Notes under the pieces: generated by a model
Told to the model about the DNA's origin: nothing
The model's database searches: none
What the model saw: the letters and a program-made list of their open reading frames with translations, nothing else
Source of the DNA: Eubacteriales bacterium
GTDB lineage: Bacteria; Bacillota; Clostridia; Christensenellales; CAG-314
DNA: 64,000 nucleotides
Reading direction: 5' to 3'
NCBI GenBank assembly: GCA_035446985.1
Contig: DAOTGG010000002.1
Location: forward strand, 1,925-65,924
In this document: positions 1-64,000 of the stretch, in pieces
How positions within the stretch are numbered: position 1 is the first letter of the stretch
Layout: each line of letters opens with the position of its first letter
Translations under genes and position numbers: made by a program

Positions 1-7720: not shown

Positions 7721-8340
7721 TACAATATGCACGCTATTATACTTTCGATATTCCAATATTTTTCTCTCAATGCCGAAAGCTTTGATAACATTCGTTTTGT
7801 ATAGACGAGATACTGCCAACGCTCGTAGCCGAATTCCTCAACGTAAAATTTTAACAGTTCTTTTGCGCAATCAAATTTATACGGCGTAAAAGCCTCGTCA
7901 TAGCTAAGTAAAAAAGCAATGGTCTCGCCCAAAGGCTGGCAAAGTTCCCCCGTTGTCAAGTCGGTCAAATCGATGCAGTAGAGTATTCCGTCTTTTTCTA
8001 TAAAATTTCTAAAATTTACGTCGCGGTAAACATACTCGCAATTTTGGTAATCGTGAAGACGCCGAAAATCATCCGCCAGCATTCGCATGTATTTCAAAAA
8101 ACCTTCGAGGTCTTTTTTGTTTTCAAATTCGTTCAATATATTAAGCAAAGTATTTTCGCCCAAATACTGTAAATCTAAAAAATTATCCCCTCTTCTCACT
8201 ACTTTCGGGAAAAATTTCAGCGGAGCTAATTTTGTGTAAAGTTTCATTTCCCGCAAACATTCTTTTTTGTCGTTAAACTGTTTGCGAATGTGTCCTTCCT
8301 CGGTTAACGTAACTTGATTGCTTCGTGACAAGTAATTCAT
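7720..8340 (-). CDS. Small protein-kinase-like (PKL/APH/Kdo-kinase-like) fold protein
   Basis: 206 aa. YRDVNFRNFIEKDGILYCIDLTDL resembles the HxDxxxxN catalytic loop plus the metal-binding D of kinase-like phosphotransferases, but with Tyr in place of His. The call rests on motif resemblance only. Confidence 0.4.
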   Translation of the reverse strand: MNYLSRSNQVTLTEEGHIRKQFNDKKECLREMKLYTKLAPLKFFPKVVRRGDNFLDLQYLGENTLLNILNEFENKKDLEGFLKYMRMLADDFRRLHDYQNCEYVYRDVNFRNFIEKDGILYCIDLTDLTTGELCQPLGETIAFLLSYDEAFTPYKFDCAKELLKFYVEEFGYERWQYLVYTKRMLSKLSALREKYWNIESIIACIL

Positions 8341-8581
8341 ACCGTCTCCTTTAACCCCTACCTATAAAAGATGTTATCATAACAGCGCGATTTATGTCAA
8401 TAGGCTTGTGCCATTCAAAGTTTTAACTATTTGCGCTTTATAAAACAAAAATACGCAAAAATATGAATAAATACCTATTTGTTTGACATTTAATTTAAAA
8501 TTTGATATTTACAAAACAAAAGTTATGTGATAAAATCATAAAAATATAAAAATTTTTAGCCCAGCTAAATTAATTGCTTGA

Positions 8582-10543
8582 ATGAATAAATCTAAATTGA
8601 GAAAATTACAAATTATTTTACTCCCGTCGATAGTCCTGATAGCTTTCGCGATTATTTTTCTACAATTTTTATATACTCTAAAAAAGGACATAACCAACCT
8701 TACTTATGAGGATTTGCAAAACACCTCGGTGCAACAGTCAGAAATTATTTCCGTAAAGCTTAACGGTCAGTATGAAATGCTGAATTCGATTTCTAATCAT
8801 ATTAAAAACAACTACGACGATCATGATTTAGCTCAAACGGCAGCGATGCTCAAAGATTTTTCAGTTAACAGCGGTTTCACTTTTTTGGGAATATCGTCGC
8901 TCAACGGTTATACTGTCACAAGCGATGATCAAAGTTTTGACATTAGTCACCATAAATATTTCCAGTCAACCATTGACGGCAAAAACTCCATAGAAAAAAT
9001 GAACGGGGATGAAATACTTTCCGATGATTCTATCGTTTTGTCTGTTCCCGTTTATTCATCAGATGGTTCGACGGTTGTAGCCGTGCTTACGGGGGGAATG
9101 ATCGAGTCAGATTTTTACTCTTTGCTTTATTCTTCCGACTATGATGAAAACACTTATTCTTTTGTTGTTGACAACAACGGCTACGTTATCATTCCCAGCC
9201 AAAATCCTAATTTCTTACATACAACAAATAATATTTTTGATATATATAAAGAATCGGAAAATCATCAATCAGCGTTGGACGAATTTACGCGAAAAATAGA
9301 ATCTGACACTTCAGACGTTTTATATTTGGAAATTGCGGATTCTGACAGATATGTGTTTTACACAAGTTTCAATGACAGCATAACTAATTTGCCCAGCGGA
9401 GCGGAAAACTGGTATCTGTTTACTTCGGTATCGACGGAAGCCGTTGATATCAAAAATAACTTTTTACCGCAGACTGTCTCTGTTTTGACAATAGAATTGT
9501 TTTTTGTAGCCGCTTTCTGTTTCGGTTACGTGTTCTATTTGGAATACCGTAAAAATATGTCTATCGAACAAGAAACTCAGGTTTTGCGTGAAAACGAAGA
9601 AATGTATAGAGTTATTAACGACTTTTCAGATAACATAATCTTCCTTTACGACCACTCGACTCAAAAACTTAATTTCAATAATAAATACGAAAAACTTTTC
9701 AAACACAGACCTTTTACGGAATCTGCGGAAAATCATAATGGCGTCAACCCGTATATAAATAAGTACGATTACTCCGCATACGCGAAATTTATTAACGATA
9801 TAGCAGAAGGCTTGCCAAAGGCGGCGGCAGAGTTTCGTCTTTTGCGTCCCGACGGCTTATTTGACTGGTACAAAGCCGATATAACCACTCTTTTCGATAA
9901 CGATGGAAAGCCCACAAAATCTATCGGCAGACTTGCTAATGTGCAGGAACACCACACAAAAATAGAAGAGCTTACTTTGCGCGCAGAGACTGACTCGCTC
10001 ACAAGAATATTGAACCATTTTGCAATGAAAGAAAAAATCAACAGATATCTTGCCGAAAACGGTAAAGGCAGCACACATGCGTTTTTATATGTTGATATAG
10101 ACAATTTTAAAGCGGTAAACGACACGTTCGGACACTTGTTGGGCGACGAAATTCTTGTAAATATAGCGACGAAAATGCGGCAGATTTTCCGCGAAACGGA
10201 TTTTGTCGGCAGAATGGGCGGAGATGAATTTGCTGTTTTTGTCAAAGATATGCACTATGAGGCGATGATACATAAAAAAACTCAAAACCTTTTAGACGCT
10301 ATCTGCCAGATACAACTCCCGGACAGGGACGTAAAATTGTCTTGCAGTATCGGCATATCCATTTATTCAAAACACGGAAAAACTTTTGAAAAACTTTATA
10401 AAAATGCCGACAGAGCTTTGTACAGAGCAAAATCTATCAAAAATACTTATATTATTTATTCGGCAAACGATGCCGACATGCAAATAGGCGCTCATGATCC
10501 TGTCCTTAACGCGGATGATCAGACTGATGATAAAATTCAATAA
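8582..10543 (+). CDS. Membrane-bound sensor diguanylate cyclase (Cache-like periplasmic domain, TM, PAS, GGDEF)
   Basis: 653 aa. An N-terminal TM is followed by a ~270-aa extracytoplasmic region, a second TM, a PAS-like region, and a GGDEF domain with an intact GGDEF (RMGGDEFAVF). There is an RxxD I-site (RETD) five residues upstream. Confidence 0.85.
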   Translation: MNKSKLRKLQIILLPSIVLIAFAIIFLQFLYTLKKDITNLTYEDLQNTSVQQSEIISVKLNGQYEMLNSISNHIKNNYDDHDLAQTAAMLKDFSVNSGFTFLGISSLNGYTVTSDDQSFDISHHKYFQSTIDGKNSIEKMNGDEILSDDSIVLSVPVYSSDGSTVVAVLTGGMIESDFYSLLYSSDYDENTYSFVVDNNGYVIIPSQNPNFLHTTNNIFDIYKESENHQSALDEFTRKIESDTSDVLYLEIADSDRYVFYTSFNDSITNLPSGAENWYLFTSVSTEAVDIKNNFLPQTVSVLTIELFFVAAFCFGYVFYLEYRKNMSIEQETQVLRENEEMYRVINDFSDNIIFLYDHSTQKLNFNNKYEKLFKHRPFTESAENHNGVNPYINKYDYSAYAKFINDIAEGLPKAAAEFRLLRPDGLFDWYKADITTLFDNDGKPTKSIGRLANVQEHHTKIEELTLRAETDSLTRILNHFAMKEKINRYLAENGKGSTHAFLYVDIDNFKAVNDTFGHLLGDEILVNIATKMRQIFRETDFVGRMGGDEFAVFVKDMHYEAMIHKKTQNLLDAICQIQLPDRDVKLSCSIGISIYSKHGKTFEKLYKNADRALYRAKSIKNTYIIYSANDADMQIGAHDPVLNADDQTDDKIQ

Positions 10544-10577
10544 TGATCAAATAAGTAAAATTTTTTTAAAAAATATT

Positions 10578-10610
10578 AAGCGGCGAAATTCAGCCGCTTT
10601 TTTGTTTTTT
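10578..10610 (+). terminator. Intrinsic terminator of the diguanylate cyclase gene
   Basis: AAGCGGCGAAAUUCAGCCGCUU hairpin followed by UUUUGUUUUUUU. Confidence 0.75.
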
Positions 10611-10712
10611 TGCTTATTTAAAAGTGAATATGTTTAATTTAAAGCTTGTAGCGACAACACAATGACTTGCAAAATTTAATTAAGGTTTTATTATTTCTAC
10701 ACTTGGAATTTT

Positions 10713-10750
10713 TTAAAAAAAACCGTCCGCGCATTTTTACGCGGACGGTT
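10713..10750 (-). terminator. Intrinsic terminator of mgsA
   Basis: On the minus strand, the ACCGUCCGCGUAAAAAUGCGCGGACGGU hairpin is followed by a U8 run. Confidence 0.75.
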
Positions 10751-10806
10751 ATAATTTATTTAATCTATTTAACTAATAAATAAACTCTAATGTACTAAAT
10801 GAAATG

Positions 10807-11202
10807 CTAAACGGATTCGTGGAATTTTCTGAACGTATCGTTATTAACGGCGTAGAGCATTATTTCCGCGCTTTTTACGTTCGTCGCTAACGGAATCCCC
10901 TGAACGTCGCAAAGACGCAACAAAGCCGAAACGTCGGGTTCGTGAGGTTGCGCGGTAAGCGGATCACGCAAAAATATAACTAAGTCAAGCTTGTCTTCGG
11001 CAATCATAGAACCGATTTGCTGATCTCCGCCGAGCGGACCGCTTTTCATACAATGTATATCAAGTCCCGTTTCCTGCATAATAAGTTTTCCCGTAGTGCC
11101 TGTCGCATAGAGCGTATGTTTTGCCAGCACGTCGCGGTATTTCGTCGCAAGTTTAATCATATCGGCTTTTTTCTTATCGTGGGCAATCAAAGCAATTTTC
11201 AT
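10807..11202 (-). CDS. mgsA: Methylglyoxal synthase
   Basis: 131 aa. [12 protein letters not shown]...YATGTTG...[10 protein letters not shown]...[15 protein letters not shown] are the canonical MgsA motifs. Confidence 0.9.
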
Positions 11203-11264
11203 ATATTTTACCTCCTTAAAGGTTTTGAATCGGCTATAATTTATCTAAAAAATTTAACTCAAAT

Positions 11265-12569
11265 TTAAAACGGTTTCCATACTAACCACACTAATACATA
11301 ACCCGTAATAACCGCGGCGAGAGTAAACGGAACGCCGATTTTTAAGAAATCTCGATTTTTGACTTCGCAGCCTTCTTTTCTTAAAATTCCTATCGCTGTG
11401 ATATTCGCGCTCGCGCCTATCGGCGTAAGGTTGCCGCCTAATGTCGCCCCTACAAGCAAACCAAAATAAAACAGTCTCGGATCAATGGACAAAGCCGCCG
11501 CCAAAGCCGTCGTTACGGGAAGCATGGTCGCTACGTATGGAATATTGTCAACAAACGCGCTTATAAGTACGCTTGCCCATACGATAATGGTGTATGTCCA
11601 GAAAATATTGCCGCCCCCGATAGACGCTATAAGCTCGCTTATTCTAGTGATTATACCTGCGTCCCTTATTCCGCCGATAACCAAAAACAAACTGGCTAAT
11701 AAAAGCAATGTGAAAAAGTCGATTTCCGCAAAAGTTTTTTTGATAACGGCAAACTTTTTCTGTTTTATCATTTCATAGATTAGCAAAGCGAAGAAAACAG
11801 TTACGCAGATAACGCCGTTAGTCAAGTTTTGACCGCCTATCATTATGTCAAATTTATCAAAGAACGAAGCGACAATCAGCAGCACTATAGTAAGCAACAT
11901 AGCTATACTTGGAACGTAATCTTCCACTTTCGTTTCTTCCAAAGAATCGATAGGCTGTTTTTCCTTGCGGAAAATAAACAGTAATATTATCAGCGAAACA
12001 AGCGCGCCTATTTCCGTAACGAAGAACATACTCATTTTGCCGTCCATAAAGAAGAAATCGACAAAATTCATATTAGCTTCGCCAGCCATCATTATGCTGG
12101 TGGTATCGCCGACAAGCGTCGCGGCTCCCTGCAGGTTGCTGGATACCGAAATAGCGATAAGTATCGGTACGGGCGATATTTTAAGCTTTCTGCATATCGT
12201 TAATGCTACTGGCGCAATCATTAAAACCGTCGCGACGTTATCTACAAAAGCCGATACGATGCCCGCAAACAGCGACAAAGCGCACGTCGTCCACATTACG
12301 TTCGGCGTCTTTTTTATGATAATATCCGCCATTTTAGCGGGCATTTTGCTTTCAATAAACAGCGATACCGTGCCCATCGTGCCTCCTATCATAAGCAGCA
12401 CGTTCCAGTTGATGGTTTCTAATATTTTACCGTAATCAAGTATGCCGAATACGATGAACAATACCGCTGTACCGAGAGCGATATAAGCTCTGTATTTTTG
12501 AAAAATTAACAGCAGCGCGTACATAGCCAAAAACAAGACGAGCGCGACTATTTCCCATGTGCCCCACAT
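11265..12569 (-). CDS. ArsB/NhaD (CitMHS-like) superfamily anion/ion permease
   Basis: 434 aa with ~11-12 TM helices and an internal two-fold repeat. The VDNVATVLMIAPV and FVDNIPYVATMLPV motifs are typical of this permease superfamily. Confidence 0.6.
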   Translation of the reverse strand: MWGTWEIVALVLFLAMYALLLIFQKYRAYIALGTAVLFIVFGILDYGKILETINWNVLLMIGGTMGTVSLFIESKMPAKMADIIIKKTPNVMWTTCALSLFAGIVSAFVDNVATVLMIAPVALTICRKLKISPVPILIAISVSSNLQGAATLVGDTTSIMMAGEANMNFVDFFFMDGKMSMFFVTEIGALVSLIILLFIFRKEKQPIDSLEETKVEDYVPSIAMLLTIVLLIVASFFDKFDIMIGGQNLTNGVICVTVFFALLIYEMIKQKKFAVIKKTFAEIDFFTLLLLASLFLVIGGIRDAGIITRISELIASIGGGNIFWTYTIIVWASVLISAFVDNIPYVATMLPVTTALAAALSIDPRLFYFGLLVGATLGGNLTPIGASANITAIGILRKEGCEVKNRDFLKIGVPFTLAAVITGYVLVWLVWKPF

Positions 12570-12643
12570 ATAAGTATATTTTCCTTTTAGTTAAGTAGTA
12601 TCGCCGTTAAATATTTTTATCTACTTAACGGCGTTAAGTCTTT

Positions 12644-12934
12644 TTAGTATTCGTAATCCACGATCGCAGAAGCCGTACGGTTTTCATGCACGTATTTTTT
12701 TACGACAGAACAATGATACTCGTCGTTAGCGTAATCCGTTAATGCCTGTCTGTCTTTTACGACAACTTCCAAAGCCACGTCGTAGGAACGCTCTGTGCAG
12801 CCAAAATCCTCTCCCGCTTTTATATCGATAATCTGAGGAACCTTGCCTTTCATCGACAAAAATACTTCCACGAGTTTTGCTTTACTTTCTATGGAATTAT
12901 CTTTTAGTTTCGTAAATACTATGTGTTTTACCAT
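12644..12934 (-). CDS. Dabb (stress-responsive alpha/beta barrel) family protein
   Basis: The start was moved to MVKHIVF (GGGAG lies 8 nt upstream). The ~96-aa protein has the VKHIVxxKLK N-terminus typical of Dabb domains. Confidence 0.65.
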   Translation of the reverse strand: MVKHIVFTKLKDNSIESKAKLVEVFLSMKGKVPQIIDIKAGEDFGCTERSYDVALEVVVKDRQALTDYANDEYHCSVVKKYVHENRTASAIVDYEY

Positions 12935-12958
12935 TCTTTTTACTCCCAAAAAATTCTT

Positions 12959-14743
12959 TTATTCGCAAAGTTTTTTGAGTTGGTCAAGCGTGTCCATAAA
13001 TGATTTTGCAACCGTTTCAAATGGTTCTGCGGTCGTAAGATCAACGCCTGCCGCTTTCAATTCGCTTACGGGGTCCATACTGCAACCCATTGTCAAGAAC
13101 TTTTTGTATCGGGTAACGGCGGGTTCGCCTTCCTTTAATATTTTTTGAGCAAGAGTAATCGCGCTGGTAATTCCCGTCGCGTATTTATAAACGTAAAACG
13201 CGCGGTAGAAATGCGGTATGCGGCTCCATTCGTATTTGATTTGTTCGTTATGCACAACTTCGTCGCCATAATATTTTTTATTTAATTCGTAATATTTTTC
13301 GTTAAGTAAATCAGCTGCAAGAGGTTGACCTTTTTCTGCGTAATCGTGCGCTATCGCTTCAAATTCCGCGAACATTGTCTGACGGTACATAGTCGTGCGT
13401 ATCATATCGAGATAATAAGACAACAAATATTTTTTAACATTTACATCCGTAACCGTGTTGAGCAAATAGTTAAGCAGCAAGACTTCGTTGCAAGTGCTGG
13501 CAACTTCCGCCACAAAAATTTTGTATCCAGCTTTTGCATAAGGCTGTGTGTTGCTTGAATAATAGCTGTGCATACTGTGACCAAGTTCGTGAGCTATCGT
13601 AAAAATATCGTGTGTGGTTTTTTGATAGTTAAGCATTACGTACGGGTGAACTCCGAAAACGCCCAGCGAATATGCGCCGCTGCGTTTGGTCGGCGTCTCG
13701 TGAACGTCCATCCATCTTTCGTCTTTTGCTTTTTTGAGAAGCGCCTGATAATCCTCGCCGAGAGGTTTTAATCCTTTAAGCACATACTGGAACGCTTCTT
13801 CAAAGTCGCAGGACAAATCCGCGTTTTCTATCATCGGAACAGACAAGTCGTACATATTAAGCTCTTTTACTTTCAGCACTTTTTTACGCAGCCCGATATA
13901 TTCGTGCAAAGGCTCGAGAGTGCCGTTGACGCTTTTAATCAAATTGTCATAGACGACTTTGTCAACTTTTTCATTAAATAAAGCGGCTTCCATTGCGCTG
14001 CCAAAGTTTCTTGCTTTCGCGTTGAAAATATCTTTTTTTACGCTTCCTTCATACACCGCAGAAATAGTGTTGATTAAATCAATAAATCCTTTGTAATAAC
14101 GCTCAAAAGCGGCTTTTCTAACGCTTTGGTCGCGGTTTTGAAGGCAGGTGGCGTATGAGCCGTGAGTCAGTTTAACTTCTTTTCCGTCCACGGTAATAGA
14201 ACCAAAATCTATGTCGCCGCTATCGAGACGATTAAAAATTTCCTGGAAAAATCTTTCAAAATCGCCGCACATAGCCATCAGCTTTTCTTCGTTTTCAGAT
14301 AAAATATGTGCCTTGCCGTCGCGCATATCTTTTAATCTTTCCGTGTAATCGCTGAATGCGGGGTCGGCTATCATTTTGTTAAATTCATCTTCGGAAAGTT
14401 TGCTCATTTCCGGATCGATAAAAGCTATTTTTTCCGCGAATTTAGAAAACATAGACGAAACCTTGCCGTAACGGGTTTGAGCGTCGGAATCTTTGCTGTC
14501 TTCGCAATAATTCATAAATGCGTAACTTTCGAGACGGTCGAAAGACAACAGAAGTGAATCGAGTTTTCTCATCATTTCCAAAATAACTTTAGGTTCATTC
14601 AGTTTGCCCTTATAGCAATCAAAATCACCTATTCGATTTGAAGCGGCTTCAAATGACGTCTCCCAGTCTTTTACCGTTTTAAAAATATTGCCGAGATTCC
14701 ATTTGTAATTTTCAGGAATTTCCGTTCTGTTTGTGTAACTCAT
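12959..14743 (-). CDS. pepF: Oligoendopeptidase F (M3B family)
   Basis: 594 aa with the HELGHSMH zinc-binding motif. The overall length and N-terminal helical domain are typical of PepF. Confidence 0.85.
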   Translation of the reverse strand: MSYTNRTEIPENYKWNLGNIFKTVKDWETSFEAASNRIGDFDCYKGKLNEPKVILEMMRKLDSLLLSFDRLESYAFMNYCEDSKDSDAQTRYGKVSSMFSKFAEKIAFIDPEMSKLSEDEFNKMIADPAFSDYTERLKDMRDGKAHILSENEEKLMAMCGDFERFFQEIFNRLDSGDIDFGSITVDGKEVKLTHGSYATCLQNRDQSVRKAAFERYYKGFIDLINTISAVYEGSVKKDIFNAKARNFGSAMEAALFNEKVDKVVYDNLIKSVNGTLEPLHEYIGLRKKVLKVKELNMYDLSVPMIENADLSCDFEEAFQYVLKGLKPLGEDYQALLKKAKDERWMDVHETPTKRSGAYSLGVFGVHPYVMLNYQKTTHDIFTIAHELGHSMHSYYSSNTQPYAKAGYKIFVAEVASTCNEVLLLNYLLNTVTDVNVKKYLLSYYLDMIRTTMYRQTMFAEFEAIAHDYAEKGQPLAADLLNEKYYELNKKYYGDEVVHNEQIKYEWSRIPHFYRAFYVYKYATGITSAITLAQKILKEGEPAVTRYKKFLTMGCSMDPVSELKAAGVDLTTAEPFETVAKSFMDTLDQLKKLCE

Positions 14744-14762
14744 TTTGCTCTCCTTGATTTAT

Positions 14763-15644
14763 TTATTTAATTTTTAAACTTTTTATATATTTGGTAAATT
14801 TCGCCCCAATTTCGGGGTGTCTCATACCGTATTCGACGCTTGCTTGCATATACCCGAGTTTGTCGCCCAAGTCGTATCTAAGTCCGTCAAAATCATACGC
14901 CATTATGCCTTTTTCCGCCGCTTGCAGTTTCAAACTGTCGGTGAATTGAAGTTCGCCGTTAGCAGCAACAGGCGTGCGGCGTATATAATCGTAAAAATCT
15001 CCGCTGATGACGTACCTTCCCAATGGCGCCAGCAAACTTTTTATTTGGTCGTCGGTTTTCGGTTTTTCAATTACAGACCTGATCAAATGATTTTTTCCAT
15101 AACTTTCGACAACGTCGCAGGAAGCGTATTTTGAGATAGCCTCTCTGGTGACTGTCTGCACACCCAAAACCGTTTTGCCGTATGCGTCAAAACAATCCAG
15201 CAGTTGTTTTGTAACGGGAGTGTTGCCGTTGGTGTACATAGCGTCGTCGCCGTTAAGTACCGCCACAGGCTCGCCGTCGGCAAATTTTTCCGCAAGTAAC
15301 ACGGCTGCGCCGCTGCCCGTAGCTACCTGCTGATAGACGAAACTGAACTTCGCTCGTTTCGTTATGTTTTCAACAATCTGCTTTTCTTTCAATTTTCCGC
15401 GGCTTTCCAAAAATTCTTCAAGCGTCGTGTCAACAGAAAAATGTTTTACAATCGCTTGTTTTTCGGGACTGATTACGAAAAGTATATCAGTAATGCCGCT
15501 TTCGACGGTTTCGTCGACTATTATTTCCAGCGACGGTCTGTCCACTATCGCTATCATTTCTTTGGGCATAGCTTTGGTGTAAGGCAAAAATCTAGTGCCT
15601 CTGCCCGCCGCTAATATTACCGCTTTTTTTACTTTTTCACTCAT
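14763..15644 (-). CDS. galU: UTP--glucose-1-phosphate uridylyltransferase
   Basis: 293 aa. KAVILAAGRGTRFLPYTKAMPKEMIAIVDRP is the GalU N-terminal signature. Confidence 0.9.
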   Translation of the reverse strand: MSEKVKKAVILAAGRGTRFLPYTKAMPKEMIAIVDRPSLEIIVDETVESGITDILFVISPEKQAIVKHFSVDTTLEEFLESRGKLKEKQIVENITKRAKFSFVYQQVATGSGAAVLLAEKFADGEPVAVLNGDDAMYTNGNTPVTKQLLDCFDAYGKTVLGVQTVTREAISKYASCDVVESYGKNHLIRSVIEKPKTDDQIKSLLAPLGRYVISGDFYDYIRRTPVAANGELQFTDSLKLQAAEKGIMAYDFDGLRYDLGDKLGYMQASVEYGMRHPEIGAKFTKYIKSLKIK

Positions 15645-15801
15645 AAAATAAATCCTTATAATAAACGACTTTATAAAAAATCGTTAAAGTAAACTTTGTT
15701 ATTTTTTTGAAGAATCTAATGTCAAAAAAATTTTATATATACTAACGCGGTTGCAAATACATTCGAGATTCAACACAGTCGCTAAGATGCGAACGAGAAT
15801 T

Positions 15802-16821
15802 TTAATTACTTTTTTGACGGGCTTTTTTCAAAGTCAAAGCAAAATTCACGCTGTCGCGCGCCATATCGTCAAGATTGTATTCGCATTTAAAACCGAGTTC
15901 GCGGTTTGCCTTCGACGGGTCAGCAAAATACAAATCCACATCGCCCGCGCGTCTCGGCGCAAAAGAGTACGGTATTTGTTTACCCCATGCGCGTGAAAAA
16001 GCGTCGATTACATCCAATACGCTGTAACCCTTGCCCGTACCGAGATTATACGTAACCAAACCGCAGTTAGTCGCGAGTTTATTAAGAGCCAATATATGTC
16101 CTTTCGCTAAATCAACTACGTGAATATAATCGCGTACGCCCGTTCCGTCGGGAGTATCGTAATCGTTTCCGAAAACGTTTATTTTCGGCAGCTCGCCCAT
16201 TATTACTTTTATAAGGTAGGGCGCGAGATTATTTGGAATATCGTTAGGATTTTCGCCGATAAGACCGCTTTCGTGCGCGCCGATAGGATTGAAATATCTA
16301 AGCAAAGCGACGTTCAAACTTTTGTCCGCGTTGCAAATATCGCTCAATATGCGTTCGTTCATAAATTTCGTCCAGCCATAAGGATTAGCGCAGGATAATT
16401 TCGCGTTTTCATTAACTGGCGAAGATTCGGGCTTGCCGTAAACGGTTGCGGAAGAAGAAAAAACCAAATTTTTGCAACCGTGTTTTTTCATGCATTCGAT
16501 AAGGTTCAGGGTGCTGTCAAGGTTGTTTCGATAATAAAGCAAAGGTTTTTCCACGCTTTCGCCCACAGCTTTGAATCCAGCCATATGAATAACAGCGTCA
16601 CAATTATTCTGCTCAAATACTTTTTCCGTAGCTGCCTTATCAAGCATATCGACTTTGTAAAAAATCGGGCGAATACCCGTGATTTTTTTTATGCTATCAA
16701 GTACGCTCTCGTTACTATTAGAAAGATTATCGAGAACAACGCATTCGTGATTTTGTTTTAATAGTTCGACGACGACGTGACTGCCAATATAACCCGTGCC
16801 GCCCGTTACAAGAACTTTCAT
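15802..16821 (-). CDS. galE: UDP-glucose 4-epimerase
   Basis: 339 aa. MKVLVTGGTGYIGSH Rossmann motif; the layout is that of an extended SDR, inferred from overall resemblance (I did not locate the YxxxK motif). Adjacent to galU. Confidence 0.9.
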   Translation of the reverse strand: MKVLVTGGTGYIGSHVVVELLKQNHECVVLDNLSNSNESVLDSIKKITGIRPIFYKVDMLDKAATEKVFEQNNCDAVIHMAGFKAVGESVEKPLLYYRNNLDSTLNLIECMKKHGCKNLVFSSSATVYGKPESSPVNENAKLSCANPYGWTKFMNERILSDICNADKSLNVALLRYFNPIGAHESGLIGENPNDIPNNLAPYLIKVIMGELPKINVFGNDYDTPDGTGVRDYIHVVDLAKGHILALNKLATNCGLVTYNLGTGKGYSVLDVIDAFSRAWGKQIPYSFAPRRAGDVDLYFADPSKANRELGFKCEYNLDDMARDSVNFALTLKKARQKSN

Positions 16822-17065
16822 TTTTTTCCCCTTTTTTACGGCGGAAAATCAAAAAATACCGCTTCTTTCATTATATAATATATCGCCAAAAAAGCAAGCT
16901 GTTTTTTAGACGGCTTATAAGGTAAGACATGAAAAATTTATATTCAATGAAATTGGAAGCGAAACTTAGACTTAACTCTTTTTAAAATAAAATTGATGAA
17001 TAATTTTTAAAAAAAGCCTTTCAATAACAAACAAAAAAACTTTCAATAATTTGACTTTTTTTTTA

Positions 17066-17101
17066 GTTAAAACAAAAGCGTTTCCCAAAAAAGGAAACGC
17101 T
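17066..17101 (-). terminator. Intrinsic terminator of the EF-G paralog
   Basis: AGCGUUUCCUUUUUUGGGAAACGCU hairpin followed by UUUUGUUUU on the minus strand. Confidence 0.65.
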
Positions 17102-17126
17102 TTTAGAATATTGTTTGATTTTAAAT

Positions 17127-19196
17127 TTATTCTGCTTCAGCCGCGCGTTTTTTAGCGTCTTCAATGATTTTTGCTGTCGCGGTCGGGGGAACTTCTTCGT
17201 AACGGAGGAATTCCATAGTGAAAGTGCCTCTGCCTTGCGTCATTGAACGTAAATCGGTAGCGTACTTGGTTATTTCAGCCATAGGAGCTTCAGCGCGGAT
17301 TATTTGTTTTCCGCCAGTTGCTGCTTCCATACCCAAAACTCTGCCGCGGCGTTTATTCATATCGCCCAAAATATCGCCCATGTAGTTTTCGGGAACTGTT
17401 ACGTTCACTTGGTAAATGGGTTCAAGCAGTATCGGTTGAGCCTTAGGAATACCTTCGCCGTAAGCAAGTTTTGCCGCCGAAACGAAAGCGATTTCTTTAC
17501 TGTCAACGGGGTGGTATTTACCGTCAACCAAACGAGCTTTGAGGTTGATCATAGGATAACCCGCCAAAACGCCTTCTTTAATAGCTTCGCGCAAACCCTT
17601 ATCAACAGCGGGGATAAACTGTCTGGGTACCGCGCCGCCGACTACTTCGTCTGCAAACTCATAAATACCGTCTTCCGCGCCAGGTTCAAACTTGATAATC
17701 GCAACGCCGAATTGTCCTGCGCCGCCCGATTGCTTTTTGTGTTTGCCTTCGGCTTCGCTTCTGCCCTTGATAGTTTCTTTGTAAGCTATTCTAGGTTCTT
17801 TCAAAACGGCTTCTACGCTGAATTTATTTCTGAGTTTTCTGCAAAGTATATCGAGTTGGGTTTCGCCAACACCGCTCAATAACATTTCGTTTGTGTCTTG
17901 GTTTTTAATAACGGCAAATGATATATCTTCGTCTTTAAGTTTTGATAATCCCGCGAAAATTTTGTCTTCTTCGCCTTTTTTCGCAGCGTAAACCGCCATA
18001 GAAATAACGGGCTTAGGCATTTCGATAGGAGGCAAGGTCAAAGCTTTTCCTTCGGACAAAGTGTCGCCTGTGGTAGGAGTGTTAAGTTTTGAAACGGCTC
18101 CGATGTCGCCCGCGGAAATGCTGTCTGTCGGCTCTTGCTTTTTGCCTTTAATAAAGAATATGCTGCTGATTTTTTCTTCGCTGTCTTTATTCGCGTTTTT
18201 TAGTATCGTTCCGCTCTTAAGAGTGCCTTGAAGCATCTTAAAGAATGAAAGTCTGCCTACAAACGGGTCTACGATTGTTTTGAATACTTGCAAAACAACG
18301 GGAGCGTTGGGATCGCATTTCAGTTCGATTTTGTTACCCTTGTCGTCTGTTGCCGTAACAACGTCGTCAGCAGGACTGGGCAATGTAGCAACGATTTTAT
18401 TTAATAAATTTTTGATACCCTTGTTAGCGAGCGCGCTGCCGCCGTAAACGGGAATAGTAGCGCATTTAACGATACCCGCTTTCAAACCTTTTTCCACTTC
18501 TTCTTTCGTTAGGTCGAGAGTATCGAGATATTTCATCATAAGCTCGTCGTCGCCTTCTGCCGCGCTTTCGACAACTTTTTCTCTTGCGGAAGCCGCTTGG
18601 TCAGCCATATTAGCGGGAATTTCTTTTCCGTTTTCTTCAGAGCCTACTTCGTAATACAATCCGTCGTCAACGTTTACATACGCGCTGAAATTGTTTTGCA
18701 TAACGGGAATCATAAGGTTAGCGATTTTTGTAGGATATTTTTCTGTGATAGCGTTAACCGTGTCGGTATAGTTTGCGTTTTCTTTGTCAAGACCGCTGAC
18801 GAATATCATAGCGGGAATTTTGCGCGCTATACAAATATCAAGAGCTTTTTCCGTGCCTACGGTAAGCGAGCCTGACGCGCTGGTTACGATAACAGCGGCA
18901 TCGGCAACAGCTAAAGCCTGTACCAATTCGCCTTCAAAGTCAAAGTAACCTGGTACGTCGATGATATTGATTTTTGTGCCGTTGTAATTACAGTTAGCGG
19001 TGGCAAGCGAGATAGATATTTTTTTAGCTATTTCTTCGGGATCAAAGTCCATTGTCGAGTTGCCGTCGTCAACTTTACCTTGTCTATCAACCGCCTTGCA
19101 GTTGAATAGAATTGCCTCGGCGAGCGTGGTTTTTCCCTCGCCGGAATGCCCAATCAAGGCAATATTGCGGATGTCTTTTGCGTTAATAAGTGCCAT
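17127..19196 (-). CDS. Elongation factor G family GTPase (EF-G paralog)
   Basis: 689 aa with a five-domain EF-G layout. The G1 motif is GHSGEGKTT rather than the canonical AHIDAGKTT of primary fusA, which suggests the second EF-G-like paralog. Confidence 0.8.
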   Translation of the reverse strand: MALINAKDIRNIALIGHSGEGKTTLAEAILFNCKAVDRQGKVDDGNSTMDFDPEEIAKKISISLATANCNYNGTKINIIDVPGYFDFEGELVQALAVADAAVIVTSASGSLTVGTEKALDICIARKIPAMIFVSGLDKENANYTDTVNAITEKYPTKIANLMIPVMQNNFSAYVNVDDGLYYEVGSEENGKEIPANMADQAASAREKVVESAAEGDDELMMKYLDTLDLTKEEVEKGLKAGIVKCATIPVYGGSALANKGIKNLLNKIVATLPSPADDVVTATDDKGNKIELKCDPNAPVVLQVFKTIVDPFVGRLSFFKMLQGTLKSGTILKNANKDSEEKISSIFFIKGKKQEPTDSISAGDIGAVSKLNTPTTGDTLSEGKALTLPPIEMPKPVISMAVYAAKKGEEDKIFAGLSKLKDEDISFAVIKNQDTNEMLLSGVGETQLDILCRKLRNKFSVEAVLKEPRIAYKETIKGRSEAEGKHKKQSGGAGQFGVAIIKFEPGAEDGIYEFADEVVGGAVPRQFIPAVDKGLREAIKEGVLAGYPMINLKARLVDGKYHPVDSKEIAFVSAAKLAYGEGIPKAQPILLEPIYQVNVTVPENYMGDILGDMNKRRGRVLGMEAATGGKQIIRAEAPMAEITKYATDLRSMTQGRGTFTMEFLRYEEVPPTATAKIIEDAKKRAAEAE

Positions 19197-19442
19197 TATT
19201 GTACTCCCCTATATAAACTTATTTTTACCGTGAAAGATAAATAGTTGTTGCGGACGTTTAGTTATTTTTAAAATAAGTCCGCAGATAGAATTATTTTAGC
19301 ATAAATAATATATTTCGGCAATCAATTTCTTAAATACACCGTAATAAAACCGCAAAAAATATCATAATCAAATTGTTTTTTATATCCGCGTTTGATATAA
19401 TTATTATTAACAGAAATCAAAATAACAAAAAGGAGTGCGAAA

Positions 19443-20627
19443 ATGAAATATACTCATCAGCAAACTGTGGACGTGTTTTTGGAAATGGTAAAAGTCGACA
19501 GCCCGTCTTTTAGTGAAAAAAATATGGTCGATTATCTGGTCGATAAAATAAATTCTTACAAATGGAATGCGCAAATAGAGCGTGTGCCCGTTTTGGTGGA
19601 GCGTTTTGACGAGGAAACCTTAGTTCGTCTAGCAAATGACAAAGACGTACATGACACCGAGCAACTGGTAGTCATAATTCCCGCAACTGACGAAACCAAA
19701 GACCCGATATATTTTTGCGCTCATATAGATACCGTGAGCCCCGGAAAAGGCGTAAAGCCCGTAATCAAGAACGATATTATTTACAGCGACGGCACTACTG
19801 TACTTGGCGGCGACGACAAAAGCGGCGTTGCTGGTTTAGTCGTTGCGGTTGACGAAGTAATAAAGAAAAATATTCCGCACGGAAAAATCGTACTCATTTT
19901 TACCGCTTTGGAAGAAAAAGGACATATGGGCGCGCAGCAAATAGACATCAATAAATACGGCGTGCGTTACGGATATGTTTTCGATACGTCGGGAAACGTA
20001 GGCAAAATAATGCGGCGCGGACAGCACGGACAGTCGATTGAAGTCACGATAACTGTGGATGATATTCCAAATCATACTTACTCCGCCACCGTGCCGAACG
20101 CTCTTGGCCACGCCTGCGATCTTATTGCAAAAATCGATAAAAAACTTTTTAACGCTGACGATATGACTTTTACCCAAGTATTAAGTTTAAAAACCGAATA
20201 TCAGCCGGGCTATATGGTGCCGTATAAAGCCGTTTTCAAAATCACAACCCGCAGTTTTATGAAAAAAGACCAGCAAAAGCAGGTCTCGAAAATATTAAAA
20301 CTGCTTGATAATTTCAAAGCAAAGAATGCCAAACTGGAATACAAAATTTCTCCCAAGCAGACCATAGGTTACGACCACGCCGACACCGACGACGGTCAAT
20401 TGATGATGAATAAAGCGGAGTCTGTTATAAAAGAAATGGGCTTAGCTCCCGAATATATAACGATGGGACTCGGCGGACACGACGCAAGCTCTTTTATGAT
20501 GCGCGGCGTTCCCTCTATCGTGCTCTCGTGCGGTATGCAGGAAATTCACACAACCAAAGAATATATCTATATTCAAGATTTGCACGACTGCACGGAGTTG
20601 GTCATACGCTTAATCGAAAAAGCGTAA
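19443..20627 (+). CDS. M20 family metallopeptidase (peptidase T-like)
   Basis: 394 aa. CAHIDTV (HxD metal ligand), GGDDKSG and ALEEKGHMGA are the M20/PepT-type motifs. Confidence 0.75.
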   Translation: MKYTHQQTVDVFLEMVKVDSPSFSEKNMVDYLVDKINSYKWNAQIERVPVLVERFDEETLVRLANDKDVHDTEQLVVIIPATDETKDPIYFCAHIDTVSPGKGVKPVIKNDIIYSDGTTVLGGDDKSGVAGLVVAVDEVIKKNIPHGKIVLIFTALEEKGHMGAQQIDINKYGVRYGYVFDTSGNVGKIMRRGQHGQSIEVTITVDDIPNHTYSATVPNALGHACDLIAKIDKKLFNADDMTFTQVLSLKTEYQPGYMVPYKAVFKITTRSFMKKDQQKQVSKILKLLDNFKAKNAKLEYKISPKQTIGYDHADTDDGQLMMNKAESVIKEMGLAPEYITMGLGGHDASSFMMRGVPSIVLSCGMQEIHTTKEYIYIQDLHDCTELVIRLIEKA

Positions 20628-20745
20628 ACGAATTTTTTAACGAGCCTTATCTATATTCAGTAAATAAAAAAAGCGATCTATATGGTCGCTTTTAATTTTT
20701 TTTAATATTCTTTATTTTTTCTAGTATCAGGATTCAGAAGTTACT

Positions 20746-21903
20746 TTATTCTTTCTTTGTTTTCAATTTGTAATTTTCTTCCACGGCAAGATTTAGTTTG
20801 GCGATTTCTATTCCTTTGCCGTCCAAAATCTCTAATTTATAGGTATTGCCAATAGTAGAAATGAAAAATCTTTTGCCGCCGTCAAAAGCTAAAGTCGGCG
20901 TGCTTTGCGGCGGGAAAAACAGATTTTCACCGTTTACCGCGACCTTAATTCCGTTTTCATTCGCCGTTATTTCGCCTTTGCCAAGAAACCTATATCCTTT
21001 CAAATCGGGCAGTTCGTATACGTCAGCCGAGGCGGAAAACGAATATTCGCCGCTTTGCAACTGCCGCAACACAGCATTTCTTTGCATCTCATACCACGTC
21101 GGAACGTCAAGCGTTTTATTTATTTTGCCGTAACAATCCATCACAAATTCCGTTCCGCATTTGCCGCAGACAAGTTTGTTTTCAATAGCGGTCAGACAAA
21201 ATTCCTCTCCGCATTTGGGACAGCGGTAAAGTATAGTTTCCAGTCCGTCTAAATTTCGCTCGATTTTTATTTTCTGCTCGCTTTGCCGCTTATATTCGTC
21301 GTAATTAAGAGCGGTCGCAATTTTGTCGTACACGGTTTCCAACGGAAGTTCGCTTAAATCCCCCTTCGTAAACAATCGGCTTATTTTTACGTCGACTTTC
21401 GCTTTTACCTGCGTTTTTGACCAGCGCGGCAGCCCGAGATAATTTCCGCTTATATTAACGGCGATTACGTCCATACCCAAAAACTTTACTAACTTCGCAA
21501 TAGATTGCGGTATAATGCCTGTTTTGCCATCCACCGAAAGTTTACCTTCTGGAAATATAACAATCGGGCGGTTTTTGCTCAAAATGTACTTGCACGCTTT
21601 TACCGCGCTGATTTCGCTGATAAACTGCCTTTTGGGTATCGCTCCAAAAAAAGCGTAGAGAGCTTTGTTTCTCGCTATTTGGTCTACGGCGCAAAGGTAA
21701 TTCGGCTGAAACTTTTTTAATGCCCGCGCCGTAACGAAAACGTCGTTTACGCTCGTATGATTAACAAGCGCGATAAAAGGTTTTTTCAGGTCGGCAACTT
21801 CGTTGACTATATTGAGTTCAAACCGCTTTTCGCAAACTTTTTTGCAATAAAAAAAATTAGCGAAATTATATAAAAATTTGTTAGTTAAAGGCTGTTTTTT
21901 CAT
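20746..21903 (-). CDS. Lysophospholipid (PlsC-family) acyltransferase with zinc-ribbon and C-terminal extension
   Basis: 385 aa. NHTSVNDV is the HX4D acyltransferase motif and FPEGKLS is block III. CPKCGEEF...CGKCGTEF is a 4-Cys zinc ribbon, followed by a ~130-aa domain of unknown type. Confidence 0.7.
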   Translation of the reverse strand: MKKQPLTNKFLYNFANFFYCKKVCEKRFELNIVNEVADLKKPFIALVNHTSVNDVFVTARALKKFQPNYLCAVDQIARNKALYAFFGAIPKRQFISEISAVKACKYILSKNRPIVIFPEGKLSVDGKTGIIPQSIAKLVKFLGMDVIAVNISGNYLGLPRWSKTQVKAKVDVKISRLFTKGDLSELPLETVYDKIATALNYDEYKRQSEQKIKIERNLDGLETILYRCPKCGEEFCLTAIENKLVCGKCGTEFVMDCYGKINKTLDVPTWYEMQRNAVLRQLQSGEYSFSASADVYELPDLKGYRFLGKGEITANENGIKVAVNGENLFFPPQSTPTLAFDGGKRFFISTIGNTYKLEILDGKGIEIAKLNLAVEENYKLKTKKE

Positions 21904-22019
21904 TTTTACCTTTTCCGTTTTTCTCGTTCGCTCGCACTTTTGATAATATCTGCGTTAACAACAAAAAATTTTTTTTACTATCTTTCTCTATTTATTTTGC
22001 CTATTTTATACGATTTTTT

Positions 22020-22634
22020 TTAAATAGCTATGATATGCTCGATAAAAATTTTCAAGCCTATTCCCACAAGAATAATTCCGCCTACTATTCCCGAATAATC
22101 CGATAAATATTTTCCCACTTTTTTACCCAGATACATACCCAAAAGCGACAGGATAAAAGTTGTGAAAGTAATAATCGAAACCGAAATAAATATATTCATA
22201 TTCACGGTGAGAGCGAGAGTAATACCTACCACAAACGCGTCGATACTTGTGGCTATACCTTGCAAGAGCATTTCACCGACTGAAAATCTTTTTTTGGTAT
22301 CGCCTTCATTGTCAGTCGGCACATCTATCGCGTCCGCGCTTTTTCTTTTTTTATTTATATCGGTTATGCTTTCAAAAATCATTTTTCCGCCGATAAATGC
22401 AAGTAAAACCAATGCAATCCAATGGTCGACTTTTTCCACAAAGCCTGAGAATGCGGAACCTATAAAATAACCTAATAGCGGCATTAAGCCTTGAAACAAT
22501 CCAAAACATATCGGGTACGCCACAAACTGAATTTTATTCAAATTCGGTTTTGTCATTGAGTTTGAAATCGATACGGCAAAAGCGTCCGCAGACAGCCCGA
22601 CCGCAATTAAAAGCACAGTTAAAAAATCAGTCAT
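22020..22634 (-). CDS. mntP: Manganese efflux pump MntP
   Basis: 204 aa. LLIAVGLSADAFAVSISN and the internal repeat GIATSIDAFVVG are typical of MntP/YebN. Confidence 0.85.
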   Translation of the reverse strand: MTDFLTVLLIAVGLSADAFAVSISNSMTKPNLNKIQFVAYPICFGLFQGLMPLLGYFIGSAFSGFVEKVDHWIALVLLAFIGGKMIFESITDINKKRKSADAIDVPTDNEGDTKKRFSVGEMLLQGIATSIDAFVVGITLALTVNMNIFISVSIITFTTFILSLLGMYLGKKVGKYLSDYSGIVGGIILVGIGLKIFIEHIIAI

Positions 22635-22649
22635 AAATCTCCCAAGCAG

Positions 22650-22684
22650 TTAAAAATAAGGCAACCCTTTTTGGCGGATTGCCT
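22650..22684 (-). terminator. Intrinsic terminator after divIC-like gene
   Basis: On the minus strand, the AGGCAAUCCGCCAAAAAGGGUUGCCU hairpin is followed by UAUUUUU. Confidence 0.6.
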
Positions 22685-22699
22685 GTTCTTTCCGTTATG

Positions 22700-22996
22700 T
22701 TAGTCGCCAAGCTTGGCTATCCAGTTAAGTTGGTCCTGCGTAAGCATTCCCTCGTTTTCGGTAGCCCATTCCACTATGTATTCAACCGTTTTACGGTATT
22801 CTAAATCCGTATGATATTGATCGATAAGGTCTTCGTTTTGCTTAATCTCGTTTACGAGTTCGTCTACCTTTGCCAAAAACGCGGTCTTTTGTACGAACAA
22901 GGTCGTCAGCCAGCTCAGCATCACGAGGAGTATCACGGTGCATATTATCACCGCGAATAACAGATTCTTGTTCTGAAATATCGACGTTGGTTTCAT
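22700..22996 (-). CDS. divIC: Septum formation initiator (DivIC/FtsB-like)
   Basis: Single N-terminal TM followed by a coiled-coil-like segment, in the yabP-yabQ-divIC position. The start was set at the second Met, with AAAGGTGA 7 nt upstream. Confidence 0.6.
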   Translation of the reverse strand: MKPTSIFQNKNLLFAVIICTVILLVMLSWLTTLFVQKTAFLAKVDELVNEIKQNEDLIDQYHTDLEYRKTVEYIVEWATENEGMLTQDQLNWIAKLGD

Positions 22997-23312
22997 CGCC
23001 ATTCACCTTTCCAAAATTTTGTTTGGTAAAATTATACAACTTCCCAAGCGCCGTGTCAAGCATGGGTACGATTGTTAGCGAGCAAAAAAACAATCCCAAA
23101 CCCACGCCCAAAAAAACGTATATTCTAAACTGACCGTCGTTCCAAATCAAATTAGCGAAAAATACGGCTGCCATAGCAATAACGGCAAAAAGAATATCGC
23201 CCAAAATTTTGTACTTTTTTATTAGATGCGTTACGGGGTACAGTAAAGATATTACCATACCCACGTAAATAAACGATAGAAAGGTTAAAAACTGGCGAAG
23301 CGCGTCGTTCAT
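22842..23312 (-). CDS. yabQ: Spore cortex biosynthesis protein YabQ
   Basis: 156 aa with three to four TM helices (FLTFLSFIYVGMVISLLYP...). It follows yabP with a 4-nt overlap. The charged C-terminal tail is encoded out of frame over the start of divIC. Confidence 0.65.
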   Translation of the reverse strand: MNDALRQFLTFLSFIYVGMVISLLYPVTHLIKKYKILGDILFAVIAMAAVFFANLIWNDGQFRIYVFLGVGLGLFFCSLTIVPMLDTALGKLYNFTKQNFGKVNGDETNVDISEQESVIRGDNMHRDTPRDAELADDLVRTKDRVFGKGRRTRKRD

Positions 23313-23557
23313 TTAAATATATTGCCCAAGCTCGTTTTTTTGGCTCCGTATTTTATCGCCGCGATATTGTCAAATTCGATAACCACAAGTCCCTCGTCGA
23401 CTTCGAGTTTTTTTACGTTAAGTTTTTCACCAGTAACCGCAAGTCTGCCTTTTACGGTGTTGACTACCACTTCTTTTTCAAAAACGCTTACTACGTCCGT
23501 GACGCCGCCTATCGTGACGCCGCTGTCCGTTACGCTCAAAGAATGTTTTTTATCCAT
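23309..23557 (-). CDS. yabP: Sporulation protein YabP
   Basis: 82 aa. The HSLSVTD...GVTDVVSVFEKEVVVNTVKGRLAVTGEKLNVKKLEVDEGLVVIEG-like pattern matches the YabP family. Confidence 0.8.
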   Translation of the reverse strand: MDKKHSLSVTDSGVTIGGVTDVVSVFEKEVVVNTVKGRLAVTGEKLNVKKLEVDEGLVVIEFDNIAAIKYGAKKTSLGNIFK

Positions 23558-23781
23558 TTTTTTACCACTCCTTATCTTTAATTATTTATATGCGAAAATC
23601 TTATTTATTTTTACTCACTCGCGTTAAACGGTAAAAAAATTCTCATATTAAATGTAAGTAGAAAAATTTTTATAATTGAAAATCGTGATTGAGTATGATA
23701 TATTGTATATATTGATATTAACCAAAAACATTTTTACTTCATTCACACAAAAACCTTTATTAAAAAAACAGGTGAAAAACT

Positions 23782-24333
23782 ATGATAAAATTCACAACGG
23801 AAAATCTGATTTTGCTTTCTCCCAACAAGAATTTTGCTCAACCCCTTTTGGATTACTATGTCCGCAACAAAGATTTTTTCGAGCGGTTTGACCCAGCAAG
23901 GGAAGACGGTTTTTATTCTGTCGAAAATATGACGAAAATTTTAGAAACGGAAATCGCCGCGGAAAACGAAAAAAAAGGATATCGTTTTTACGTTTTTTCA
24001 AAAAAAGCTCCTGACAAAATTATTGGTTTTGTAGGGCTTAACAATATCGTATACGGCTGTTTTCTATCGTGCTTTATTAGCTACAAGCTTGACAAAGACT
24101 GCTTGAACCGCGGTTTTATGACGGAAGCGGTAAAAAAGGTCGTCGATTACGCATTTACAGAGTTAAAACTTCACCGCATAGAAGGCAACGTATTACCCGA
24201 CAACGTTTCGTCTTTAAAGGTACTCGATAAAAACGGCTTTAAATACGAAGGCGTATCGGAAAAATATTTAAAAATCAATGGCGTCTGGCGCGACCATATT
24301 CATATGGTAAAACTCAACCCAAAAGCGGAATAA
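23782..24333 (+). CDS. GNAT family N-acetyltransferase (RimJ/RimL-like)
   Basis: 183 aa. The GNAT motif A region is NRGFMTEAVKKVVDYAFTELKLHRIEGNVLPDNVSSLKVLDKNGF. Confidence 0.8.
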   Translation: MIKFTTENLILLSPNKNFAQPLLDYYVRNKDFFERFDPAREDGFYSVENMTKILETEIAAENEKKGYRFYVFSKKAPDKIIGFVGLNNIVYGCFLSCFISYKLDKDCLNRGFMTEAVKKVVDYAFTELKLHRIEGNVLPDNVSSLKVLDKNGFKYEGVSEKYLKINGVWRDHIHMVKLNPKAE

Positions 24334-24599
24334 AAAAGCAAAAGCCAAACGCAAAGAAATTCATAATAAATATTTTTTATGAACTGACGAATTTCTTATA
24401 AATAATATTATCGATTCAATTAAACTATGGATAATCTCAAAAATGACTAACATTTGATACAGATAAAATTTGCGATAACCAATGGTCAATTTTTGATATG
24501 AAATTTTGTTAATTTTTAGATACTGACCAAAACGGTCAAAAATTTTGATAAATATTTGAGATAAAATAAAACCGCCTATAATAAGCGGTTTTATTTTTA

Positions 24600-24788
24600 C
24601 TATTTTTTCCCCGATTTATTTTTAGTGGAATCAACAAGCTGATAAGTTTGCCCCGGCTGCGGAGTAGGCGGAAAAATTTTGTCTTTCACCACGGTGCGTT
24701 CTTCGCCCGTATTTTTTCCTTTCTCGTTGATAATAGCGTATTGTCCCGAATACGGCGCTTCTTCACCGGGTTTGTAAGTATTTTTCAT
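24600..24788 (-). CDS. YjzC-like small protein
   Basis: 62 aa. The KPGEEAPYSGQY...G...V.KG.KFPPT pattern resembles the B. subtilis YjzC family. The RBS is AAAGGAGG. Confidence 0.55.
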   Translation of the reverse strand: MKNTYKPGEEAPYSGQYAIINEKGKNTGEERTVVKDKIFPPTPQPGQTYQLVDSTKNKSGKK

Positions 24789-24811
24789 AAAATTACCTCC
24801 TTTGTAGAATT

Positions 24812-24841
24812 ATAAAAAAAACGGCGTGAAATACGCCGTTT
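24812..24841 (-). terminator. Intrinsic terminator of cysS
   Basis: On the minus strand, the AACGGCGUAUUUCACGCCGUU hairpin is followed by U8. Confidence 0.75.
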
Positions 24842-24847
24842 ATTTCT

Positions 24848-26236
24848 TTATTTTTTTGTGATTAACTGACCGTCTTTGGTATCTTTGACCGCATAACCTT
24901 TTTCGTCAAGCAAGTCGCGCAATTCGTCGGATAATTTCCAGTTTTTTTCCACTCTTGCTGTCGCGCGTTTTTCCGCAATTAACGCGATTTCGTCGGGCAA
25001 TTTTGCCGATTCTTCTTTTTTCGGTTCAAACTCACTTAACTCTAAACCAAAAACTTTATCCATTTTTAATGCGAGTTCATAAATATCTTTGCTTTTGTCT
25101 TCCTTCAGCATAGTCCACAGCACACCTAAAGCCAGCGGTATATTAAGGTCGTCGTTGATAGCTTTTTCAAATTCCGCCAGATATTTTTTCGTAACCTTTT
25201 CATCGGTTTTCGTTTGACTGCCTTTATGCTGCAAAAGCAGTCCGCCCAGTCTTTCATAAGCCGTTTTCGCCCCGTCCATTGCCTCGAATGTGAAGTTGAT
25301 TTTTTGTCTGTATTGAACGTTTAGGCAAAAGTATCGGCACACCATAGGCGAATAGCCTTTTTCCATTAGTTCGGTAAGAGTAAAAGCGTTGCCGAGCGAT
25401 TTACTCATTTTGCCGCCGTCGTAAAGCATAAACTCATTGTGCATCCAATAGTCCGCCATTTTGCAGCCGTTGGCGCATTCGCTTTGCGCTATTTCGTTTT
25501 CGTGGTGAATGGGAATATGGTCAACGCCGCCCGTGTGAATGTCAAAAGTTTTGCCTAAGTATTTTCCGCTCATTACGCTACACTCGATATGCCAGCCCGG
25601 AAAACCTTTGCCCCACGGACTGTCCCATTGCATTATGTGGTTAGGCTCGGCTTTTTTCCACAGCGCAAAATCTATCGGATTGCGCTTGTTTTCATTTACT
25701 TCCACGCGCGCGCCGTGCATCTGGTCGTCAAGTTTTATTCGCGACAATTTGCCGTAATTGGGAAACTTATCAACGGAAAAATATATTCCGTCGGGCGTTT
25801 CGTAAGCATAACCTTTTTCCAGTAGCGTTTCCACCATACTTATCATTTCGGGAATATTATCGGTCGCTTTCGGCGTTATGGTCGGACATTTAATGTTAAG
25901 ACTGTCTAGGTCGTTAAAAAACTGTTTTGTGTAATATTCGGCTATTTCATAAGGCGATTTATTTTCTTCGCGCGCGGATTTTGTCATCTTGTCCTCGCCT
26001 TCGTCGGCGTCGGAAAGCAGATGTCCCACGTCTGTGATATTCATGACCGACTTTACTTTATAACCGTCATATTCCAACACTCTGCGTAAACAGTCCATAA
26101 AAACGTAGGCGCGCATATTGCCGAAATGCGCGTACTTATATACGGTAGGACCGCAAGTGTACATCGACACCGTTCCTTCCTTTATGGGCAAAAATTCTTC
26201 TTTTTTACGCGTAAGAGTGTTAAAAAACCTTATCAT
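24848..26236 (-). CDS. cysS: Cysteine--tRNA ligase
   Basis: 462 aa. MYTCGPTVYKYAHFGNMR is the HIGH-type motif and KMSKS is present. Confidence 0.95.
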   Translation of the reverse strand: MIRFFNTLTRKKEEFLPIKEGTVSMYTCGPTVYKYAHFGNMRAYVFMDCLRRVLEYDGYKVKSVMNITDVGHLLSDADEGEDKMTKSAREENKSPYEIAEYYTKQFFNDLDSLNIKCPTITPKATDNIPEMISMVETLLEKGYAYETPDGIYFSVDKFPNYGKLSRIKLDDQMHGARVEVNENKRNPIDFALWKKAEPNHIMQWDSPWGKGFPGWHIECSVMSGKYLGKTFDIHTGGVDHIPIHHENEIAQSECANGCKMADYWMHNEFMLYDGGKMSKSLGNAFTLTELMEKGYSPMVCRYFCLNVQYRQKINFTFEAMDGAKTAYERLGGLLLQHKGSQTKTDEKVTKKYLAEFEKAINDDLNIPLALGVLWTMLKEDKSKDIYELALKMDKVFGLELSEFEPKKEESAKLPDEIALIAEKRATARVEKNWKLSDELRDLLDEKGYAVKDTKDGQLITKK

Positions 26237-26421
26237 ACCTATGGACCTCGCTAATTATTACTTGCATTTTACTTTTTTTTGCCGTTTTCGTCAAGTTTAA
26301 TCAATTAAGCGGTTAAAAAAAGACTGTCAAAATAAATTGATAATTATTTTAATTGTTAAAAATGTTTTTATGTGGTAAAATAGTCAAATATAAGAAAGAA
26401 CGTTAATACCGAGGGTGAAAA

Positions 26422-27699
26422 ATGTTAGACATCAAACGCATTATTGAGAATACTGCCGAAGTTGAAAAGGCTTTGAAAAAACGCGGCGAATATTCTTTGA
26501 CAAAAATTGTGGATCTCGACAAAACAAGACGTAGTATTATCGCCAAAGTCGAGTCAAAAAAAGCTGAACGCAATATCGTTACGCAGGAAATCGCAAGATT
26601 AAAACGCGAAAAAATAGACGCTTCAAGCTTGATCGGCGAAATGGGTCTGCTTGCCGATGAAATCAAAAACCTTGATGCAGAGTTAGGTCAAACAGAAAAC
26701 GAGCTTAATACCGTTTTGGCTTCACTACCCAATATTCCCGACGACGACCTATTAGCAGGCGGAAAAGAAAACAACGAAGTGCTTGAATATTTCGGCGTAA
26801 AACCATCCTTTGACTTTGATTTTCAAAATCATTACGACCTTTGCGTAAAAAACGGAATGATTGATTACGAGCGCGGCGTAAAACTTGGCGGAAACGGCTA
26901 CTGGCTGTACCGCGGAGTTGGAGCTGAGCTTGAATGGGCGTTACTAAATTATTTTGTGTCAGAACATCTTAAAGACGGATACGAATTTATTTTGCCGCCG
27001 CATATGCTCAATTACCGTTGCGGATACGGCGCGGGACAATTCCCGAAATTCGCCGACGAAGTTTACTGGATAAAAGCCGACGAGGGCGAGAATACTCAGT
27101 TTATGCTCCCCACCGCCGAAACGGCTTTGGTCAATATTTTTTCAAACGAAATTTTGTCTGAAAAACAGTTGCCGACAAAACTTTTTGCTTATACGCCCTG
27201 CTATCGTAAAGAAGCGGGAAGTTATCGCAGCGAAGAACGCGGTATGATAAGAGGTCACCAGTTTAATAAAGTAGAAATGGTTCAGATAGCTCATCCCGAC
27301 CACAGCGCGGAAAGTTTTGCAGAACTACTCCGAAAAGCGCGTTCACTTGTCGAAGGACTGGGATTGCATTACCGTCTGTCTAAGCTTGCCGCGGGAGACG
27401 TTTCCGCAAGTATGGCTCGCACGTACGATATCGAAGTATGGCTGCCCAGTATGGGTATATATAAGGAAGTAAGCTCGGTTTCCAACAGCAACGATTATCA
27501 GGCGCGCAGAAACAATACCCGTTTCCGCGATGAAGAAACAGGCAAAACCCGTTTCGTTCATACGCTTAACGGCAGCGGTCTTGCTACAAGCCGAATAATC
27601 CCTGCCATAGTCGAGCAATATCAAAACGCCGACGGCAGTATACGCATACCAGAAGTTTTGCAAAAATATCTCGGCAAAACGGTGATAAAAGCAAAATAA
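26422..27699 (+). CDS. serS: Serine--tRNA ligase
   Basis: 425 aa. An N-terminal coiled-coil arm is followed by class II motifs (RGHQFNKVE, TLNGSGLATSR). The upstream promoter is TTGTTA, 17 nt, then TGgTAAAAT. Confidence 0.95.
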   Translation: MLDIKRIIENTAEVEKALKKRGEYSLTKIVDLDKTRRSIIAKVESKKAERNIVTQEIARLKREKIDASSLIGEMGLLADEIKNLDAELGQTENELNTVLASLPNIPDDDLLAGGKENNEVLEYFGVKPSFDFDFQNHYDLCVKNGMIDYERGVKLGGNGYWLYRGVGAELEWALLNYFVSEHLKDGYEFILPPHMLNYRCGYGAGQFPKFADEVYWIKADEGENTQFMLPTAETALVNIFSNEILSEKQLPTKLFAYTPCYRKEAGSYRSEERGMIRGHQFNKVEMVQIAHPDHSAESFAELLRKARSLVEGLGLHYRLSKLAAGDVSASMARTYDIEVWLPSMGIYKEVSSVSNSNDYQARRNNTRFRDEETGKTRFVHTLNGSGLATSRIIPAIVEQYQNADGSIRIPEVLQKYLGKTVIKAK

Positions 27700-27730
27700 A
27701 TTAAATTAAATTTTTATGAAATCAATTTTA

Positions 27731-27757
27731 AAGAGACCGATATTTCGGTCTTTTTTC
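27731..27757 (+). terminator. Intrinsic terminator of serS
   Basis: AGAGACCGAUAUUUCGGUCUUU hairpin running into a U-tract. Confidence 0.7.
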
Positions 27758-28009
27758 CGTATTTACGGGTTTTTTTATTCGCATTTTAAAATTATATTTC
27801 TAATCATATTGATTAAAACACGTTTATTAGTTTTCTATTTTTCTTAACTGATTATCGTCAGTATATCTCTTAATATCAAAATGTTTATCAATCATAAAAT
27901 TAATATATTTTAGCTTTCATAGCAGCTGCAAAAATTGTATATTGACTTTGAGTATAAAATATTATAATATCTAGTATATAATAAGTATAAAAAATTAAGG
28001 ACGCTAAAT

Positions 28010-28795
28010 ATGAGTAAAAATATTAAAACGATTTGCTTTGTTCTCGTTGCGGTTTTGCTGTCGACGAGTCTATTCGGCTGCGCGCCAGAGCAGGAATGGA
28101 CGGACGAAAACGTAATTTTTACGTACGATGATAACGGCGACGTAACAATTTTTTTCCCCGACAATTTTGTGTACCCAAAATATCCTATAGCTTGGACTAT
28201 TGAATTCAATGTCCGTGAATATCCTTATTTAGCCGACTTTTATGAGTGGCTTGATTTAACACTTGAACAGAATAATTTCGGTTCTGTTTACCTAATAAAA
28301 GTAATTAAGATGCTCACCGTCAAGGAAGCAGAAAAATTAGACGCATACATGTATCCTATGAGCAGTTATTCGACTTATTATGAAGTAGCAGTTATTTATG
28401 ATTATTTAAATGAGAAAGAAATTAACCAAACACATTATTTTAGATTTGCTCGTGGAACTGCTGAAAACCAAAGAAAAGGATTACCCCCTTTTCAAAACGG
28501 CGATACATTTATATCAATTTGCGACTCCATTGACTATAGAATTCTTAGCTGTATAGTTATGGAACCTTTTTATATTTTAGATGAGGAAATCAGCAACGAT
28601 ACTTTCGTATATAAAATGAGTAGAACAAGCCTAGATATGGCAGACATCGCAATTGAGCTTTTGGAAGAAGAAAAAATAATAGAATCCGCTTATAAAAAAA
28701 ATCCAAGAACATTTTCTCAAAAGTTTAAACTCGGCGATTTGATCAATTTTATAAGGACTGCTTTGGAGGAACGGGGGTATGAAATACAAAAATAA
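28010..28795 (+). CDS. Lipoprotein, paralog 1 of a tandem three-member family (unknown function)
   Basis: 261 aa with a lipobox (LLSTSLFGC). It shares the blocks TYDDNGD, LYLIKVIK..T..EAEKL, YYEVAVIYDYLNEKEIN and KF+LGDLINFI...LEERGYEIQK with the two downstream genes. Confidence 0.7.
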   Translation: MSKNIKTICFVLVAVLLSTSLFGCAPEQEWTDENVIFTYDDNGDVTIFFPDNFVYPKYPIAWTIEFNVREYPYLADFYEWLDLTLEQNNFGSVYLIKVIKMLTVKEAEKLDAYMYPMSSYSTYYEVAVIYDYLNEKEINQTHYFRFARGTAENQRKGLPPFQNGDTFISICDSIDYRILSCIVMEPFYILDEEISNDTFVYKMSRTSLDMADIAIELLEEEKIIESAYKKNPRTFSQKFKLGDLINFIRTALEERGYEIQK

Positions 28796-28958
28796 AAAGT
28801 TTTTTTCATCCCTCTTTTACATAAGAAAGCAAAATATCTAATTTTTTAGTATCTTTTCCATATTGTTGTTTGTCTAAGATATTGATTTTAGAAAGCAATA
28901 TAAATAGTTTTTTTGTGTAAGGAGTTTATGTATGAAATTAAAATTTAAAATTATCTGC
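28763..28958. repeat. 196-bp perfect direct repeat, copy 1 (3' end of paralog 1, intergenic region, 5' end of paralog 2)
   Basis: TTGGAGGAACGGGGGTATGAAATACAAAAATAAAAAG...GGAGTTTATGTATGAAATTAAAATTTAAAATTATCTGC is identical, by eye, to 29691-29886 (offset 928 bp). Confidence 0.85.
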
Positions 28959-29723
28959 GTTTGTCTCGCGGCGGTTTTGCTGTGGACGTGTCTATTCGGC
29001 TGCGCCAATAAAACGCTTTGGAGCAAAGATTACGTCGATATTACATACGATGACAATGGCGACCCTATTATTAATTTTTCTGACAATCTTTGTTACGCTA
29101 GCCAAAACACGCAAGATGTACACTTTTTTACATGCGCACTTTATTCAATAAATTTTCAACAATCTTTAGATGCTAGTATAGGTCAAGGATATATGGATTC
29201 ATTATATCTTGTAAAAATAATTAGACGTCTTACTGAGGACGAGGCAAAAGCAAATGGTTTTTTCCCGAATGAAAGTTTTTGGAAATATAATAACTCCACT
29301 TTTTATGAGGCTGTTATTGTTTACGATTATCTGCGCGAAAAAGAAATAAACGAAGTAATATACTATGCTAGCTATGGAAAAGTAGATTGTCAAGTAGATG
29401 GATTACCGCCTTATTCTTCAGGAGACTGTTTTATAACTTTTATTCATAGAGGAATGATATATCCATATATCGCGGGCGGGGTGGTAATAGTCGTTTACCC
29501 CGAAAATAATAAAGAAATAACAATGGATACAAGCGTATATACTTTGATCGGCGTTGATAAGAATTTATCGTCTATCGAGCTAGAAATTTCAGACGAAGAA
29601 AAAATATGTCAAAGCGAATTTGAGAAAAATCCGCGTATTTATTATCAAAAATTTCGTTTGGGAGACTTGATTGAATTTATAAAACTAAACTTGGAGGAAC
29701 GGGGGTATGAAATACAAAAATAA
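28932..29723 (+). CDS. Lipoprotein, paralog 2 of tandem family
   Basis: 263 aa with a lipobox (LWTCLFGC). The N-terminal ~55 aa and the C-terminal LEERGYEIQK are nearly identical to paralog 3. The centre is divergent. Confidence 0.7.
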   Translation: MKLKFKIICVCLAAVLLWTCLFGCANKTLWSKDYVDITYDDNGDPIINFSDNLCYASQNTQDVHFFTCALYSINFQQSLDASIGQGYMDSLYLVKIIRRLTEDEAKANGFFPNESFWKYNNSTFYEAVIVYDYLREKEINEVIYYASYGKVDCQVDGLPPYSSGDCFITFIHRGMIYPYIAGGVVIVVYPENNKEITMDTSVYTLIGVDKNLSSIELEISDEEKICQSEFEKNPRIYYQKFRLGDLIEFIKLNLEERGYEIQK

Positions 29724-29886
29724 AAAGTTTTTTTCATCCCTCTTTTACATAAGAAAGCAAAATATCTAATTTTTTAGTATCTTTTCCATATTGTTGTTTG
29801 TCTAAGATATTGATTTTAGAAAGCAATATAAATAGTTTTTTTGTGTAAGGAGTTTATGTATGAAATTAAAATTTAAAATTATCTGC
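29691..29886. repeat. 196-bp perfect direct repeat, copy 2
   Basis: Identical to 28763-28958. A third, degraded copy of the first ~90 bp follows paralog 3 (30609-30700). Confidence 0.85.
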
Positions 29887-30642
29887 ATTTGTTTAGCAGC
29901 GATTTTGCTGTCAATGTGTCTATTCGGCTGCGTCAATAAACCGCTTTGGAGCGAAGATTACGTCGATATTACATACGATGACAATGGCGACCCTATCATT
30001 AATTTTTCGGACAACTTGACTTATACGCCGTATGAAGGTGAGCTAGGCTTTGCAAAATATAACATAGGTCCGCGTTCCGAATTTTCTCAAGATTTGGACG
30101 CTGTGCTTTCGGTCAATGCATTTCAGTCACTGTATTTAATTAAAGTCATAAAACGATATACACAAGAAGAAGCCGAAAAGTTGGATATTTATATTGATGA
30201 ATACCCATATAATGAAACTGGATATTATGATGTAGTTTTGGTATATGATTTTTTAAAAAATGAAGAGGTTAACGAATCTGTTATATTTGCTGGATCAAGA
30301 TCAATAGATCAGCAAACTTATGGAAAACCCTCTCTATCAGTTGGTGATTGTTGGATAGGCATAGTTATAGAACATCCCAACATTAAAAATTTATATAGTT
30401 TTTCTTCATTAGGTTCTTATGTTAAAAATCAAGAAAATATATCGCAGGACACGTTTGTGTATGCATGGCTATATGACGACGAATTAGAGTGCATAGAGCT
30501 TGAACTAGCCGATGAAGAAAAAATTATCGAAGGTGAATTTAAAGATAATCCTTTACAAGTTAAACAAAAATTCCGTCTCGGTGACATTGTAAATTTTTTA
30601 TTAAACGCTTTGGAGGAACGGGGGTATGAAATACAAAAGTAA
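29860..30642 (+). CDS. Lipoprotein, paralog 3 of tandem family
   Basis: 260 aa with a lipobox (LSMCLFGC) and the same conserved blocks. Confidence 0.7.
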   Translation: MKLKFKIICICLAAILLSMCLFGCVNKPLWSEDYVDITYDDNGDPIINFSDNLTYTPYEGELGFAKYNIGPRSEFSQDLDAVLSVNAFQSLYLIKVIKRYTQEEAEKLDIYIDEYPYNETGYYDVVLVYDFLKNEEVNESVIFAGSRSIDQQTYGKPSLSVGDCWIGIVIEHPNIKNLYSFSSLGSYVKNQENISQDTFVYAWLYDDELECIELELADEEKIIEGEFKDNPLQVKQKFRLGDIVNFLLNALEERGYEIQK

Positions 30643-30845
30643 AAAGTTTTTTTCATCTCTCTTTTACATAAGTAATTAAAACATCTTATTTTTAGTATCA
30701 TTTTTTAATTTTGCCGAATTTTGTCGCAATATAGATTATCAGCATATAAAGCAATAAAAAAGTTAGTATAATATACAAAAGACGGTTGATAACTACAAAC
30801 CGTCTTTTTAATTATTTAATTAAATTTTCATAAAAACACAAAGTT

Positions 30846-31499
30846 TTATTCTATTATTTCTTCCTTTTTTTCTTCATTTATAACAGGCTCGGCGCGGCGG
30901 ATTTTGTGAAGCAGATCCCGCAGGAAAAACCACATTATAGCCAATATTTGCAATGTGCCGCTTATTAAAAAGATTACCCATATTTTGTCCACCGAGATGG
31001 AAAAAGTTAGATATATGGACGCTGACAAGCTCCAAATAATAATGGAAGAAACGATCCCTGTCAGCACTCTTTTTGCCCATATCGCGCTAAAAACTACAAG
31101 GACGATCGCCGCGGCGGGTATGGCGTACACAAAAGTCATCCACAGATTTGGAAGGTCGGTAAACAAAGTCAATGCTACGAAAACTATCACGGCAACGAGC
31201 CAAACTATACCCGCAGATAAAAGCGATATAAGCAATTTTCCGCGCTTTTCAAAAGGCGTCCTTTTTTTCTTTGAAGCGTTCATCAGATCGTTTATGCTTA
31301 CGTGATAAAGGCGCGCGATCTGATACAACACGTACAAATCGGGCAATCCCTCGCCCCGTTCCCATTTTGAAACGGATTTGTCAGAGTAATTCAGCGCTTC
31401 TGCTACTTGTAACTGCGTCATATCCGCAAGGTTGCGGTAAAATACCAAATTACCCGCAACAGTAGATTTAAAATCTTTTTCGCTCATTTTTTCATTCAT
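30846..31499 (-). CDS. XRE-family HTH transcriptional regulator with C-terminal multi-TM domain
   Basis: HTH: MTQLQVAEALNYSDKSVSKWERGEGLPDLYVLYQIARLYHVSINDL, followed by 4 TM helices. The start was moved to MNEKMSEK because TTGACA, 17 nt, then TATAAT sits immediately upstream (the -10 ends 7 nt before the ATG). This implies a leaderless or near-leaderless mRNA. Confidence 0.75.
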   Translation of the reverse strand: MNEKMSEKDFKSTVAGNLVFYRNLADMTQLQVAEALNYSDKSVSKWERGEGLPDLYVLYQIARLYHVSINDLMNASKKKRTPFEKRGKLLISLLSAGIVWLVAVIVFVALTLFTDLPNLWMTFVYAIPAAAIVLVVFSAIWAKRVLTGIVSSIIIWSLSASIYLTFSISVDKIWVIFLISGTLQILAIMWFFLRDLLHKIRRAEPVINEEKKEEIIE

Positions 31500-31710
31500 A
31501 AACTGTATTATATTACATTTAATCTTTATTGTCAATACTCATAAAAGGACTCTCTACCCCAAGTAGACCAAAAAAATGCTCACTCTACTAAATTCGACAA
31601 AAAAATATACACTCAAAAAGTTTTTGTAGGCGTCTTAACAGGTTTAATAGGTTGAAAAATAACATATCTTTTGATAAATTAGTACCAAACAAATAAAAGG
31701 AGACAATTAT

Positions 31711-32577
31711 ATGAGTTACAAGATCGTTACGGATTCATGCGCAAATCTCCCCGACGAAATTTATGACAATCTCGACATACAAGTCATTGGCATGGAATTC
31801 ATAATCGACGGCGAACCGCATCTTAGTTACGTTAAAGGCAGAGATAATAATCTACAAAAATACTATAAGCTATTAAGAGAAGACACGGTCATTACTACGA
31901 CATGCATAAATAAAGAAACATACACGAAATTCTTTGAAAAGATTTTGGAAACGGACGACGTACTCTATCTCGGTTTTTCGTCGGGGCTTTCGCTTAGTTA
32001 CGGCAACTGTTTAGTAGCAGCCGAAGAACTACGGGCAAAATACCCAAACAGCAAAATATATACTGTTGACACCCTTGCAGCGAGCATGGGACAGGGTATG
32101 ATAGTGCATAGAGCCGCTGAACTCAAAAATCAAGGCAAAAATATTGAAGAAGTCCGCGACTGGGTAGAAGCTAACAAACTGAAAATTTGCCATTGGTTTA
32201 CCGTAGAAGATTTGAAATATCTTTATCGCGGCGGCAGAGTAAGCAAAATAGGGTTTATCTTGGGCAAAATCACTCAAATAAAACCCGTGTTATTTACTGA
32301 CAACGCAGGTCACCTTATACCCGTTCAAAAAGTTATCGGACGCCGCAAATCTCTGGAAGTTATGGCAGAAAAAATAGTTACAACAATCGTTAACCCGTCA
32401 GAGCAAACCGTCTTTATTTCTCACGGCGATTGCATAGAAGACGCGCAAAAATTGGCAGACCTGGTAGCGCAGAAAATCAAAGTAAAAGGCTTTTTGATAA
32501 ATCAAATAGACCCTGTCATAGGCTGCCATTCAGGACCGGGAACTTTGGCTATATTCTTTGCCGCAGCAAAAAGATAA
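31711..32577 (+). CDS. DegV family fatty-acid-binding protein
   Basis: 288 aa. YKIVTDSCANLPDE is the N-terminus and GCHSGPGTLAIFF the C-terminal motif of the DegV family. Confidence 0.85.
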   Translation: MSYKIVTDSCANLPDEIYDNLDIQVIGMEFIIDGEPHLSYVKGRDNNLQKYYKLLREDTVITTTCINKETYTKFFEKILETDDVLYLGFSSGLSLSYGNCLVAAEELRAKYPNSKIYTVDTLAASMGQGMIVHRAAELKNQGKNIEEVRDWVEANKLKICHWFTVEDLKYLYRGGRVSKIGFILGKITQIKPVLFTDNAGHLIPVQKVIGRRKSLEVMAEKIVTTIVNPSEQTVFISHGDCIEDAQKLADLVAQKIKVKGFLINQIDPVIGCHSGPGTLAIFFAAAKR

Positions 32578-32854
32578 CAGTTGCCTTCAGATTAAAAAAA
32601 TATCGCAGAACAAAATACTCCCCTTCCACCTATTAAAATCGTTTAATTAGAGACTAAAAAACACTAAAAAAGACTGCCTAGATAATGCGTTTTATAAACG
32701 CTAAAAAGCGGTCTTTTTATTTATTGAAAATTTGTACAAAAAAGAAATACCTCTATTTAACTTAATAAAAGCTAAGTCTACTGCCAGTGGAGAGGCAAAA
32801 AATCAACTCTACTTCAATTTTTTTTTAAGTAGAGGGTGCAAAAAAAATAGTAGG

Positions 32855-32883
32855 TTGCATATTGATAATTCCTTTGTTACAAT
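32855..32883 (+). promoter_or_regulatory. Sigma-A-type promoter of candidate small RNA
   Basis: TTGCAT (32855-32860), a 17-nt spacer, then TACAAT (32878-32883). Confidence 0.5.
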
Positions 32884-32889
32884 ATTGTC

Positions 32890-33002
32890 GAAGCAAAAAT
32901 CCTCCTCAAAGTTTTTTTGTTTCCTACGCGAAATATTATCGCGATCCTAAATAACTACAAGACGGCTTGGCATTTGTTATGAACGCCAAGCCGTTTTGTT
33001 TT
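32890..33002 (+). ncRNA. Candidate ~110-nt small RNA (promoter-to-terminator unit with no ORF)
   Basis: It is bounded by the promoter above and by the hairpin ACGGCUUGGCAUUUGUUAUGAACGCCAAGCCGU plus UUUGUUUU (32962-33002). There is no ATG on this strand. It contains a CU-rich stretch (AAAUCCUCCUCAAAG, anti-Shine-Dalgarno-like) and an internal hairpin (CGCGAAAUAUUAUCGCG). Confidence 0.4.
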
Positions 33003-33328
33003 ATATTATTCTACTTTTATATCTTGCTCTTATTTTAATCGCCGATTTACATTATTCAAAAATCAATATTAAACTTATTTTAGTTCTCTCTATTCTACGT
33101 TATTTTTTTATTGTCTATAAAAATTTCAATCGTCTATCAAATTTTTTAACTTATTCTCGACAATAGCTAGTTATTAATTGGTGTTACTTATACGATAAAA
33201 GTTCCAATAGTTTTTTTAACGGACGGATTCGGTATTTTTTCAAGCCCGCCGATATTCATACAGGCGATGTCGTAAGAATCGGTTTCAACCGCGCGTTTTT
33301 CACAGTCGGAAAAATATAATATTTTCAT

Positions 33329-33703
33329 TTAAACAATATGCACCCAAATAGGTTTCATTAAATGCGGTATATATCTGGTCAGTTCTTCTACAACGCTTAG
33401 TTGCACGTATGCGTTATCAAAATCTCCCACAGTTACAAAACCCTTACTCTCCGCTATTCGCAGATTACATTCATATACGTCAACATGCGGCAAAAGGATT
33501 TCGGCTTTTTCCCTTAACGCCACCCAATTTTTTGTAAATTCTTCCATATCGTCTACGGTTATCGATTTGTTTTGCGCTTTATCCATTAACGTAAGCGTTT
33601 CGTAGTTTAATTTTTTGTATTCTTTTTCTAATATCACAAATTCTACAATACCGAAAGCCAAAATCAAAGCAATGGCGATTGATGCTATTATTATGCTTTT
33701 CAC
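33329..33703 (-). CDS. DUF4363-like small membrane-anchored protein
   Basis: 124 aa with one N-terminal TM and then a helical domain. It overlaps the upstream DUF421-like gene by 4 nt, a pairing that recurs in Firmicutes. Confidence 0.5.
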   Translation of the reverse strand: MKSIIIASIAIALILAFGIVEFVILEKEYKKLNYETLTLMDKAQNKSITVDDMEEFTKNWVALREKAEILLPHVDVYECNLRIAESKGFVTVGDFDNAYVQLSVVEELTRYIPHLMKPIWVHIV

Positions 33704-34380
33704 GATAACTCCTCCCCTTTTTGCAAATCCAATGTAAAATACGGTCTTTTTGTGGGCTGTATCAAAACATGGTTATTGCTGTCCACGGTAAAAAGACGCA
33801 CCGTCGATTCTTTAAGATGATGCTTGGCAAGCAAAGCGAAGACTTTTTGCTTATTTATGTCGTAGCGTTTTGCGTCATCTTCATTCCATTTGCAATCCAT
33901 AATAACGGGTATCGGCAGCGATTGCTGCTTGTCCTCCATCTTTTTTTTCGCGATAACCGAAAGCTGTCCGTTTGTCTCCATTAGCCCGTAATCAATTTCT
34001 TCAATAGAAAAATAACCCGCGTTTCTCAAAGCCTGCAATAAGTCGTTTACTTGCATATTCATTTCTTTTAACGCGTAACCGTTGATGCCTTGTTTATCTA
34101 CAACCAGCACAGGCTTGCCCGACAAGATTTTTTGCATTGACGAGTTTTTTGACAGCAAAACAATTATTTGGTGAATAACAAACATTGTCAAAATAGCGAC
34201 GACGCCGTAAGTAATGGGAATACTTCGGTCAGCCATTGGAATGCAAGCAAGCTCAGAAATAACGAGCGTAATAACCAGCTCAAAAGGCTCCATTTCGCCG
34301 ATTTGGCGTTTACCCATCATACGCATTACGGCGAGCAGTAGCGCAAATAATATAATCGCTCTTACAAAAATTATCAGCAT
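33700..34380 (-). CDS. DUF421 (YetF/YrbG-like) membrane protein
   Basis: 226 aa. AVMRMMGKRQIGEMEPFELVITLVISELA is the conserved DUF421 N-terminal region, followed by a soluble C-terminal domain. Confidence 0.7.
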   Translation of the reverse strand: MLIIFVRAIILFALLLAVMRMMGKRQIGEMEPFELVITLVISELACIPMADRSIPITYGVVAILTMFVIHQIIVLLSKNSSMQKILSGKPVLVVDKQGINGYALKEMNMQVNDLLQALRNAGYFSIEEIDYGLMETNGQLSVIAKKKMEDKQQSLPIPVIMDCKWNEDDAKRYDINKQKVFALLAKHHLKESTVRLFTVDSNNHVLIQPTKRPYFTLDLQKGEELS

Positions 34381-34696
34381 AATAATATTATTTGCCCTTT
34401 AAAATAAAAATATTTGTAAAGATAATCTTAATTTTTTATTTTAAATCAAAAAGAAAAAAGCTTGAATATTCAAGCTTTTTGTGCTGTGTTGTAATATTTT
34501 TTTTCAATTAATATTCGAACCGCATTGACTTGCTTAGTAAATAATTTATTTATGCTAAATCCTCACGCCAATTTCAGCATCGGAATATTTTTTATTCAGC
34601 TTTAATTCAGTAATAATTAGTAGACGCATTTGCGTTAGCAAAATAAATACTTAATTATGAGGAAAATACGCAAGCCAAACTTTAGTATCAATTTGT

Positions 34697-34885
34697 TTAT
34701 TCAACGCTTATAACAGAAACAGGACAACTGCCGCTTGCGTCTAATGCGGTATTTTCAGCGTTTGCCGGTATCGGCGTAACGTAAACTTCCGCCTTGTCGT
34801 CGTCACCCATACGGAATACCTCGGGGCATATAGTCGTGCAAAGCCCGCAGCCAATACAACCTTCTCTATCGATTTTTGCTTTCAT
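34697..34885 (-). CDS. Ferredoxin (single [4Fe-4S]/[3Fe-4S] cluster type)
   Basis: 62 aa. CIGCGLCTTICPEVF plus a distal CP (GSCPVSVISVE). Confidence 0.85.
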   Translation of the reverse strand: MKAKIDREGCIGCGLCTTICPEVFRMGDDDKAEVYVTPIPANAENTALDASGSCPVSVISVE

Positions 34886-35141
34886 TCTTTTTCTCCTTTA
34901 TTTTTTATTTTTGCGAAAACGGCGTTTTTTGTTTATTAGTTTTTTTTGTTTCGAAACAAATTTTTTTCATGCCCGAAAACAGCATAATAAACCCAAAATA
35001 TCTACCAAGTATTCGTGATTTTATTAACCTATCAAGTCTTAATTGAAAACTTGCTTAATCAACTTATTTTAACGCCCTCGCAAAATTTCTTAATAATATT
35101 TTACCACAAATATATAAATATATAAAAAAGTTACAGTTTTT

Positions 35142-35858
35142 TTATAGCGCGTTAAAAACGTCGCCCAAATCCGCGTTAATGACTAAATTCGCATTCCCAT
35201 CAAAAGGCGTTTTGTCGCGGTTGATTAGAACGAATTTGTCCAACGAATAAAAATTTACCAGTCCCGCAGCGGGATAAACAGCAAGCGACGTACCCGCAAC
35301 GATAAGCATATCCGCTTTTGATATAGCGTTAACCGCTGCCTGCAAAATTTTATCGTCCAGCGGCTCTTCATACAAAACCACGTCGGGCTTGATTACTCCG
35401 CCGCAAACGCATTTTGGAACGCTTTCAAAATTTCTGATATAATCCACGCCGTAAAATTTGCCGCAATTAACGCAATGATTACGATATACGCTTCCGTGCA
35501 ACTCAAAAACTTTTTCGCTGCCCGCCGCTTGGTGCAGCCCGTCTATATTTTGCGTAATAACGGCGGAAATTTTGCCCTGTTTTTCCCATTCGGCAAGTTT
35601 TTTGTGAACAATATTAGGTTTTGCGTCAAGATACAGCATTTTGCTAAAATAAAAACGGTAAAACTCTTTTGCGTGATTTTCAAAAAAAGTATGCGACAAT
35701 ATCGTTTCGGGCGGATAAGCGTAGCTACCTGAATACAAGCCGTTGACCGAGCGAAAATCGGGAATATTGCTCAGCGTGGAAACTCCCGCTCCGCCAAAAA
35801 ATACTATATTATTGCTTTCATCAATCCATTTTTTTAATTTTTCAATTTTTTCTTTCAT
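35142..35858 (-). CDS. cobB: NAD-dependent protein deacylase (Sir2/CobB family)
   Basis: The start was moved to MKEKIEKL (GAAGGA lies 4 nt upstream). It has GAGVSTLSNIPDFRS, TQNIDGLH and HGS motifs, and the zinc ribbon CVNCG...CVCGG. Confidence 0.85.
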   Translation of the reverse strand: MKEKIEKLKKWIDESNNIVFFGGAGVSTLSNIPDFRSVNGLYSGSYAYPPETILSHTFFENHAKEFYRFYFSKMLYLDAKPNIVHKKLAEWEKQGKISAVITQNIDGLHQAAGSEKVFELHGSVYRNHCVNCGKFYGVDYIRNFESVPKCVCGGVIKPDVVLYEEPLDDKILQAAVNAISKADMLIVAGTSLAVYPAAGLVNFYSLDKFVLINRDKTPFDGNANLVINADLGDVFNAL

Positions 35859-36131
35859 AATTCCTTCGCCTATTAGACTTAACTCTATTTGCAACGTTTT
35901 TTTACGTCTATACAAAGAATTTTTAATTTTACTCATCGATTATCTTATCTTGTCACTCTGCCGACATATTAAAAAATTTATATCTAACCTTTGCTAGACA
36001 GACACAAATAAATTGCAAGATTTAATAATTTTTTTCCTTAATATAATTTTAACATAAATGCGATGCAGATTTAGATATTTTTTTAGGTCAATCAAATTTT
36101 TTGACTGACCTAAAGTGATTTTATTAAATTT

Positions 36132-36791
36132 TTATCTTTCGTTTTCTTTTAAATCAAGTGCGTCGGTTTTGTCTGTCAAACCTTCCTTTTGTTTTTCGCA
36201 ATCGGTTACCGCGGTCTTTTTATCGTCGGCATTGTTGTAATTTTCATCGCCTTTAAGCAGTATTTTGTCCAAAACTTTTGTGTCAATCACAATGAAAGTC
36301 AAAATAAAGTTAACGACCACCATTATAATTTGGAACGGAACTCTGCCTAACCAATAGATCCAAAACGTTTTACTGAATCCGTCCAGACTCCAAGACAACC
36401 ACCACCAAAGACCGTAAGTATTGAGTCCCGCCGTGCAAACAACTCCGCAGGTAATGGTAGCCAAAAGAAGTTTGTCGTATTTTTTGAGCTTCGGTATCAT
36501 CCAAATAAGAGCGGGAATAAGACCGAGTAAGGCGGACGAAACGGCGATATACGGATTGTAAAAAGCCGCTTTCGGTGAGATAAGATGCCCTAATAAGTCC
36601 CCCAAAAAACCTACCGTAAGACCTGGCACAGGTCCAAGGTAAATGCCGGCTAGAAAACAAATAAGATAAGTAAAAGCCAGCGTGTTGCTTCCGGTCGCAT
36701 TGAGCGGAACGGAAAAAATGTTTGCGACCACGTTAAGCGCGACAAAAACCGCAGTAAAAGCGATTTTGCGCGTACGCGACATTTTTGACAT
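36132..36791 (-). CDS. folT: ECF transporter S component, probably folate-family (FolT-like)
   Basis: ~219 aa, 6 TM, N-terminus KIAFTAVFVALNVVANIFSVPL. It is preceded by a THF riboswitch. The start is at MSKMSRT, with GGGAGG upstream. Confidence 0.7.
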   Translation of the reverse strand: MSKMSRTRKIAFTAVFVALNVVANIFSVPLNATGSNTLAFTYLICFLAGIYLGPVPGLTVGFLGDLLGHLISPKAAFYNPYIAVSSALLGLIPALIWMIPKLKKYDKLLLATITCGVVCTAGLNTYGLWWWLSWSLDGFSKTFWIYWLGRVPFQIIMVVVNFILTFIVIDTKVLDKILLKGDENYNNADDKKTAVTDCEKQKEGLTDKTDALDLKENER

Positions 36792-36894
36792 AAAAAAACC
36801 TCCCACGCAAAGGGAAGTCCGTAAAACGCGCGGTTAAAATTTCCACGCGAAAATGTTTATGCCCGAAAAAACCAAGCCGTCGGACATAATTTGT

Positions 36895-36995
36895 ATTTTT
36901 CACAACGGACGCGACATACCACCGCAGAGAAAAATCTCTTTCGTTGTCGGACGACTTCCCATTCCGACACACTTAACGCGATATGCCTACTTTGC
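36895..36995 (-). promoter_or_regulatory. THF (tetrahydrofolate) riboswitch
   Basis: Minus-strand RNA AGUAGGCAUAUCGCGUUAAGUGUGUCGGAAUGGGAAGUCGUCCGACAACGAAAGAGAUUUUUCUCUGCGGUGGUAUGUCGCGUCCGUU closely parallels the Eubacterium siraeum THF aptamer (..AGUAG..CGCGUUAAGUGUGUGUGAAUGGGAUGUCGUCACACAACGAAGC..GCGGUG..). A downstream hairpin, CGCGUGGAAAUUUUAACCGCGCG plus UUUU, precedes the RBS. Confidence 0.85.
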
Positions 36996-37153
36996 AAAAT
37001 CAATATATCATACTAATCATTAAAAGTAAAGCAAACCTCGAATTTATAAAATTTTTTTTAAGTGTTTCTTTCCTAATATTTTTTATAAACTTAAAATGCT
37101 TGATTTTATAGTAAAGTAACTATTAAGTTTTTGCAAAAATGCATAAATTCGCC

Positions 37154-37182
37154 AATAAAAAAACGCCGAATATTCGACGTTT
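37154..37182 (-). terminator. Intrinsic terminator of uvrA
   Basis: On the minus strand, the AACGUCGAAUAUUCGGCGUU hairpin is followed by UUUUUUAUU. Confidence 0.65.
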
Positions 37183-37203
37183 CTTGTTTTTAATTTATTA
37201 AAT

Positions 37204-40029
37204 TTAATTTTTCAGTTTTTGATTTTCCAAGTGCGCTTTCAAAAACTTACCCGTATAGCTTTTTTCATTTTTCGCTATTTGCTCGGGTGTGCCGACCGCC
37301 ACTATTTCGCCGCCTTTATCGCCGCCTTCGGGTCCAAGGTCGATAATATAATCGGCTACTTTTATAACGTCAAGATTATGCTCGATAACGATAACAGTAT
37401 TGCCGTTAGCGACAAGCCGCTGCAAAATCGAAATCAAATTATCCACGTCAAAAGAGTGCAGTCCCGTCGTCGGTTCGTCCAAAATATAAACGGTTTTTCC
37501 CGTGCTTCGTCTGGCTAATTCTGTGGCAAGTTTTACCCTTTGAGCTTCGCCGCCTGAAAGAGTGGTCGCGCTTTGACCAAGCTTTATATAACCCAGTCCC
37601 ACGTCGAAAAGGGTTTGCAGTTTATTGCTTATTGACGTAATATGTTTGAAAAATCCCAACGCCTCTTCCACCGTCATATCCAGTACGTCGGCTATATTTT
37701 TACCTTTATATTTTACTTCCAGCGTTTCTCGATTATAGCGTTTGCCTTTACATACGGGACATGGCACGTAAACGTCGGGCAAAAAGTTCATTTCTATACG
37801 CAAAATTCCGTCGCCGAAACAGTTTTCGCATCTTCCGCCCTTTACGTTAAAACTAAACCGCCCTATCTTGTAACCCCTTTCTTTTGCGTCAGGAGTAGCG
37901 GCATATAGAGTACGGAGCGGCGTGAATAAATTTGTGTATGTCGCGGGATTGCTTCGCGGATTGCGTCCTATCGGGCTTTGGTCGATAGAAATAACTTTGT
38001 CAAGATTTTCGTAACCGATAATGTCGCCGCACTCGACTTTTTTCTCGCGCGCGCGGTTAAGTACGTGTTCGAGTTTCGGCAGTAAAGTCTCGTTAATCAA
38101 AGACGATTTTCCGCTGCCCGAAACGCCAGTAATGCAAGTGAACGCGCCGAGCGGAATGTCTATATCTATGCCTTTAAGATTATTTTTCTCCGCGTGTTTG
38201 ATACTCAGATATTCGCCGTTTCCCTTACGCCTTTCGGTCGGTACGGGAATAAATTCTTTACCCGAAAGATACTGCCCAGTCACAGATTGCGGACAAGCGA
38301 TAATATCTTCGGGTGTTCCAGTCGCGACGATTTTGCCGCCGTGAATGCCCGCTCCTACGCCGACGTCCACTATATAATCCGCGCTCATTATCGTTTCTTC
38401 GTCATGCTCTACCACAATCAAAGTGTTGCCAAGATCGCGCAGACGTTTTAAAGTGGCGATAAGTTTTTCATTATCACGCTGATGAAGCCCGATGCTCGGT
38501 TCGTCCAAGATATAAAGCACGCCAACCAGTCCGCTGCCTATCTGCGTAGCGAGACGTATTCTCTGCGCTTCGCCGCCCGACAAACTGCCGCTGGAACGGG
38601 AAAGAGTAAGATAATTCAGACCCACATCCATTAAAAATTTTAATCTCGCTTTTATTTCTTTTAAAACGACTTCGGCGATAATTGATTTTGTTTTATCAAG
38701 TTTTAAAGTTTCAAAAAAATGCAAACATTTATCTATGGGCATCTGCGTAATATCATATATATTTTTGCCGTCGATTTTTACGCTCAATACTTCTTTTTTC
38801 AGTCTTTTTCCGTGACAAGTTTCGCATTCCGTCGTAACCATAAAGTTTTCATATTCCCGGCGGGTGTAGTCGCTTGTCGTTTCTTTGTATCGGCGCGTCA
38901 TCATCGGAATTATGCCTTCCCAACGCGAATTATAATATCTGCCGTCGCTCATTTTTACCTGGAACTTTTCGCCGCCGCCGCCGTACATAATAAGGTCGTA
39001 TATTTTTTTCGGCAGCTCTTTTACGGGAACGTCGCACGAAAAACCGTAGTGAGCGGACAAACTTTCAAAATAATTGTACATCCAGCTGGTGTTATCGAGC
39101 GAAAATCCCATCATTCTTATCGCTCCGTCGTGAAGCGATTTTGTTGTGTCGGGGCAAATAAGATTTTCGTCAAAACTCATTTTGAAACCAAGTCCCGTGC
39201 AGTCGGGGCATGCGCCGAAAGGAGAGTTAAAGCTGAACATTCTGGGTTCAAGTTCTTCTATCGTAATTCCGCAGTCGGGGCAAGTGTATTTTTCCGAAAA
39301 CAGAGTTTCTCCTTCGTCTGTCGCCACCGTCACCAGTCCTTCGGCAAGTTTTAACGCCGTTTCAACGCTGTCGGTCAGACGTGTATTGGAATCTTCTTTT
39401 AAAACTATTCTATCGATAACCACGCTGATACTGTGCTTGTTGTTTTTTTCAAGCTCAATTTCGTCGTCAAGCGTATACTGAATACCGTCCACAACAATAC
39501 GTATAAATCCGCTCTTTTTTAACTGTTCAAAAAGCTGACGATATTCGCCTTTTCGTCCGCGAATAACGGGAGCGAGTATTTGTATCTTTGTGCCAATGGG
39601 CATTTCTTTGATTTTATCGGTAATTTGATCTATCGTTGTGCGTTTGATTTCTTTTCCGCATTCGGGACAGTAAGGAGTGCCTACGCGCGCGAAAAGCAAT
39701 CTTAGGTAATCGTATATTTCAGTCACCGTGCCTACTGTGGAACGGGGATTGTTGTTGGTCGTTTTTTGGTCTATCGAAATAGCGGGTGAAAGCCCCTCAA
39801 TATACTCGACGTCGGGCTTGTCCATTTGTCCTAAAAACTGTCTTGCGTAAGACGACAGGCTCTCGATATATCTTCTTTGTCCTTCGGCAAATATCGTATC
39901 AAAAGCCAGCGACGATTTGCCGCTGCCGCTTATGCCCGTAAAAACGACGAGTTTGTCGCGGGGAATACGGACGTCTATGCCTTTAAGATTGTGCGCTTTC
40001 GCGTTTTTTACGTAAATTTCGTTCATCAT
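37204..40029 (-). CDS. uvrA: Excinuclease ABC subunit A
   Basis: 941 aa. It has two ABC ATPase modules ([14 protein letters not shown] and [11 protein letters not shown]) and zinc-finger Cys clusters. Confidence 0.97.
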
Positions 40030-40081
40030 TGATCTTGCTCTACCGATTTTTTCCTTTAGTTATGTTTTATTTAATCAAAAC

Positions 40082-42058
40082 TTAATTTTGTTTATTATTT
40101 TTCGCTTTGCCGACTTTTTCTATCCTTTTGGTGAGTTTGCCGACGGTTTCCCTTAACTCTATCGCTCTTTCAAAATCCAGTTGTCCAGCCGCTTCTTTCA
40201 TTGCAGCGGTAAGACGGGTAACCTCCGCTTTCATTTCTTCCAGTCCCATTTGAGCGGATTCTTTTTTGGTTATTTCAAGGCTGTTCGCCACGTTATGCTC
40301 GATGGATTTTGGAATAATATTATTTTTACGGTTGTATTCGCTCTGTATTTCTCTGCGGCGGTTTGTTTCGCTTATCGCCCTTTCCATACTGCCCGTGATG
40401 TTATCGGCATACATAACAACCCTGCCCGCAACGTTACGCGCGGCTCTGCCTACGGTCTGAATGAGCGCGCTTTCCGAACGCAAAAATCCTTCTTTGTCGG
40501 CGTCCAAAATAGCCACTAACTGGACTTGCGGCAAGTCAAGACCTTCACGCAAAAGGTTAATGCCTACCAGTACGTCAAAACTGCCTTTTTTCAATCCCGA
40601 TATTATGTCTATACGCTCTAAGGTATCTATGTCGCTATGCATATATCTGACTTTTATATTTCTCTCGGCAAGATATTTCGTCAACGCTTCCGCCATACGC
40701 TTAGTGAGCGTTGTCACGAGCGTTCTGCCTTTATTTTGCGTAACGGCGGTTATTTCGGTAATAAGGTCGTCTATTTGCCCTGCCGTGGGTCTTACAATTA
40801 TTTCAGGGTCGACAAGTCCCGTGGGGCGAATAATCTGTTCCACAATTTGCCCAGCCTGAGACATTTCGTATTCAGCGGGGGTTGCGGAAAAACAAATCAA
40901 CTGTCCCAAACGCGCGTCAAATTCTTCAAACCTTAATGGTCGGTTGTCGTACGCGCTTTTTAAGCGAAAACCGAACTCCACCAGATTATCTTTTCTTGCT
41001 CTGTCGCCGCGGTACATACCCCTGACCTGGGGCAGCGTCATATGACTTTCGTCCACAAAAGTCAAAAAATCTTCGGGGAAATAATCAAGCAAAGTATAAG
41101 GCGAATCACCGGGTTTTCTGCCGTCAAAATATCTGGAATAATTTTCAATACCCGAGCAGTAACCTAATTCGCGTATCATTTCTATGTCGTAACTGACACG
41201 TTGGCGCAACCTGTACGCTTCTATTATTTTTCCTTGGTCCTCAAAAGCCTTGACTTCGTCTTCCATATCTTTTTGAATTTTACCCAAAGCCTCGTCTACC
41301 GAGATGCCGTTAATCACGTAGTGCGACGCGGGGAAAATAATCGTGTGCAATAGTACGGATTTTACATTTCCGTCAACCGCGCCGATTTCGCAGATACGCT
41401 CAACCGTGTCGCCGAAAAATTCTATCCTAATGCCTACGTCGCTGCTGTTTGCGGGGAAAACTTCCACTATGTCGCCCCTTACGCGGAACGTGCCGCGCGC
41501 AAAATCCATATCACTGCGCTGGTACTGAATTTTGACAAGTCTTTTTATGACTTCTCCACGGCTAATTTCATCGTTTGGACGCAGACTGACGCTGTTTTTG
41601 TAATAATCATCTGGTCCGCCCAAGCCGTAAATGCACGATACCGAAGCGACGACAATCGTGTCCTTGCGCTCGAATAGCGAACAAGTGGCGGAGTGGCGCA
41701 ACTTGTCAATTTCCTGATTTATTTCCAATTCTTTTTCAATATACAAGTCGCGCGATGGAATGTAGCTTTCGGGCATATAGTAGTCATAATACGAAACAAA
41801 GAATTCCACCCTGTTAGAAGGGAAGAATTCTCTAAATTCGTTGCACAACTGCGCCGCCAAAGTTTTGTTGTGACAAATAACCAAAGCGGGGCGGTTGGTG
41901 CGGGCAATGATATTAGCCATTGTAAAAGTCTTGCCGCTGCCCGTTACGCCGCGCAAGACTTGTTCACGCAAACCGTCGTTAAGTCCCGCGACAAGTTTGT
42001 CAATGGCTTGCGGCTGGTCACCGCAAGGTTGGTATTTTGATACTAATTTAAAATCCAT
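40082..42058 (-). CDS. uvrB: Excinuclease ABC subunit B
   Basis: 658 aa. It has GVTGSGKTFTMA, helicase motifs, and the C-terminal UVR domain (QLDFERAIELRE). Confidence 0.97.
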   Translation of the reverse strand: MDFKLVSKYQPCGDQPQAIDKLVAGLNDGLREQVLRGVTGSGKTFTMANIIARTNRPALVICHNKTLAAQLCNEFREFFPSNRVEFFVSYYDYYMPESYIPSRDLYIEKELEINQEIDKLRHSATCSLFERKDTIVVASVSCIYGLGGPDDYYKNSVSLRPNDEISRGEVIKRLVKIQYQRSDMDFARGTFRVRGDIVEVFPANSSDVGIRIEFFGDTVERICEIGAVDGNVKSVLLHTIIFPASHYVINGISVDEALGKIQKDMEDEVKAFEDQGKIIEAYRLRQRVSYDIEMIRELGYCSGIENYSRYFDGRKPGDSPYTLLDYFPEDFLTFVDESHMTLPQVRGMYRGDRARKDNLVEFGFRLKSAYDNRPLRFEEFDARLGQLICFSATPAEYEMSQAGQIVEQIIRPTGLVDPEIIVRPTAGQIDDLITEITAVTQNKGRTLVTTLTKRMAEALTKYLAERNIKVRYMHSDIDTLERIDIISGLKKGSFDVLVGINLLREGLDLPQVQLVAILDADKEGFLRSESALIQTVGRAARNVAGRVVMYADNITGSMERAISETNRRREIQSEYNRKNNIIPKSIEHNVANSLEITKKESAQMGLEEMKAEVTRLTAAMKEAAGQLDFERAIELRETVGKLTKRIEKVGKAKNNKQN

Positions 42059-42826
42059 TTATTTATTCAAATTGTAAATAATGTTAAGCCCTTCCAACGA
42101 AAGACCTCTGTCAATGATATCGAACAGCGGCTCTTGGTCTGTGATAAGCTCGCTAAGTCCGCCTGTGGCAATAACTTTTACATTAGGTTCGTTCATTTCT
42201 TTTTTTATTTTTTCTATAATATATTTTGTCGCGCCGATGTTGGAAAAAATAACGCCTGATTGTATGCCTTTTATCGTGCTGTTACCTATAGCTTTTTCCG
42301 CTTTTATAAGTTCCACTCGGGGAAGCTGTGCTGTGTTTCGAGCCAAAGCTTCCACCGCCGTTTTCATACCTATCGATATAGCTCCGCCAATAAACTCGTT
42401 TTTGCCGTTAACGACGGAAAAAGTGGTCGCAGTACCGAAATCCGTCAAAATAAACGGCGCGCCGTATTTTTTTATCGCCGCAACGCAATTTACTATTCTG
42501 TCCGCGCCGAGTTCTTTTGGGTTTTCATATTTGATATGAAGTCCCGTTTTTACTCCCGCTTCTACAAATAGCGAATTTAGGTGAAAATAATATTGTAATG
42601 CGTGTTCTATTGTGTAATTAAGCTGCGGAATAACGCTGCTGATAATTGCGGCGTTAATAAGCGACTCGTCAATATTTTGCGCGGTGAAAAGCTGTTTCAT
42701 AACAGCCCCAACTTCGTCGGCTGTACGCTTGACGTCAGTACTCATTTTCCAGCTGTGCGTTAATACGTTATTTTTGAACAATCCCAGTTTTATATTAGTA
42801 TTGCCTATATCAATGGCCAGTAACAT
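42059..42826 (-). CDS. coaX: Type III pantothenate kinase
   Basis: 255 aa. MLLAIDIGNTNIKLGLF and the GADR motif are present. Confidence 0.9.
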   Translation of the reverse strand: MLLAIDIGNTNIKLGLFKNNVLTHSWKMSTDVKRTADEVGAVMKQLFTAQNIDESLINAAIISSVIPQLNYTIEHALQYYFHLNSLFVEAGVKTGLHIKYENPKELGADRIVNCVAAIKKYGAPFILTDFGTATTFSVVNGKNEFIGGAISIGMKTAVEALARNTAQLPRVELIKAEKAIGNSTIKGIQSGVIFSNIGATKYIIEKIKKEMNEPNVKVIATGGLSELITDQEPLFDIIDRGLSLEGLNIIYNLNK

Positions 42827-42852
42827 TTTTTCTCCTTTGATTTTAATTAAAA

Positions 42853-43524
42853 TTAATTTTCGATTATTTGAGGTTTTATCGGATTTGCTTCAATTCCCAA
42901 ATGCAACGCTTTTCTTACGCCAATAATAATTTGCGGAGCAAGCGCAATGGATACCAAATATTCGGGAAGTATATTAGTAAAAATAACTACCTTGATAATA
43001 CCAAAAAGCGTGCTGTGTTCAACGTATAATATCGTCTTAGTAATATTTAGAGCTAATAAGAATAATACCGTATTCGCGATAAGCCCCATAAATATAGCTA
43101 TCGAAAGAGCCAAAGTTTCTCTCAAACGGATTTTTTCCATTTTTGCAAAAACTTTTTTCATCAGTCTGTATACGCCAAAAGTAACGGGACCGACGAACAA
43201 TCTAGGTATTAAGTATATCAAAATCGCGTAAATCAAAACGATTGGATTTCCGCCGCCGACAGCTTCGGCTATATACATAATTTCGCCAAAAATAAACGCC
43301 TTTATAAGGCTTGCCAATCCAAAAAAAGTTCCCGCCAAAAACGCGGTTAAAATGTCGTTTTGTATAAGGCAGAATGAAAAAGTAACCAGCAAGACGCACA
43401 CCGCCGTAGAAATGGGCAAAAACGACATACTCACAACCTTGTCAATCGCCATAGCGACCGCTATTGTCGCGAACATAATTCCGTACAGGCTGATACGATA
43501 CGTTTTTTTTGAAGTGTCAATCAT
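42853..43524 (-). CDS. Multi-TM membrane protein, ECF S-component-like (substrate unknown; the coaX neighbourhood hints at pantothenate)
   Basis: 223 aa with ~6 TM helices. The N-terminus ISLYGIMFATIAVAMAI resembles S components. It lies immediately upstream of coaX in the same orientation. Confidence 0.4.
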   Translation of the reverse strand: MIDTSKKTYRISLYGIMFATIAVAMAIDKVVSMSFLPISTAVCVLLVTFSFCLIQNDILTAFLAGTFFGLASLIKAFIFGEIMYIAEAVGGGNPIVLIYAILIYLIPRLFVGPVTFGVYRLMKKVFAKMEKIRLRETLALSIAIFMGLIANTVLFLLALNITKTILYVEHSTLFGIIKVVIFTNILPEYLVSIALAPQIIIGVRKALHLGIEANPIKPQIIEN

Positions 43525-43620
43525 TGTTCTCCGCTACGGTTTCGTAAAAACGAATACCGTTCGTTTTAGCATTAAAACGAAAAATTAAGATAGCGTTTAT
43601 GTAAAATACGCTTCGAAAAT

Positions 43621-43649
43621 ATTATATCACACAGGCTCTTGTTTTACAA
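43621..43649 (-). promoter_or_regulatory. Sigma-A-type promoter (extended -10) for 42853-43524
   Basis: On the minus strand: TTGTAA (43644-43649), 17 nt, then TGaTATAAT (43621-43626). Confidence 0.5.
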
Positions 43650-43818
43650 CGCAAAACCGCCCAAAACAAAAAAACAAACGCATTTTTATTAAGTAAATAA
43701 CAGTCTGATACGCACAATTAAACGAGCGTAAAGTAACACATTTTTTTTGGCTGTCATAGGGTAAAATATACATTCTTTTAATTACGGAATGTATGAATTT
43801 ACATCGGAGGTACGCGTT

Positions 43819-44049
43819 ATGTTCAACGGACTTTTTGGACCTAATCCCGAACACGGCGGCGGCGGCTTTTGCGGACTTGGTAATTGTACTTGGATCATAT
43901 TGATTCTGATTTTCTGTTGCTGCTGCGGCGGCGGCGGAAAATGGAGACCTTTCTGTCTGACAATTAATCCTTGCTGTCTGCTTCTGTGGCTTGGTCTGCT
44001 TTACTGCACGGGAACGGTTTCACTTGGCTGCCATCCCAGAGAGAGCTAG
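43819..44049 (+). CDS. Small Cys/Gly-rich hydrophobic protein (YjcZ-like tiny membrane protein style)
   Basis: The start was moved to MFNGLFG (GGAGG lies 8 nt upstream). 76 aa: MFNGLFGPNPEHGGGGFCGLGNCTWIILILIFCCCCGGGGKWRPFCLTINPCCLLLWLGLLYCTGTVSLGCHPRES. It contains 13 Cys and is followed by a strong terminator. Confidence 0.5.
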   Translation: MFNGLFGPNPEHGGGGFCGLGNCTWIILILIFCCCCGGGGKWRPFCLTINPCCLLLWLGLLYCTGTVSLGCHPRES

Positions 44050-44127
44050 TAAAGTAGCTTAATTTTCATCTCCCCTTACAAAAGAACTCCTCCTTTTACT
44101 TAAAAAGTCTGGGATATGAAAAAAATC

Positions 44128-44162
44128 GACGGTCGATATAAAAAGTCGACCGTCTTTTTTTA
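44128..44162 (+). terminator. Intrinsic terminator of the Cys-rich peptide gene
   Basis: GACGGUCGAUAUAAAAAGUCGACCGUC hairpin followed by U7. Confidence 0.8.
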
Positions 44163-44294
44163 TTAAATTTTTTAGCGCAAAGTGTTTGACATAAGTCGGG
44201 TTTTACTTTATTATTATTCCATTGTTTCTTTTTTACCTTAGGTTATGATTACTAGAATTTCATTTGAAAAAACTTCGTAAAGGAGAAAAATATA

Positions 44295-45470
44295 ATGAAA
44301 AATGTCGGAACAATCTCCATCGGCGTTCGCGCCCCTATCATTCGCAAAGGCGATGATTTGGTAACAATCGTAACTGATAGCGTTGTAAAAGCAGCCGAAG
44401 AAATGAAACTCGGTTTTTGCGAAAAAGACGTTATCGCGGTCACGGAAGCCGTGGTGGCTCGTTGTCAAGGCAACTATGCAACCACAGAACAAATTGCAAA
44501 AGACGTCAAAAACAAAACGGGTGGCGATACTGTCGGAGTACTTTTCCCGATACTATCGCGCAACCGTTTTTCTATGCTCTTGCAAGGTATTTCCCGCGGC
44601 TGCAAAAAGGTCATCATTCAGCTTTCTTACCCCGGCGACGAAGTGGGCAATCCGCTTATCGACATTTCCGCGGTAGACAACGCTAACGTAGACCCTTATC
44701 GCGACAGCTTTACAGAAAGCGAATTCGTAGCGAAATTTGGTAAACCCCTGCACCCGTTTACACAGGTAAATTATATTGATTTTTATAAGTCAATTTGCCC
44801 CAACTGCGAAATCGTTATCTCCAACCGTCCCGATTACATTCTCAACTACACAAAAACCGTCATCGTGTGCGATATTCACAAACGCGCTCGCACAAAAGCT
44901 CAACTTATTAGAGCGGGAGCGCAAAAAGTGCTTGCTCTTGACGAATTAATGACTTCGTCTGTTGACGGAAGCGGTTACAATGAAAAATACGGCGTTCTTG
45001 GCAGCAACCTTGCTACCGAAACCAGCGTAAAACTTTTCCCGCGCGACGCTGAAAGTTTTGTTGAAAAACTTGAAAAATCGCTTTATGAAAAAACAGGCAC
45101 ACGCCTTCAAGTTATGGTTTACGGCGACGGCGCGTTCAAAGATCCCGTCGGCGGAATTTGGGAACTTGCAGACCCCGTTGTTTCCCCCGCTCACAGCAAA
45201 AGCCTTATCGGCAGCCCTAACGAATTAAAGCTTAAATATATTGCAGATACCGATTTGAAAGACTGCGCAAAAGGCGAAGCTGAAGAAAAAATGAAAGAAA
45301 TGATTCGTCGTAAAGGCGACACCATGGGACAAATGTGCGGACAAGGCACGACACCCAGAAGTTTGACCGATTTACTCGGCAGTTTGTGCGACCTTACAAG
45401 CGGCAGCGGCGACAAAGGCACTCCTATCATTTGGATTAAAGGCTATTTTGATAACTACTCAAACGACTAA
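44295..45470 (+). CDS. F420-0:gamma-glutamyl ligase (CofE) fold family protein, long form
   Basis: 391 aa. APIIRKGDDLVTIV...DVIAVTEAVVARCQG parallels CofE LPLIKEGDDLAELI...DVLVVCSTVISKAEG. GVLGSNLATETSVKLFPRDAESFVEKLEKSLYEKTGTRLQVMVYGDG parallels NAGIDASN...LLPPLDPDGSAEKLRRRILELTGKRVGVIITDT. It has a ~110-aa insertion relative to archaeal CofE. Confidence 0.55.
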   Translation: MKNVGTISIGVRAPIIRKGDDLVTIVTDSVVKAAEEMKLGFCEKDVIAVTEAVVARCQGNYATTEQIAKDVKNKTGGDTVGVLFPILSRNRFSMLLQGISRGCKKVIIQLSYPGDEVGNPLIDISAVDNANVDPYRDSFTESEFVAKFGKPLHPFTQVNYIDFYKSICPNCEIVISNRPDYILNYTKTVIVCDIHKRARTKAQLIRAGAQKVLALDELMTSSVDGSGYNEKYGVLGSNLATETSVKLFPRDAESFVEKLEKSLYEKTGTRLQVMVYGDGAFKDPVGGIWELADPVVSPAHSKSLIGSPNELKLKYIADTDLKDCAKGEAEEKMKEMIRRKGDTMGQMCGQGTTPRSLTDLLGSLCDLTSGSGDKGTPIIWIKGYFDNYSND

Positions 45471-45603
45471 TTTTAATCGTATTTGAGCGATATAATAGTC
45501 ACAATTCCATCTTCAATAGCTTTACGCTCGCGAAAATTAACAAAAAATTTAAAAGGACGGAATATCCGTCCTTTTTTATTTGGTTTTTGACTATTAACAA
45601 GCG

Positions 45604-46091
45604 TCAATCTATTTTTGCTTTTGGGCATTTTTCTTTTATAAACGCCAAAAAATCTCGCGCATCGCCCTCTGTAAAATTATGCTTATCAACTATATGCAGA
45701 ATACTTGTATGATAAATTAGAAGATAAAAGTTACGTCTTATAAGTTTAATCGTGTTGTAGTGACTTTTTAATTCGTAGCCGCTCATTAAATCTGTTGAAA
45801 TTATGTAATTATCAAAAACTGAACCTTTACCATTCTGGTGCCATAAGTTTTCATTTCTGTGCGAACTATGCCAAACGGTCTATAAATAATTATAAATAAA
45901 AGAAAACAGGCAATAATCGCTAAATCTGCTATTCCGTCATACTGTGAAAGCAGACCGTTGTATACTGCTAAAAAGACGCATAATGCCATTGGAATTATGA
46001 AAAGAAGATTTACTTTAAAATCCCAATATACACTTTTGTAAAATTCCAACATATTTTTTTCGTTTTTCGCCATCATATTTTCGTATATCAA
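45604..46091 (-). pseudogene. Frameshifted paralog of the YcxB-like membrane protein at 46101-46613
   Basis: ORFs 45801-46091 (N-terminal, 2 TM) and 45604-45786 (C-terminal, ...ILHIVDKHNFTEGDARDFLAFIKEKCPKAKID) together match the 170-aa neighbour (...LMYIIDKRNFTYGSAEDFLEFMKEKCPNIKIER). The frame changes in the run CAGTTTTTGATAAT. One extra T would give QFFDNYIIS, which parallels QFYDEYIFS in the intact copy. Confidence 0.65.
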
Positions 46092-46100
46092 AATAAATTC

Positions 46101-46613
46101 CTACCTTTCTATTTTTATATTCGGGCATTTTTCTTTCATGAATTCTAAAAAATCTTCCGCCGAGCCGTAAGTAAAATTTCTTTTATCGATTATATACATA
46201 AGAAGATTAGTTCTTGAAATTAGTAACAGTAAATTTTTAGTTATAATCATTTTAGTAAATATTTTGTAAAATCGTTTAGTTTCCGTACCGGTTGTTTCGT
46301 TAATCGAAAATATATATTCATCATAAAATTGCATTTTTACAGTGGTTATACCTTCGTTTTTAATTACTCTATTTGAAGCTAAATAAGGATTTGCGATAAT
46401 TAAAAAAATAGATAAAATTAAAAACGTACCAAATAGTACTACATATAAGTAGTTAGTATAACTAATTCCTCTCACGAAAAAAAGCAAAAGCATTACGCAA
46501 CTCAAAAATATCAATATAATAAAATAAAGACTTCCTTTAAAATTCCAATAGTTTTTTTTCTGCATTTCTAACAAAACATTTTTGCTTTGAGTTGTCACAT
46601 TTTCAAATTTCAT
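46101..46613 (-). CDS. YcxB-like membrane protein (two TM helices plus C-terminal beta-rich domain)
   Basis: 170 aa. The architecture and size resemble B. subtilis YcxB-type proteins. This is a family-level guess only. Confidence 0.4.
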   Translation of the reverse strand: MKFENVTTQSKNVLLEMQKKNYWNFKGSLYFIILIFLSCVMLLLFFVRGISYTNYLYVVLFGTFLILSIFLIIANPYLASNRVIKNEGITTVKMQFYDEYIFSINETTGTETKRFYKIFTKMIITKNLLLLISRTNLLMYIIDKRNFTYGSAEDFLEFMKEKCPNIKIER

Positions 46614-46731
46614 AAAAAACTCCTCAATAATTTTATAATAATATTGTACTATAATTAAACTTCAAATACAATAGAAAAAACGGATTTTTACTACAAAATC
46701 CGTTTTTGTTTACTTTAAATATGTAATTTTC

Positions 46732-47658
46732 TTATGCTTCTTTTTTTGCTTTTTTAGCTTGTTTTTTTGCGAGCTTTTTTGCGGCTATTTTTTCTTTTTC
46801 TATCTCCGCATCGACTTTAGCGTCATGATATTCTTCTTCCAAGTTTTCAATATTAGACAGCAGTCTTTTTGCCAAATGGAAGGATTTACCAAAATATAGT
46901 CCGTCGCATATTCTTTCATCAGCTGAAACGCCGAGTGTCAAAATCTTTTTCGCCGCAATACTGCCGTCGTCATTAACTACGGCTTTCATATTTTCCTTGC
47001 CCATAGCGACGAAAACACTCGTAGTGCCAAAATCGTAGCAATGATGCACTATCGTGTTGGTTTTGATTGATTTTAGGTTTGTGATAAAAAAGCTGGTGTG
47101 GAAAGGACTAATGTCTTCAAAAGCTTTCGGCATAATATTGTGTCTGTCCATATTTCTAAGCAGTCCTACAAGTATCTTTGCGCCGAAAACGGGCATTCCG
47201 CCAATGCTGTTCGCTTTGCGTTGAGTTGCGTTGACTTGTCCCGCGGAAGCGATATTGGTCGTAATAATTTCGTCAAGCTTGTCTCTGATTTGTTTTATCG
47301 TTTCATAACCCAAAAAAGTGTGTTTTATCGTTATTTCGTCCGCTTCGTCTTTTAACGTCTGCTTAATGGTAAAAGATACGGTTACGCGATGTCTTTCATA
47401 CAAACGGCAGTTCATCGTATATCTATTAAGCTGCGGGCGCATCGCCATAGTACGAACCAAAGCGGCGATCATAATGTGCATATAATTATATTTTTCGCCT
47501 TCTTCTTTTTTGCGCGCGATAAATTTGTCAATAGGCTCGCAGTCGATATCTAAAAAGGTATAGTTCGTGGCATCGTAACGACGAGGCATAATAGCCATTG
47601 CCACGCTGAAAGTCGGGTCTAAATTTTTAACTAAAAAAGCGTCTCTTCTTTTTTTCAT
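46732..47658 (-). CDS. 2-oxoacid dehydrogenase E2/CAT-like acyltransferase-fold protein with atypical active-site motif and Lys-rich tail
   Basis: 308 aa. The layout parallels the E2 catalytic domain. SADERICDG occupies the position of DHRxxDG (His replaced by Glu). The C-terminal ~45 residues (DAKVDAEIEKEKIAAKKLAKKQAKKAKKEA) are Lys/Ala/Glu-rich. Confidence 0.45.
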   Translation of the reverse strand: MKKRRDAFLVKNLDPTFSVAMAIMPRRYDATNYTFLDIDCEPIDKFIARKKEEGEKYNYMHIMIAALVRTMAMRPQLNRYTMNCRLYERHRVTVSFTIKQTLKDEADEITIKHTFLGYETIKQIRDKLDEIITTNIASAGQVNATQRKANSIGGMPVFGAKILVGLLRNMDRHNIMPKAFEDISPFHTSFFITNLKSIKTNTIVHHCYDFGTTSVFVAMGKENMKAVVNDDGSIAAKKILTLGVSADERICDGLYFGKSFHLAKRLLSNIENLEEEYHDAKVDAEIEKEKIAAKKLAKKQAKKAKKEA

Positions 47659-47757
47659 TTAAATATCTCCTATAAAAAAAATAAAATAATTACGCTACTA
47701 TATTAGCAAATTACTTTATCTTTTTCAAGTCGTTTTGCGTTAAAATGTCTATTATTT

Positions 47758-48657
47758 TTATAAATCGTCTCTATTTTTGTCCAAATCCTCTTCTTTGTTG
47801 ACAAATCCTCTGCCAACGACTTCTTTTACCCGCACGACGTATGCGAACGCGCTCGGGTCGAGTTCTCGCATTATTTTTCTTGCCAAGCTGAGTTGGCGTC
47901 TATTCATAACGCAAATAAGTTTTGTTTTGTTTGTCAGCGAATACATACCTGTAATGCTTACCGCGGTAACGCCGTGGTGCAGTTCTTTCATCAGACTTTG
48001 GGAAACTTCTTCGGGTTTTTCGGTAACTATTTCAACGGCGATAGCCGACGAGTAACCGCGGAAAATCTGCTCCTCGGTAATCTGCGAACAGAACAAAGTA
48101 ATGATTGAAAATACGAAAATATCAAAGTTTTGCAGCACGAGCGCGCCTGCGATTATCGTGCCTACCGATATATAAAGATTTATCCGCATAAGCGACTTTG
48201 ACGATGATTTTCTTATAAGCAGCGAAACTATATCGCTTCCGCCCGTCGAGCCTTGAATAGAAAGCATAAGAGGCAACGCCAGTCCCGACAACGCTCCGCC
48301 GATTATCGCGTACACAACCTTGTATTCCGCCGCCGTCGTGTCAAGAAGATCCGCCAAATTGAGGTAGTCTATAATCCACATAAAAATTGCGGTTACTAAA
48401 ACGTTTGCAAGGGTTTTCCAAGTCAGACGCTTGCCCAGCGCAAAATACGCGGCGATAAGCAAAGGCACGTTCAAAAAAATCAGCCAGTAAGCAGCGCGGA
48501 AAATTTCTCCTGTAAAGAGCAAATCCAGCGTGCCAGCTATACCCAGCACACCGCCAACCAAAATATTATTCGGCAACAAAAACAGCTGCATAGCAACCGC
48601 TCTTAAAAGCGAGGACAGAGTAATCATGGCTACTACGTTTAAAATATTTTTTTTCAT
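47758..48657 (-). CDS. YitT family membrane protein (DUF2179 C-terminal domain)
   Basis: 299 aa. LPNNILVGGVLGIA and GSTGGSDIV are YitT motifs. There is a C-terminal soluble domain. Confidence 0.75.
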   Translation of the reverse strand: MKKNILNVVAMITLSSLLRAVAMQLFLLPNNILVGGVLGIAGTLDLLFTGEIFRAAYWLIFLNVPLLIAAYFALGKRLTWKTLANVLVTAIFMWIIDYLNLADLLDTTAAEYKVVYAIIGGALSGLALPLMLSIQGSTGGSDIVSLLIRKSSSKSLMRINLYISVGTIIAGALVLQNFDIFVFSIITLFCSQITEEQIFRGYSSAIAVEIVTEKPEEVSQSLMKELHHGVTAVSITGMYSLTNKTKLICVMNRRQLSLARKIMRELDPSAFAYVVRVKEVVGRGFVNKEEDLDKNRDDL

Positions 48658-49554
48658 TTATTTCCACCTGTATTTTTTGTTAAAACCGGGACGGGTAATA
48701 ACGTCGTCCACTCTCATTGTAAAACTAAAACTGCCAGGGTCTATTTCTTTTATCCATTTTTTCAAAGCGGGAACCTGTCTTTCCTGAACGACAACCATTA
48801 ACATAGATTTCGGCTGAAAGTCTTCGTATTGCGGCGTAATGCCTTTAACGAGCGTCATACTTACGCCCCTTTTAAGATGCTCCAAAATACTTTTTGACAT
48901 TTCTTCGCCCTTTTCCGTGATGATAACGAATTTTTGCGCGGGGTCGAAGCCTCGCGACAAAATACGATAGGTAGCCGACGAAACATAACTAAGCGCGAGC
49001 GAATAAACGACAATCCAAAAATCGTAAACCACTCCCGTGCCTGTGAAAAATCCGCCTACGCCCATAATGAACAAATTAAATAAAAACAGAAGATTACCAG
49101 GGTCAGCGTCGGGATTTTTTTTCATAATAAGCCGCGCCACTATTTCCGTGCCGCCGTTACTGCCGCCCACCGCGAATGCGAGTTTTAATGAAATGCCGCC
49201 CAAAATACCGCTTAGAAACATACAAATGAGTTTATCGGAAGTAAAAACGGGCAGGTTAATTGCGTCGAAAAGCATCATAAACAATGTCGCCGCCGTCGCC
49301 GAAACCACCGTTTTAAATGAAAAATCTTTATTCAAAAAAATTAAAGACAAAACCAGTAACGGCAAATTGAGAACGTAAAAACCGTATTTTGCGTCAAGTA
49401 TGCCGCAAAACTCTAATATAGCCGCTATACCGCTTACGCCGCCGGGAACAAACTTGTTCGGCAGAATAAAAACGTGCATATATATCGCAATCAATAACGC
49501 TGCAAGGATGATTGCGCCGTATTCTTTTACTATTTGAAAAAAGCTTTTTTTCAT
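48658..49554 (-). CDS. YitT family membrane protein, second tandem paralog
   Basis: The start was moved to MKKSFFQIV (the upstream extension looks non-coding). It has LPNKFVPGGVSGIA and GGSNGGTEIV motifs. Its stop abuts the start of 47758-48657. Confidence 0.75.
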   Translation of the reverse strand: MKKSFFQIVKEYGAIILAALLIAIYMHVFILPNKFVPGGVSGIAAILEFCGILDAKYGFYVLNLPLLVLSLIFLNKDFSFKTVVSATAATLFMMLFDAINLPVFTSDKLICMFLSGILGGISLKLAFAVGGSNGGTEIVARLIMKKNPDADPGNLLFLFNLFIMGVGGFFTGTGVVYDFWIVVYSLALSYVSSATYRILSRGFDPAQKFVIITEKGEEMSKSILEHLKRGVSMTLVKGITPQYEDFQPKSMLMVVVQERQVPALKKWIKEIDPGSFSFTMRVDDVITRPGFNKKYRWK

Positions 49555-49743
49555 AGTAATAAATGTATCAAAGTCAAAGCTAAAAGTCAATATATATAAG
49601 CCGCGCCGAAAAAAATATTTTACTTCAAAAAAATAATAACCGCCCATTTGAGAAATGTTTAAAAATTATGCTCGTTCAAATTATATCTATAAAATTAGGC
49701 GATGAAATCCATTTTCGATTATAAAATATCTCTATAATTGTTT

Positions 49744-49779
49744 ATAAAAATAAAACCGCCCCTTACTAACAAGGGGCGG
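49744..49779 (-). terminator. Intrinsic terminator
   Basis: On the minus strand, the CCGCCCCUUGUUAGUAAGGGGCGG hairpin is followed by UUUUAUUUUU. Confidence 0.8.
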
Positions 49780-49784
49780 TCGCC

Positions 49785-50399
49785 TTAACCGTTAAACATT
49801 TTACTCAATGAAACGTGTAAAGAATCTATTACTTTATCGATGGTGTCGCTGTCGATTATACCGCCGAGTAAAGCGATAAGATTTTCCTTTTTTATTTCAT
49901 CTGTGGCGTTTTCGGCATAAATCGCGCTAGCGTTAGCGGCTATCGTGCAGATTTCGCCGACAAATTGTTTTTCGCTCAGCTCGCCGCTGACAAGACGCTT
50001 TTTAGCGTCCGTCAACGTGAGCAGCTGATTGTAAAAAAGACTAAAAACGTCGCTTTTGAGTAGCTGCTTTAAACTCGTTCCGTTTATAGATGAAACGAGC
50101 TTATAAATAGCCATAGAAAGCGCGCCCATAGTCAGAGTTTCAACCAAAACGAAAGAAATCTGTTCGCCTGCCGAAGAAAATTTTAAAATAAAACTCGCCA
50201 CTCCCGAAATAACCGCGCCGAACGCAAAAGGCAAAACGGCGCAAGGGTCGAAAGAGTGAGTCAAATCGATTTTCAGCTTTGGCAAAAGTTTTTTGATAAG
50301 GCCGGTTAACAAGCAGCAAACGATAGCCCCTCCGACAAGAAGCAAATTTTCACCGCTTGAAAGTGAAAGAATGGTTTCAATAACAGAGTTAAATTCCAT
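49785..50399 (-). CDS. Hypothetical membrane protein
   Basis: The start was moved to MEFNSVIE (GGGAGG lies 10 nt upstream). It has three to four TM helices and then a helical soluble tail. No motif recognised. Confidence 0.4.
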   Translation of the reverse strand: MEFNSVIETILSLSSGENLLLVGGAIVCCLLTGLIKKLLPKLKIDLTHSFDPCAVLPFAFGAVISGVASFILKFSSAGEQISFVLVETLTMGALSMAIYKLVSSINGTSLKQLLKSDVFSLFYNQLLTLTDAKKRLVSGELSEKQFVGEICTIAANASAIYAENATDEIKKENLIALLGGIIDSDTIDKVIDSLHVSLSKMFNG

Positions 50400-50576
50400 A
50401 AAATCGCTACCTCCCGTAAATAAAATTTTTGACGGAAATGGCGCAACCCCGAAAAATTCCATTCTTCGAAAAAAACGCCGCAATAATTTTTGCGACGCCT
50501 TTATTTTAACATTCTTTTTTTATTTTTCTGTTTTCTTTGCCACTTTTTTGCTTTAACTAAAACTACTTAGGTAACT

Positions 50577-51401
50577 TCATTTACTTTTTTTGTTTTCGCT
50601 CATATTTACCGCAACTTGATAAATTTCGTTTTTGTTTACCTTGCGGTCTTTGGCTGTTTTTTTGACGGCTTCGGACTTGTCAAATCCCTTATCCATATAA
50701 AATTTTATATGCTCTTCTATCGTCATATTCATAAAAGCGTCGGTCTTATTACCGTCCACTACAATGACAAATTCTCCTTTTTCCATCTCGATACTAATAT
50801 CTTTCAATTCGCCGAAATAAACGCTTTCATACATTTTTGAAATTTCTCTCGCCACGCAAACCTTGCGTTCACCCAAAACTGAATAAAGATATTTCATGTC
50901 GTCATTAACGTCATGCACCGACGAATAAAAAATAAGAGTATGTTTAATAGGCAGCGTTTCAATTAAACGCTGTCTGTCGATATTTTTTTCAGGCAAAAAA
51001 CCAACGAATGTAAACGGAGCGGAAAATCCCGACAAAACGAAAGCGTTGACTAATGCGCTCGCTCCCGAAATAACCGTGTAACTGATGCCGTTTGCGATAA
51101 GCTCACGCACCAAAATATTGCCCGGGTCGGAAACGCAAGGCATACCCGCGTCCGTAATAACGGCGATTTTTTTGCCGTTACCAACATCATTCAAAACGCT
51201 TTGAACCGCGCTTTTTTCATTAAATTTATGATAGGCTACAAGCGGTTTTTTGATTTCATAACGGTTCAATAAAATCAAAGCGTGACGTGTGTCTTCGCAG
51301 TAAATAACGTCAACGCTTTTTAGCGTGTCGATAGCGCGAAAAGTTATTTCGTCCAAATTGCCTATTGGAGTAGCTACAAAATAAACGCTGTACTCAGTCA
51401 T
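50577..51401 (-). CDS. rsmI: 16S rRNA (cytidine1402-2'-O)-methyltransferase
   Basis: VYFVATPIGNLDEITFRAIDTLKSVDVIYCEDTRH is the RsmI signature. The start is at MTEYS, overlapping the upstream gene by 8 nt. Confidence 0.9.
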   Translation of the reverse strand: MTEYSVYFVATPIGNLDEITFRAIDTLKSVDVIYCEDTRHALILLNRYEIKKPLVAYHKFNEKSAVQSVLNDVGNGKKIAVITDAGMPCVSDPGNILVRELIANGISYTVISGASALVNAFVLSGFSAPFTFVGFLPEKNIDRQRLIETLPIKHTLIFYSSVHDVNDDMKYLYSVLGERKVCVAREISKMYESVYFGELKDISIEMEKGEFVIVVDGNKTDAFMNMTIEEHIKFYMDKGFDKSEAVKKTAKDRKVNKNEIYQVAVNMSENKKSK

Positions 51402-52140
51402 TTCTTTCTCCGTAAAGGTCCGCGACCGTTTTTGTGTATTTGCCGTCATCATCAAAAATAACGATATCGGGCAAAATTTTTAGTCCGAGTCCGCCGTTTT
51501 TACGCCCCCTGATTAACACCAGATTGGGCGTTTGGTTTATTCTCGGGCGTATAAAACATATTTCTTTCGGCTCTATTTTGTTTTTCGTCATTTCGCAAAA
51601 TATTTCCGACAGCCGTTCCGTTTGATGCACAAGGTACAGCGAGCCTTTGCTGGTGAGTAACTTTGAAGCCGTTTCGATAAGCTCTGACAATGTTATTTTT
51701 ATTTCTTGTCTTGCTATGGCTTTGGTTTCGTTTTCTATGGGCAAGCCCGAGCCTACTTTTATATACGGCGGATTTGATACGACGGCGTCGTAATTTCCGC
51801 CCAGTATTTCGTGACAAGTTTTAATGTCGCAATTAAAAATTTTTATTGTCTCGCCTTGTCCGTTCATTTCCACAGTCCGTTTTGACATTTCATATAAAGA
51901 CGGTTGAATTTCCACGGCGGAGACGGATTTTGGCTTGCTTTTGTAGGCAATCAGCGTCGAGATAACCGCGCTGCCGCTGCCAAGCTCCACGACTTTTTTG
52001 CCTTTGACTTCTTTTACAAAATTAGCCAGCAGCACGGCGTCGGTCGTAAAACGGTAACCGTCCGTCTGCTGAATTATTTTCAGTCCGCCTACTTGCAAGT
52101 CTTCAATTTTTTCATTTGGATAAATTACCGTATCTGTCAT
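51394..52140 (-). CDS. tRNA (adenine-N6)-methyltransferase (TrmN6/YfiC/YabB-like)
   Basis: 248 aa with the SAM-binding VVELGSGSAV and the catalytic NPPY (VVSNPPYIKVG). It occupies the same position as B. subtilis yabB, upstream of yabC/rsmI. Confidence 0.8.
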   Translation of the reverse strand: MTDTVIYPNEKIEDLQVGGLKIIQQTDGYRFTTDAVLLANFVKEVKGKKVVELGSGSAVISTLIAYKSKPKSVSAVEIQPSLYEMSKRTVEMNGQGETIKIFNCDIKTCHEILGGNYDAVVSNPPYIKVGSGLPIENETKAIARQEIKITLSELIETASKLLTSKGSLYLVHQTERLSEIFCEMTKNKIEPKEICFIRPRINQTPNLVLIRGRKNGGLGLKILPDIVIFDDDGKYTKTVADLYGERND

Positions 52141-52146
52141 AAATAG

Positions 52147-52175
52147 ATTTTATATTTTTGTTCCCCCGTTGTCAA
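52147..52175 (-). promoter_or_regulatory. Sigma-A-type promoter giving an apparently leaderless trmN6-rsmI mRNA
   Basis: On the minus strand: TTGACA (52170-52175), 17 nt, TAAAAT (52147-52152), then 6 nt (CTATTT) before the ATG at 52140. No Shine-Dalgarno sequence is possible. Confidence 0.5.
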
Positions 52176-52351
52176 TCATAAAAAAAGCTGTTCGCTTTGT
52201 CCTTTTTATTTACAAAATTATAAAAACTCAAACTTTCCTTTTTTGAAAATTGCAAATTTTTAACTCTCTTTTTTATTAGACCGCTTGATGGATTGATAAA
52301 TTAGTTTTGCCCTATTATAAAAGCTTTCGCAATCCTATCTAGATTTATTTT

Positions 52352-52384
52352 AAAAAAAAATACCGCTCGGTAATACCGAACGGT
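52352..52384 (-). terminator. Intrinsic terminator of the small ferredoxin gene
   Basis: On the minus strand, the ACCGUUCGGUAUUACCGAGCGGU hairpin is followed by AUUUUUUUUU. Confidence 0.8.
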
Positions 52385-52398
52385 GAAAGGTTTATTTG

Positions 52399-52572
52399 TT
52401 AGCCTTCTTTAATCGCGCTAACGGGACATTGAGCAGCGCACGTTCCGCAACTTATGCAAACTTCTTCATTGATAACATAACTGCTTTCTCCTTCGCTTAT
52501 TGCGTCGGTAGGGCAAACGGATTGGCAACTGCCACAGGAAATACATTCTGACGGAATAATTTTGTATGCCAT
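52399..52572 (-). CDS. 2x[4Fe-4S] ferredoxin (57 aa), missing from the ORF track
   Basis: My translation is MAYKIIPSECISCGSCQSVCPTDAISEGESSYVINEEVCISCGTCAAQCPVSAIKEG, with two CxxCxxCxxxCP motifs. The RBS is AAAGGAGG, 8 nt upstream, and a terminator lies downstream. Confidence 0.85.
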   Translation of the reverse strand: MAYKIIPSECISCGSCQSVCPTDAISEGESSYVINEEVCISCGTCAAQCPVSAIKEG

Positions 52573-52659
52573 AGAGATTACCTCCTTTGTTCTAACTTCA
52601 TTGTAGCACCTAAGAGGTTTTTTGTCTAATATTTAAACTAGAAAAATAATCTCAAATAT

Positions 52660-53532
52660 TTAGTCGATAATAGATTTTATATCGTCGTCAACGTAGTCGT
52701 CGTCATTGCTTTGCGCTATTACGACCGTCGCGGTAATATCCTTAACAGCGTAATCTTTAACCTCTTTATCGCCGTTCGGTAAAGCGATAAAAGCCTTTAC
52801 TCTCTGGCGCAGCAGATCCACAGACTGCACGATTCCTTTTCCGTCGGGAGTGCCGATTTCCGAGCCTATCGCTGGCATAAATTTTGTGGTTTCCGCGTAA
52901 TGGTCGTTTTCGTATTTTAAGCAGCACATCAGTCTGCCGCAAAGCCCCGATATTTTTGTAGGATTCAGCGAAAGTCCTTGCGTTTTTGCCATTTTTATGC
53001 TAACGCGCTCAAAATCGCCCATATGCTCGTTGCAGCAGCAAGGTCTTCCGCACGGTCCTAGACCGCCCAAAAGTTTACATTCGTCCCGAATACCTATTTG
53101 GCGAAGCTCTATTCTTACTCTAAAAACGCTGGCAAGGTCTTTTACCAACTCGCGAAAATCCACTCTGCCTTCGGCTGTGAAATAAAAAATAACTTTCGTG
53201 TTGTCAAAAGTGTATTCCATATCGACGAGCTTCATATTGAGTTTGTGTTTCGTTATTTTTTCGGTGGCGATTTCCATAGCCTTTTCACGCTTGCTCAAAT
53301 TTTCTTTATGCGCGCGCTCATCGTCCGCCGTAGCTTTTCTTATAACGGGCTTTAGCTGTCCGACAATTTCGCTGTCGGGAACTTGTTTTGGGGCAAGCGC
53401 AACGTTGCCGTATTCCACTCCTCTTATCGTCTCAACGATAGCGGCGTCACCAGCCTTGAACTCTATACCGTTAGGAGCAAAATAATAAATTTTCCCCACG
53501 TCCTTAAAACGAATTCCCACTATTTCGGGCAT
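52660..53532 (-). CDS. ricT: PSP1-domain protein RicT (YaaT), stage 0 sporulation/RNA-processing regulator
   Basis: 290 aa. IVGIRFKDVGKIYYF and the Cys cluster GGLGPCGRPCCC...CGRLMCCLKYE are typical of YaaT. Confidence 0.9.
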   Translation of the reverse strand: MPEIVGIRFKDVGKIYYFAPNGIEFKAGDAAIVETIRGVEYGNVALAPKQVPDSEIVGQLKPVIRKATADDERAHKENLSKREKAMEIATEKITKHKLNMKLVDMEYTFDNTKVIFYFTAEGRVDFRELVKDLASVFRVRIELRQIGIRDECKLLGGLGPCGRPCCCNEHMGDFERVSIKMAKTQGLSLNPTKISGLCGRLMCCLKYENDHYAETTKFMPAIGSEIGTPDGKGIVQSVDLLRQRVKAFIALPNGDKEVKDYAVKDITATVVIAQSNDDDYVDDDIKSIID

Positions 53533-54485
53533 ATATATCTAACCTCCAAAATTTTCAAAATTAAATTGTCAAAAACCATATTAAAATTTACATACGAAGC
53601 AAGCTCTTTGTAAGCATTTTCAACTAGCTCGATACATCTTAGCGCCGCCTCGCGCGAATAGTTTTGCGCTATTATTGTAACATCTTTATTTTCTTTAAGC
53701 AAGGTTATTCCGTCGTAAAACCCCACCACCTCGGCAAACAACGCTTCCATTGCGGAAAGCAAAAGCTTGTACCGCTCTTTGTACCTTGCCATATCGGCGA
53801 CGAACGTAAGAGAAACTCTTGTGCTTGTCATATTTTTTAATGCGTTCGCAACGGACTGATAAACGCTTTCCGTAGTTGAGTCATTTACAAGCTCAGTCGC
53901 GGAAGAAATGCTGCCGTCAGAGATAAGAGCGCAGATTTCGGCGGAACGCGGTGAATAACCGCTTTCAAGTAAATAATTTTTGATTTGAGCGAAACTCAGT
54001 TTTGCGATGTCAACCCTTATCGCTCGGCTCGTGACGGTATCGAATAAATCCGCCGTATTAGTTACGCCTATAAAAAAGTAGTTGCCTTCGGGCGGTTCTT
54101 CAAGTATTTTTAGTAATTTTCCCTGCCAGTTTTGGACGGCGGAAACGTTGGATGCGTTTATTATGTAAACCTTGTTTTTGCCTATTGTAGGCGCGGTTTG
54201 AGTTTCGTTTAAAATATCTTTGATATCGTCAACGGACATAGTTTTTCGTCCGTTTAGCGGATAAAAAAAGACGTCGGGATGCCGACCGTTAAATGCCTGA
54301 ACGCAATTGGAGCAGCTGCCGCATCCGCCGTTATCGCAAACGGCAACCGACGACAAATATACTAGCGCGTCAGCCAAAATATTTTGCTCCGCTTGCACAA
54401 CGTAGGCATGCGCCGCATGATTAAGGGCGAACGCGCGTTTAATAGCCTGAACGGATTTATTTTTTTCCAATAATCCCGTTATCAC
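53520..54485 (-). CDS. holB: DNA polymerase III subunit delta'
   Basis: 321 aa. HAYVV is in the box that normally precedes the P-loop-like region. CGSCSNC is the zinc module and ILEEPP the sensor region. It lies in the tmk-holB-ricT order. Confidence 0.8.
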   Translation of the reverse strand: MITGLLEKNKSVQAIKRAFALNHAAHAYVVQAEQNILADALVYLSSVAVCDNGGCGSCSNCVQAFNGRHPDVFFYPLNGRKTMSVDDIKDILNETQTAPTIGKNKVYIINASNVSAVQNWQGKLLKILEEPPEGNYFFIGVTNTADLFDTVTSRAIRVDIAKLSFAQIKNYLLESGYSPRSAEICALISDGSISSATELVNDSTTESVYQSVANALKNMTSTRVSLTFVADMARYKERYKLLLSAMEALFAEVVGFYDGITLLKENKDVTIIAQNYSREAALRCIELVENAYKELASYVNFNMVFDNLILKILEVRYICPK

Positions 54486-55105
54486 TTAATGATGCCTCTT
54501 TTTCTCATCTCGCTGACGATTTTTTCGTGCGTTTCGGTTTTGCTTCCTTTTGCGTCTATAACTACAAACCGCTCTGGGTAGCTGTCTATAAGCATATGAT
54601 ATCCGTCGTAAACTTTTTTGTAAAAATCTTTGTCGCAAATTTCAAGACGGTCTTTAACATCGTTGCCGCCCTTGCGTTCAAAAGCCAGCTCGGGTGTAAG
54701 CTCCAAAAAGAAAGTGTATTCGGGCATATATTCGCCCACGGCAATATCGTTTAACGCTTTTACGTTCTCGTAGCCAAGCCCCCGTCCAAGCCCTTGATAA
54801 ACATAAGACGAGTCTACAAAACGATCGCAAATTACAGTTTTGCCTTCTTTTAACGCGGGAATAACGATATCGTTAAGATGCTGTATTCTCGCGCTCGCAT
54901 ACAAAAACGCTTCGCATTTGTCGCACATTGTGTCGTTTTCGGAATCCAAAATAATGTTGCGGATTTTTTCGGCAACTTTACTTCCGCCGGGTTCACGGGT
55001 AAACACAACGTTTTGATTAGTCTTTTCGCAATATTCTTTTAATTTTGCGGTCTGGTAGGTTTTGCCTACTCCGTCGCAGCCTTCTATCGTTATAAATCCT
55101 TTCAT
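54482..55105 (-). CDS. tmk: Thymidylate kinase
   Basis: 207 aa. FITIEGCDGVGKTYQ is the P-loop; the DRF motif (ICDRFVDSS) is also present. Confidence 0.92.
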   Translation of the reverse strand: MKGFITIEGCDGVGKTYQTAKLKEYCEKTNQNVVFTREPGGSKVAEKIRNIILDSENDTMCDKCEAFLYASARIQHLNDIVIPALKEGKTVICDRFVDSSYVYQGLGRGLGYENVKALNDIAVGEYMPEYTFFLELTPELAFERKGGNDVKDRLEICDKDFYKKVYDGYHMLIDSYPERFVVIDAKGSKTETHEKIVSEMRKRGIIK

Positions 55106-56463
55106 TTCTTTTCGCTGTCCTTTACTAAAATATAGCCTTCGTTAACGCCGAACACGTTATCTTGTTTTAAAAAATTTATATGAAAATCCGTAATTTTTTC
55201 CCCCGCGACAATGACGGGGCAGCACGGCGGAGTAATGCCCGCGTTTACGGCGGAGATTTCCCCTTTGCTTTCGCTTAGCTTAATTAGCTTAACCTTATCA
55301 TTAAAACACAGCGGTATTATATTGTCAAATCTTGGTATTTCATTGCCGTTAACTACGTTTTTACCGTTTGCGCGTTTTTTATTTTCATTTTCGTTATTCG
55401 GCTCGACTGTTTCGGGTTTCAAATTTTTTAACGCTTTACCGAAGCGGCGCAAAGTTTTTCTTCCGTCCATTAACGTGAGTATCGCCACAAGCCTACTTTT
55501 ATCCGCAAACTCAATAAAAACGTTTTTTTCGTTAAGTTGTTTCTCCGCTTCAAAACCGCTCATATTTTTCCCCGATACATTTAAAACGATACGAGTAAAG
55601 TCGTCCGTGGAGATAGCCGTAATGCCGTCGGGGAGCGCAGTCAAAAACTTTTGAACGTAACTAAATAGCCGTTCGTATCTGTTTTTATTTTTATCCGCAT
55701 ACGCTCTGGCATAATCTATGCTGGCAAGTAATAAGTAGCTCGGGCTTGTCGTGGAAAAGGTATTTAAACTTTCTTTAAGTTTTAATGCCAAAATATCGTC
55801 GTTCGTTAATAATACAGCCGTTTGCGTATATGCTGGCAAGGTTTTGTGAACGGAAATTACCGCAGCGTCGGCATAATAATGAGCGGGGTTCGGCAAATAC
55901 TTTGACAGCCCGAAATGCGCCCCGTGAGCCGAGTCGACAAATACGGTTACTCCCATTTTTTTGGCTTTATGATATATATCGGCTAAATCCAAAACTCTGC
56001 CGTAATAACTCGGACTTGTGAGAATCCACGTTTTGATATCGGGGTTTTCTTTTGTAGCGTTTGTAAGCGCGTCAGCCGTAAGATTATTCGGCAAAAGGAA
56101 CTCGTCATAATCGTTTATGACGTAAGCTCGTTTATTAAAAATTTTTATCGCGTTATATACCGCAATGTGACTGCTTCGCTGCATAAGTATGCTGCCGTTA
56201 GCGTTAGCTACCATAGCAAAAATACCCGCTGTCGAGCCATTTACGATATATATAGCGTGATTTGCGTTCCATTCCGCAGCAAACAAATTTTGCGAATCGG
56301 CAATGACTGAATGCGGACATGTCAAATTGTCCGAAAAAGAAAGTTCGGTCACGTCCAACTTCGCGCTCATTTTTAAACCTTTTCCTTTGTGTCCCGGCAT
56401 ATGCAGGCGCAAAGCGTTTGACCGCGCGTATTTATTCAGCATTTCAACAATAGGCATTTTCAT
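55102..56463 (-). CDS. Orn/Lys/Arg decarboxylase family PLP enzyme (YaaO-like)
   Basis: 453 aa. The PLP-Lys region is SVHKTLPAYTQTA. It occupies the same position as B. subtilis yaaO, upstream of tmk. Confidence 0.8.
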   Translation of the reverse strand: MKMPIVEMLNKYARSNALRLHMPGHKGKGLKMSAKLDVTELSFSDNLTCPHSVIADSQNLFAAEWNANHAIYIVNGSTAGIFAMVANANGSILMQRSSHIAVYNAIKIFNKRAYVINDYDEFLLPNNLTADALTNATKENPDIKTWILTSPSYYGRVLDLADIYHKAKKMGVTVFVDSAHGAHFGLSKYLPNPAHYYADAAVISVHKTLPAYTQTAVLLTNDDILALKLKESLNTFSTTSPSYLLLASIDYARAYADKNKNRYERLFSYVQKFLTALPDGITAISTDDFTRIVLNVSGKNMSGFEAEKQLNEKNVFIEFADKSRLVAILTLMDGRKTLRRFGKALKNLKPETVEPNNENENKKRANGKNVVNGNEIPRFDNIIPLCFNDKVKLIKLSESKGEISAVNAGITPPCCPVIVAGEKITDFHINFLKQDNVFGVNEGYILVKDSEKK

Positions 56464-56550
56464 TCCTTTATTTTAACATAATTTCTTTTTTACTTCAATG
56501 AGTATTCTTTCATATTGACAGCAATTTTTATTTACTCTAAAATGAATTTT

Positions 56551-57393
56551 ATGAAGCGTATACAAAATTATAAAAATAATGTCGTTGTTACCGGCGCGGG
56601 CGGCGGTATGGGAAAAAAGGTTTGCGCCCTTTTAGCGGAAAACGGTTATCACGTTTTTGCTCTCGATATCAATTCGCCGCTATTTCAAAATGAAAACATA
56701 ACGCCGATTAGCTGCGACGTTACCGACGCCGATTCATTACTTACCGCAAAAGAAAAAATCTATGCGTACGGCAGACTCGACGCAATTATTAATCTTGCTG
56801 GCGTGTTTTCAATGGACAGTATCGTATTCGGCGACGAGCAGAAACTGAGAAAAATTTTCGAAGTAAATTTTTGGGGCGTCTATCTCACCAATAAAATTTT
56901 CTTCGATATTTTGGAAAATAACGCCAAAATCATCGTTATGAGCAGCGAGGTCGCCCGTTACAGTCCGCACCCTTTCGACGCATATTATACCTTGCCAAAA
57001 AAATCTCTCGACGCTTACTGCGACGCATTCAGGCGCGAATGTCTTTTTTTGAACGTACGAGTGATAAAAATCCAAGCGGGAAGTTTCGCCACCAATATGA
57101 CCATAAAAGCGGCGAAAGAATTTGAAACGCTAAAAAACAGTTCGCCCGCATTTGACGAAGTTTTAACCGCGTTCGACCGCTTTGTCGGTAAGGAACTAAG
57201 TAAAGGTAAAAAAACCGACGTCATAGCTCAAATGATTTTAAAAATAATGCAGTCCCCTCGCCCGAAAATTTGCTATCGCGTACACAACAGTAGAAAATTA
57301 AAGCTTATCAATATGCTGCCCGAAAAAACGCAGGATCAGCTTTATAAAATAACGGCGAAATTATTCGGTAAGAGCCGCAAAACAAAATCTTAA
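56551..57393 (+). CDS. SDR family oxidoreductase
   Basis: It has VVVTGAGGGMGKKV (TGxxxGxG) and YxxxK (YYTLPKK). The start is set at MKRIQNY. The track's TTG start at 56515 is possible but has no RBS support either. Confidence 0.75.
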   Translation: MKRIQNYKNNVVVTGAGGGMGKKVCALLAENGYHVFALDINSPLFQNENITPISCDVTDADSLLTAKEKIYAYGRLDAIINLAGVFSMDSIVFGDEQKLRKIFEVNFWGVYLTNKIFFDILENNAKIIVMSSEVARYSPHPFDAYYTLPKKSLDAYCDAFRRECLFLNVRVIKIQAGSFATNMTIKAAKEFETLKNSSPAFDEVLTAFDRFVGKELSKGKKTDVIAQMILKIMQSPRPKICYRVHNSRKLKLINMLPEKTQDQLYKITAKLFGKSRKTKS

Positions 57394-57459
57394 TAAAGAC
57401 ATATTTTTTGAGAATAAAATAAATAAAATATAGAAAAGAAAAATTTTCGGAGGAAATAA

Positions 57460-58413
57460 ATGAATCAACTTAAATTGCCAAAAAAATCTATCTCGCCCAT
57501 ATTTATGATAATCTGCGCCACGCTTATTATCATCGCGTCAATAATAATGTCTTTTTTATTTACGCGTATTTTAGCGGTATCCAGCGCGTTTTACGTTTAC
57601 GGAGCAGTCCTTCTTATCGTGCTTACCGCAACGCTTGCAAAAAGAGAAGCAAAAGTCCTTTACGCACCTTTGGCTATATTCGCTTTCCCTTTAATCAACA
57701 GCTGGACTTTTGGAATAATATCGCTTTATTACATAGTCGGCTATCTGGCGGTTGCCGCGCTTACGGTTCTTACCGTTAATAAAATAATAAAAAGCAAATT
57801 ACCTGCAATCATTACTTTTTCCGCTCTCGCTTTGGGATCTGTCGCATTAGTAACTATACTCAGCTTCACGGTGTTGTACGGATTTTTTATAAGAAGTCTT
57901 TTCTTTATTTGTTGGGAAATCACTTTTGTCGCTTTTTGCGGCGCGTTCCTTGCGTTTATTCTAGGTCTTAGCGATAATCCCGAAAAAAAATATTACGAAA
58001 ACGCAAATACTTTGAAAGTTATGAGCGTTGCAAAGCGTGTGGTTTTGACGATTGTGACTTTGGGTATATATTCTTTTATTTGGGTGTACGATGTTTGCCA
58101 GTCGCTTAAATATCTCAAAAAAGACGATACGGATTTTGTCGGCGAATATTTGAGCCTGTGCTTCGTGCCGTTTTACGGTTTTTATTGGATGTTTGTCAAA
58201 AACAATCATTTCTTTGAAAATATTTGCGCGAAAAATAATAAAGGCGACGATTACAAAATTCTTTATTCTGTCTTGTTTTTATTACAGCTCAGCTGGCTAT
58301 GCTACGCGTTAATCCAAAACGACGTTAACCGTGTCGGCGAAACGCTGTTGCCCGTTACAGAAACGAAAAAAGAAAAACCGCCCAAAGAAGAAAAACAGTC
58401 TGAGGATGAGTAG
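57460..58413 (+). CDS. Multi-TM membrane protein with C-terminal DUF4234-like segment
   Basis: 317 aa. The RBS is GGAGG. VVLTIVTLGIYSFIWVY resembles the DUF4234 core. The tail is acidic and Lys-rich. Confidence 0.5.
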   Translation: MNQLKLPKKSISPIFMIICATLIIIASIIMSFLFTRILAVSSAFYVYGAVLLIVLTATLAKREAKVLYAPLAIFAFPLINSWTFGIISLYYIVGYLAVAALTVLTVNKIIKSKLPAIITFSALALGSVALVTILSFTVLYGFFIRSLFFICWEITFVAFCGAFLAFILGLSDNPEKKYYENANTLKVMSVAKRVVLTIVTLGIYSFIWVYDVCQSLKYLKKDDTDFVGEYLSLCFVPFYGFYWMFVKNNHFFENICAKNNKGDDYKILYSVLFLLQLSWLCYALIQNDVNRVGETLLPVTETKKEKPPKEEKQSEDE

Positions 58414-58626
58414 TCATTAGCTATTTTATTTTTAGAAAATAAACGATTCAAGTGGTCAAACGAAAAATGCTTTCTTGTCTTAAATTATAGATTTTTATTA
58501 ATAACTAGATAATTTAAAATTCGGTAAAAGTCAAAAAATTTTAAAAAAAACTAAATAATTTAAAAATTCAAAAAAATAAAAAAAACGCCGCTTACATTAA
58601 AAGCGGCGTTTCACTTAATAAGTAAA

Positions 58627-59499
58627 TTATATTTTGGAATTTATTAGTTCGCAATACGCTTGCGCTACGTTTTTACCCGTCACCCTTTCAATACCTCTGA
58701 AAAAGGCGTTGCTGTTTACTTCGCATAATACTGGTTCGCCGTTAAATCCGCGAAGTAAATCTATTCCGCAGTATTCCAGATTTAACATATTAGCGGCTTT
58801 TTCGGCGCATTCGCGGTAATCATCGGACAATTCGCATATTTCACCGCTGCCGCCTAACTCTATGTTAGACCGAAAATCCGCCGTGTTAAAACGTTTGAAC
58901 CACGCGAACGCTTTGCCCCCGATAACGATAACTCGGGTGTCAAAACCGTAACTGCTGCCGATAAACTGCTGATAAAGATGTTTGCGGTCTATCATACTCT
59001 TTCTTACGTCGATTAACTGTTCTACCGATTCGATCAGATGCACTTGTTTGCCGAAAGAACCGTAACATTCTTTCACCACCATAGGCAGCCCGAGTTTGCC
59101 AAGAACGTAAGAAATAAATTCGTGGTCGTCTATTTTCAAATTGTAACAAAGCGGCGAAGGAACGGTGATAGGCATATTGATGCCACTTTTTGTCAGGGCG
59201 ATATAGGTATCCATTTTGTCGTCGGAAACGGCTATGCTTCTTGCGGTATTAAAGAGCTTATATCCGTATTTTTCCAAAAGCGTAGCGATATGTATATCTT
59301 TATCTAAATACAAAATAAAATCCGCTTCGGGAAGATTGGAGATGATAGAGCCGTTTTCTTCAATATAAACCGAGCCAATATTGCGTATTGACTGCGTTTT
59401 GATACCGAGTTTGGAAAACTCTTCCATAAAGCGGCTAACCTGATATTCCTGCCCTTCCGAAGAAGCGAAAGCGTTAAGAATTATGATACCTTTTTTCAT
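58627..59499 (-). CDS. ATP-grasp family ligase (RimK-like)
   Basis: The start was moved to MKKGIIILNAF. It has the ATP-grasp blocks PMVVKECYGSFGKQVHLI, EYCGIDLL and LCEVNSNA. Confidence 0.7.
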   Translation of the reverse strand: MKKGIIILNAFASSEGQEYQVSRFMEEFSKLGIKTQSIRNIGSVYIEENGSIISNLPEADFILYLDKDIHIATLLEKYGYKLFNTARSIAVSDDKMDTYIALTKSGINMPITVPSPLCYNLKIDDHEFISYVLGKLGLPMVVKECYGSFGKQVHLIESVEQLIDVRKSMIDRKHLYQQFIGSSYGFDTRVIVIGGKAFAWFKRFNTADFRSNIELGGSGEICELSDDYRECAEKAANMLNLEYCGIDLLRGFNGEPVLCEVNSNAFFRGIERVTGKNVAQAYCELINSKI

Positions 59500-59594
59500 A
59501 AAAATAAGTATATCATGTTTTAAAAAAAACACAATCAAATTGACAATACGCTTTACAACAAAAATTTTTTATGATATATTTTACCTAACCTTAC

Positions 59595-59670
59595 GGACGA
59601 TTAACTCAGCTGGGAGAGTGTCTTCTTGACGTGGAGAAAGTCACAGGTTCGAGTCCTGTATCGTCCACCA
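59595..59670 (+). tRNA. tRNA-Val (anticodon GAC), CCA encoded
   Basis: Folded by hand. Acceptor GGACGAT/ATCGTCC, D stem ACTC/GAGT, anticodon stem TCTTC/GGAGA with loop TTGACGT, T stem ACAGG/CCTGT with TTCGAGT loop, then discriminator A plus CCA. Length 76 nt. Confidence 0.9.
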
Positions 59671-59729
59671 AATATCCCGACCAAACGCAAAATCTATGCT
59701 TCGCTTGATTTTGGTCGGACTTAATAAGG

Positions 59730-59760
59730 AACTCCGCTATAAAAGCGGAGTTAATTTTAA
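59730..59760 (+). terminator. Hairpin terminator downstream of tRNA-Val (possibly bidirectional)
   Basis: AACUCCGCUAUAAAAGCGGAGUU followed by AAUUUUAAUUU. Confidence 0.5.
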
Positions 59761-59771
59761 TTTAAGAGCAA

Positions 59772-60908
59772 TTATAAATTTGTTTGTATTATTTCTGCTA
59801 TTTTCTTTGATTGTTCAATATATTCATTCATAATATTTACTATTTCATCTACCAGTTCTGATATCTGTCGTTTTTCAAAATCAAATTCATTGAATATCTT
59901 TCTTTGAAGTACATACCACTGCATACTAACTATTTCCTTAATTTCATAGCCTTTATCTTGCAATTTTTTTATCATTTTTTTAAACCAAGAATCATCTTCC
60001 CTTAAATCCCATTCGCTATTTATGTATCCTTTTATGGTTATTTGACATTCAATGTCATAAAGAGAATTATTGTTATATTTGACTTCTGAATATAAATAAA
60101 ATCTTCTATCTTGCCACCAATCATTAGAATAGATTCTATAAGTATTTCCGTCATCTGCGATTTGCCATTTCAATGATTTGTTTTGTGATTCATCTATTTC
60201 AGCTTTTACCAAACTTTTTATCTGATCCATAATATTTTCATAAGAATTTTGCGCTTCGGTAATTTTGTCTATGTTATTTAAATATAATAAGTCGCTTTCT
60301 GATATTTTTATTTCTTTCATTAGATATCTCCTGCAATGTTCAATAAAATCTTTTGCGATAATATTGTAATTTTCATTTTTGCCATTTTCCGTAGTTTTTA
60401 AGATTTCGATAATGTCATCGTATGTAACGATATCGAAATTTTCATTTATTGGCTTTATGCGATTATAATGAGGTTTTAGAAAAACATATTTTTTTAAATC
60501 ATATTTAGCATAATATTTTTCGCAAAAATCATAATAATAATCTGTTTGATTATCGTGTTCAAATGAATTTATTTTATTTTCAATCGTGATTACAAACTTT
60601 CCAACAACTTCAATTAAAATATCAATGCGTTTCCCATAAGCATATTTTTCCAAATAAATTTTAACCTTATCATTACTTCCAACTCTTTGATTAACATTGA
60701 TTTTTTCAAGAAATTCATTTAGGAATATCGGATCATCTCCATTTGACTTTGGATTAAATAAATATGCTAAAATTCTTGATACAAAAAGTTCTTCATACGG
60801 CTTTCTTATGATATCCAGAACAGTTGCATATTTTGAGTCTTCTACTAGCTCATTGCTTGCATTTATATAATCTTTAAAGGTCTTTTCATTTTCTTTGTTT
60901 TCTATCAT
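59772..60908 (-). CDS. PD-(D/E)XK nuclease superfamily protein
   Basis: 378 aa. The N-terminal FVSRILAYLFNPKSNGDDPIFLNEFL block is followed by GKRIDILIEV..FVITIENKI (a D...ExK core), typical of stand-alone PD-(D/E)XK family proteins. The gene is conspicuously AT-rich relative to both flanks. Confidence 0.65.
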   Translation of the reverse strand: MIENKENEKTFKDYINASNELVEDSKYATVLDIIRKPYEELFVSRILAYLFNPKSNGDDPIFLNEFLEKINVNQRVGSNDKVKIYLEKYAYGKRIDILIEVVGKFVITIENKINSFEHDNQTDYYYDFCEKYYAKYDLKKYVFLKPHYNRIKPINENFDIVTYDDIIEILKTTENGKNENYNIIAKDFIEHCRRYLMKEIKISESDLLYLNNIDKITEAQNSYENIMDQIKSLVKAEIDESQNKSLKWQIADDGNTYRIYSNDWWQDRRFYLYSEVKYNNNSLYDIECQITIKGYINSEWDLREDDSWFKKMIKKLQDKGYEIKEIVSMQWYVLQRKIFNEFDFEKRQISELVDEIVNIMNEYIEQSKKIAEIIQTNL

Positions 60909-60925
60909 AAACTACCTATTAATTT

Positions 60926-61630
60926 TTATTTACACGTTATATGCAATATATCGGACATGCTGTCGTACTTGTTTAACGTGCCGTCGGAGATAAGGTACAC
61001 CACGTCCGCGCTGTTCATAACGGTAATATCGTGAGTTACCACGATAACGCATTTGTTTTTTTCGTGAGCGAGCTTTGTCAGCAGCGTAATAATATTATTA
61101 CTGTTTTCGCTGTCAAGGTTGCCCGTCGGCTCGTCCGCAAGTAGTAGCCGTCTATCCATAGTCAAAGCTCTTGCCACAGCCACACGCTGCTGTTCGCCGC
61201 CGCTTATTTTGCCGGGATAACGGTCAAGCAGATTTTCGGGCAACGACACTAATTTCGCAAGCTCTTTTGCATCGGCTATCGCTTTTTCTTTTTCCACATG
61301 GCATAGCTCCATAGGATACATTATATTTTCCAAAGCGGTGAGTAGCTGGAACAGACAAAAATCCTGATAAACGATGGAAACGCTTTTTTTACGGTAATCA
61401 TCCAAATTGAGTTTGTCGGTCGATTCGCCTTCAAAAATTACATCTCCCTTATTTGGTAAATCCAATCCCGCCATAAGCGAAAGCAGAGTGCTTTTACCGC
61501 TTCCCGATTTTCCTATTATCGCATAAAATTTGCCTTGTTCAAAACTGCAGTTTACGTTATTCAAAACGTTCTTTTTTTCGCCGCTTCCTTCATAACTGTA
61601 ACAAACGTTGTTTAATTTTAATATAGCCAT
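60926..61630 (-). CDS. ABC transporter ATP-binding protein (MacB/LolD-like)
   Basis: 234 aa. Walker A is [11 protein letters not shown], the signature [15 protein letters not shown], and Walker [13 protein letters not shown]. Confidence 0.9.
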
Positions 61631-61639
61631 GATTTCCTC

Positions 61640-64000
61640 CTACTCTTCCGCTTTTAATATCGATCTGACCGAACACTTGTTTATTTGTTTTATTGATATC
61701 GCAGTTCCCCCAAGCCAGCACCCCACGAAAGCAACCGCCAGTATCAAACCTAACCACGTGATTGTTTTCATAACGAGTAAATATCCTAATACTCCCAACG
61801 CGGCTCCTATAAAACTCAATATCAGATGCTCGTAAAAAATGCTCCTGAACGATTCTTTGGGGTTCGCTCCCTGCCCTCGCATCATAGCGATTTCGCGTTT
61901 GCGCATTTGTATCAATATATAAGGCGCAAATCCGCCGATAAGTTCCAGCAGCAGATAAATCACGGGGAAAGTATTGTTCATATACCATATACGCTGAGAT
62001 ATCGCGCTGGTCATATTTAAAAACGTTTTGTCCTCAATGGTGACAAAAATTCTCATATCATGGATTCTGTTTACTTCCGAATACCCTCTATTGGAAAGAA
62101 ACGCTTTAAAATCCGATAACACCGCGCCGCTGGTCAACTTAAAACTAACGCTGTTAAATACGTATGGATACAGATAACTTGTGTGTGTATTTTCTATTAG
62201 TGAAGCCGGGGATATATAACGCGCAAGCTGGCAATAAATTTGATCCTTTGAGCCCGGTTTGACATAACTTCCCACTACCAAAAAATCGTCAAAGAAAAAA
62301 TCTCCTTCATAGATAATAAGCCGAATAGTATCGCCAAGCTCCACTCCGTTTTCTTCCATAAAATCTGTGGAAACCATACAATACGGCTGTTCGCCCAATT
62401 CCTGTTTCAAAAACGACGAATCGTATCCGTCTAAAAACTCAGTAACGATAGAAGAGCTGTAATAAAATTCAGGCAGCTTTTCGAGACTGTTTGTGTAGAT
62501 TACCCGCGCGTTTGCGGTAACTTTGTCCACAAAGGTTTCATACGCAAATCCTGTCGGTATTCTAAATTCGGGCAATTCTATCGGTACTCCGTTTTTCGCC
62601 GACGTACCTATATATAAATAAGGTTGATATTTGGAAACGTTAAGCTCTTCAATCATACCCGTCTGATACAATTCGTTAAGAAGCGAACCGCGTATCAATA
62701 GCTCGTTCATTTTTGTTCCGTTAATATCTGTATAATATCCGCCTATTTCCGCGCTCTCGTTCATTTCAACAAGTTTTTGCGTATAAGACTGCGTGGTAAA
62801 AGAAAGCTGGAACATCAATACGACCGCGCAAATCGCTACTATTATCGGTATTAAAGAACGGAAGTTGCCTCTTATAATGGAAAGCCAAGCGTATTTAAGC
62901 GGACCGCCGTTAAGCGCATGCGAGCGGGCTTTGCCGAAAACGTTTGTTTTGCGATGATGTTTATGCGTGTTTACGCTTACCAGACCGAAGATAAAACAAG
63001 AAATCATCGACGCCACAAAAACGCTTGCCGCGGTAAGAGCGAATACGCCGAAGCTTATGTTTGACGTAAACTGTATAGCCTTTACCATTGACAAACTGCC
63101 GTTGCTGTACATAAGGTCATAAGAAGCATAGCTCTGCACAACGCTTTCCAATATTTTTATCATAACGCCCGATAACGCCGCGCTGATTAAAACGCCTATG
63201 ATGCAGGCCGCCAAAGCGATGCACCCCGCGCCGAATAGGAAATATATGAAAATATTTTTCGTTTCAACGCCGAGTCTGCGCATTGTTTTTGCGGAGTCGC
63301 GCTGTCTGTAAATAAATAAAAATCCGAATAACGCCGCGATAGCGATGCCTACAACTGCGCTCGCGCAAGTTACTATTATCGCTATACGCATAACGTCGTT
63401 GAGCGGCTGCGTCACGTCGGTGTAGCCTTGGTCGTATACCGTCATTCTTACTCTGTCGGGCAAAAGCGGCGTAATATCGTCGATAAATTGATTTGCGCTT
63501 TTATTATCAATGGTGGCTTGTCCAAGCACGAACGAAAGATGAGCGTCAGCCAAATTCAAATCGTCGGTTTTTGGAATATAGAGCGAATTTTTATATTCGG
63601 TTTTGGTATTTGTTAATCCTACAACGGTATATTCTATCGATTCCTTAAAGCCTTGCGGAGCCCAATAGCTTTCCCGTTTTGCCGTTTCGCTTTCATACGC
63701 AAAGTTTATAACGAATTTATCGCCTAGTTTTAAATTCAGATAAGTAGCCAAATATTCGGGCATAACGCAGACTTTTGCGCCGCTAGTATATTCTTCTTCA
63801 GTAAAATATCTGCCTTCGGTCAAATACAACGAAGTCTGCTGAAATGGAAACAATGCTTCTATATCGTTAGTCGCTTGGACTGTGTAACACTTATTGATAA
63901 CGCGGTATGTTTCCGCTATATCGTAAAAATAACTGTCATTCGGTATGGTATAGCCGCCTTCCTCGTTGGTTACGTCTATAATCATATTTTCAATAGATCC
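61640..64000 (-). CDS. FtsX-family ABC permease (large, two FtsX modules); N-terminus beyond window end
   Basis: The reading frame stays open to base 64000 upstream of the first Met. It has large extracytoplasmic domains and two clusters of 3-4 TM helices, typical of MacB/FtsX-type permeases. It is adjacent to the ATPase. Confidence 0.8.
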   Translation of the reverse strand, partial: GSIENMIIDVTNEEGGYTIPNDSYFYDIAETYRVINKCYTVQATNDIEALFPFQQTSLYLTEGRYFTEEEYTSGAKVCVMPEYLATYLNLKLGDKFVINFAYESETAKRESYWAPQGFKESIEYTVVGLTNTKTEYKNSLYIPKTDDLNLADAHLSFVLGQATIDNKSANQFIDDITPLLPDRVRMTVYDQGYTDVTQPLNDVMRIAIIVTCASAVVGIAIAALFGFLFIYRQRDSAKTMRRLGVETKNIFIYFLFGAGCIALAACIIGVLISAALSGVMIKILESVVQSYASYDLMYSNGSLSMVKAIQFTSNISFGVFALTAASVFVASMISCFIFGLVSVNTHKHHRKTNVFGKARSHALNGGPLKYAWLSIIRGNFRSLIPIIVAICAVVLMFQLSFTTQSYTQKLVEMNESAEIGGYYTDINGTKMNELLIRGSLLNELYQTGMIEELNVSKYQPYLYIGTSAKNGVPIELPEFRIPTGFAYETFVDKVTANARVIYTNSLEKLPEFYYSSSIVTEFLDGYDSSFLKQELGEQPYCMVSTDFMEENGVELGDTIRLIIYEGDFFFDDFLVVGSYVKPGSKDQIYCQLARYISPASLIENTHTSYLYPYVFNSVSFKLTSGAVLSDFKAFLSNRGYSEVNRIHDMRIFVTIEDKTFLNMTSAISQRIWYMNNTFPVIYLLLELIGGFAPYILIQMRKREIAMMRGQGANPKESFRSIFYEHLILSFIGAALGVLGYLLVMKTITWLGLILAVAFVGCWLGGTAISIKQINKCSVRSILKAEE

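Follow-up and report, generated by a model that had tools for sequence, protein, structure and literature searches.

A tandem lipoprotein array with identical junctions and divergent cores in uncultured Clostridia: accordion-like recombination and a candidate role in metalloprotease binding

Three related lipoprotein genes lie in tandem in the genome of an uncultured member of the Clostridia, and the two junctions that join them are identical in every base. Comparison with close relatives demonstrates the evolutionary mechanism of this array, while its function is argued from homology. The window, meaning the whole 64-kb stretch of DNA analysed, could well carry an orphan accordion array of surface-anchored lipoproteins which bind or inhibit proteases, with no linked protease, a reading that is preferred but held tentatively.

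Layout of the array and its variation among relatives

The features of the locus are as follows.

27942-27970, + strand: promoter-like site TTGACT-17-TAATAT upstream of paralog 1 (consensus match only)
28010-28795, + strand: paralog 1, core type A, open reading frame of a 261-aa lipoprotein precursor (lipobox LFGC, Cys24)
28763-28958, + strand: junction copy 1, paralog 1 to paralog 2 (196/196 identical to copy 2)
28932-29723, + strand: paralog 2, core type B, open reading frame of a 263-aa lipoprotein precursor
29691-29886, + strand: junction copy 2, paralog 2 to paralog 3 (196/196 identical to copy 1)
29860-30642, + strand: paralog 3, core type C, open reading frame of a 260-aa lipoprotein precursor
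30643-30776, + strand: relic spacer after paralog 3, the last gene of the array (similarity to the junction spacer)
30777-30808, no strand: hairpin, predicted terminator beyond the array (folding and flanking A-run and T-run)

All three open reading frames are intact and full-length with distinct cores, and each signal peptide ends in L-F-G-C, which agrees with the three same-strand lipoproteins of ~260 aa described in an earlier sequence-only reading. The base-for-base identity of the junctions claimed there is also reproduced, and the exact match cannot be extended by even one base on either side. Each 196-nt junction runs, as described earlier, from the last 10 codons and the stop of one gene across the whole 136-nt spacer into the next paralog, of which it takes in the first 9 codons. 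The spacer of copy 1 contains an RBS (AAGGAG, 28919-28924). The number of exact runs of this length expected by chance is ~1e-41 at the core identity of 0.6 and ~6e-6 even at 0.92, the identity of the conserved block. The 928-bp period of the earlier account applies from junction to junction, but not to the spacing of starts (922 and 928) or stops (928 and 919). No tandem repeats were reported at the locus by Tandem Repeats Finder, for which the longest period searched was 500.

Beyond the junction, high similarity continues to 29062/29990 (300 nt at 96%). Past this point the identity of paralogs 2 and 3 falls to ~50%, the level of unrelated alignments, in line with the strongly diverged centres noted before. 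The proposed ~90% identity of their first ~55 codons stands for the DNA (92% over the first 135 nt) but not for the protein, in which the first 55 residues contain 8 differences (85%). Paralog 1 does differ in its N-terminus and upstream region, as had been observed. Its first 135 nt are 69-72% identical to those of paralogs 2 and 3, and the region upstream of it is unalignable.

The locus is a genuine chromosomal array and an assembly artefact is unlikely, because other assemblies contain both junction contexts. The end of type B, the junction and the start of type C are carried by an independent contig (L008) at 194/196, and the end of type A with the junction is carried by a MAG contig (L005) at 128/138. 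The sequence-only reading had itself raised the objection that the repeats could be artefactual. A mis-joined or duplicated repeat could be envisaged, as an exact repeat of 196 bp is longer than the k-mers commonly used in assembly, and related contigs frequently end within the array. Against the three intact frames with distinct cores, the recovery of each junction context in an independent assembly and the comparable runs of exact identity in other genomes (101 and 221 nt), such an origin of the identical junctions is extremely improbable.

Relatives, whose serS genes are 92-95% identical in DNA, have their arrays at this same site beside serS. Copy-number variation, which the earlier reading proposed to look for, is seen on comparison of strains. 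The window haplotype is A-B-C (3 copies), that of L002+L003 is A-D-C'-B-C-C'' (at least 6 copies), and L006/L007 contain at least 2 copies, an A/B chimera followed by C. P0001 is a chimera that joins a type A promoter and signal peptide to a body of type B, and the N-terminal segment of type D is that of type A. The core types found (A, B, C, C' and D) cluster by type, with 77-94% identity within a type and ~50% otherwise. The variable regions of the paralogs are at residues ~56-88 and 169-215. Paralog 1 has orthologs in L001, L002 and L005 at 85-87% identity, and the orthologs of paralog 2 are 78-91% identical (P0002, P0001). Paralog 3 is 99% identical to P0004/L008 and 76-79% identical to the type C copies of L002/L003.

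The ends of the genes follow a different pattern from the cores. In both the 5' block (spacer, signal peptide and ~45 codons) and the 3' block, paralogs within a genome are closer to each other than orthologs are across genomes. For the first 135 nt, identity within a genome is 92% (W_B/W_C), 99% (S2_C'/S2_B) or 100% (T_1/T_2, which share the 221-nt exact run), compared with 84% (W_B/S2_B) and 88% (W_C/S2_C) for orthologs across genomes. This combination of homogenised ends and divergent cores recurs independently in a distant MAG. As the ends are closer within than across genomes and the cores are old saturated types, the sequences indicate homogenisation of the ends through gene conversion and non-allelic recombination. 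The ongoing recombination or gene conversion suggested earlier is thus borne out by the variable copy number and order in close relatives, the existence of chimeras and the recurrence in a distant MAG.

The array evolves as a gene accordion, with two homology blocks as the substrates of recombination. The one on the 5' side takes in the spacer, the RBS, the signal peptide, the lipobox and ~45 codons, and the one on the 3' side the last 10-30 codons and the start of the spacer. RecA-type non-allelic recombination and gene conversion at these blocks add, delete and shuffle whole cassettes while the ends stay identical, and the old divergent cores (A, B, C and others) persist under purifying selection. 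Even without a function, the locus is a clean natural case of concerted end evolution beside long-lived divergent cores.

The diversifying selection that had been proposed for the centres finds no such backing. The orthologs of the array genes are under relaxed purifying selection compared with serS and cysS (dN/dS of 0.14-0.20 versus 0.03-0.08), and dN is 0.07-0.15 versus 0.01-0.02 for housekeeping genes. Positive selection is unsupported at these ortholog values. Between paralogs, dS is 0.06-0.18 in the 5' block versus saturated in the cores (pS 0.6-0.9), and therefore dN/dS is not measurable there. A dN/dS of 1.1-1.9 occurs over codons 161-240 between paralog 1 and L005, but it is based on few changes (dS 0.05-0.10) and is absent in other ortholog pairs.

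Protein family, predicted fold and genomic context

The paralogs belong to an undescribed Clostridia family, whose profile is matched by paralog 1 at E 4.7e-78. The family is rare, with 9 close matches in 5.8e9 proteins and 126 representatives at E<=1e-3 in 1.84e9 proteins. It forms ~130 clusters at 50% identity and includes proteins of 1,200-1,600 aa without any recognisable domain. As in the first reading of the sequence, no known domain is recognised: no Pfam, NCBIfam or PHROG model covers the family, and the three paralogs have no Pfam match at E<=1. When 82 family members were compared with Pfam at E<=10, solely the lipoprotein attachment-site model recurred, with no NTR, TIMP, DUF576 or Inh. 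A match to PADLOC PDC-M16A by paralog 2 only (E 7.6e-4, 80 residues of an 892-position profile) and marginal PHROG matches of the three paralogs were taken as noise.

The signal peptide comprises an M-K-rich n-region, a hydrophobic core and L-F-G-C at residues 21-24 in the three paralogs and all close homologs. A lipobox is present in 49/136 family members, and 8 members match Pfam LPAM_1. The paralogs are predicted from this to be lipidated at the N-terminal Cys and surface-exposed.

The AlphaFold2 model of paralog 2 has a pLDDT of 87 and a pTM of 0.83. The C-terminal domain of ~170 aa is modelled confidently and is predicted to be an OB/NTR(TIMP)-like beta-barrel. The structure prediction and Foldseek comparison proposed earlier place C345C/NTR, PCOLCE-NTR, TIMP-1 and other OB barrels at the top for both models, although the matches are non-significant (best E 5e-3, TM <=0.56). 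Solved potempin and TipC structures are absent from the structural matches, and neither the Foldseek top 50 nor a PDB profile search at E<=1 contains TipC or DUF576. Similar to the NTR/TIMP module of TIMPs, complement C345C and PCOLCE, the predicted OB-type barrel is flanked by helices, and these modules give the best Foldseek matches, but at non-significant values (best E 5e-3, TM 0.2-0.46) and with no Pfam NTR/TIMP match. TIMPs chelate zinc via a free N-terminal Cys. In the paralogs this is replaced by a predicted lipidated Cys ~65 residues upstream of the barrel. A lipidated N-terminus would preclude zinc chelation in the manner of TIMPs, for which the terminus must be free.

The same domain is also found in a different setting. 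In ~46/136 family members, it forms the extracytoplasmic part of a protein with a short cytoplasmic N-terminus and one TM helix, an anti-sigma-like arrangement. One family member (P0028) has a gene that overlaps an ECF sigma gene at the end of the latter, and another (P0134) is within an ECF sigma/DUF4367 operon.

A distant subgroup of the family is linked to proteases. The window subfamily is related to this subgroup by profile alignment (hhalign 99.7%, E 4.7e-27, 192 columns), with ~20-25% identity. In the subgroup, the product of the next gene downstream has a signal peptide, HExxHxxGxxD/H and a conserved Met in 5/5 contexts (L013, L018, L019, L020 and L021). P0133, P0132 and P0032 are among the lipoproteins with such a downstream protease. 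These proteases are M10/M7-like metzincins with the family motif HExGHxxGLxD...MCN, and the highest score with Pfam Peptidase_M10 is 25.9 bits (cutoff 24). In L018, the metzincin gene is part of the ECF operon. Weak extra family matches in L013 align mostly to the signal peptide and were left uncounted.

The array of the window lies between serS and an XRE/DegV pair, and the flanks encode cysS, serS, XRE, DegV, YetF-like, Sir2, ECF-S, UvrA, UvrB, CoaX and similar proteins. Neither the 64-kb window nor any close-relative contig contains a metzincin-like gene (metzincin profile, HExxHxxGxx[HD] motif). No toxin, LXG/WXG, T7SS or other secretion-system gene is present in the window or related contigs, and no recombinase is found near the array. 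A mobile-element origin was rejected, with no family match in phages, plasmids or IMG/VR; the phage collection, searched with family members and the partner metzincin, gave no match. The membrane-bound XRE regulator reported immediately downstream on the opposite strand is real and convergent with the array. Its conserved partner is a divergently transcribed DegV gene and not the array. In L011, the orthologous XRE-DegV pair is located 4.6 kb from the array, and a role for the regulator in the array system was discarded.

Candidate functions and known systems

In the protease-binding reading, the paralogs would act at the cell surface, each binding or inhibiting a different extracellular metalloprotease. 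This activity, and its extension to the window subfamily, we infer because a homologous subgroup is encoded directly upstream of secreted metzincin-like zinc proteases. Several findings count against this reading. The window and close-relative contigs contain no such protease gene and the neighbours are housekeeping genes, while the structural matches are non-significant (E >= 5e-3) and include neither potempins nor TipC. No inhibitor-like reactive loop is identifiable in the paralogs. With only ~20-25% identity to the protease-linked subgroup, the function may have diverged, and the occurrence of the domain in anti-sigma-like proteins beside ECF sigma genes fits sensing as well as inhibition. 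Of the functions first suggested, the immunity-protein array comes nearest, now with a more specific metzincin lead, whereas antigenic or phase variation has no supporting feature. A bolder version is possible, if on balance doubtful. The array would then be directed against the secreted metzincins of neighbours in anaerobic consortia, as the first example of orphan, tandem, recombining TIMP/OB-like inhibitors, and the domain in ECF anti-sigma factors would imply a protease-sensing route.

It is unlikely that the paralogs are instead ligand-binding or sensory envelope lipoproteins, each for a different ligand, which feed a membrane regulator. OB-like barrels are generic binding modules, the domain serves as the extracytoplasmic part of the anti-sigma-like members beside ECF sigma genes, and the membrane-bound XRE regulator adjoins the array. 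That regulator, however, is partnered with DegV, and the secreted protease encoded beside the distant subgroup in 5/5 contexts speaks for a protein as the ligand. With the metzincin inside the L018 ECF operon, sensing need not exclude protease binding. An orphan array of immunity genes against a polymorphic toxin other than a protease, either secreted or delivered by contact, as in TipC-TelC or TilA (DUF576)-TslA of the T7SS, would account for the tipC-like anatomy of the locus, namely the lipoprotein signal peptide, the 5' and 3' homology blocks, the variable centre, the copy number and the recombinant genes (PMC9484751, PMC10730906). It is rendered quite unlikely by the lack of any toxin or secretion-system gene in the window or related contigs and of any sequence or fold similarity to TipC or DUF576, and by the metzincin being the sole recurrent partner of the wider family.

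Variable surface lipoproteins, mosaics of which would alter the phage- or host-facing surface, are very unlikely. The predicted surface exposure, the mosaic genes and the turnover of alleles faster than that of housekeeping genes would suit such a role. The locus nevertheless has no invertible promoter, site-specific recombinase, long homopolymer or SSR switch, or silent cassettes (the longest homopolymer in the junction is T7). There is likewise no switching device of the Vlp/Vsa type of Mycoplasma, as promoter-bracketing inverted repeats, tandem SSR and silent cassettes are all absent at the locus. In addition, all copies are intact, dN/dS is well below 1, and the cores are old stable types common to strains rather than newly made variants.

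The protease-binding reading can be placed beside several described systems. The tandem immunity-gene arrays tipC and esaG and the lpl/tilA (DUF576) 'gene accordions' recombine via conserved blocks (PMC9484751, PMC10730906). Similar to Streptococcus tipC, S. aureus esaG and lpl-tilA, the array consists of same-strand tandem paralogs of ~230-260 aa that differ in number between close strains and include chimeras, and its recombination tracts run from the 3' end of one gene through the spacer into the 5' end of the next. With tipC it also shares the lipoprotein signal peptide, the high-similarity 5' and 3' blocks and the variable centre. It differs from all three in its unrelated protein family and predicted fold (no DUF576 or TipC 6DHX match), in its position between serS and XRE/DegV with no linked T7SS or toxin in the window, and in that the recurrent partner of the wider family is a secreted metzincin and not an LXG-type toxin.

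In Tannerella forsythia, the genes for the potempins, lipoprotein inhibitors with an OB fold, immediately precede those for secreted KLIKK peptidases, and PotA inhibits the MMP-like metzincin karilysin (PMC9890683). The distant subgroup resembles them in that its lipoprotein gene is directly upstream of a secreted peptidase, here an M10/M7-like metzincin, and in the predicted OB-type beta-barrel; protection of the own surface would be the shared logic. Potempins have 98-132 residues and are anchored in a diderm outer membrane, unlike the present proteins of ~235 mature residues from a Clostridia lineage. The window genes are also tandemly expanded without an adjacent peptidase, and have no sequence or significant fold match to solved potempins.

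In Listeria monocytogenes, the Mtz-Tim pair consists of a secreted metzincin and a TIMP-like lipoprotein (Tim, AEO06250.1), whose N-terminal tether Mtz cleaves (PMC8235301). The similarities include a lipoprotein from Firmicutes that resembles TIMP in predicted structure but not in sequence, an N-terminal segment of ~50 residues before the TIMP-like domain, XRE-family regulators nearby and, in the distant subgroup, a metzincin partner with HExxHxxGxxH/D and a Met-turn. The gene order differs, as the single-copy Listeria locus has mtz then tim, whereas the distant subgroup has the lipoprotein followed by the protease. Mtz-Tim is associated with phages or mobile elements, in contrast to the present family, no member of which was found in phage, plasmid or viral collections. 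The XRE regulator of the window is membrane-bound and pairs with DegV.

If the inhibitor reading is true, the locus would link accordion immunity arrays and lipoprotein protease inhibitors in uncultured Clostridia. To our knowledge, the accordion-like immunity arrays described so far are those of staphylococci and streptococci against type VII toxins, and lipoprotein protease inhibitors have been described in one oral pathogen of the Bacteroidota and at one locus in Listeria. The inhibitor reading would also define a new bacterial TIMP-like family, implicate secreted metzincins in attack or remodelling within anaerobic communities, and identify an ECF signalling branch that may sense proteases.

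Transcription signals and spacers

The three copies are apparently co-oriented in one transcription unit. The TTGACT-17-TAATAT site, with 9/12 consensus matches, lies within the 310-nt region unique to paralog 1 and is the sole reasonable sigma-70-type match ahead of the array. The spacers contain a conserved ATATTGA(C/T)TTT box. In the window junction, no -10 element is found at the proper spacing from this box, and a separate promoter for each gene is therefore not claimed. The spacers have no Rfam family match. A spacer structure that sequesters the RBS was considered (z -3.6 in the window) but is unsupported in three other junctions.

The relic spacer is ~90% identical to the junction over its first ~85 nt and then decays, with no RBS or gene after it. 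Its identity to the junction spacer is 57%, versus 38 +/- 7% in shuffles, and the first 60 nt downstream of paralog 3 are 85% identical to the junction spacer. The hairpin that follows has an 11-bp stem and a 10-nt loop with an A-run and a T-run on its flanks. Its dG is -13.3 kcal/mol (z -4.8, 0/200 shuffles as stable), and it is probably a bidirectional terminator for both the array and the convergent XRE gene.

The tandem array and its junctions

The array in the window contains three genes, all with intact ORFs, and is followed by a regulator gene:

28010-28795, + strand, paralog 1 ORF, 261 aa
28932-29723, + strand, paralog 2 ORF, 263 aa
29860-30642, + strand, paralog 3 ORF, 260 aa
30846-31535, - strand, XRE gene, HTH_3 domain and four hydrophobic segments

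All three paralogs begin with a basic and hydrophobic signal peptide ending in L-F-G-C, and overall protein identity among them is 42-48%. Positions 28763-28958 agree with 29691-29886 at all 196 nt, and the identity stops at both edges of this stretch. This junction comprises the last 10 codons and stop of one gene, the entire 136-nt spacer and the first 9 codons of the next. Similarity continues beyond it, at 96% over 300 nt as far as 29062/29990, past which identity falls to ~50%, the level of unrelated sequence. At the identity of the cores, the expected number of exact runs of 196 nt is ~1e-41; if the conserved block's 92% is taken instead, it is still only ~6e-6. The tandem array with identical junctions and divergent cores, described in a sequence-only reading, is confirmed, as is its claim that paralog 1 differs from the other paralogs in its upstream region and signal peptide. 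Tandem Repeats Finder missed the array solely because its period limit is 500.

Identical junctions might also be produced by faulty assembly. This is contradicted by independent contigs carrying the same junction contexts. Contig L008, from another metagenome, matches the end of the type B gene, the junction and the start of the type C gene at 194/196 positions and runs on into the XRE gene. The end of the type A gene and its junction are matched at 128/138 positions by L005, from a Clostridia MAG.

A box, ATATTGA(C/T)TTT, recurs in all spacers of the array (window 27939-27949, 28879-28889 and 29807-29817), as it does in related strains. The first of these includes the -35 element of a promoter-like site of paralog 1; no -10 element lies 16-18 nt after the box in the window's junctions. 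The box could be a promoter in decay or a site for a regulator. The spacer RNA (28812-28830 with 28918-28924, and an identical copy 928 nt downstream) has a folding energy of -28.2 kcal/mol (z -3.6 versus shuffles), with CUCUUU just past the upstream stop codon base-paired to AAGGAG, the Shine-Dalgarno sequence of the following gene. Such pairing is present without significance in the B|C spacer of the related contig L002, and absent from the spacers of L006 and L011 and from a relic spacer; the fold is probably not a conserved element. The relic spacer (30643-30776) follows the stop codon of paralog 3. Its first ~85 nt are ~90% identical to the junction and then decay, ending in '...AGTATAA' at the position of the RBS in other copies. 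It looks like the remnant of a lost downstream (fourth) unit, or the boundary of the unit or original duplication.

The neighbours of the array are housekeeping genes, and a strong hairpin (30777-30808) lies between paralog 3 and the XRE gene. The HTH_3 domain and hydrophobic segments of the latter agree with its earlier description as a membrane-bound regulator on the opposite strand. Its ortholog in L011 (67% identical) is again divergent from DegV, 4.6 kb from the L011 array, and the XRE gene is probably a neighbour rather than a component of the array. The L011 neighbourhood (3628-6669 and 7492-10618) is conserved yet rearranged. On this contig the orientation of serS with respect to the lipoprotein array is reversed, and a tandem DegV duplication has an XRE-like fragment between its copies.

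Homogenised ends and reshuffled cassettes

Only nine close homologs were found among 5.8 billion clustered proteins, all of 259-263 aa and either unnamed or 'hypothetical protein' of Clostridia MAGs. On the contigs of these homologs the family occupies the same site, downstream of cysS-serS. The cores sort into discrete types, A, B, C, C' and D, and cluster strictly by type, with identities of 90-91% (A), 79-94% (B) and 77% (C) within a type and ~50% otherwise. The window haplotype is A-B-C, and that of L002 is serS-A-D-C'-B-C, the last copy being partial. L003, whose B and C genes are identical to those of L002, overlaps that contig and contains one further copy, C'', which brings the total to at least six. 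L006 and L007 carry serS, a chimera (P0001) and then C. The chimera joins a type A promoter and signal peptide, near the lipobox, to a B body, and in type D a B/C-type signal peptide is followed by APEQEWTDENVIFTYDESGEVTITFPDNFVYPKY, a segment of type A. The serS DNA of these genomes is 92-95% identical, which makes them close relatives whose arrays differ in content.

Over the first 135 nt, paralogs in one genome (window B/C 92%, L002 C'/B 99%, L002 A/D 90%) are more alike than orthologs across genomes (window and L002 B 84%, C 88%). By the Nei-Gojobori method, paralogs 2 and 3 have a dS of 0.06-0.18 within the 5' block, whereas synonymous sites of the paralog cores are saturated (pS 0.6-0.9). 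An independent replicate of the homogenised ends is provided by L011, a much more distant MAG, in which a pair of tandem copies is identical over 221 nt (-78 to +143), with cores 65% identical. The junction that follows type A is 7% different in the L005 MAG, yet the window's own two junction copies are identical to each other, so homogenisation is recent. Taken with the core types and the relic spacer, these findings show non-allelic homologous recombination and gene conversion via terminal homology blocks, as the sequence-only reading had proposed.

Its second proposal, diversifying selection, is not supported. In the paralog cores dS is saturated; where measurable, omega among paralogs is 0.2-0.7. 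Same-type orthologs have a dN/dS of 0.14-0.20, compared with 0.03-0.08 for serS and cysS, which demonstrates relaxed purifying selection. A single short stretch has omega above 1, resting on few changes. Ortholog dS (0.30-0.80) is higher than serS dS (0.13-0.26), consistent with allele exchange.

Very probably, the array behaves as an accordion, in which recombination between terminal homology blocks expands, contracts and reshuffles cassettes while old cores are kept. The tipC, esaG and lpl/tilA immunity arrays share this evolutionary mode. Paralogous tipC genes, which encode a lipoprotein signal, recombine with one another via homology blocks at their 5' and 3' ends (PMC9484751), and copy number changes quickly in lpl/tilA arrays (PMC10730906).

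In the MAG STD2_106 lineage (L016 7153-9580; also L004, L012 and L015) a single type C-like copy occupies a second locus, between dnaJ and PadR-prmA, and is part of an operon. This operon also encodes two paralogous ~255-270-aa proteins with a signal peptide and C-terminal TM anchor, neither matched by Pfam. The downstream of these genes overlaps the stop codon of the lipoprotein gene, and the proteins are a possible partner family.

Protein family and predicted fold

The three paralogs have no match in Pfam, NCBIfam or PHROGs, in line with the earlier remark that no known domain was recognised, and no credible match in PADLOC. In paralog 2 alone, residues 177-257 were matched weakly (E 7.6e-4, 15.8 bits) by the PADLOC model of a candidate defence protein, PDC-M16A. 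Exhaustive searching of 1.84 billion representatives with a family profile yielded 126 proteins with E<=1e-3 and 43 with E<=1e-10, which have in common the C-terminal ~170 residues (profile positions ~88-258). Lipoproteins account for 49/136 collected members, and 46/136 have an anti-sigma-factor-like arrangement of a ~30-residue cytoplasmic N-terminus and one TM helix. The sole name among them is 'hypothetical protein', in Clostridia or Oscillospiraceae MAGs. Pfam searches of 20 distant members singly and 82 together gave no recurrent domain besides the lipid-attachment site. Several members are giant (1,200-1,600 aa) with two or three domain copies. Five of these (P0013, P0016, P0017, P0025 and P0044; 1,322-1,622 aa) are membrane-anchored with an anti-sigma-like N-terminus and 2-3 copies, and have no Pfam domain over their full length. 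These five are large, wholly uncharacterised surface proteins.

The AlphaFold2 model, built from an 82-sequence alignment (pLDDT 87, pTM 0.83), contains:

residues 1-21, signal helix
residues 35-49, conserved beta-hairpin
residues ~56-88, variable linker
residues 88-256, beta-barrel and flanking helices

Foldseek gave no significant match in the PDB. Its non-significant lists for both models are headed by NTR-type OB barrels (complement C345C, PCOLCE NTR, TIMP-1), followed by EutN/CcmL and SSB. Searches of viral structures and PDB sequences returned nothing, and tests of membership in DUF576, TipC and potempin structures did not place the family there.

Protease-linked relatives and possible functions

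Profile alignment of the window subfamily with a distant subgroup bearing a TSTxNNPVxY motif (hhalign 99.7%, E 4.7e-27, 192 columns) shows that the two are homologous. In 5/5 recovered lipoprotein-type contexts of this subgroup (L013, L018, L019, L020 and L021) the next downstream gene, 0-45 nt off, encodes a signal-peptide protein; in L019 partner genes flank the lipoprotein gene on both sides. The partners share HExGHxxGLxD/H, a conserved Met and further residues. They match Pfam Peptidase_M10 weakly (25.9, 24.0, 18.6 and 16.6 bits; cutoff 24), and also snapalysin and archaemetzincin models, and by these motifs and profiles are classed as divergent metzincins. The following have been located:

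L013 8777-9535, metzincin-like partner
L019 1085-1819, metzincin-like partner
L019 2731-3522, metzincin-like partner
L020 1278-2663, metzincin-like partner
L021 1161-2297, metzincin-like partner

This pairing is that of the potempins, lipoprotein inhibitors with an OB-fold or eight-stranded barrel whose genes directly precede those of secreted peptidases, among them the MMP-like karilysin (PMC9890683); the likeness is to the distant subgroup and not to the window array. It also resembles Listeria Mtz-Tim, a secreted metzincin and a lipoprotein of TIMP-like predicted structure under XRE regulators, in which Mtz cuts Tim ~50 residues from its N-terminus (PMC8235301). From homology with the protease-linked subgroup, and by analogy with potempins and Tim, a protease-binding function is put forward tentatively, at somewhat less than even confidence. 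The products, predicted to be lipid-anchored at Cys24, would display an OB/NTR-like barrel on a ~65-residue tether, and each core type could bind or inhibit a different secreted metzincin, thereby protecting envelope proteins. No partner-type protease is present in the 64-kb window or on any close-relative contig, and because of this the window array would be an orphan battery.

Envelope ligand sensing is a supported alternative, given the ECF/anti-sigma architectures within the family. In L014 an ECF sigma gene is followed immediately by a gene that joins an anti-sigma-like N-terminus to the domain, and in L018 the lipoprotein-protease pair is preceded by genes for an ECF sigma factor and a DUF4367 protein. 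An array conferring immunity to a toxin other than a protease would share this anatomy, but no toxin is linked. The immunity-like part of the sequence-only reading is plausible, with the metzincin-linked homologs giving the protease lead. Surface variation lacks a switching device, and omega well below 1 also argues against it.

The sole window ORF of at least 150 aa with HExxH (12959-14743, - strand; HELGHSMH) is without the metzincin extension and does not match the partner-protease profile. The metzincin-like partners form their own family (HExGHxxGLxD/H, MCN, QGAxxILGxH) with Cys-rich CxxC tails. One carries a type I dockerin, suggestive of anchoring to a cellulosome-like scaffold.
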